A stretch of 32,000 bases of DNA from Pseudescherichia sp. (GTDB lineage Bacteria; Pseudomonadota; Gammaproteobacteria; Enterobacterales; Enterobacteriaceae). The stretch is from contig JBCNNW010000018.1 of the NCBI GenBank assembly GCA_039594205.1, positions 1 to 32,000 of the forward strand, written 5' to 3'. Numbering within the stretch: the stretch's first letter is position 1; each line of letters begins with the position of its first letter. Both the position numbers and the translations under genes were made by a program. The notes beneath the pieces are model-generated. The model worked only from the letters and a program-made list of their open reading frames with translations. It was not told where the DNA came from and made no database searches. Of the stretch, positions 1 through 32,000 are shown piece by piece.

Positions 1-14
1 TAGTGTGCAGCCTC

Positions 15-44
15 GTAGGTCGGGTAAGCGAAGCGCCACCCGAC
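15..44. repeat. REP-like extragenic palindromic element just downstream of queD
   Basis: The sequence gtaggtcgggtaagcgaagcgccacccgac has a GTAGG head and inverted arms gtcgggt/acccgac. The same family is seen at 4254-4320, 19195-19224 and 30470-30497. Confidence 0.6.
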
Positions 45-51
45 AATATGC

Positions 52-414
52 TTACTCTCCGCGATACACACAGCCCGCCGTACAGGTCTCTTTGATGGTT
101 ACCGCGCTCAGCAGCGGTACAAGCGGCTTCATCTCTTCCCAGATCCACTTCGCCAGCACTTCGCTGGTCGGGTTCTCCAGGCCAGGAATATCGTTCAGAT
201 AGTAGTGATCCAGCCGATCATAGGTCGGCTTGAAGGCGGCCTTCAGTTCAGAGAAGTCCATGATCCAACCGGTATGGGGATCGACTTCACCGGTAATTTC
301 CAGGCGCACCATAAACGAGTGACCGTGCAGGCGACCGCATTTATGGCCTTCGGGTACGTGCGGCAGACGGTGGGCGGCTTCGAAGATGAAATCTTTAAAC
401 AACGTGGTAGACAT
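52..414 (-). CDS. queD: 6-carboxy-5,6,7,8-tetrahydropterin synthase QueD (YgcM)
   Basis: 120-aa ORF with the PTPS/QueD motif [24 protein letters not shown]. It is divergent from cysJ, as in E. coli. Confidence 0.95.
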
Positions 415-477
415 GATGAATTCTCAGACAGGCAAAAACCGCCGCATACTACCGGAATTGACCATTTTTGGCATTAA

Positions 478-720
478 CTAAAACAGGCAAAAGCGTTAAA
501 GCCTGCTGGTTCGCGTCTAAATCTTTATTTTATCTTTTTAAATCAAATAATTAATCAACCTGTTTTACTGTTAATAACTATGACTAAAAGCGGTTAGCGT
601 TTTTAGTTATTTGTTATTTCCAACCCTTCTTTAATTGTTATTATTCACGCCGTTACCCTTACACTCTGTTCTGTTTTTACGCTTTTTTTAATAGCTTTGC
701 TTACTGGAACATAACGACGC
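478..720 (+). promoter_or_regulatory. cysJIH promoter / CysB-dependent control region (approximate)
   Basis: AT-rich divergent gap between queD and cysJ. It contains T/A-rich tracts (ttagttatttgttatttccaacccttctttaattgttattattcacg) followed by a candidate -10 tacact at 660-665. The position matches the known CysB-activated cysJIH promoter of E. coli/Salmonella. Individual sites were not verified. Confidence 0.4.
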
Positions 721-2532
721 ATGACGACACAGGTCCCACCTTCCGCTTTGCTTCCGCTGAACCCGGAGCAGCTGGCGCGCCTACAGGCAGCCACCACCGA
801 TTTAACACCGACCCAGCTCGCCTGGGTTTCCGGCTACTTCTGGGGCGTGCTTAACCAGCAGCCTGGCGCAGCAGCAATGGCGACAGCGCCGGCTCCGGCG
901 GCAGAGACGCCGACCATCACGCTGCTCAGCGCGTCGCAGACCGGTAACGCCCGTCGCGTCGCAGAAGCACTGCGTGACGATCTGCTGGCGGCGAAGCTCA
1001 ACGTCAACCTGGTCAACGCTGGCGACTATAAATTCAAACAAATTGCCAATGAAAAACTGCTGATTGTGGTTGCTTCGACCCAGGGTGAAGGGGAGCCGCC
1101 GGAAGAGGCGGTCGCCCTGCACAAGTTCCTGTTCTCGAAAAAAGCGCCGAAGCTTAACGGCAGCGCCTTTGCCGTGTTCGGCCTGGGCGATACCTCCTAC
1201 GAATTCTTCTGCCAGTGCGGTAAAGACTTTGACAGCAAGCTGGCGGAGCTGGGCGCCGAGCGTCTGCTGGATCGCGTAGATGCCGACGTAGAGTATCAGA
1301 CGGCGGCCAGCGAGTGGCGGGCGCGCATCGTTGATATTCTGAAAGCCCGCGTGCCGACCGAAAGCCCGGCCCAGGCGGCTGTGACCGCCACCGGCGTGGT
1401 CAACGAGGTCTTCTCCAGCCCCTATACTAAAGAAGAGCCGCTGGTGGCTACCCTCGCCGTGAACCAGAAGATCACCGGTCGTGACTCTGAGAAAGACGTT
1501 CGTCACATCGAGATCGATCTGGGCGATTCCGGTCTGCGCTACCAGCCGGGCGATGCCCTGGGCGTCTGGTATCAGAACGATCCGGCGCTGGTGCGCGAGC
1601 TGGTTGAGCTGCTGTGGCTGAAAGGCGACGAGCCGGTCACCGTGGAGGGCAAAACGCTGCCGCTCTCTGAAGCGCTGGAGTGGCATTTTGAGCTGACGGT
1701 TAACACCGCCAGCATCGTTGAGAATTACGCTAAGCTGAGCCGCAGTGAAACCCTGCTGCCGATGGTAGGGGACAAGGCCCGTCTCCAGCACTACGCTGCG
1801 ACAACGCCGATCGTTGACATGGTGCGCTTCTCGGCTGCCCAGCTGGATGCCGAAGCGCTGACAGGCCTGCTGCGTCCGTTGACGCCGCGCCTCTACTCCA
1901 TCGCCTCATCCCAGGCGGAAGTTGAGAGCGAAGTACACGTCACCGTTGGCGTTGTGCGCTATGACGTTGAAGGCCGTACCCGCACCGGCGGTGCGTCTGG
2001 CTTCCTTGCCGATCGCGTCGAAGAGGACGGTGAAATTCGCGTGTTCATTGAGCACAACGATAACTTCCGCCTGCCTGCTAACCCGGAGACGCCGGTGATC
2101 ATGATTGGCCCTGGCACCGGCATTGCGCCGTTCCGCGCCTTTATGCAGCAGCGTGCGGCGGATGAAGCGCCGGGTAAAAACTGGCTGATTTTTGGTAACC
2201 CGCACTTTACCGAAGATTTCCTGTACCAGGTGGAGTGGCAGCGCTACGTCAAAGAGGGCGTGCTGAACCGCATCGATCTGGCCTGGTCCCGCGACCAGCA
2301 AGAGAAAATATACGTACAAGATAAACTGCGTGAACAGGGCGCAGAGCTGTGGCGCTGGATCAACGAAGGCGCGCACATTTATGTCTGCGGCGACGCGACG
2401 CGTATGGCGCGCGACGTTGAGCAGGCTTTACTGGAAGTGATTGCCGAGTTCGGTGGCATGGATACCGAAACGGCTGACGAATATTTAAGTGAGCTGCGCG
2501 TAGAGCGCCGTTATCAGCGAGATGTCTACTAA
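721..2532 (+). CDS. cysJ: sulfite reductase [NADPH] flavoprotein alpha subunit
   Basis: 603-aa ORF, colinear with E. coli CysJ as I recall it ([42 protein letters not shown] ... RRYQRDVY). It has flavodoxin and FAD/NADPH domains. Confidence 0.98.
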
Positions 2533-4244
2533 TGAGCGATAAACACCCAGGTCCGCTGGTGGTCGAAGGTAAACTGACCGACGCCGAGCGTATGAAACGT
2601 GAAAGCAACTACCTGCGCGGTACGATTGCGGAAGATCTGAGCGACGGGCTTACCGGCGGTTTTAAAGGTGACAACTTTCTGCTGATCCGCTTCCACGGTA
2701 TGTATCAGCAGGATGACCGTGATATTCGTGCTGAACGCGCCGAGCAGAAGCTGGAGCCGCGCCACGCCATGATGCTGCGCTGCCGTCTGCCGGGGGGGAT
2801 CATCACCCCGGCACAGTGGCAGGCTATCGACAAGTTTGCCGAAGAGAAGACTATCTACGGCAGCATCCGTCTGACCAACCGCCAGACCTTCCAGTATCAC
2901 GGTATTCTGAAGAAGAACGTTAAGCCTGCCCATCAGATGCTGCATGAAGTGGGTCTGGACGCGCTGGCGACCGCCAACGACATGAACCGTAACGTGCTCT
3001 GTACCTCTAACCCGATTGAGTCCCAGCTGCACGCTGAGGCCTACGAGTGGGCGAAGAAGCTCTCTGAGCACCTGCTGCCACGCACCCGCGCCTATGCTGA
3101 GATCTGGCACGATGCGGAGAAGGTAGCGACGACTGACGAAGAGCCGATCCTCGGCCAGACCTATCTGCCGCGTAAGTTCAAAACCACGGTGGTGATCCCG
3201 CCGCAGAACGACGTCGATCTGCACGCTAACGACATGAACTTTATTGCCATCGCCGAGAACGGCAAGCTGATTGGCTTTAACCTGCTGGTGGGCGGTGGTC
3301 TCTCTATCGAGCACGGCAACAAGAAAACCTATGCCCGTACCGCGAGCGAGTTCGGTTTCCTGCCGCTGGAGCACACCCTGGCGGTGGCAGAAGCGGTGGT
3401 AACCACCCAGCGCGACTGGGGTAACCGTACCGATCGTAAAAACGCCAAGACCAAATACACCCTTGAGCGCGTGGGCGTTGAGACCTTTAAAGCGGAAGTT
3501 GAGCGTCGGGCAGGCATGAAATTCGAGCCGATTCGCCCGTACGAGTTCACCGGCCGTGGGGATCGCATCGGCTGGGTGAAGGGCATAGATAACAAGTGGC
3601 ACCTGACGCTGTTTATCGAAAATGGTCGTATTCTTGATTATCCGGATCGTCCGCTGAAGACCGGCCTGCTGGAGATCGCGAAGATCCACAAGGGCGATTT
3701 CCGCCTGACCGCGAACCAGAACCTGATCGTTGCGGGCGTGCCGGAGAGCCAGAAGGCGAAGATTGAAGCGCTGGCTCGTTCCCACGGTCTGATGGATGCG
3801 GTGAAACCGCAGCGCGAGAACTCCATGGCCTGCGTCGCCTTCCCGACCTGTCCGCTGGCGATGGCGGAAGCAGAGCGTTTCCTGCCAGGCTTTGTTGATA
3901 AAGTCGAAGCGATTATGGAGAAGCACGGTGTTGGTGACGATCATATCGTCATGCGCGTGACCGGCTGCCCGAACGGCTGTGGCCGTGCGCTGCTGGCGGA
4001 GATGGGCCTGGTGGGTAAAGCGCCGGGGCGTTATAACCTGCACCTTGGCGGCAACCGCATGGGCACACGTATTCCGCGTATGTATCGCGAGAACATCACC
4101 GAGTCAGAGATCCTCGACTCTATCGACATGCTGGTAGGCCGCTGGTCGAAAGAGCGTGAAGCAGGCGAAGGCTTCGGCGACTTTACCGTTCGTACCGGGG
4201 TTATCCGTCCGGTGCTGGATCCGGCGCGGGATTTCTGGGAGTAA
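2532..4244 (+). CDS. cysI: sulfite reductase [NADPH] hemoprotein beta subunit
   Basis: 570-aa ORF whose start overlaps the cysJ stop (ATGA). It carries the siroheme/4Fe-4S Cys cluster motif ([15 protein letters not shown] ... [10 protein letters not shown]). Confidence 0.98.
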
Positions 4245-4253
4245 CGTAGTCAT

Positions 4254-4320
4254 GCCCGGTGGCGCTTCGCTTACCGGGTAAATGAGTTTTGTAGGCCGGG
4301 CAAACGTCGTGCCGCCCGGC
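4254..4320. repeat. pair of inverted REP elements (BIME-like) in the cysI-cysH spacer
   Basis: gcccggtggcgcttcgcttaccgggt (4254-4279) faces gtaggccgggcaaacgtcgtgccgcccggc (4291-4320). Each is an imperfect palindrome of the enterobacterial REP type. Confidence 0.65.
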
Positions 4321-4342
4321 GTCACAGGCAAACGAGGTTCTT

Positions 4343-5077
4343 ATGTCCTTACTCGATCTAAACGCCCTTAATGAGCTGCCAAAAGTCGACCGCATTCTGG
4401 CGCTGGCAGAGACCAACGGCCAGCTGGAAAAACTGAGCGCGGAAGAGCGCGTCGTCTGGGCATTGGAGAACCTGCCTGGTGAGTACGTGCTCTCCTCAAG
4501 TTTTGGTATCCAGGCGGCGGTTAGCCTGCACCTGGTTAACCAGATCAGCCCGGATATCCCGGTGATCCTCACCGATACCGGCTATCTGTTTCCGGAGACC
4601 TACCAGTTCATTGATGAGCTGGCGGACAAGCTCAAGCTAAACCTGAAGATCTATCGCGCAGAGCAAAGCCCGGCGTGGCAGGAAGCGCGCTACGGCAAGC
4701 TGTGGGAGCAGGGCGTCGAGGGTATTGAGAAGTACAATGAGATCAACAAGGTCGAGCCGATGAACCGCGCCCTGAAAGAGCTGAAGGCACAGACCTGGTT
4801 TGCAGGCCTGCGCCGGGAGCAGTCCGGCAGCCGCGCCACGCTGCCGGTACTGGCCGTTCAGCGCGGCGTGTTCAAGGTACTGCCGATCATCGACTGGGAC
4901 AACCGTACCGTTTATCAGTATCTGCAGAAGCACGGCCTGAAGTACCACCCGCTGTGGGATCAGGGCTATCTCTCGGTGGGCGATACGCACACCACCCGCA
5001 AATGGGAGCCGGGCATGGCAGAGGAAGAGACCCGCTTCTTCGGCCTCAAGCGCGAATGCGGGCTGCACGAAGGGTGA
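4343..5077 (+). CDS. cysH: phosphoadenosine phosphosulfate (PAPS) reductase
   Basis: 244-aa ORF with the conserved C-terminal ECGLH motif and full-length similarity to E. coli CysH. Confidence 0.98.
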
Positions 5078-5093
5078 TATAACGCCCAGACGG

Positions 5094-5125
5094 AAAATGC
5101 TGACTTTTGAGTCGGCATTTTTTTT
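5094..5125 (+). terminator. rho-independent terminator of cysJIH
   Basis: Stem atgctgac (5097-5104) pairs with gtcggcat (5111-5118), including one G-U pair, and is followed by a run of 8 T. Confidence 0.8.
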
Positions 5126-5196
5126 GGGTTTTTGGCTGAGAGTGGGTGGAAGATTGATTTAGGTTAGGGCAATAGTAATAGGCAACGGTAGAATTG

Positions 5197-5337
5197 GAGT
5201 TGTCATAAGTGATTTTTTATTTTTTTATTTAAAATCAGTTCATTACGCAAAAGAGCATGAAGCGTAGTTGTTGATTATAAGTTGGTAGATTATTAATCGT
5301 TAAAAAAGCTCTTTAAAAACAATCAACTGTATTTAGA
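5197..5337 (+). promoter_or_regulatory. CRISPR array 1 leader
   Basis: AT-rich tract directly 5' of repeat 1. It contains attataagttggtagatt and gctctttaaaaa, and ends in gtatttagag at the leader-repeat junction. These motifs match my recollection of the E. coli K-12 CRISPR-I leader (candidate -10 tataag at 5276-5281). Confidence 0.7.
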
Positions 5338-6097
5338 GAGTTCCCCGCGCCAGCGGGGATAAACCGCCCGCGCTACAGTTTCACCCCCTCCGCTGGTGGA
5401 GTTCCCCGCGCCAGCGGGGATAAACCGGGTTTTTGTACTGCTCTTTTTTAGTAGATCCTGAGTTCCCCGCGCCAGCGGGGATAAACCGGTAACGGGCGAG
5501 CAGCCGCACGACTGGACGGAGAGTTCCCCGCGCCAGCGGGGATAAACCGCCACCTGCCAATCATCTGGGGCTACGCCTGTGGAGTTCCCCGCGCCAGCGG
5601 GGATAAACCGGCAAGACCGGCTTCCGGCTCGACACCAAACGCGAGTTCCCCGCGCCAGCGGGGATAAACCGAGCGGGTTTATCGTGCCGTCCAGGTTGTT
5701 TGAAAGTTCCCCGCGCCAGCGGGGATAAACCGACGTCTTTCTCTCTCACATGGATACTCACCAAAAGTTCCCCGCGCCAGCGGGGATAAACCGTCCCTTC
5801 GTTATTGTTCGTAACCAACCCCGTCAAGTTCCCCGCGCCAGCGGGGATAAACCGCCGGAGATCCTGACTGGATGAGTCAGCATTTTAAGTTCCCCGCGCC
5901 AGCGGGGATAAACTGGACGTTTCTGCTGCGGTATCGAGTGGATTTGAAAGTTCCCCGCGCCAGCGGGGATAAACCGTTTATTGATGATGATTGCTGGGTT
6001 ATTGACCCAAGTTCCCCGCGCCAGCGGGGATAAACCGCGCCAGATGTGGTTGTCGGCGGCACACCGTGTAAGTTCCCCGCGCCAGCGGGGATAACCG
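5338..6097 (+). CRISPR. CRISPR array 1, type I-E repeat GAGTTCCCCGCGCCAGCGGGGATAAACCG; 13 repeats and 12 spacers of 32 nt
   Basis: Exact 61-nt periodicity, with repeats starting at 5338, 5399, 5460 ... 6070. R1-R6 start GAG and R7-R13 start AAG. R10 carries a C>T change at 5914. The terminal R13 is 28 nt (one A is missing). Transcription on the + strand is inferred from the upstream leader, the degenerate distal repeat and the ATAAACCG 3' end of the repeat. Confidence 0.98.
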
Positions 6098-6122
6098 CGT
6101 ACTGACAGACTCCTGTACGCGG
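6095..6122. terminator. hairpin between the array 1 end and orf97 (possible weak bidirectional terminator)
   Basis: ccgcgtac (6095-6102) pairs with gtacgcgg (6115-6122) across a 12-nt loop. Only a weak T tract follows (cgcgtttaggttt). Confidence 0.25.
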
Positions 6123-6133
6123 CGCGTTTAGGT

Positions 6134-6427
6134 TTACCAGTAATAAATACTGGGACGCTTGTCAGCCAGCCAGGTAACACCATCAGGATCGACACCACGA
6201 AGAATACTGGTGAGCATCAAGCGATCGGCAGCTCGACGGCGGCGAGTGGTATTGATTCGATTCCACCAACCAGGATTTTTATCGTAATTGCAAGCCGGTG
6301 TGTTTGCTCCATATTGATCATAATGGTGGACATACATTACACCCCAGCGTGAGGGGTACTTGATACGGAAATGGGGGTTGGCTTTACCGTGACAATCACG
6401 GTCTTTTCGAGTATTGAAGTTGGACAT
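6134..6427 (-). CDS. hypothetical protein, 97 aa, family not recognised
   Basis: The ORF has a strong SD (taaaggagctaaaaATG). The protein is Trp/Arg-rich (NPGWWNRINTTRRRRAADR, C-terminal SIYYW), and no signal peptide is evident. It lies downstream of the RES-Xre pair on the same strand. Confidence 0.55.
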   Translation of the reverse strand: MSNFNTRKDRDCHGKANPHFRIKYPSRWGVMYVHHYDQYGANTPACNYDKNPGWWNRINTTRRRRAADRLMLTSILRGVDPDGVTWLADKRPSIYYW

Positions 6428-6529
6428 TTTTAGCTCCTTTACGGTAACTAGAAATGCCCTCGCTTAGGGTAGTACATGGGGTCTCCTTAATCAGTTCAGC
6501 GTAACCGGGTGCAACGTCCTTCATGGTCA

Positions 6530-7000
6530 CTACTTGCGATCGGGTTTTAACCGACTGTCGAATTGAAACGGAATGGCTTTTGATTTTTGTGTCAGCTCGA
6601 AGAAACCGGGGTGTTCAGGGTTAAGCAGATAGTTATATTCCACTGGCGATAAGGCACTCGGCACACGCAGAGCTATTGATGCCTTAGTGAAGCACCAGGC
6701 GTCACCATAAGCGGCTAGCTCCGGTGGTGCCTCTTCATCAGCCCAGTTATCAGGTACTTCTTCCATATTGGCCTTTTGAATCTGGTCATCAGGCACATCA
6801 ATACTCAACAGCGTGAAATAATCCATAATCTGTGCCGCCCGCAGGTGCACCAACGTTTCCAGCATGGTTAACGATGCCGTTTCTGATACATAAACCATCG
6901 ATGTGCCGACGCTGTTCCAGCGGCCTCCAGCCTCTTTTGCTCCATACCCCGTCCAGGCTGTAGAAAGATACTTTGTCTTTGTAAGACGATAGAGGATCAA
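6530..7000 (-). CDS. RES-domain toxin (RES-Xre type II TA; NAD+-degrading family)
   Basis: 156-aa ORF with YR...GGRWNS...VYVSETASLTMLE, the typical R/E/S signature. It overlaps the upstream antitoxin gene by 4 nt (ATGA). Confidence 0.85.
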   Translation of the reverse strand: MILYRLTKTKYLSTAWTGYGAKEAGGRWNSVGTSMVYVSETASLTMLETLVHLRAAQIMDYFTLLSIDVPDDQIQKANMEEVPDNWADEEAPPELAAYGDAWCFTKASIALRVPSALSPVEYNYLLNPEHPGFFELTQKSKAIPFQFDSRLKPDRK

Positions 7001-7440
7001 GAGTAGACCCCATGCTCCAGACGAGTGATCAGCTTCATAACCTCATAAGCTCCGGTTTCGGATGCCATCAGGTCTGCCGGCACTTTCCAGCCCAGCGCAC
7101 GGTTAGGCTCATTCAACCATTTTTGCGCTTCATCCTTATTGCCTTCAAACAACTCTACTGCCCGATCAAGGACACGAATGATGCGCACCAGCCGTTCACT
7201 TTGGTCAGCACTGAATCGCGCTTTCAAACTGCGGCTGAATGTGGTTGATGGGATACCTGACATTTTACGCAGGTCGTTTTGCGTTATCTTCGCCCAGTCA
7301 ACGATCAGGCTAGCAACCTTGCCATCCAAACCTTCATTAATCTGACCCAGCAATGCCACACCATCAGCATTGTTTAAACCAGCTACCTGCCATAAACGGG
7401 GTGGCCTGGCCTGAGTCGTAGATACGCTAAACGTTTTCAT
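6997..7440 (-). CDS. Xre-family antitoxin with DUF2384-type toxin-binding C-terminal domain (MbcA/ParS-like)
   Basis: 147-aa ORF with an N-terminal HTH-like segment and the C-terminal pattern A..W....N.ALG...P.DL. It is translationally coupled to the RES gene. Confidence 0.8.
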   Translation of the reverse strand: MKTFSVSTTQARPPRLWQVAGLNNADGVALLGQINEGLDGKVASLIVDWAKITQNDLRKMSGIPSTTFSRSLKARFSADQSERLVRIIRVLDRAVELFEGNKDEAQKWLNEPNRALGWKVPADLMASETGAYEVMKLITRLEHGVYS

Positions 7441-7464
7441 GGTTGACCTCCATTTGGTAATTTA

Positions 7465-7493
7465 ATTATATCCATATGGCGGCTTATGGGCAA
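7465..7493 (-). promoter_or_regulatory. candidate sigma70 promoter for the xre-RES operon
   Basis: On the minus strand, TTGCCC (7493-7488) is separated by 17 nt from TATAAT (7470-7465). The palindrome ccatatgg (7472-7479) in the spacer could be an operator. Confidence 0.4.
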
Positions 7494-7512
7494 ATATTAA
7501 CCGCTTGAAGTA

Positions 7513-7845
7513 TTACCCTACTAAGGCTTTAACCTTAGCTCTGATCACGTCGAGTTCCTTCTCGGTTACTCTCCCTTTTTTCGCTGCGTTTCTGACTTTC
7601 CAGGCGATGCATTTCACCTGATCGGCAAGCGCTACTGCGTTACGCTCACCGGAGAGTTCTACTTCAAAAGGGTAGCCCTTTGCCTTTGTGGTACAGGGAA
7701 CACAAAGGCAAAGCCCTGTTTTATTGTTATAGATGAATGTGCTTAGCACCACGGCAGGCCAATGCTCTGCCTGCTCATTTCCTTTAGTTAGGTCAAAATC
7801 AACCTATATAAGATCCCCTGAGTCAGGTACAAATTGAATTATTAT
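7513..7845 (-). pseudogene. mazF: mazF/chpA-family endoribonuclease toxin, inactivated
   Basis: The frame reads IIIQFVPDSGDLI*VDFDLTKGNEQAEHWPAVVLSTFIYNNKTGLCLCVPCTT..., colinear with E. coli MazF (MVSRYVPDMGDLIWVDFDPTKGSEQAGHRPAVVLSPFMYNNKTGMCLCVPCTT...). A TAG at 7806-7804 replaces the conserved Trp codon, and ATA sits where ATG is expected. Only a 79-aa GTG-initiated C-terminal ORF remains (7513-7752). Confidence 0.8.
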
Positions 7846-8094
7846 TTACCAGGCTTCCTTACCTTCAGGTTTACCCCATTCCACCAGATCATGTTGGTTA
7901 TCGGCGGTGATCTCTTCAACTAGTTCCGCAAGCGAAAACTCAGATCCGCTCCTTACTGGCTCGATAACAAGCTTACCTTCAACCAAATCGATCTGAACTT
8001 CATCATCAATATTAAGATTAAGAGCCTGCATTAACGTTGCTGGGATCCGGATCGCAGGAGAGTTTCTCCAGCGTTTAACATTAACTCGGATCAT
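7846..8094 (-). CDS. mazE: MazE antitoxin (AbrB/SpoVT fold)
   Basis: 82-aa [45 protein letters not shown] is close to E. coli MazE as recalled, and the gene appears full length. Confidence 0.9.
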
Positions 8095-8353
8095 ATCAAC
8101 CTCATCGCAATTATATAGTAACTACATCGTAGATTTTACGCAGTGAAAATACAATCTGTCGAACTCTCATTTTAATCTGTTGCTAATCTCTTCTGCACGC
8201 GCCATAAAAATAGATGGCTTAACATAGCTAACTATTTTTAATATTTAGTTGCATAAAACTACACTATCTTTATCTTTCCCGGTTGCGGCTGAGGGCATGT
8301 TTCTACACCATCTATAAATAATACTATTGCGTCACTTTATATTGAGGTGATGA
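8095..8353. promoter_or_regulatory. AT-rich divergent control region between mazE and cas3
   Basis: 259-bp AT-rich gap. The candidate cas3 promoter is TTGCAT (8249-8254), a 16-nt spacer, then TATCTT (8271-8276). On the other strand there is a TATAAT-like box close to the mazE start. In E. coli and Salmonella, equivalent regions are H-NS/LeuO controlled (established knowledge; not visible here). Confidence 0.35.
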
Positions 8354-11053
8354 ATGAATTTTGACGCAAGCTATCTTGGTTATTGGGGCAAGTCCAAAAA
8401 AACAATAACTACAGGCGATAATTATCATCTGCTGGTTTATCACTGCCTGGATGTTGCCGCATGTGGATACGTAATGGCAAGTGAAAACCGGTTTGGAATA
8501 CATAATGTGCTTGCAGAATTGGGACTCGCCTCGGACTTTGGGTATCGCTGGATAAGCTATCTTTTCGCCAGCCATGACTTAGGTAAATTTGCTAATGGTT
8601 TTCAGCGGTTAGCTGTTCATCCGGATTCTCCGCTGGTTAAGCCTGCAGCGGGTATTAATACACCCGCCCGTCATGATACGCTGGGCTTCTGGCTATGGGA
8701 TAAGCTAGCAACCGACTGGCTCGAAGAGATTCATGGCATTTTCCCTGAAATACCTTCTTACCAGCGTGAACAGTTTATTTATGCCTTGGATATCTGGATA
8801 GCAATAAGTACCGGTCATCACGGTATTCCGCCAGATAAACCGGACAATCGCTGCGTCACAGCTTTTACGAGGCAGGATATTCATGCGGCTAGTGAATATT
8901 TCACTGCGCTACGCGATCTCTTCACCATTAATAATTTCCCTGATGAATGGAAAACAAAATCGTGGCGCAAAAAGCTAAAACAGCATAGTTGGTTTTTAGC
9001 GGGAATGATGACCCTGGCTGACTGGCTGGGATCGGATGAAAATAACTTCTCTTTTAATAGCCAACCCATGCCGCTTGCAGAGTATTGGCATATTGCCTGT
9101 GAGAAAGCGAACAAAGCGCTGTCCACTCTCCCACATGCCTCAATTACCAGCCGCTACGATGGGCATAAGGCGCTGTTCCCCTTTATCGATTCGCTGACGC
9201 CGCTCCAACAGCGTGCGGTTAATCTTGATATTTCACCCACAGGTCCTCAGCTCATTGTGCTGGAGGACGTTACAGGCGCGGGCAAAACAGAAGCAGCGAT
9301 GATACTTGCTCATCGTCTGATGTCAGCCGGTAAGGGAAAGGGACTGTACGTTGGATTGCCAACGATGGCGACCTCAAACGCCATGTATCAGCGGCTGGGA
9401 AAAGCGTACCGCAAACTGTTCTCTGATGCAGCACGACCTTCGCTGGTGCTGGCGCACGGTGCCCGGCATATGTCGACTGCGTTTCGCCAGTCGGTCTGGC
9501 AGACAGATGAAAGCCAGGACGCCTATTACGCCCAAAATGATGCCAGCGCCGTCGCGGAGTGTAATACATGGTTTGCTGACTCACGTAAAAAGGCGCTGCT
9601 GGCTGAGGTAGGCGTAGGCACGCTGGACCAGGTATTAATGGCGGTCATGCCCTTTCGTCACCAGTCGCTGCGCCTGCTCGGATTGCATGACAAAGTGCTT
9701 ATCCTTGATGAGGTGCACGCCTACGATGGCTACATGGTTAAGCTGCTGGAAGGGCTGCTGTGGTTTCATGCGGCCCAAGGCGGAAGCGCTATTGTTTTAA
9801 CCGCTACGCTTCCGGCAACACTCCGGGAGAAGCTGCTGGTGGCCTTTGCGGAAGGGGCTGGTTTTGCTGTGGCTAACCCCAGTCTTAATGCGGGCTATCC
9901 CTGGTTAAGCCATCTATCCTCAACGGGATTGCAGGAGCACCCATTGCAGACGCGGCAGGAGGTTAAGCGCTGCGTTGCTGTTAACTGGTTAAGCGATATT
10001 GAGCACGCCCTGGAGATTATCTACCGCGTAGTTGAAGCAGGGCAGTGCATCTGCTGGGTGCGAAATACCGTTGATGATGCGCTCATGGTTTTCCTGCGTC
10101 TGTTGAACGATGGAAAGATAGCCCAGCAGGATCTCCTGCTATTTCATAGCCGCTTTGCCTATGCCGATCGTATGACGATTGAAGAGAACACGCTGGCCTG
10201 GTTTGGCAAAGATGCCTCGCCGGAGCAGCGTCGCGGCAAGGTGCTGATCGCAACCCAGGTCGTGGAGCAGAGCCTCGATCTCGATTTCGACTGGATGATC
10301 TCCGACCTGGCGCCTGTCGATCTCCTGATCCAGCGTGCAGGAAGGTTGCAGCGCCACATTCGCGATGCGCAGGGCGCCTGTAAATCGAGCCTGCCCGATG
10401 AACGTCGCTCCCCGGTACTGCATATTTTGGCTCCTGAATGGCAGGAGGAGGCACAGGATGGCTGGCTGGGAGAAACCCTGCGCGGTACAGGATATGTCTA
10501 TACCGATCACGCTTGCTTGTGGCGAACGCAGAAACTGCTGCACCAGTACGGTGAAATCAAAATGCCAGAGATGGCGCGAACGTTAATTGATGGCGTATAT
10601 GAAGCCAAAATTCCCGCGCCACCAGGCCTGCAACGCATTGAGGGTAACGTCTTTGGCGCACTGCTCAGCCAGCGCGCGGCCGCCAAACAAAATCTGCTGC
10701 AACGTGATAAAGGCTATCACCGCGATGCCAGCGATTTTCTTTGGGACGAGGGACGTGAATTTTCTACTCGCCTGGGCGAGGCCAGTGTAGATGTCTATCT
10801 CGCCTGGCTGGACAGCGATCGGCAGCTTCAGCCAGCAATGAATGAAGGCGAGTTTCGCTGGGAGATGAGTCGCGTACAGGTGCGAGCCAGCTGGTGGAAG
10901 CAAAACATATCCCGTCTTTCCTTGCCGGATGATGACCAACTGGAAGCATTCCGTAAGCGGCAGCATCGACCCGCTGCGCAGGTATTACTGGTCTCTGAGC
11001 AGGGGGAAGCAGCGTATTACAGCAAGCGGTTTGGGTTAACTACAGAATCTTAA
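8354..11053 (+). CDS. cas3: type I-E Cas3 HD nuclease / SF2 helicase
   Basis: 899-aa ORF with HD motifs (YHCLDVAA, SHDLGKF) and helicase motif I GAGKTEAA, motif II LDEVHAYD and motif VI QRAGRLQRH. Confidence 0.97.
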   Translation: MNFDASYLGYWGKSKKTITTGDNYHLLVYHCLDVAACGYVMASENRFGIHNVLAELGLASDFGYRWISYLFASHDLGKFANGFQRLAVHPDSPLVKPAAGINTPARHDTLGFWLWDKLATDWLEEIHGIFPEIPSYQREQFIYALDIWIAISTGHHGIPPDKPDNRCVTAFTRQDIHAASEYFTALRDLFTINNFPDEWKTKSWRKKLKQHSWFLAGMMTLADWLGSDENNFSFNSQPMPLAEYWHIACEKANKALSTLPHASITSRYDGHKALFPFIDSLTPLQQRAVNLDISPTGPQLIVLEDVTGAGKTEAAMILAHRLMSAGKGKGLYVGLPTMATSNAMYQRLGKAYRKLFSDAARPSLVLAHGARHMSTAFRQSVWQTDESQDAYYAQNDASAVAECNTWFADSRKKALLAEVGVGTLDQVLMAVMPFRHQSLRLLGLHDKVLILDEVHAYDGYMVKLLEGLLWFHAAQGGSAIVLTATLPATLREKLLVAFAEGAGFAVANPSLNAGYPWLSHLSSTGLQEHPLQTRQEVKRCVAVNWLSDIEHALEIIYRVVEAGQCICWVRNTVDDALMVFLRLLNDGKIAQQDLLLFHSRFAYADRMTIEENTLAWFGKDASPEQRRGKVLIATQVVEQSLDLDFDWMISDLAPVDLLIQRAGRLQRHIRDAQGACKSSLPDERRSPVLHILAPEWQEEAQDGWLGETLRGTGYVYTDHACLWRTQKLLHQYGEIKMPEMARTLIDGVYEAKIPAPPGLQRIEGNVFGALLSQRAAAKQNLLQRDKGYHRDASDFLWDEGREFSTRLGEASVDVYLAWLDSDRQLQPAMNEGEFRWEMSRVQVRASWWKQNISRLSLPDDDQLEAFRKRQHRPAAQVLLVSEQGEAAYYSKRFGLTTES

Positions 11054-11071
11054 CTTCGCAGGAGCATACTA

Positions 11072-12631
11072 ATGGATCTAACAACGGAGGGATGGTTGCC
11101 TGTTGTTATGCAAGATAATGCCAGGCTAAAAATCCCCCTCACCAATATTTTCGATGACGATATCTTTGACGTCAGCTATCCCCGTGCGGATTTCCAGGGA
11201 GCGGCGTGGCAGATGCTGATTGGCCTGCTGCAAACTACCGTTGCTCCCGAAGATGAGGAGGAGTGGCGGGAGGTATGGAACAGTGGTATCGATAATCAAA
11301 CGTGGCAAAACGCACTCTCGACCGTAGCGCCTGCAATGCAGTTCGGTGCAGAAAAGCCGGCCTTTCTGCAAAGTCTTGAGCCGCTTGAGAGCGAAAACAG
11401 CTCTATTGCTGGCCTGTTAATTGATGCCCCCGGCGGCAATACGCTGAAGCTCAACAAAGACCATTTCGTAAAACGCCACGTTGGACAACAGATCTGCCCT
11501 CATTGTGCAGTAATGGCCCTTTTTGCGGTGCAAACCAATTCGCCTGCAGGTGGGGCAGGGTATCGCGTGGGTCTACGCGGCGGTGGCCCCTTAACCACGC
11601 TGGTGGTGCCACAGCAGGAGCGTGATTTCCCGTTGTGGAAAAAACTTTGGCTCAACGTAATCCCGGAAGAGCAGCGTCCGGCCTCTTCGCAATTCGCCGC
11701 TATTTTCCCCTGGCTTGCCCCAACGAAGACCAGTGAGAAGGCCGGAAATATCGTAACGCCAGACAATGCGCATGTGTTGCAGGCTTACTGGGGAATGCCA
11801 CGACGGATCGAACTGGATTTCGAGAAAACGGTAGAAGGAAGCTGCGATCTCTGTGGAGAGCATCATCCGGCGTTGCTACGGGAGATGCGTACTAAAAACT
11901 ATGGCGTGCAGTACGACGGCTGGCAGTATCCGCTCTCTCCCTACCGACAGGCGCTAAAGGATCAGGCAGCTCCGTGGCTGGCGCTAAAAGGGCAGCCCGG
12001 TGGGCTGAGCTATAAAGACTGGTTGGGTCTGACGCTTAATAGTGAAGACAAATTTAACCGTACACAGCCTGCTCGGGTAGTGCAAAAGCTTCCGAGGCGG
12101 CTACCCGCGACGGGCCTGTGGTGCTTCGCCTGGGATATGGATAACGCCAAAGCCCGTTGCTGGTATCAGCATCGTATTCCCTTAATGAACACCCCTGATG
12201 CAAAACTGCTTAGCAGCGTCATGCAGCAAACGCTACAGCTTGCCACCGACTCGCTTCGTCTCCTTAAGCAGTGGCTGAAGGCGGCATGGTTTTCGACACC
12301 CAGTGAAGCCAAAGTTGATTTTAGCCAGCTTGATACCGCTTTCTGGCAAGAGACTGAGCCTGCATTTCGTCAGCTACTGGAAGCGCTGAGCAGCGATCCT
12401 GCCCGGGAAAATTCACTCACCCGCGAAATATTAAGAGAGTGGGAAAAGCGTCTACATCACGAGGTGATGAATTTTTTCGATCGCGATGTATTCACCGATC
12501 CAGACTGCGATGATGGCACGCTGCTGCGCCAGCTGACTGCCAGAAGCAAGCTGGATCGGGATTACGACAAGCTAAAAACACGCACGCAATTCTTGGATCT
12601 CGCTAAAGAGGCGGAGGAGCAAAATGCTTAG
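11072..12631 (+). CDS. casA: Cascade large subunit Cse1/CasA (Cas8e)
   Basis: 519-aa ORF with an SD (aggag) 7 nt upstream. Its position right after cas3 and its size match Cse1. The N-terminal WLPV... motif is typical of Cse1. Confidence 0.9.
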   Translation: MDLTTEGWLPVVMQDNARLKIPLTNIFDDDIFDVSYPRADFQGAAWQMLIGLLQTTVAPEDEEEWREVWNSGIDNQTWQNALSTVAPAMQFGAEKPAFLQSLEPLESENSSIAGLLIDAPGGNTLKLNKDHFVKRHVGQQICPHCAVMALFAVQTNSPAGGAGYRVGLRGGGPLTTLVVPQQERDFPLWKKLWLNVIPEEQRPASSQFAAIFPWLAPTKTSEKAGNIVTPDNAHVLQAYWGMPRRIELDFEKTVEGSCDLCGEHHPALLREMRTKNYGVQYDGWQYPLSPYRQALKDQAAPWLALKGQPGGLSYKDWLGLTLNSEDKFNRTQPARVVQKLPRRLPATGLWCFAWDMDNAKARCWYQHRIPLMNTPDAKLLSSVMQQTLQLATDSLRLLKQWLKAAWFSTPSEAKVDFSQLDTAFWQETEPAFRQLLEALSSDPARENSLTREILREWEKRLHHEVMNFFDRDVFTDPDCDDGTLLRQLTARSKLDRDYDKLKTRTQFLDLAKEAEEQNA

Positions 12632-13214
12632 CAGCAACACAGCACAGGTGTGCATATTTACCGAGCCTGCAGCGCAAAAGGTGCTCACGGAGTGGTTTGA
12701 TATTTTATCGGATCGCTACGGTAAGCAGGATGATAAACGGATCAACGGTCGCGCATGGCGAGCGGAGCTACGCCGGATGGAGCCGCCCTACGGTGTCATG
12801 ATGTGCGAAGGGTATGCCGATCTACGACGCAAGCTCCAGCTGCAAATGTCGCTCCAGCCCGTTGACCAGATGGCGCTGGCGATATTTGTTTCGGTCGCAG
12901 TGTACGTAAAAAATCATAATGCTTACCCCAGCTTTGCCGCCCAGCTCGGGCAGAAAACTAACGACCGACCCTGTCTTTCACGTCTGCGTTTTGAACGTCT
13001 GCAGCAGGCTACCGATCCTGAGAGCTTTTGCCAGCAGTTGACACGTGCCGTCCGGCTTCGGGGCGATGACGGGGTCAATATCGTCTCGCTGGCAGATGGC
13101 ATATTTCTATGGATGCGTGAATGGCAGGCCCGCGAAGAGCACCAGCCAGAATCGATCGATCCCTTCTCCCGTAACCGTATTCGCTGGGCGAATGAGTATC
13201 TCTCAGCCCGCTAG
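12624..13214 (+). CDS. casB: Cascade small subunit Cse2/CasB (Cas11e)
   Basis: 196-aa ORF that overlaps the casA end by 8 nt, with an SD (ggagg) upstream. It is the positional equivalent of Cse2. The start codon choice is uncertain (long compared with about 160 aa in E. coli). Confidence 0.85.
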   Translation: MLSSNTAQVCIFTEPAAQKVLTEWFDILSDRYGKQDDKRINGRAWRAELRRMEPPYGVMMCEGYADLRRKLQLQMSLQPVDQMALAIFVSVAVYVKNHNAYPSFAAQLGQKTNDRPCLSRLRFERLQQATDPESFCQQLTRAVRLRGDDGVNIVSLADGIFLWMREWQAREEHQPESIDPFSRNRIRWANEYLSAR

Positions 13215-13236
13215 TTATTTTTGATAAGGACTTATA

Positions 13237-14295
13237 ATGACTACGTTTATTCAGCTTCACTTTCTTACTGCTTATGCACCCTCTAACCTCAACCGGGATG
13301 ACTCCGGTCGACCAAAAACGGCCAAAATGGGCGGTGTGGAACGTCTTCGCGTCTCTTCTCAGAGTCTGAAACGTGCCTGGCGAGTATCAGAAACCTTTGA
13401 GTCGGCAATGGACGGGCATATCGGCGAGCGCACGCGACTTTTGGGCGTTAAGTATGTCCATCAGCCAATGACTGCCGCAGGCGTGAGTGAAAAAATAGCA
13501 AAAGCTGCAGCGGAAAAAATTGCCGGTCAGTTTGGAAAAGTAAAAAATGATAAAGGTGCTGCACCCGTTAAGAACCTGGAAATTGAGCAGCTGGTACACG
13601 TCAGCACGCATGAGATTGCCCTCATCAAACAGCTGGTGGACACGCTGATTAGCGAAAACCGTGAACCTGTAGACGAGGAGCTAAAGCTGCTGCGCAAAGA
13701 GCAGCATAGCGTTGATATGGCGCTGTTTGGGCGTATGTTAGCTTCCTCTCCTGCTTTTAATGTTGAGGCCGCTTGCCAGGTTGCTCATGCATTAGGCGTT
13801 AGCGCCGTGACCATTGAAGATGATTTCTTTACGGCGGTGGACGATCTCAATACGGGTGAAGAGGATAAAGGTTCGGCTCATATGGGCGAACAGGGTTTTG
13901 CTTCCGCACTCTTCTATAGCTACATCTGTATTAGTCGCGATCTGCTGGTTAAAAACCTTGATGGTGATGAGGATCTGGCCCGGCGCGCCATCGCGGCGCT
14001 GACTGAAACCGCGCTGACCGTATCGCCTGGCGGAAAACAGAACAGTTTCGCCTCACGCGCTTATGCCTCCTATGCACTGGCAGAAATGGGCACTAAGCAA
14101 CCTCGCTCGCTGGCGGTAGCATTTTTCCAGCCCGTGCGGGGCGAAAACCTCCTGCCAACGGCGATTGAACGCCTGAAGCATCAGCGCGACAACTTTGATC
14201 GCGTCTATGGTCAGTGTGTGGATCGCCACTATGAGCTGAACGCCGATAAAGGTGAGGGATCGTTATCCGCGCTGCTGGAGTTTGTGAGCCAATAA
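13237..14295 (+). CDS. casC: Cascade backbone subunit Cas7e/CasC
   Basis: 352-aa ORF. The N-terminal sequence LHFLTAYAPSNLNRDDSGRPKT is the Cas7e signature. Confidence 0.95.
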   Translation: MTTFIQLHFLTAYAPSNLNRDDSGRPKTAKMGGVERLRVSSQSLKRAWRVSETFESAMDGHIGERTRLLGVKYVHQPMTAAGVSEKIAKAAAEKIAGQFGKVKNDKGAAPVKNLEIEQLVHVSTHEIALIKQLVDTLISENREPVDEELKLLRKEQHSVDMALFGRMLASSPAFNVEAACQVAHALGVSAVTIEDDFFTAVDDLNTGEEDKGSAHMGEQGFASALFYSYICISRDLLVKNLDGDEDLARRAIAALTETALTVSPGGKQNSFASRAYASYALAEMGTKQPRSLAVAFFQPVRGENLLPTAIERLKHQRDNFDRVYGQCVDRHYELNADKGEGSLSALLEFVSQ

Positions 14296-14304
14296 GGATA
14301 GAGA

Positions 14305-15030
14305 ATGAAGCAATATCTGGTTTTTCAGCTCTATGCGCCGTTGGCCGCCTGGGGTGAAGAGGCCGTAGGGGAAATGCGACATACTGCACACGTTCCAACG
14401 CGATCGGCCATTCTGGGCCTGCTTGCAGCGGCTCAGGGCATTTGCCGCGAAGAAGAAGAGGCGCTGAATAAGTTTAACCAACACTATCATTTGGCGATAC
14501 GACCGCTCTCCTCATGTGAGCGCTGGCTGCGGGATTATCACACCGTTAGTATGCCGCGCGAGAATAAGAAGTATCACTACTATACCCGGCGGGATGAGCT
14601 GCGGCTGGCTCCTGATGATATAGGTACCATCGTTACACAGCGAGAGTATCGCTGTGATGGTTACTGGCACGTTGCGGTCAGTGCAACAGAAGGAGCACCG
14701 GTGCCACTGGAGATACTTCGCGATTCGCTTATCAAGCCACATTTTCCGCTCTATCTGGGGCGCAAATCTTGCCCACTGGCCCTGCCGCTCGCCCCCCGGC
14801 TGCTGGAAGGAACGCTCAAGCAGATTTTTAACCAGGCCGCTGAGCAACTCACCGCGTCAGAATTGATGATGATTGCCCAGGGGGGAGAGACATGCTACTG
14901 GGACGATCCTGACGAAAGCAGTCTGGTATGGCAAACGCAGCAGCACTGCAATAATCAGCCTGTCAGCCGCCGACGCTGGCAGTTTGGTCGCTATATTCGC
15001 TATAGCGGGTCGCTCAGGGAGGGAGAATAA
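14305..15030 (+). CDS. casD: Cas5e/CasD
   Basis: 241-aa ORF with LVFQLYAPLAAWGE..., LRDYHTV and YLGRKSCP motifs typical of Cas5e. Confidence 0.92.
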   Translation: MKQYLVFQLYAPLAAWGEEAVGEMRHTAHVPTRSAILGLLAAAQGICREEEEALNKFNQHYHLAIRPLSSCERWLRDYHTVSMPRENKKYHYYTRRDELRLAPDDIGTIVTQREYRCDGYWHVAVSATEGAPVPLEILRDSLIKPHFPLYLGRKSCPLALPLAPRLLEGTLKQIFNQAAEQLTASELMMIAQGGETCYWDDPDESSLVWQTQQHCNNQPVSRRRWQFGRYIRYSGSLREGE

Positions 15031-15737
15031 TGTACCTGTCGCGCATACAGCTTCACCTCGATCGCCTGCAACCGGGCATGTTGCAAAAATGGACGCATGC
15101 CGCACCTTATGCCAGTCACCAATGGCTATGGCAGCTTTTTCCAGATTGTGACGAACGCCACTTTCTGTTTCGTCAGGAGCCGCAGGCGCGCTTTTTTATG
15201 CTTTCACAGACAGCGCCTGTTCAACAGCACGACCTGTTTACAATTGAGACCAAACCTTTTACCCCGGCATTGAACGAGGGGCAGCAGCTTGATTTCCAGC
15301 TGCGCGCAAACCCGGTTGTCTGTCGTGATAAAAAACGTTCGGATGTATTAATGAACGCCAAGTTCCAGGCTAAAGCAGAGAATATTGCCAGTGAAAAGTG
15401 GTGGGGATTACAGGTCGATGCGGCGCAGTCCTGGCTAGAAAAGCAGGGCGAGCAGCATGGTTTTCGTCTGGTTGCGCCTGCGGTCGATGATTTTGCCGTA
15501 TGGGCCGATGCCGATGGCGCAGATGAGCCAGCGTCGGCAAGAGTAAGCGTGCTGGCCTATCAGCAGCATCGTTTCCAGCGCAGGCAGGGTGAAAGCCCCA
15601 TCGTCTACAGCAGCGTTGACTATGCCGGAGCGCTGGTGATCACCGATCCCAACCGTTTTTCCCAGGCACTCTTTAATGGTATCGGCAAAAGTAAATCCCT
15701 GGGATGCGGCATGCTGATGGTTAAAAGGCGGCGTTAA
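15030..15737 (+). CDS. casE: Cas6e/CasE crRNA endoribonuclease
   Basis: 235-aa ORF with N-terminal MYLSRIQL, the segment FQLRANPV, and the C-terminal G-rich loop GIGKSKSLGCGMLMV. Confidence 0.92.
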   Translation: MYLSRIQLHLDRLQPGMLQKWTHAAPYASHQWLWQLFPDCDERHFLFRQEPQARFFMLSQTAPVQQHDLFTIETKPFTPALNEGQQLDFQLRANPVVCRDKKRSDVLMNAKFQAKAENIASEKWWGLQVDAAQSWLEKQGEQHGFRLVAPAVDDFAVWADADGADEPASARVSVLAYQQHRFQRRQGESPIVYSSVDYAGALVITDPNRFSQALFNGIGKSKSLGCGMLMVKRRR

Positions 15738-16654
15738 TGAGCTGGATACCTCTGAACCCCATCCCACTTAAAGATCGCGTCTCAATGATTTTTTTGCAAT
15801 ACGGTCAGATTGATGTGATTGACGGTGCGTTTGTGCTCATCGATAAAACCGGCGTGCGGACGCATATCCCGGTCGGATCCGTGGCCTGCATTATGCTTGA
15901 GCCTGGTACCCGGGTCTCTCATGCTGCGGTACGACTGGCGGCTACGGTAGGTACGCTGCTGGTTTGGGTGGGGGAGGCGGGTGTCCGGCTATACGCGACA
16001 GGGCAGCCGGGCGGTGCGCGTTCCGATCATCTGTTATACCAGGCGAAGCTGGCGCTTGATGAGAATCTGCGGCTAAAGGTGGTACGCAAAATGTTCGAGT
16101 TACGTTTTGGCGAACCACCTCCGGCACGGCGTTCAGTTGAACAGTTACGCGGCATTGAAGGAAGTCGGGTACGCGCAACATACACCCTATTAGCCAAGCA
16201 GTATGGCGTTAAGTGGCATGGGCGCCGGTACGATCCTAAGGATTGGGAAAAGGGTGATGTAGTTAATCAGTGCATTAGTGCTGCAACGGCATGTCTTTAT
16301 GGTGTTACCGAGGCCGCAGTGCTGGCGGCAGGCTATGCGCCAGCCATTGGTTTTGTCCATACCGGTAAGCCGCTCTCTTTTGTTTATGATATTGCCGATA
16401 TCATTAAATTTGATACCGTCGTGCCGAAAGCATTCGAGATCGCACGGGGCAATCCTGCCGAGCCAGATCGTGAAGTAAGGCTGGCGTGTCGTGATATTTT
16501 CCGCAGTAGTAAAACCCTCGCAAAACTGATCCCGCTAATTGAAGACGTGCTGGCCGCTGGTGAGATCTCCCCACCGCTGCCGCCCGCTGATGCGCAACCC
16601 ATTGCTATTCCTCTTCCTGCCAGCCTCGGCGACGCTGGGCACAGGAGCACATAA
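15737..16654 (+). CDS. cas1: Cas1e integrase
   Basis: 305-aa ORF, nearly colinear with E. coli K-12 Cas1 as recalled (PLNPIPLKDRVSMIFLQYGQIDVIDGAFVLIDKTG ... GFVHTGKPLSFVYDIADIIKF). Confidence 0.97.
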   Translation: MSWIPLNPIPLKDRVSMIFLQYGQIDVIDGAFVLIDKTGVRTHIPVGSVACIMLEPGTRVSHAAVRLAATVGTLLVWVGEAGVRLYATGQPGGARSDHLLYQAKLALDENLRLKVVRKMFELRFGEPPPARRSVEQLRGIEGSRVRATYTLLAKQYGVKWHGRRYDPKDWEKGDVVNQCISAATACLYGVTEAAVLAAGYAPAIGFVHTGKPLSFVYDIADIIKFDTVVPKAFEIARGNPAEPDREVRLACRDIFRSSKTLAKLIPLIEDVLAAGEISPPLPPADAQPIAIPLPASLGDAGHRST

Positions 16655-16951
<297 letters not shown>

Positions 16952-17035
16952 GTTAGTGCTCTTTAAAAAAGTGAAAAAATCGGTAGGATTTTTGGTAGTG
17001 ATAAAATTATTTTAATTCAATGATGTATGTTTAGA
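16952..17035 (+). promoter_or_regulatory. CRISPR array 2 leader
   Basis: AT-rich 84 bp between the cas2 stop and repeat 1. It contains gctctttaaaaaa and ttggtag, and ends in atgtttagag. It shares the leader-repeat junction motif with leader 1 and with the K-12 leader as recalled. Confidence 0.7.
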
Positions 17036-18150
17036 GCGTTCCCCACATGCGTGGGGATAAACCGCTTCTGAAAATTGGGGTGGCACAGCATTTCCGGCGT
17101 TCCCCACATGCGTGGGGATAAACCGGCTCTCAGGCCGCAGAATCAATGGGTGTAAAAGCGTTCCCCACATGCGTGGGGATAAACCGTATACAGGATGCAG
17201 TATGCAGATAACGAAAATGCGTTCCCCACATGCGTGGGGATAAACCGGCGCGCGCGCAGAGGGATGTGCAGGTGGGCATGCGTTCCCCACATGCGTGGGG
17301 ATAAACCGCAGCTGTATCAACTCTACGCGCTGAATGAAACGCGTTCCCCACATGCGTGGGGATAAACCGCGCACGATCCCATCACCAAAAAATGACCATT
17401 TGCGTTCCCCACATGCGTGGGGATAAACCGGGGAGATTCCAGATAACCATCACGGAGGCGAAGCGTTCCCCACATGCGTGGGGATAAACCGGGCCAGTTT
17501 CCCGGCCCGCCCTTTTTTAGTGGGCGTTCCCCACATGCGTGGGGATAAACCGCTTGTTGGCCGGTCCTGCATCACCTTTTTCAGGCGTTCCCCACATGCG
17601 TGGGGATAAACCGAGTCTTTTTACAATCTGGAAAAATGGGCAGCAGCGTTCCCCACATGCGTGGGGATAAACCGGTTAGGCGGTTTGTACTTTGGCACGA
17701 CAATAAGCGTTCCCCACATGCGTGGGGATAAACCGCCATACGGGAAACGCTCCTGATCCACAGGGGCGCGGTGGGGATAAACCGAATAATTTGGCCATTT
17801 GTTGCAGCAGTTGCGTGCGTTCCCCACATGCGTGGGGATAAACCGCCAGCAGCGTTACCCTGCGCCAGATTCACTGTGCGTTCCCCACATGCGTGGGGAT
17901 AAACCGCACGCCCGGGATGACAGCAAACGCAGCTATACGCGTTCCCCACATGCGTGGGGATAAACCGCTGCAAATGCAGGTACAGGCTGAGAACGAGCTG
18001 CGTTCCCCACATGCGTGGGGATAAACCGGCTCAGCTAGGCGAGGGGGAGGGAGGGTCTGTGCGTTCCCCACATGCGTGGGGATAAACCGCGCCGGCACTC
18101 CATACCAGACGGCAACAGCCAGCATTCCCCACATGCGTAGAGATAAACCT
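17036..18150 (+). CRISPR. CRISPR array 2, variant type I-E repeat GCGTTCCCCACATGCGTGGGGATAAACCG; 19 repeats and 18 spacers of 32 nt
   Basis: 61-nt periodicity, with repeats starting at 17036, 17097 ... 17707, then 17817 ... 18122. R13 (17768-17784) is only 17 nt because of an internal 12-nt deletion. The terminal R19 (18122-18150) has 4 mismatches. The leader lies on the cas2 side. Confidence 0.98.
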
Positions 18151-18275
18151 TACCGTTTACCAGTATCTGCAGAAGTATGGCCTGAGGTACCACCCGTAAA
18201 TGGGAGCCGGGCATGGTAGAGGAAGAGACCCGCTTCTTCGGCCTCAAGCGCGAATGCGGACTGCACGAAGGGTGA
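18151..18275 (+). pseudogene. cysH: cysH 3'-terminal fragment (second, dead copy)
   Basis: This segment aligns with 4906-5077. By hand alignment there are 7 mismatches in 125 aligned nt plus a 47-nt deletion that creates an in-frame TAA. It reads [15 protein letters not shown] then, in another frame, [25 protein letters not shown]. Confidence 0.9.
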
Positions 18276-18293
18276 TATAACGCACCGGACGGA

Positions 18294-18324
18294 AAATGCT
18301 GACTTTAGGGTCGGCATTTTTTTG
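18294..18324 (+). terminator. duplicate copy of the cysH terminator
   Basis: atgctgac (18296-18303) pairs with gtcggcat (18310-18317), followed by a T run. It is homologous to 5094-5125. Confidence 0.7.
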
Positions 18325-18414
18325 GCTGAGAGTAGGAGGTAAGAAATTTAGGATAGGGTCAGGGTTGAAAGTAGCGGTAGAATCGAAATAGTTGGTGGAT
18401 ATAGGGTATGTGAA

Positions 18415-18870
18415 ATGAAGAGAGTATTACCAGGTATTGCTTTTTCCCTGCTGTATTTTCCCATGCTGGCTAGCGCTGCACTATATGAAGGCTCAGAGGC
18501 AAAAGCCTGTTTTGCTCAGCATGCTGATCCGAATCAGCAAGAAAAATGCCTTCAACAGAAAAAAAACGAGAGCGAATCACAGTTGGAAGGCGTCATTATA
18601 GAAACAAACAAAAACATTAAGGCTAATAACGTCGGTTTATTTAACGGAAAAGAAGACGCAGCAGAAACGTCAGGAGAGGTATACAGCAAACGTTTCTTAA
18701 ATGCCCAAAAGCTATGGAAGCAGTATAGAAAAAATCTATGCCTGGCAGTGGCCACAGAGATTAATGAAGATGCTTACGATTACCAAGCATTCATTGATCA
18801 GTGCGAGATTAATCTCAACAAAAGGCATATAGAAGAAATAAAAATGATGGGTATCCTTCCCGCCTCGTGA
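18415..18870 (+). CDS. secreted DUF1311 (LprI-like) domain protein
   Basis: 151-aa ORF with an N-terminal signal peptide (MKRVLPGIAFSLLYFPMLASA). Conserved Cys residues and the pattern FLNAQKLWKQYRKNLC match the DUF1311 signature L..Q..W..YR...C. The gene is visibly AT-rich. Confidence 0.7.
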   Translation: MKRVLPGIAFSLLYFPMLASAALYEGSEAKACFAQHADPNQQEKCLQQKKNESESQLEGVIIETNKNIKANNVGLFNGKEDAAETSGEVYSKRFLNAQKLWKQYRKNLCLAVATEINEDAYDYQAFIDQCEINLNKRHIEEIKMMGILPAS

Positions 18871-18872
18871 CT

Positions 18873-18929
18873 GCTCTTAAGCTTATTGTTAAAGATGGCG
18901 CTGAGATCGTCTCATTTAAGGAGCTATAG
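18873..18929 (+). pseudogene. mqsR: 3'-terminal remnant of an mqsR-family toxin gene
   Basis: The translation ALKLIVKDGAEIVSFKEL* resembles the E. coli MqsR C-terminus (YLKITVIHDVLIVSFKEK*, as recalled). Its stop lies 2 nt before the mqsA-like ATG, which is the usual mqsR-mqsA spacing. Confidence 0.55.
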
Positions 18930-18931
18930 AA

Positions 18932-19166
18932 ATGAAATGCCCTATCTGTGGCGGTGCAGATCTTAAACATGAAACCCGTGACGTTGAATACGAGTATAAA
19001 GGCCGTAAAACTACGGTATACGGTATTACCGGCGACTATTGCGATGCGTGTGGAGAGAGCATCTTAGATGATGACGCTGGCGAAACGTATATGGCGGCAA
19101 TCGGCACTTTTAATCGCGAGACTCGATAAGCACCCCGAAATTTTTGAAGAGCTAAAGCAAGCTTAA
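18932..19166 (+). pseudogene. mqsA: mqsA-family antitoxin with the HTH domain deleted; a 65-aa zinc-ribbon ORF remains (18932-19129)
   Basis: MKCPICGG...YCDACGESI is the YgiT/MqsA N-terminal CxxC...CxxC zinc ribbon. After the stop, a different frame reads LDKHPEIFEELKQA* (19122-19166), which matches the extreme C-terminus of MqsA (LDKHPELLNEIR). This implies an internal deletion of about 50 codons plus a frameshift. Confidence 0.65.
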
Positions 19167-19194
19167 TCTACTCCGACTAACTACAGCACTCATC

Positions 19195-19224
19195 GCCGGG
19201 CGGCGCTGCGCTTGCCCGGCCTAC
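19195..19224. repeat. REP element downstream of iap
   Basis: gccgggcggcgctgcgcttgcccggcctac is a palindrome (gccgggc/gcccggc) with a CCTAC tail. Confidence 0.6.
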
Positions 19225-19250
19225 AAAACCCAAATCCTGCACTATCAGAC

Positions 19251-20297
19251 TCAGGCACCTTTCTCCGCCTTCGCCAGCTCCTTCATCAGCGGCAGCATAA
19301 TACGCATCACGTCGCGGCTGCGGCGCTCAATGCGGCCGGGCAGAGCGTTATCGAGGAACTGCTGGTTATCCAGACGCACATTATGCCAGCTGGTGCCGTC
19401 GGGAAACGCTTTGGTCTTTGCCCGCTGCTGGTAGCCATCCTTTTTCCCCAGCGACCAGTTCGTAGCCTCGACGGAGAGCACCGGGATACCTGCGCGATCG
19501 AACACTTCGCTGTCGTGGCAGCAGTCGGTGCCTTTCGGATAGTCCGGGTTCAGGCCTGGATTCGTAGTGGCAGTAATACCGTGCTGGCGAGCAATGGCTA
19601 AAGCGCGATCCCGGGTCAGCTTGCGCACCGCAGCAGGCGTGCTTTTGCCACTGTTGAAGTAGAGCTTATCGCCGACGATCAGGTTATCGAGGTTGATCAC
19701 CAGCAAGGTGTTTTTCTTCTCGGCGTCGCTCATGCGCTGCAACAGATTCTCCGCCCCCATCCGTCCCTCCTCTTCACCGCTGGTGGCGATGAAACGAATG
19801 CCGTACTGAGTCTGCATATGCTTCATCTGGTCAGCCAGCTCCAGCATCACCCCCAGCCCGGCGGCGTTATCGTCGAGGCCCTGTAACGTCAGGCCGCCAA
19901 GGTTGTTATCGCTATCGGCATCGCTGCGCGGCGCGTAGGTATCGAGATGCGCCATCACAATGATCTGCTGAGCCAGCTTGCCTTCATGGGCGGCAATCAC
20001 CGTACTGCCGGTCACGTTGTGCCAGTTCTGGTTCTTATTGCGTGAGGTATAGATGTAGCGGCTGTTGAACTTGCGGATGTTGCTCTGGTAGCCCATCTGT
20101 TCAAACTGCTGGCGCAGATAGTCGGCTGAAAGCATCTCTGCAGGCGTACCGGTCATACGGCCAGGAAAATAGGTGGCAATGTGGCGAGCCTGCTCGCTGG
20201 CCATCTCGCCAGGCTGGCTGGATTTTGCCTGCGCAGGCACGGTAAAGCACACACCGAGCGCCAGAGCTATAGCAAGATGGCGCAATGCGGGAAACAT
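19251..20297 (-). CDS. iap: alkaline phosphatase isozyme conversion aminopeptidase (M28)
   Basis: 348-aa ORF colinear with E. coli Iap as recalled (MF.ALRH...ALALGVCF, ARHIATYFPGRMTGTPAEMLSADY, WHNVTGSTVIAAHEG). Confidence 0.95.
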   Translation of the reverse strand: MFPALRHLAIALALGVCFTVPAQAKSSQPGEMASEQARHIATYFPGRMTGTPAEMLSADYLRQQFEQMGYQSNIRKFNSRYIYTSRNKNQNWHNVTGSTVIAAHEGKLAQQIIVMAHLDTYAPRSDADSDNNLGGLTLQGLDDNAAGLGVMLELADQMKHMQTQYGIRFIATSGEEEGRMGAENLLQRMSDAEKKNTLLVINLDNLIVGDKLYFNSGKSTPAAVRKLTRDRALAIARQHGITATTNPGLNPDYPKGTDCCHDSEVFDRAGIPVLSVEATNWSLGKKDGYQQRAKTKAFPDGTSWHNVRLDNQQFLDNALPGRIERRSRDVMRIMLPLMKELAKAEKGA

Positions 20298-20595
20298 AGT
20301 GAGTCCTTAAAAGTGAAGCAAAATTTTTGACGTGCATAGTATGAAACTGTGATCGCAGTTACACAATTTCAATTACGCTCAAACACGCGGATTTTCTCAC
20401 GTTAAGCACTTTTTGATCTTTGCTTTTGCTTAACGTTATTCCATTGAGTAACTACTCATTCCAATTCGTAATTTCATTCGTCCTTAGACGCCCCCTATAG
20501 TCCCTCTATCCCTTGTTTTAAGCGACGCATGCGACGGATAACAGACGTACAGAACAGATCGTCTCGTGTAGTAAATTTCCCTTTAAGGAACGGTT
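20298..20595 (+). promoter_or_regulatory. iap/cysDNC divergent control region with candidate cysD promoter
   Basis: Candidate promoter is TTCATT (20473-20478), a 17-nt spacer, then TATAGT (20496-20501). Upstream T/A-rich tracts (ttattccattgagtaactactcattccaattcgtaatttc) lie where CysB sites are expected for cysDNC. Confidence 0.35.
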
Positions 20596-21504
20596 ATGGA
20601 TCAAAAACGACTCACCCACCTGCGACAACTGGAGGCGGAAAGCATCCATATCATTCGCGAGGTGGCGGCTGAATTCTCCAATCCGGTGATGATGTACTCC
20701 ATCGGCAAAGACTCCAGTGTGATGCTGCACCTGGCACGTAAGGCTTTTTATCCAGGTACGCTGCCTTTCCCGCTGCTGCATGTCGATACTGGCTGGAAAT
20801 TCCGTGAGATGTATGAGTTCCGTGACCGTACCGCCAAAGCCTACGGCTGCGAACTGCTGGTGCATAAAAACCCGGAAGGGGTGGCGATGGGTATCAACCC
20901 ATTTGTGCACGGCAGCGCCAAGCACACCGATATCATGAAGACGGAAGGGCTTAAGCAGGCGCTGAATAAGTACGGCTTTGACGCGGCATTTGGTGGCGCG
21001 CGCCGCGACGAGGAGAAGTCCCGCGCGAAAGAGCGTATCTACTCCTTCCGCGACCGCTTCCACCGCTGGGATCCGAAAAATCAGCGTCCGGAGCTGTGGC
21101 ACAACTACAACGGCCAGATCAACAAGGGCGAAAGCATCCGCGTCTTCCCGCTGTCGAACTGGACCGAGCTGGATATCTGGCAGTACATCTACCTGGAAAA
21201 CATTGAAATCGTTCCGCTCTACCTGGCGGCTGAACGTCCGGTGCTGGAACGTGACGGCATGCTGATGATGATCGATGACGATCGTATCGACCTGCAGCCG
21301 GGCGAAGAGATCAAACAGCGTATGGTGCGCTTCCGTACCCTTGGCTGCTGGCCGCTGACCGGCGCGGTAGAGTCTGACGCCCAGACGCTGCCGGAGATCA
21401 TCGAAGAGATGCTGGTCTCCACTACCAGCGAACGCCAGGGGCGCGTTATTGACCGCGACCAGGCTGGCTCGATGGAGCTGAAAAAACGCCAGGGATACTT
21501 CTAA
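20596..21504 (+). CDS. cysD: sulfate adenylyltransferase subunit 2
   Basis: 302-aa ORF in the PAPS-reductase-like ATP pyrophosphatase fold family ([12 protein letters not shown]), colinear with E. coli CysD. Confidence 0.98.
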
Positions 21505-21513
21505 GGAGCCGCC

Positions 21514-22941
21514 ATGAATACCACTATTGCCCAACAAATTGCTAACGAAGGCGGCGTCGAAGCGTACCTGCACGCCCAGCAGCACAAGAGCCTGTTGCGC
21601 TTCCTAACCTGCGGCAGCGTCGATGACGGTAAAAGCACCCTGATTGGCCGTCTGCTGCACGACACGCGCCAGATTTATGAAGATCAGCTCTCCACCTTGC
21701 ACAACGACAGCAAGCGCCACGGTACCCAGGGTGAAAAACTCGACCTCGCGCTACTGGTAGATGGCCTGCAGGCCGAGCGTGAGCAGGGCATCACCATTGA
21801 CGTGGCCTACCGCTACTTCTCTACCGAAAAACGTAAGTTCATTATCGCCGATACCCCAGGGCACGAGCAGTACACCCGTAACATGGCTACCGGGGCCTCT
21901 ACCTGCGATCTGGCGATCCTGCTGATTGATGCGCGTAAAGGTGTGCTGGATCAAACCCGTCGCCATAGCTTTATCTCTACCCTGCTGGGTATTAAGCATC
22001 TGGTGGTGGCAGTAAACAAAATGGACCTGGTCGAGTTCAGCGAAGAGACATTTGAAACGATTCGCCAGCAATACCTGACCTTTGCCGAACAGCTGCCGGG
22101 CAACCTCGACATCCGCTTCGTACCGCTGTCGGCACTGGAGGGAGATAACGTTGCCAGCCAGAGCGCGAGCATGCCATGGTACAGCGGCCCGACACTGCTG
22201 GAGGTGCTGGAGAGCGTTGAAATTCACCGCGTCGTCGATACTCAGCCGATGCGCTTCCCGGTGCAGTACGTTAACCGCCCGAATCTCGATTTCCGCGGCT
22301 TCTCCGGTACCGTGGCTTCCGGCAGCGTTAAGGTCGGCCAGCGCGTTAAGGTGTTGCCCTCTGGCGTAGAGTCCTCGGTGGCACGCATTGTCACGTTCGA
22401 TGGCGATCTGCCGGAAGCGGGCGCGGGCGAAGCGGTGACCCTGGTGCTGAAGGATGAGATTGACATCAGCCGTGGCGATCTGCTGCTGGATGCGCAGGAG
22501 AGCCTGCCAGCCGTGCAGAGCGCAGCGGTAGATGTGGTATGGATGGCTGAGCAGCCACTGAGTCCGGGCCAAAGCTATGATATCAAAATCGCCGGCAAGA
22601 AGACCCGTGCGCGGGTGGACGGCATTCAGTATCAGGTGGATATCAACAATCTCACCCAGCGCAGCGTTGATGCCCTGCCGCTCAACGGTATCGGCCTGGT
22701 TGACCTGACCTTTGACGAGCCGCTGGTGCTGGATAAGTACCAGGACAACCCGGTGACCGGCGGGATGATCTTTATCGATCGCCTGAGCAACGTCACCGTT
22801 GGTGCTGGCATGGTCAATCAGCCGAACGCTGATGCCGTGGCCGCGCCGTCTGAGTTCAGCGCCTTTGAGCTGGAGCTGAATGCGTTGGTACGCAAGCACT
22901 TCCCACACTGGGGCGCGCGCGATCTGCTGGGAGGCAAATAA
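21514..22941 (+). CDS. cysN: sulfate adenylyltransferase subunit 1 (GTPase)
   Basis: 475-aa ORF with GTPase motifs [14 protein letters not shown] and NKMD. Confidence 0.98.
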
Positions 22942-23546
22942 TGGCGGATCATGACGAGAACGTCGTCTGGCACGCCCATCCTGTTACCGTGCAGCAGCGG
23001 GAGCAACTCCACGGTCACCGTGGGGTTGTGCTGTGGTTTACCGGGCTATCCGGCTCGGGTAAATCCACGGTCGCCGGTGCGCTGGAGGAGGCGCTGCATC
23101 AGCTGGGCGTCAGCACCTACCTGCTCGACGGGGACAACGTGCGTCACGGGCTGTGCAGCGATCTGGGCTTCAGCGACGACGATCGCAAAGAGAACATTCG
23201 CCGCGTGGGCGAGGTAGCCCGGCTGATGGTGGATGCAGGCCTGGTTGTGCTGACTGCTTTCATCTCTCCGCATCGTGCAGAGCGGCAGATGGTGCGCGAG
23301 CGCGTAGGCGAGGGGCGTTTCTACGAGGTTTTTGTGGATACCTCTCTGGCTACCTGCGAAGCGCGGGATCCCAAAGGGCTGTATAAAAAGGCGCGTGCCG
23401 GTGAGCTACGCCATTTTACCGGGATCGATTCCGTCTATGAGGCTCCCGTCTCGCCAGAGGTGCATCTCGATGGCGAACAATTGGTAACAAATTTGGTGGC
23501 TCAATTATTAGATCTACTGAAACGGGACGATATTATCAGATCCTGA
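22941..23546 (+). CDS. cysC: adenylyl-sulfate (APS) kinase
   Basis: 201-aa ORF with the P-loop GLSGSGKST. Its start overlaps the cysN stop. Confidence 0.98.
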
Positions 23547-23593
23547 GACAACGCCGGGTGTTGCGCCCGGCAAGTCAGGTCACAGGATCCACT

Positions 23594-23917
23594 ATGCGCA
23601 ATAGCCAGAATATTACTATCACTCCCTCTGAAACCGGCGTTGCCAACGAAGAGACCACCTGGTCATTGCCCGGGGCCGTCGTTGGCTTCGCCTCATGGCT
23701 GCTGGCGCTAAGCATACCGTTTCTGCTGTATGGCTCTAACACCCTCTTTTTCTTTCTCTATACCTGGCCGTTCTTTCTGGCGCTAATGCCCGTTGCGGTA
23801 GTAGTCGGCGTTGCTATCCACTCCTTGCTCAACGGCAGGCTGGTCTATAGTAGCCTGGCAACGGCGCTGGCCAGCGTCGCGATGTTCAGCATTCTATTCA
23901 TGTGGCTAATGGGTTAA
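23594..23917 (+). CDS. ygbE: inner membrane protein YgbE (DUF3561)
   Basis: MRNSQNITI...EETTWSLPGAVVGF matches E. coli YgbE from its first residue, so I prefer the ATG at 23594 over the upstream non-ATG start at 23558 in the ORF track. Confidence 0.88.
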   Translation: MRNSQNITITPSETGVANEETTWSLPGAVVGFASWLLALSIPFLLYGSNTLFFFLYTWPFFLALMPVAVVVGVAIHSLLNGRLVYSSLATALASVAMFSILFMWLMG

Positions 23918-24086
23918 AGCAAGCCATAATTCAAACCGTAACGCTTTTTAAGACGATGTTTCCAGGCCTGGACAGTGCCTGGAGCGGGTGAGGTATGGTA
24001 CATTTGGCAGCGTCGTTGCGGTATCGGCTTAGAGTGGAGTCCTGGCGTAAGTTATGGGATGATGATGCCGTTTTACAGGGGGCAGG

Positions 24087-24398
24087 ATGGGTAAATTAAC
24101 GCTGCTGTTGCTGGCTTTGCTGGTCTGGCTACAGTATTCATTGTGGTTTGGCAAGAATGGCCTCCACGACTTCAGCCGCGTCAGCGATGATGTCACGGTA
24201 CAGCAGGCAACAAACGCTAAGCTAAAAGCGCGAAACGATCAGCTGTTCGCCGAGATTGACGATCTCAACGGCGGCCAGGAGGCGATTGAAGAGCGCGCAC
24301 GTAACGAACTCAGTATGACCAGGCCGGGCGAAACCTTTTATCGTCTGGTTCCGGATGCGTCTAAACGCAGCCCAGGGTCACCACAAAATAGTCGATAA
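24087..24398 (+). CDS. ftsB: cell division protein FtsB
   Basis: 103-aa [28 protein letters not shown] plus a coiled coil is typical of FtsB. Confidence 0.96.
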
Positions 24399-24421
24399 CA
24401 AACAGGCCCAGGTTTTCTTAC

Positions 24422-25129
24422 ATGGCAGCAAAAGCTCCGGCCATCTGTGCCGTCGTACCGGCCGCCGGATTTGGCCGTCGTATGCAAACGGAATGCCCTA
24501 AACAGTATCTTTCGATTGGTAATAAAACCATCCTTGAACACTCGGTTGCGGCGTTGCTGGCTAATCCGCGTGTTGAGAGGGTGATTATTGCCGTCAGTCC
24601 TGGCGACGAGCGCTTCGCCGGGCTACCGCTGGCGCATCATCCTCAAATCACCGTGGTTGACGGCGGCGCTGAGCGTGCCGATTCGGTGCTGGCTGGCCTA
24701 CACGCTGCCGGTGACGCCGGGTGGGTGCTGGTGCACGATGCGGCTCGCCCCTGCCTGCATCAGGACGATCTCTCCCGTCTGCTCTCTCTCTTTGAAACCA
24801 GCCGTACGGGTGGCATTCTGGCCGCCCCGGTGCGCGATACCATGAAGCGCGCTGAGCCAGGCAAGACCGCTATCGCCCACACCGTGGAGCGTAACGATCT
24901 CTGGCACGCGCTGACCCCACAGTTTTTTCCGCTGGCGCTGCTGAAGATGTGCCTGACGCGGGCGCTTAACGACGGCGCGACCATCACCGATGAAGCGTCA
25001 GCGCTGGAGCACTGCGGCTACCATCCCGAGCTGATCGCCGGTCGCGCTGATAATATTAAAGTGACGCGGCCTGAAGACCTGGCGCTGGCAGAATTTTATC
25101 TTACCCGTAACGCCTCTATGGAGAACTGA
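24422..25129 (+). CDS. ispD: 2-C-methyl-D-erythritol 4-phosphate cytidylyltransferase
   Basis: 235-aa ORF with [21 protein letters not shown] and [10 protein letters not shown] motifs. Confidence 0.97.
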
Positions 25130-25131
25130 CA

Positions 25132-25611
25132 ATGCGTATTGGACACGGCTTTGACGTACACGCTTTTGGCGGCGAAGGCCCGATTATCATCGGTGGCGTA
25201 CGTATTCCCTATGAAAAAGGCCTGCTGGCGCACTCCGATGGCGACGTGGCCCTGCATGCGTTAACCGATGCGCTGCTTGGCGCGGCGGCGCTGGGGGATA
25301 TCGGTAAACTCTTTCCGGATACCGATCCGGCGTTTAAAGGTGCGGACAGCCGCGAGCTGCTGCGCGAGGCCTGGCGTCGTATTCAGGCAAAAGGCTATAC
25401 CCTTGGCAACGTTGATGTGACGATTATCGCCCAGGCACCAAAAATGCTGCCGCATATCCCGCAGATGCGCATCTTTATTGCCGAAGATCTCGGCTGCCAC
25501 ATGGATGACGTCAACGTTAAGGCTACCACCACCGAAAAGCTGGGCTTTACCGGGCGCGGGGAAGGTATTGCCTGCGAAGCCGTGGCGCTGTTGAACAAGG
25601 CGGCTAAATGA
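25132..25611 (+). CDS. ispF: 2-C-methyl-D-erythritol 2,4-cyclodiphosphate synthase
   Basis: 159-aa ORF with [12 protein letters not shown] and HSDGDV motifs. Confidence 0.98.
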
Positions 25612-26657
25612 CCGAGTTTGACGCACTGACGTACCTGCACGGCAAACCTCAGGGCAGCGGCCTGCTGAAGGCCAATCCGGAAGATTTCGTCGTGATAGAA
25701 GATTTAGGCTTCGCCCCCGACGGCGAGGGCGAGCATATTCTGGTGCGAGTGCGCAAAACCGGCTGCAATACCCGCTTTGTCGCCGACGCGCTGGCAAAGT
25801 TCCTTAAGGTCCATGCCCGGGAGATTAGCTTTGCCGGGCAGAAAGATAAGCATGCGGTGACCGAGCAGTGGCTCTGCGCCCGTGTGCCGGGTAAAGAGAT
25901 GCCGGATCTCAGCGCATTTCAGCTGGAAGGCTGCCAGGTGCTGGAGTACGCCCGCCACAAACGCAAGCTGCGGCTGGGGGCGTTGCAGGGCAACCAGTTC
26001 ACCCTGGTGCTGCGCGAGGTGAGCGATCGTGCCGACCTCGCGTCGCGTCTCACAGCCATCGCGGAACAGGGCGTACCGAACTACTTTGGCGCGCAGCGTT
26101 TTGGTATCAACGGCAGCAACCTGCACGGTGCGCTGCGCTGGGCGCAGAGCGATGCCCCGGTGCGCGATCGCAATAAGCGCAGTTTTTGGTTGTCGGCGGC
26201 TCGCAGCGCGTTGTTTAATCAGATCGTTAGCGAGCGCCTGAAAAAAGCGGACTTTAATCAAGTTGTTGACGGTGATGCGCTACAATTAGCGGGGCGCGGA
26301 AGCTGGTTCGTGGCGACGCCGGAAGAGCTGGCGGCGCTGCAGGCGCGTGTCGATGATAAAGCGCTAATGATTACCGCTGCGCTGCCGGGCACCGGCGAGT
26401 GGGGAACCCAGCGCGAGGCGCTGGCGCGCGAAGAGGCGGCCATTAGCGATTCGCCTCTGCTGCAGTCCCTGCTGGTGCGCGAAAAGGTTGAGGCCTCGCG
26501 CCGGGCCGCGCTGCTCTATCCGCAGCAGCTGAGCTGGGCGTGGCGGGACGATGTGACCGTTGAGCTGCGCTTCTGGCTGCCGGCTGGCAGCTTTGCCACC
26601 AGCGTTGTAAGGGAACTTATCAATACATCGGGTGAACATGCGAATTTTGCTGAGTAA
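25608..26657 (+). CDS. truD: tRNA pseudouridine(13) synthase
   Basis: 349-aa ORF that overlaps the ispF stop by 4 nt. It is colinear with E. coli TruD ([24 protein letters not shown]). Confidence 0.97.
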
Positions 26658-27399
26658 CGATGACGGTATCCATGCGCCAGGCATTCAGACTCTGGCGCAT
26701 GCTTTACGGGAATTTGCCGATGTGCAGGTTGTCGCGCCCGATCGTAACCGCAGCGGAGCCTCTAACTCCCTGACGCTGGAATCTTCCCTTCGGACCTTTA
26801 CCTTCGAGAATGGCGATATCGCCGTGCAGATGGGCACGCCCACCGACTGCGTTTTTCTGGGCGTCAATGCGCTGATGCGCCCGCGTCCGGACGTGGTGAT
26901 TGCCGGGATCAACGCCGGGCCAAACCTTGGCGACGATGTGATCTACTCCGGAACCGTGGCCGCGGCAATGGAGGGGCGTCATCTTGGTTTCCCCGCGCTG
27001 GCGGTCTCGCTTAACGGCTACACGCACTACGACACCGCCGCCGCGGTAACCTGCTCCATTCTGCGCGCCCTGAGCCGGGAGCCGCTGCGCACTGGTCGGA
27101 TCCTGAATATTAACGTGCCCGATCTGCCGCTTGATGAGATCAAAGGCATTCGTGTCACCCGCTGCGGCAGCCGCCATCCGGCGGATAAGGTGATCCCGCA
27201 GGAGGATCCGCGCGGCAATACGCTCTACTGGATTGGTCCGCCGGGTGAAAAGCACGACGCCGGGCCGGACACCGACTTTGCCGCCGTGGATGAAGGCTAC
27301 GTCTCGGTAACGCCGCTGCATGTGGATCTTACCGCACACAGCGCGCATGATGTTGTTTCGGACTGGTTAAGCCGTGCCGGAGTGAACACGCAATGGTAA
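26638..27399 (+). CDS. surE: 5'/3'-nucleotidase SurE
   Basis: [16 protein letters not shown] matches the E. coli SurE N-terminus. The ORF track's start at 26632 adds two residues (MN), so the start is ambiguous by 6 nt. Confidence 0.95.
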
Positions 27400-28019
27400 G
27401 CAGACGCGTACAAGCCCTTCTCGATCAGTTACGCAGCCAGGGCATCAAAGATGAACATGTCCTGGAGGCAATCGCACGGGTTCCCCGTGAGAAATTTATT
27501 GATGAAGCGTTTGAACACAAAGCGTGGGAGAACGTCGCGTTACCTATCGGTCAGGGACAAACTATTTCGCAGCCTTATATGGTAGCGCGTATGACCGAGC
27601 TGCTGGCCCTGACGCCGGACTCAAGAGTACTGGAGATTGGCACCGGCTCGGGCTACCAGACGGCGATTCTGGCGCATCTGGTGCGCCATGTCTGCTCCGT
27701 CGAGCGAATCAAGAGCCTACAGTGGCAGGCGCGTCGCCGCCTGAAGCAGCTCGATCTGCACAACGTTTCAACCCGTCATGGCGATGGCTGGCAAGGGTGG
27801 CAGGCACGCGCCCCGTTTGATGCCATCATTGTGACGGCCGCACCGCCGGAGATCCCCGCCGCGCTTCTGTCGCAGCTGGATAACGGCGGTATTCTCGTTT
27901 TGCCCGTGGGCGATGAGCACCAGCAGCTGAAGTGCATCCATCGACGGGGAAGCGAATTTATCATCGAAACCGTGGAAGATGTACGCTTTGTCCCGCTAGT
28001 GAGAGGCGAACTGGCCTGA
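27393..28019 (+). CDS. pcm: protein-L-isoaspartate O-methyltransferase
   Basis: 208-aa ORF with the SAM-binding motif [13 protein letters not shown]. It overlaps the surE end. Confidence 0.97.
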
Positions 28020-28128
28020 GACCCGGATTTTTCCTAAAGTTTTCAGCGAGTTTAAGCGTAAGGTGGGGCGGCGTTTACTAACGCCACGATTTTCAACACG
28101 CACAAGTAAATACATTTTTGGGGGATAA

Positions 28129-29268
28129 ATGAGCACGGGAAGCCCAACATTCACCTTAAGCCGGATTGCGGCATTGTCACTGGTTTCGCTCTGGCTGGCA
28201 GGATGCTCAAATTCTGGTAATCCACCCGCACCGGTAAGCTCCGTGAATGGCGACAGCGCCTCCGGCAGCAGCACCGAATCCGGGATGTTAATTACCCCTC
28301 CACCCAAGATGGGCAGCACGCCGCAGCAGGCACCGCAAATTCAGCCGGTTCAGCCGGTTATTGCTCCGCCAACGACCATTCAGCCAGCGACCCCTCAACC
28401 GGTGACGTCGCAGCCCGTTCAGACGCAAAATGGTCGAATTGTTTACAATCGCCAGTATGGGAACATTCCGAAAGGTAGCTATACTGGCGGTAGCACTTAC
28501 ACCGTGAAACGTGGTGACACACTGTTTTACATTGCCTGGGTCACAGGTAATGACTTCCGCGATTTGGCCCAGCGAAATGGCGTTGCCGCCCCGTATAGCC
28601 TGAATGTCGGTCAGGTTCTCCAGGTCGGAAATTCATCCGGCACGCCAATAACTGGAGGTAACGCAATCACTCAGGCCGATGCTTCTGCGCAAGGAATCGT
28701 GACGCAACCTGCACAAAAATCAACCGTAGTAGTTGCGCCGCAACCGACAATTACGTATTCTGAGGACTCAGGTGAACAGAGTGATAACAAAATGTTGCCG
28801 AACAACAAGCCTGCGACAGTAGTCACAGCGCCTGTAACAGCACCTTCTGTTACCACAACCGAACCGACGGCCAGCAGTACCTCAACCAGCGCGCCGATTT
28901 CATCCTGGCGCTGGCCGACTGATGGCAATGTTATCGATAACTTCTCTGCAACCGAAGGTGGCAATAAAGGGATCGATATCGCAGGGTCGAAAGGCCAGGC
29001 TATCGTCGCGACCGCAGATGGACGCGTGGTATATGCCGGTAATGCTCTGCGCGGTTACGGTAATCTTATTATCATCAAACATAACGATGATTACCTGAGT
29101 GCCTACGCCCATAACGATACGATGCTGGTTCGGGAACAACAAGACATCAAGGCGGGGCAGAAGATAGCTACTATGGGTAGCACCGGAACCAGTTCTACAC
29201 GTTTGCATTTTGAAATTCGTTACAAGGGGAAATCCGTCAACCCGCTGCGTTATTTACCGCAGCGATAA
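28129..29268 (+). CDS. nlpD: murein hydrolase activator lipoprotein NlpD (LysM + LytM)
   Basis: 379-aa ORF with the lipobox LWLAGCS, a Pro/Gln-rich linker, a LysM domain ([13 protein letters not shown]) and a degenerate LytM domain. In E. coli the main rpoS promoter lies inside this gene (established knowledge). Confidence 0.97.
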
Positions 29269-29389
29269 TTAGGCAAAGTCGTTATGCTATCCTTTGCTTT
29301 GCCGTGACAGCGTGCTTAGATGCAACTGTCTCGAATAAGAAAAGGAAGTATGGAGATTTTGTTCAGGGATCACGGGTAGGAGCCACCTT

Positions 29390-30382
29390 ATGAGTCAGAA
29401 TACGCTGAAAGTTCATGATCTAAATGAAGACGCGGAATTTGATGAGAACGGAGTTGAGGCTTTCGATGAGAAAGTCCTGAATGAAGAGGAACCCAGTGAT
29501 AACGAGTTAGCTGAAGAGGAGCTGTTATCTCAGGGAGCAACACAGCGTGTGCTGGACGCGACTCAGCTGTACTTAGGAGAGATCGGTTATTCTCCTCTGT
29601 TAACCGCTGAAGAAGAAGTTTACTTCGCGCGTCGCGCACTGCGTGGGGATGTTGCATCACGCCGTCGCATGATTGAAAGTAACCTGCGTCTGGTCGTGAA
29701 GATTGCCCGTCGTTACAGCAATCGTGGTCTGGCTCTGCTGGATCTGATTGAAGAAGGTAACCTGGGGCTGATCCGCGCCGTTGAGAAATTTGACCCAGAA
29801 CGCGGGTTCCGTTTCTCGACTTACGCAACCTGGTGGATTCGTCAGACCATCGAACGGGCAATCATGAACCAGACCCGGACGATCCGTCTGCCAATTCATA
29901 TTGTTAAAGAGCTGAACGTCTATCTGCGTACCGCACGTGAGCTGTCCCATAAACTGGACCACGAGCCAAGTGCCGAAGAGATTGCTGAACAGCTTGATAA
30001 ACCGGTTGATGACGTAAGCCGTATGCTGCGTCTCAACGAGCGCATTACCTCGGTAGACACCCCGCTGGGTGGCGACTCCGAAAAAGCGCTGCTGGACATC
30101 CTGGCCGATGAGAAAGACAACGGCCCGGAAGACACCACGCAGGACGATGACATGAAACAGAGCATCGTCAAATGGCTGTTCGAACTGAACGCCAAACAAC
30201 GCGAGGTGCTGGCACGTCGTTTCGGTCTGCTGGGCTATGAAGCTGCAACGCTCGAGGATGTGGGCCGTGAGATTGGCCTGACTCGTGAACGCGTTCGTCA
30301 GATTCAGGTTGAAGGTCTGCGTCGTCTGCGCGAAATTCTGCAGACGCAGGGGCTGAATATCGAAGCGCTGTTCCGCGAATAA
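29390..30382 (+). CDS. rpoS: RNA polymerase sigma factor RpoS (sigma-38)
   Basis: 330-aa ORF with sigma70 regions 2-4 ([22 protein letters not shown]). The conserved leader sequence agggatcacgggtaggagccacctt lies just before the ATG. Confidence 0.98.
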
Positions 30383-30395
30383 GCGACACCATTTC

Positions 30396-30431
30396 AAAAA
30401 AGGCCAGTCATTTGACTGGCCTTTTTCTTTT
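30396..30431. terminator. rho-independent (bidirectional-looking) terminator after rpoS
   Basis: ggccagtc (30402-30409) pairs with gactggcc (30414-30421), flanked by an A run 5' and tttttctttt 3'. Confidence 0.85.
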
Positions 30432-30469
30432 GTGCTTTCGGATGGCAATGATTTTTACTGAAACCGTAT

Positions 30470-30497
30470 GCCGGGCAAAGCGACGCCGCCGCCCGGC
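30470..30497. repeat. REP element downstream of the osmC-like gene
   Basis: gccgggcaaagcgacgccgccgcccggc has inverted arms gccgggc/gcccggc. Confidence 0.55.
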
Positions 30498-30506
30498 TTA
30501 ACTCAA

Positions 30507-30935
30507 TTAATTGAGGGTATAGTCCAGAGAGATCTCAGCCTTAATCAGCTGGGAAACCGGGCAGCCAGCTTTGGCTTTGTTGATGATCTTATCGAAAGTC
30601 TCTTTTTCGATCCCAGGCACTTTCACCGTGCTGTTCAGCGCGATTTTCGTAATCGCAAAGCCGCCGTCAACTTTATCCAGCGACACATCTGCCGTAGTAT
30701 CGATGCTCTCCGGGGTATAACCCTCTTCACCCAGCATCAATGACAGCGCCATAGAGAAGCAGCCCGCATGCGCCGCGCCGATCAGCTCTTCCGGGTTAGT
30801 CCCGGCTGCGCCTTCGAAGCGGGTATTAAAACCGTAAGGCTGCTGCTTTAACGCGCCGCTCTCGGTAGAGATGGTGCCTTTACCGCCTTTGATATCGCCT
30901 TCCCAGTGGGCCTGACCTTTCTTATGGATCGTCAT
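30507..30935 (-). CDS. osmC: OsmC-family peroxiredoxin (organic hydroperoxide reductase)
   Basis: 142-aa ORF. MTIHKKGQAHWEGDIK.GKGT.STESG...QPYGFNTRFEG...GTNPEELIGAAHA.CFSMALS is almost colinear with E. coli OsmC as recalled, and both catalytic Cys residues are present. Confidence 0.9.
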   Translation of the reverse strand: MTIHKKGQAHWEGDIKGGKGTISTESGALKQQPYGFNTRFEGAAGTNPEELIGAAHAGCFSMALSLMLGEEGYTPESIDTTADVSLDKVDGGFAITKIALNSTVKVPGIEKETFDKIINKAKAGCPVSQLIKAEISLDYTLN

Positions 30936-30997
30936 CTGTTCGCTCCTTTTTTGGATGAAAACCTAAGTATAGAAGCTCAGGCCAGGCCCAGAGAAAA

Positions 30998-32000
30998 CTA
31001 CGCCATATTCTTAAGGCGATAGATCCACTCCAGCGCCTGACGCGGAGAAAGGGTATCCGGATCGAGAGCCTCTAACGCCTCAACCGCCGGATGAGCCTCC
31101 TCCGGCGCGGCGAGCAGTGACATCTGCGTTCCGTCGACCTGGGTGGCGGCCGCGTTTGGCGTAATGCTCTCCAGCTCGCGCAACTTCTGCCGCGCCCGCT
31201 TGATCACCTCTTTCGGCACCCCGGCGAGCGCCGCTACTGCCAGACCATAGCTTTTGCTGGCTGCCCCATCCTGCACGCTGTGCATAAAGGCGATGGTATC
31301 TCCATGCTCCAGCGCATCCAGATGCACGTTGGCCACGCCCTCCATCTTCTCTGGCAGCTGGGTCAGCTCGAAGTAGTGGGTGGCAAACAGAGTCAGCGCT
31401 TTGATGCGGTTCGCCAGGTTCTCTGCGCAGGCCCACGCCAGAGACAGGCCGTCGTAGGTGGAGGTCCCGCGACCAATCTCATCCATCAGTACCAGGCTGT
31501 TTTCCGTGGCGTTGTGCAGGATGTTGGCGGTTTCGGTCATCTCTACCATAAAGGTTGAACGACCGCTGGCCAGATCGTCCGCTGCGCCAACGCGGGTAAA
31601 GATACGGTCAATGGGACCGATCTCTACCTTTTGCGCCGGGACATAGCTGCCAATGTAGGCCAGCAGGGCAATCAGCGCGGTCTGGCGCATATAGGTACTC
31701 TTACCGCCCATGTTTGGCCCGGTGATGATCAGCATCCGCCGCTGCGGGGAGAGGTTCAGCGGGTTGGCGATAAACGGCTCGTTCAGCACCTGTTCCACCA
31801 CCGGGTGACGCCCTTCGCTGATGCGAATGCCTGGCTTATCGCTGAAGGTTGGACAGCAGTAGTTAAGGGTATACGCGCGTTCTGCCAGGTTAACCAGCAC
31901 GTCAAGCTCCGCCAGCGCACTGGCGCTCTGCTGAAGATCGCCCAGGTGAGGCATCAGTAGGTCAAAAAGCTCCTCATAGAGCTGTTTCTCCAGCGCCAGC
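30998..32000 (-). CDS. mutS: DNA mismatch repair protein MutS, C-terminal part (5' end beyond the window)
   Basis: The frame is open to the window edge (…[42 protein letters not shown]…). It has the Walker A motif GPNMGGKST and ends as E. coli MutS does. Confidence 0.97.

Follow-up and report, generated by a model that had tools for sequence, protein, structure and literature searches.

How did a broken copy of the cysH 3' end come to lie beside the last repeat of a CRISPR array, 13 kb away from the intact gene? The question is raised by the window, as we call the whole stretch of 32,000 nucleotides analysed here. The window was assigned to Pseudescherichia from relatives of its DUF1311 protein, Cse1, Cas3 and CysD. 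The initial annotation had described positions 18151-18384 as a diverged, dead copy of the cysH 3' end. It had offered two origins for this copy, acquisition of the block from a donor with another cysH allele or an old segmental duplication, and it had predicted one-step loss of the immune locus by recombination between the copies. From the comparisons reported below, we consider it likely that 18151-18384 is a non-functional cysH 3' relic that marks the seam of two cassettes joined in tandem.

Organization of the cysH-iap interval

The left part of the window carries cysJ, cysI, cysH, leader 1, array 1, orf97, RES-Xre and mazEF. The cas operon, leader 2, array 2, the cysH relic, a DUF1311/LprI-like gene, a truncated mqsA, iap and cysDNC follow on the right. 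Intact cysH (4343-5077, + strand) encodes a PAPS reductase of 244 aa (NCBIfam TIGR02057, E = 3e-100), identical to the CysH protein of the CRISPR-less contig L001 (relatives are designated by L numbers). Leader 1 (5195-5338, + strand) aligns to L007, L011, L033 and L047 and has the conserved end AAAAAGCTCTTTAAAAACA...TTTAGAG before the first repeat. It is followed by array 1 (5339-6099, + strand), with 13 repeats of family D2 (GAGTTCCCCGCGCCAGCGGGGATAAACCG) at a spacing of 61 nt. The cargo, on the - strand (6134-8094), consists of orf97, a RES toxin, an Xre antitoxin, a dead mazF and mazE (NCBIfam NF049844, NF049845 and NF007312). The cas operon (8354-16951, + strand) reads cas3-cse1-cse2-cas7-cas5-cas6e-cas1-cas2. 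Its genes were assigned from open reading frames and NCBIfam matches for Cas3 and Cas2e, and further from Pfam labels on homologous loci. This gene order, the 29-nt repeats and the position between cysH and iap identify the locus as type I-E. Leader 2 (16952-17035, + strand) has 100% identity in L005 and L035. Array 2 (17036-18150, + strand; repeat GCGTTCCCCACATGCGTGGGGATAAACCG, family D1) ends in a degenerate repeat at 18122-18150. Beyond the relic lies the DUF1311/LprI-like gene (18415-18870, + strand; Pfam PF07007, E = 1.6e-4), which in CRISPR-less relatives is found next to intact cysH.

The repeats of the two arrays differ, GAGTTCCCCGCGCCAGCGGGGATAAACCG in array 1 and GCGTTCCCCACATGCGTGGGGATAAACCG in array 2, the latter having a compensatory change from G-C to A-U in the hairpin stem and another loop. 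Relatives that we group here as pure Q (L033, L011, L015) contain the array 1 repeat type only and no array 3' of cas2. Array 2 also includes an irregular unit (17736-17816), in which a repeat has lost its 5' half. What is left of it, GTGGGGATAAACCG (about 17772-17785), is fused to the spacer before it, and this produces a 171-nt gap in the 61-nt periodicity. In the cargo, mazF (7513-7845, - strand) is dead through a start codon changed from ATG to ATA and a codon 14 changed from TGG to TAG, its substitutions being clustered at the 5' end. mazE is intact (7846-8094), and the close relative L035 has an intact MazF of 110 aa. orf97 (6134-6427, - strand) had no Pfam or NCBIfam match and is conserved at 86-91% nucleotide identity in L007, L011, L015 and L033, adjoining RES-Xre at the array 1 end.

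The cysH relic

Arm A of the direct repeat (4901-5194, + strand) comprises the last 172 nt of cysH, the stop codon, the terminator and the downstream spacer, and aligns to 18146-18383. A formal pairwise alignment, using local alignment and a repeat finder, recovered both arms. Positions 18146-18196 correspond to 4901-4951 at 90% over 51 nt, and 18189-18283 to 4991-5085 at 97% over 95 nt. Downstream, 18285-18323 matches 5086-5124 at 92% and 18319-18339 matches 5129-5149 at 90%. When the cysH end was compared with the window by BLAST, the E values were 5e-59 and 1.6e-14, well past chance. The seven mismatches that had been counted by hand in 125 aligned nucleotides (18151-18275 against 4906-5077) proved exact. 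They fall at 4915, 4931, 4933, 4941, 4999, 5019 and 5062, so that 118 of the 125 coding nucleotides are identical to the parent gene. The last three of these positions flank or lie near the longest perfect identity between the arms, a block of 42 nt at 5020-5061 (+ strand), equivalent to 18218-18259.

The coding relic (18151-18275, + strand) cannot encode the protein: it is without the first 563 nt of cysH, carries a frame-shifting deletion of 47 nt and reads ...RYHP*. As had been proposed, the missing 47 nt (within 4944-4998, + strand) are bounded in the intact gene by a direct repeat, ACCACCCG, at 4944-4951 and 4991-4998. The accompanying statement that the deletion creates an in-frame TAA is half of the story. 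The frame shift is needed, but so is a C-to-T change at the equivalent of 4999, and relatives with the identical 47-nt deletion and C at that position read CAA.

Homology continues, as first described, through the original stop codon (TGA, 18273-18275) and the terminator hairpin. The relic retains both, together with about 110 nt of downstream spacer (18276-18384, + strand), and the similarity fades out at GGTAGAAT (5187-5194 and 18376-18383). In each copy a GC-containing hairpin is predicted, followed by a tail of seven to eight U residues. The hairpin lies at 5092-5123 (+ strand) in copy A and, with its U-run, at about 18291-18323 in copy B. Fold energies are -20.2 kcal/mol for copy A and -16.4 kcal/mol for copy B, each with z = -5.3, and a pattern-based terminator scan lists copy A only.

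At its left edge copy B does adjoin the terminal repeat of array 2, as the initial annotation had it, but the boundary is not one sharp base. The five nucleotides at 18146-18150 (+ strand), AACC(T), are at once the end of the terminal repeat and the counterpart of cysH bases 4901-4905 (AACCG), which amounts to a 5-nt overlap, AACC(G/T). The block from leader 1 to array 2, 13.2 kb long, was rightly said to lie between direct repeats; these are imperfect and about 290 nt long.

The sequence after the last repeat was also considered as a spacer against cysH, encoding a self-targeting crRNA, and was rejected by reasoning only. It has no downstream repeat to supply a 3' handle, the stem of the terminal repeat is broken (GTAGAG instead of GTGGGG), and the cysH target is preceded by a repeat-like CCG, which is not a PAM.

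Two cassettes and two spacer types

The spacer of roughly 110 nt that follows the cysH stop codon exists in two allele types, which we call Q and P. The copy-A spacer carries the Q marker AAGATTGATTTAGGTTAGGG, in common with L007 and copy A of L047, and the spacer of the pure-Q contig L033 carries a near-identical marker, AAGATTGATTTAGGATAGGG. The copy-B spacer carries the P marker GTAAGAAATTTAGGATAGGG, as in P genomes; it has 100% identity to L001 and 94-95% to L023, L024 and L005. Within the window, the spacers of copies A and B have 84% identity, beside an adjacent coding stretch at 97%, which argues that two haplotypes have been set in tandem and not that one sequence was duplicated internally. 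With a Q-type spacer in copy A and a P-type spacer in copy B, the relic would be the scar left by two events, a homologous exchange and an illegitimate join. A foreign-allele signal is therefore present, the two spacers matching different pure haplotypes. Of the two origins first offered, acquisition from another cysH allele is favoured over segmental duplication, with the amendment that the foreign signal resides in the copy-A spacer and not, as suggested, in the copy-B coding sequence. The copy-A spacer of L047 resembles the P type as far as the T-run, so the spacer alleles must have exchanged some sequence.

The two spacer types belong to two cassettes, each of which normally stands directly 3' of cysH in Pseudescherichia. 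The Q cassette consists of leader 1, array 1, toxin-antitoxin genes, cas and array 2. The P cassette consists of an optional gene of 302 aa for a peptidoglycan-binding protein and then the DUF1311/LprI-like gene. Among relatives we found four arrangements: Q, P, Q then P, and P then Q, and both mergers have a cysH relic at the seam. In pure Q (L033/L034), cysH is followed by spacer, leader 1 and array 1, with neither DUF1311 nor a relic, and the right end reads cas2, a 164-aa ORF and iap. The matching right end of a Q' variant, L045, reads cas2, leader 2, one repeat, mqsRA and iap. Pure P, seen in L006 (P. vulneris NBRC 102420), L023 and L001, has cysH, spacer, the optional 302-aa gene, DUF1311, mqsA and iap, and no CRISPR. 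The parental haplotypes thus occur separately, pure Q in L033 and L045 and pure P in L006 and L023, and their markers segregate as predicted for a seam. The window and five counterparts are Q then P, and in them the relic separates array 2 from the P spacer. In L007 the order is P then Q, and an independent, more decayed cysH relic, beginning near cysH 4975, separates DUF1311 from the spacer, leader 1 and array 1. L011, L015 and L018 have the same order as L007, with the relic nearly erased. As this mirror-image haplotype has a relic of its own, such mergers have happened at least twice at cysH-iap.

Taken together, the interval holds CRISPR-Cas, four toxin-antitoxin families and the LprI-like gene in at least four arrangements. 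Judged by gene content, it is a cassette-swapping hot spot in Pseudescherichia. Pseudescherichia genomes with an identical CysD (L039/L040, L041/L043, L016/L017 and L045) have yet other contents between cysH and iap: HigBA with a leader 1 remnant and two repeats, RES-Xre alone after cysH, a DUF4225 gene, and mqsRA.

A single origin of the junction

Five other independent Q-then-P assemblies, from differing sources, contain the junction: L005/L027 (GCA_032055545.1), L024 (GCA_032082985.1), L025 (a JGI metagenome), L044 (GCA_002403705.1) and L046/L047 (GCA_032009985.1). In all five the degenerate terminal repeat is joined at AACC(G/T) to TACCGTTTACCAG, and all five share with the window relic the same 47-nt deletion and the CAC-to-TAT and AAG-to-AGG/AGA changes. 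At this otherwise non-homologous junction, the repeat end and cysH 4901-4905 share the microhomology AACCG. It is conserved as AACC(G/T) in the six junction versions, and L005 and L044 keep the G. An identical junction and deletion in five independent assemblies implies that the join arose once and is old. This bears out the view that the duplication was not very recent, as junction, deletion and substitutions are common to assemblies whose flanks are 92-96% identical; over flanking core genes, the window has that identity to all other sampled lineages. We take the aligned junctions to demonstrate a single origin of the seam haplotype, common to at least six lineages.

Among Q-then-P genomes, copy A was seen in the window and L047 only. 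In L047 the locus is again complete and includes both copies (A at 6194-6488, B at 19379-19631, matching at 87% and 82%), and it has HigBA as cargo instead of orf97-RES-Xre. Copy-B sequences of different lineages differ from one another by 1-5 nt per 95, and from copy A of their own genome by 3 per 95 in the window and 5 per 95 in L047. Ongoing gene conversion between the copies is unsupported by these counts, the B copies being nearer to each other (1-5/95) than to their own A (3-5/95). Moreover, the copy-B relics carry private decay mutations, lineage by lineage, which would fit a drifting pseudogene.

No cysH relic was found in E. coli: a search of 5,426 complete genomes with the relic matched nothing but the resident cysH, with one match each in 5421 genomes, which shows that the type I-E locus of E. 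coli does not include it. Nor was one found at the type I-E loci between cysH and iap in Klebsiella and Enterobacter.

Proposed merger

We propose that the tandem arrangement required two events. One would be a homologous exchange in a shared flank, either cysJIH or mqsA-iap-cysDNC. The other would be an illegitimate join of the CRISPR repeat end to cysH 4901-4905 by way of the AACCG microhomology. The join may have been made directly on the chromosome, by the process for which PMC6382021 uses the term homology-facilitated illegitimate recombination. By the other route, which the initial annotation proposed, a fragment would first have formed a circle and then entered through one crossover of the Campbell type. 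Both routes would yield the same product, and the sequences are equally compatible with either. They are likewise compatible with each direction of the merger: Q DNA entering a P genome, P DNA entering a Q genome, or a circular intermediate.

Once formed, the Q-then-P haplotype would have spread among lineages by homologous recombination. Between Q-then-P lineages, DUF1311 has 97-98% identity and iap 92-93%. Moreover, the cas genes are mosaic: the window matches L024 at 97% in cse2 and 84% in cas6e, and the relation to L005 is reversed. These figures indicate that the merged haplotype moved horizontally between lineages, and this movement blurs reasoning about ancestral states. In the comparison of L035 (2347-7618) with the window (8354-13214), orf97-Xre and cas7-cas2 have 95-99.7% identity and cas3-cse1-cse2 only 85-87%; a gap of 433 nt between cas3 and cse1 in L035 is also present in L005. 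Such jumps in identity within the cas operon of L035 place recombination breakpoints inside the operon.

Probable loss of the CRISPR-Cas block

Homologous recombination between the two arms would remove the whole 13.2-kb CRISPR-Cas/toxin-antitoxin block in one step, and would leave cysH whole again, joined to the P-type spacer. L001 has this structure: its cysH leads directly to the P-type spacer and DUF1311. It belongs to the window's own lineage, as cysI, cysH, DUF1311 and iap have 99.2-99.6% identity between the two, and the flanks 99.3-99.6%. At 4999 and 5019 L001 has the A-type base, and from 5062 on it is B-type, the switch falling within the 42-nt block at 5020-5061. Over about 260 nt to the left and to the right of the joint, it differs by a single nucleotide from the A-by-B deletion product constructed in silico. 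Another lineage has one and the same DUF1311 protein, P0121, in the CRISPR-less L023 and in the CRISPR-bearing L024 and L025, and the lineage-specific spacer is identical in all three. The one-step loss predicted at the outset is therefore matched, as an A-by-B recombinant, by L001 and L023. Both are short-read Logan contigs, and their structure would also fit a gain of the block. For this reason, we regard the origin of L001 and L023 by deletion between the arms as probable on their sequence, short of proof. CRISPR-less relatives with the cysH fragment beside DUF1311, which would have separated the duplication from the island, were not seen; such relatives have an intact cysH at that place.

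The two contigs might instead represent the original empty site, the state before a homologous gain of the island, or an assembly jump across the repeat. We think this unlikely, although it has several points in its favour. The contigs are short (4.3 and 18.8 kb), they fit island gain by homologous recombination between conspecifics, and the Q-then-P haplotype has clearly moved between lineages. Furthermore, sample SRR17780394 holds both L035, a Q-then-P cas contig, and L003, which starts inside the cysH 3' end (of the live gene or of a relic) and runs through the P-type spacer into DUF1311. Their presence in one sample could reflect a mixed population or an assembly across the repeat of 75-95 nt. 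On the other hand, an unbranched contig across a repeat of at least 75 nt is unexpected from a genome that holds both copies. The L001 switch lies in the longest perfect block (42 nt), and its joint otherwise matches the window over about 520 nt. Finally, in two lineages the CRISPR-less spacer equals the lineage's own copy-B spacer. Deletion guarantees such a match, whereas gain needs a right-hand crossover within about 100 nt.

Exact-protein look-ups with the window's CysH and Cse1 returned one contig each, so the sampling of populations of its species is thin. The deletion reading carries a testable prediction: loss of immunity should be recA-dependent and scar-free, with crossovers in the defined 42-nt block. 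It is tempting to go further and see in the cysH' repeat a recurrent ejection site that drives the presence and absence of CRISPR-Cas in Pseudescherichia, the AACCG ends perhaps being preferred sites for illegitimate joins; this remains speculative, and we would not expect it to hold. If it did, presence and absence would mainly reflect precise repeat-by-repeat excision and homologous re-acquisition at the seam.

Alternative explanations of the relic

The relic could have been kept because it is used, its terminator ending transcription of array 2 and its spacer providing the DUF1311/LprI-like gene with a promoter. All six copy-B versions retain the hairpin and U-run despite decay elsewhere, and a promoter-like site precedes the gene at 18365-18392 (+ strand; 9 of 12 positions in a consensus scan, a pattern match only). 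However, the coding stub, which would have no such role, is equally retained. In addition, the spacer is native to the DUF1311 cassette, where it forms the upstream region, so that its conservation is expected anyway. Lying 3' of array 2, the relic terminator may end pre-crRNA transcription, but as a reason for the persistence of the relic we find use rather doubtful. It would in any case add to the seam model and not replace it.

An intragenomic tandem duplication, running from cysH 4906 to the end of array 2 and followed by differential loss that left the cysH' stub, has in its favour the direct-repeat geometry and a left end at microhomology, which looks like a duplication junction. We judge it very unlikely. 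The two spacers are of different allele classes, with 84% identity beside 97% in the coding stretch, and each matches another pure haplotype. The scheme also requires at least three events and leaves the mirror-image P-then-Q haplotype, with its own relic, unexplained.

Flanking repeats of this kind arise where an island integrates at the 3' end of a gene and brings along a copy that makes the gene whole again. A site-specific integrative island targeting the cysH 3' end and bringing a replacement 3' end, with the two copies as attL and attR, would account for such repeats and for a block present or absent between close relatives, yet it can practically be dismissed: only cas, toxin-antitoxin genes and orf97 were found in 5078-18150, with no integrase, recombinase or excisionase among open reading frames and NCBIfam and Pfam matches; the repeat is long and imperfect, its left edge being a CRISPR repeat; the cargo varies (RES-Xre or HigBA) while the seam is constant; and in other genera this type I-E locus occupies that site with no such repeat. 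In place of a short exact repeat at both ends, the arms are about 290 nt long with mismatches and indels, and their longest exact block, the 42 nt described above, is internal and away from the edges. Lacking both an integrase and an exact core, the relic fails as the mark of a site-specific island.

Relation to known systems

Homology-facilitated illegitimate recombination combines one homologous anchor with a microhomology join. The merger that we favour has the same elements: one flank common to the partners (cysJIH or iap-cysDNC), a 5-nt microhomology, AACCG, at the other junction, and foreign and resident alleles left side by side. It differs in that the seam is deduced from natural genomes, and in that the illegitimate join lies inside the anchor gene, so that part of this gene is duplicated and no resident DNA is deleted. 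With tRNA/tmRNA-type islands, which duplicate the 3' end of their target, the locus has in common a live gene completed by the island-adjacent copy, a dead fragment at the far end, and direct repeats that permit precise loss. Unlike them, it lacks an integrase and a short exact core; it has repeats of about 290 nt with 84-97% identity, and a CRISPR repeat forms its far boundary. The type I-E loci between cysH and iap of other genera share the chromosomal site, the order and orientation of the cas genes, the 29-nt repeats and the 61-nt period, but are without the cysH' relic. Only the window, in that comparison, has two arrays with different repeats, toxin-antitoxin cargo and an extra DUF1311 cassette.

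Our literature search found no description of a cysH duplication or relic at a CRISPR array, nor of Pseudescherichia CRISPR loci. The relic is a well-resolved example of a known recombination scar and not a new mechanism. At cysH-iap the seams remain readable, and they provide a sequence-level account of how a complete CRISPR-Cas system could enter a chromosomal hot spot by merger, and later be lost from it, without mobile-element machinery. This may be of use for studies of CRISPR-Cas gain and loss, and the relic can serve as a phylogenetic marker with which one CRISPR-Cas haplotype is traced across species.

Genes adjoining the P-type spacer

The 302-aa gene of the P cassette, with a weak peptidoglycan-binding domain (PF01471), stands between the P-type spacer and DUF1311 in L005 (9096-10004), L006, L007 and L044. 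In the window, L001, L023-L025, L046/L047, L011 and L015-L018, DUF1311 directly follows the spacer. Within the window group (window, L001, L023-L025 and L046/L047), DUF1311 starts after ...GTATGTGAAATG and has a new 5' end (window 18384-18420).

The ORF 3' of DUF1311 (18932-19129) corresponds to the N-terminal half of the MqsA antitoxin, 65 of 131 positions, and is not accompanied by mqsR; L045 has a full mqsRA pair where the window has the truncated mqsA. The same region of the window includes a divergent patch (18944-19182), with 30 differences in about 240 nt to the otherwise 99% identical L001, a pattern that suggests a separate recombination tract.
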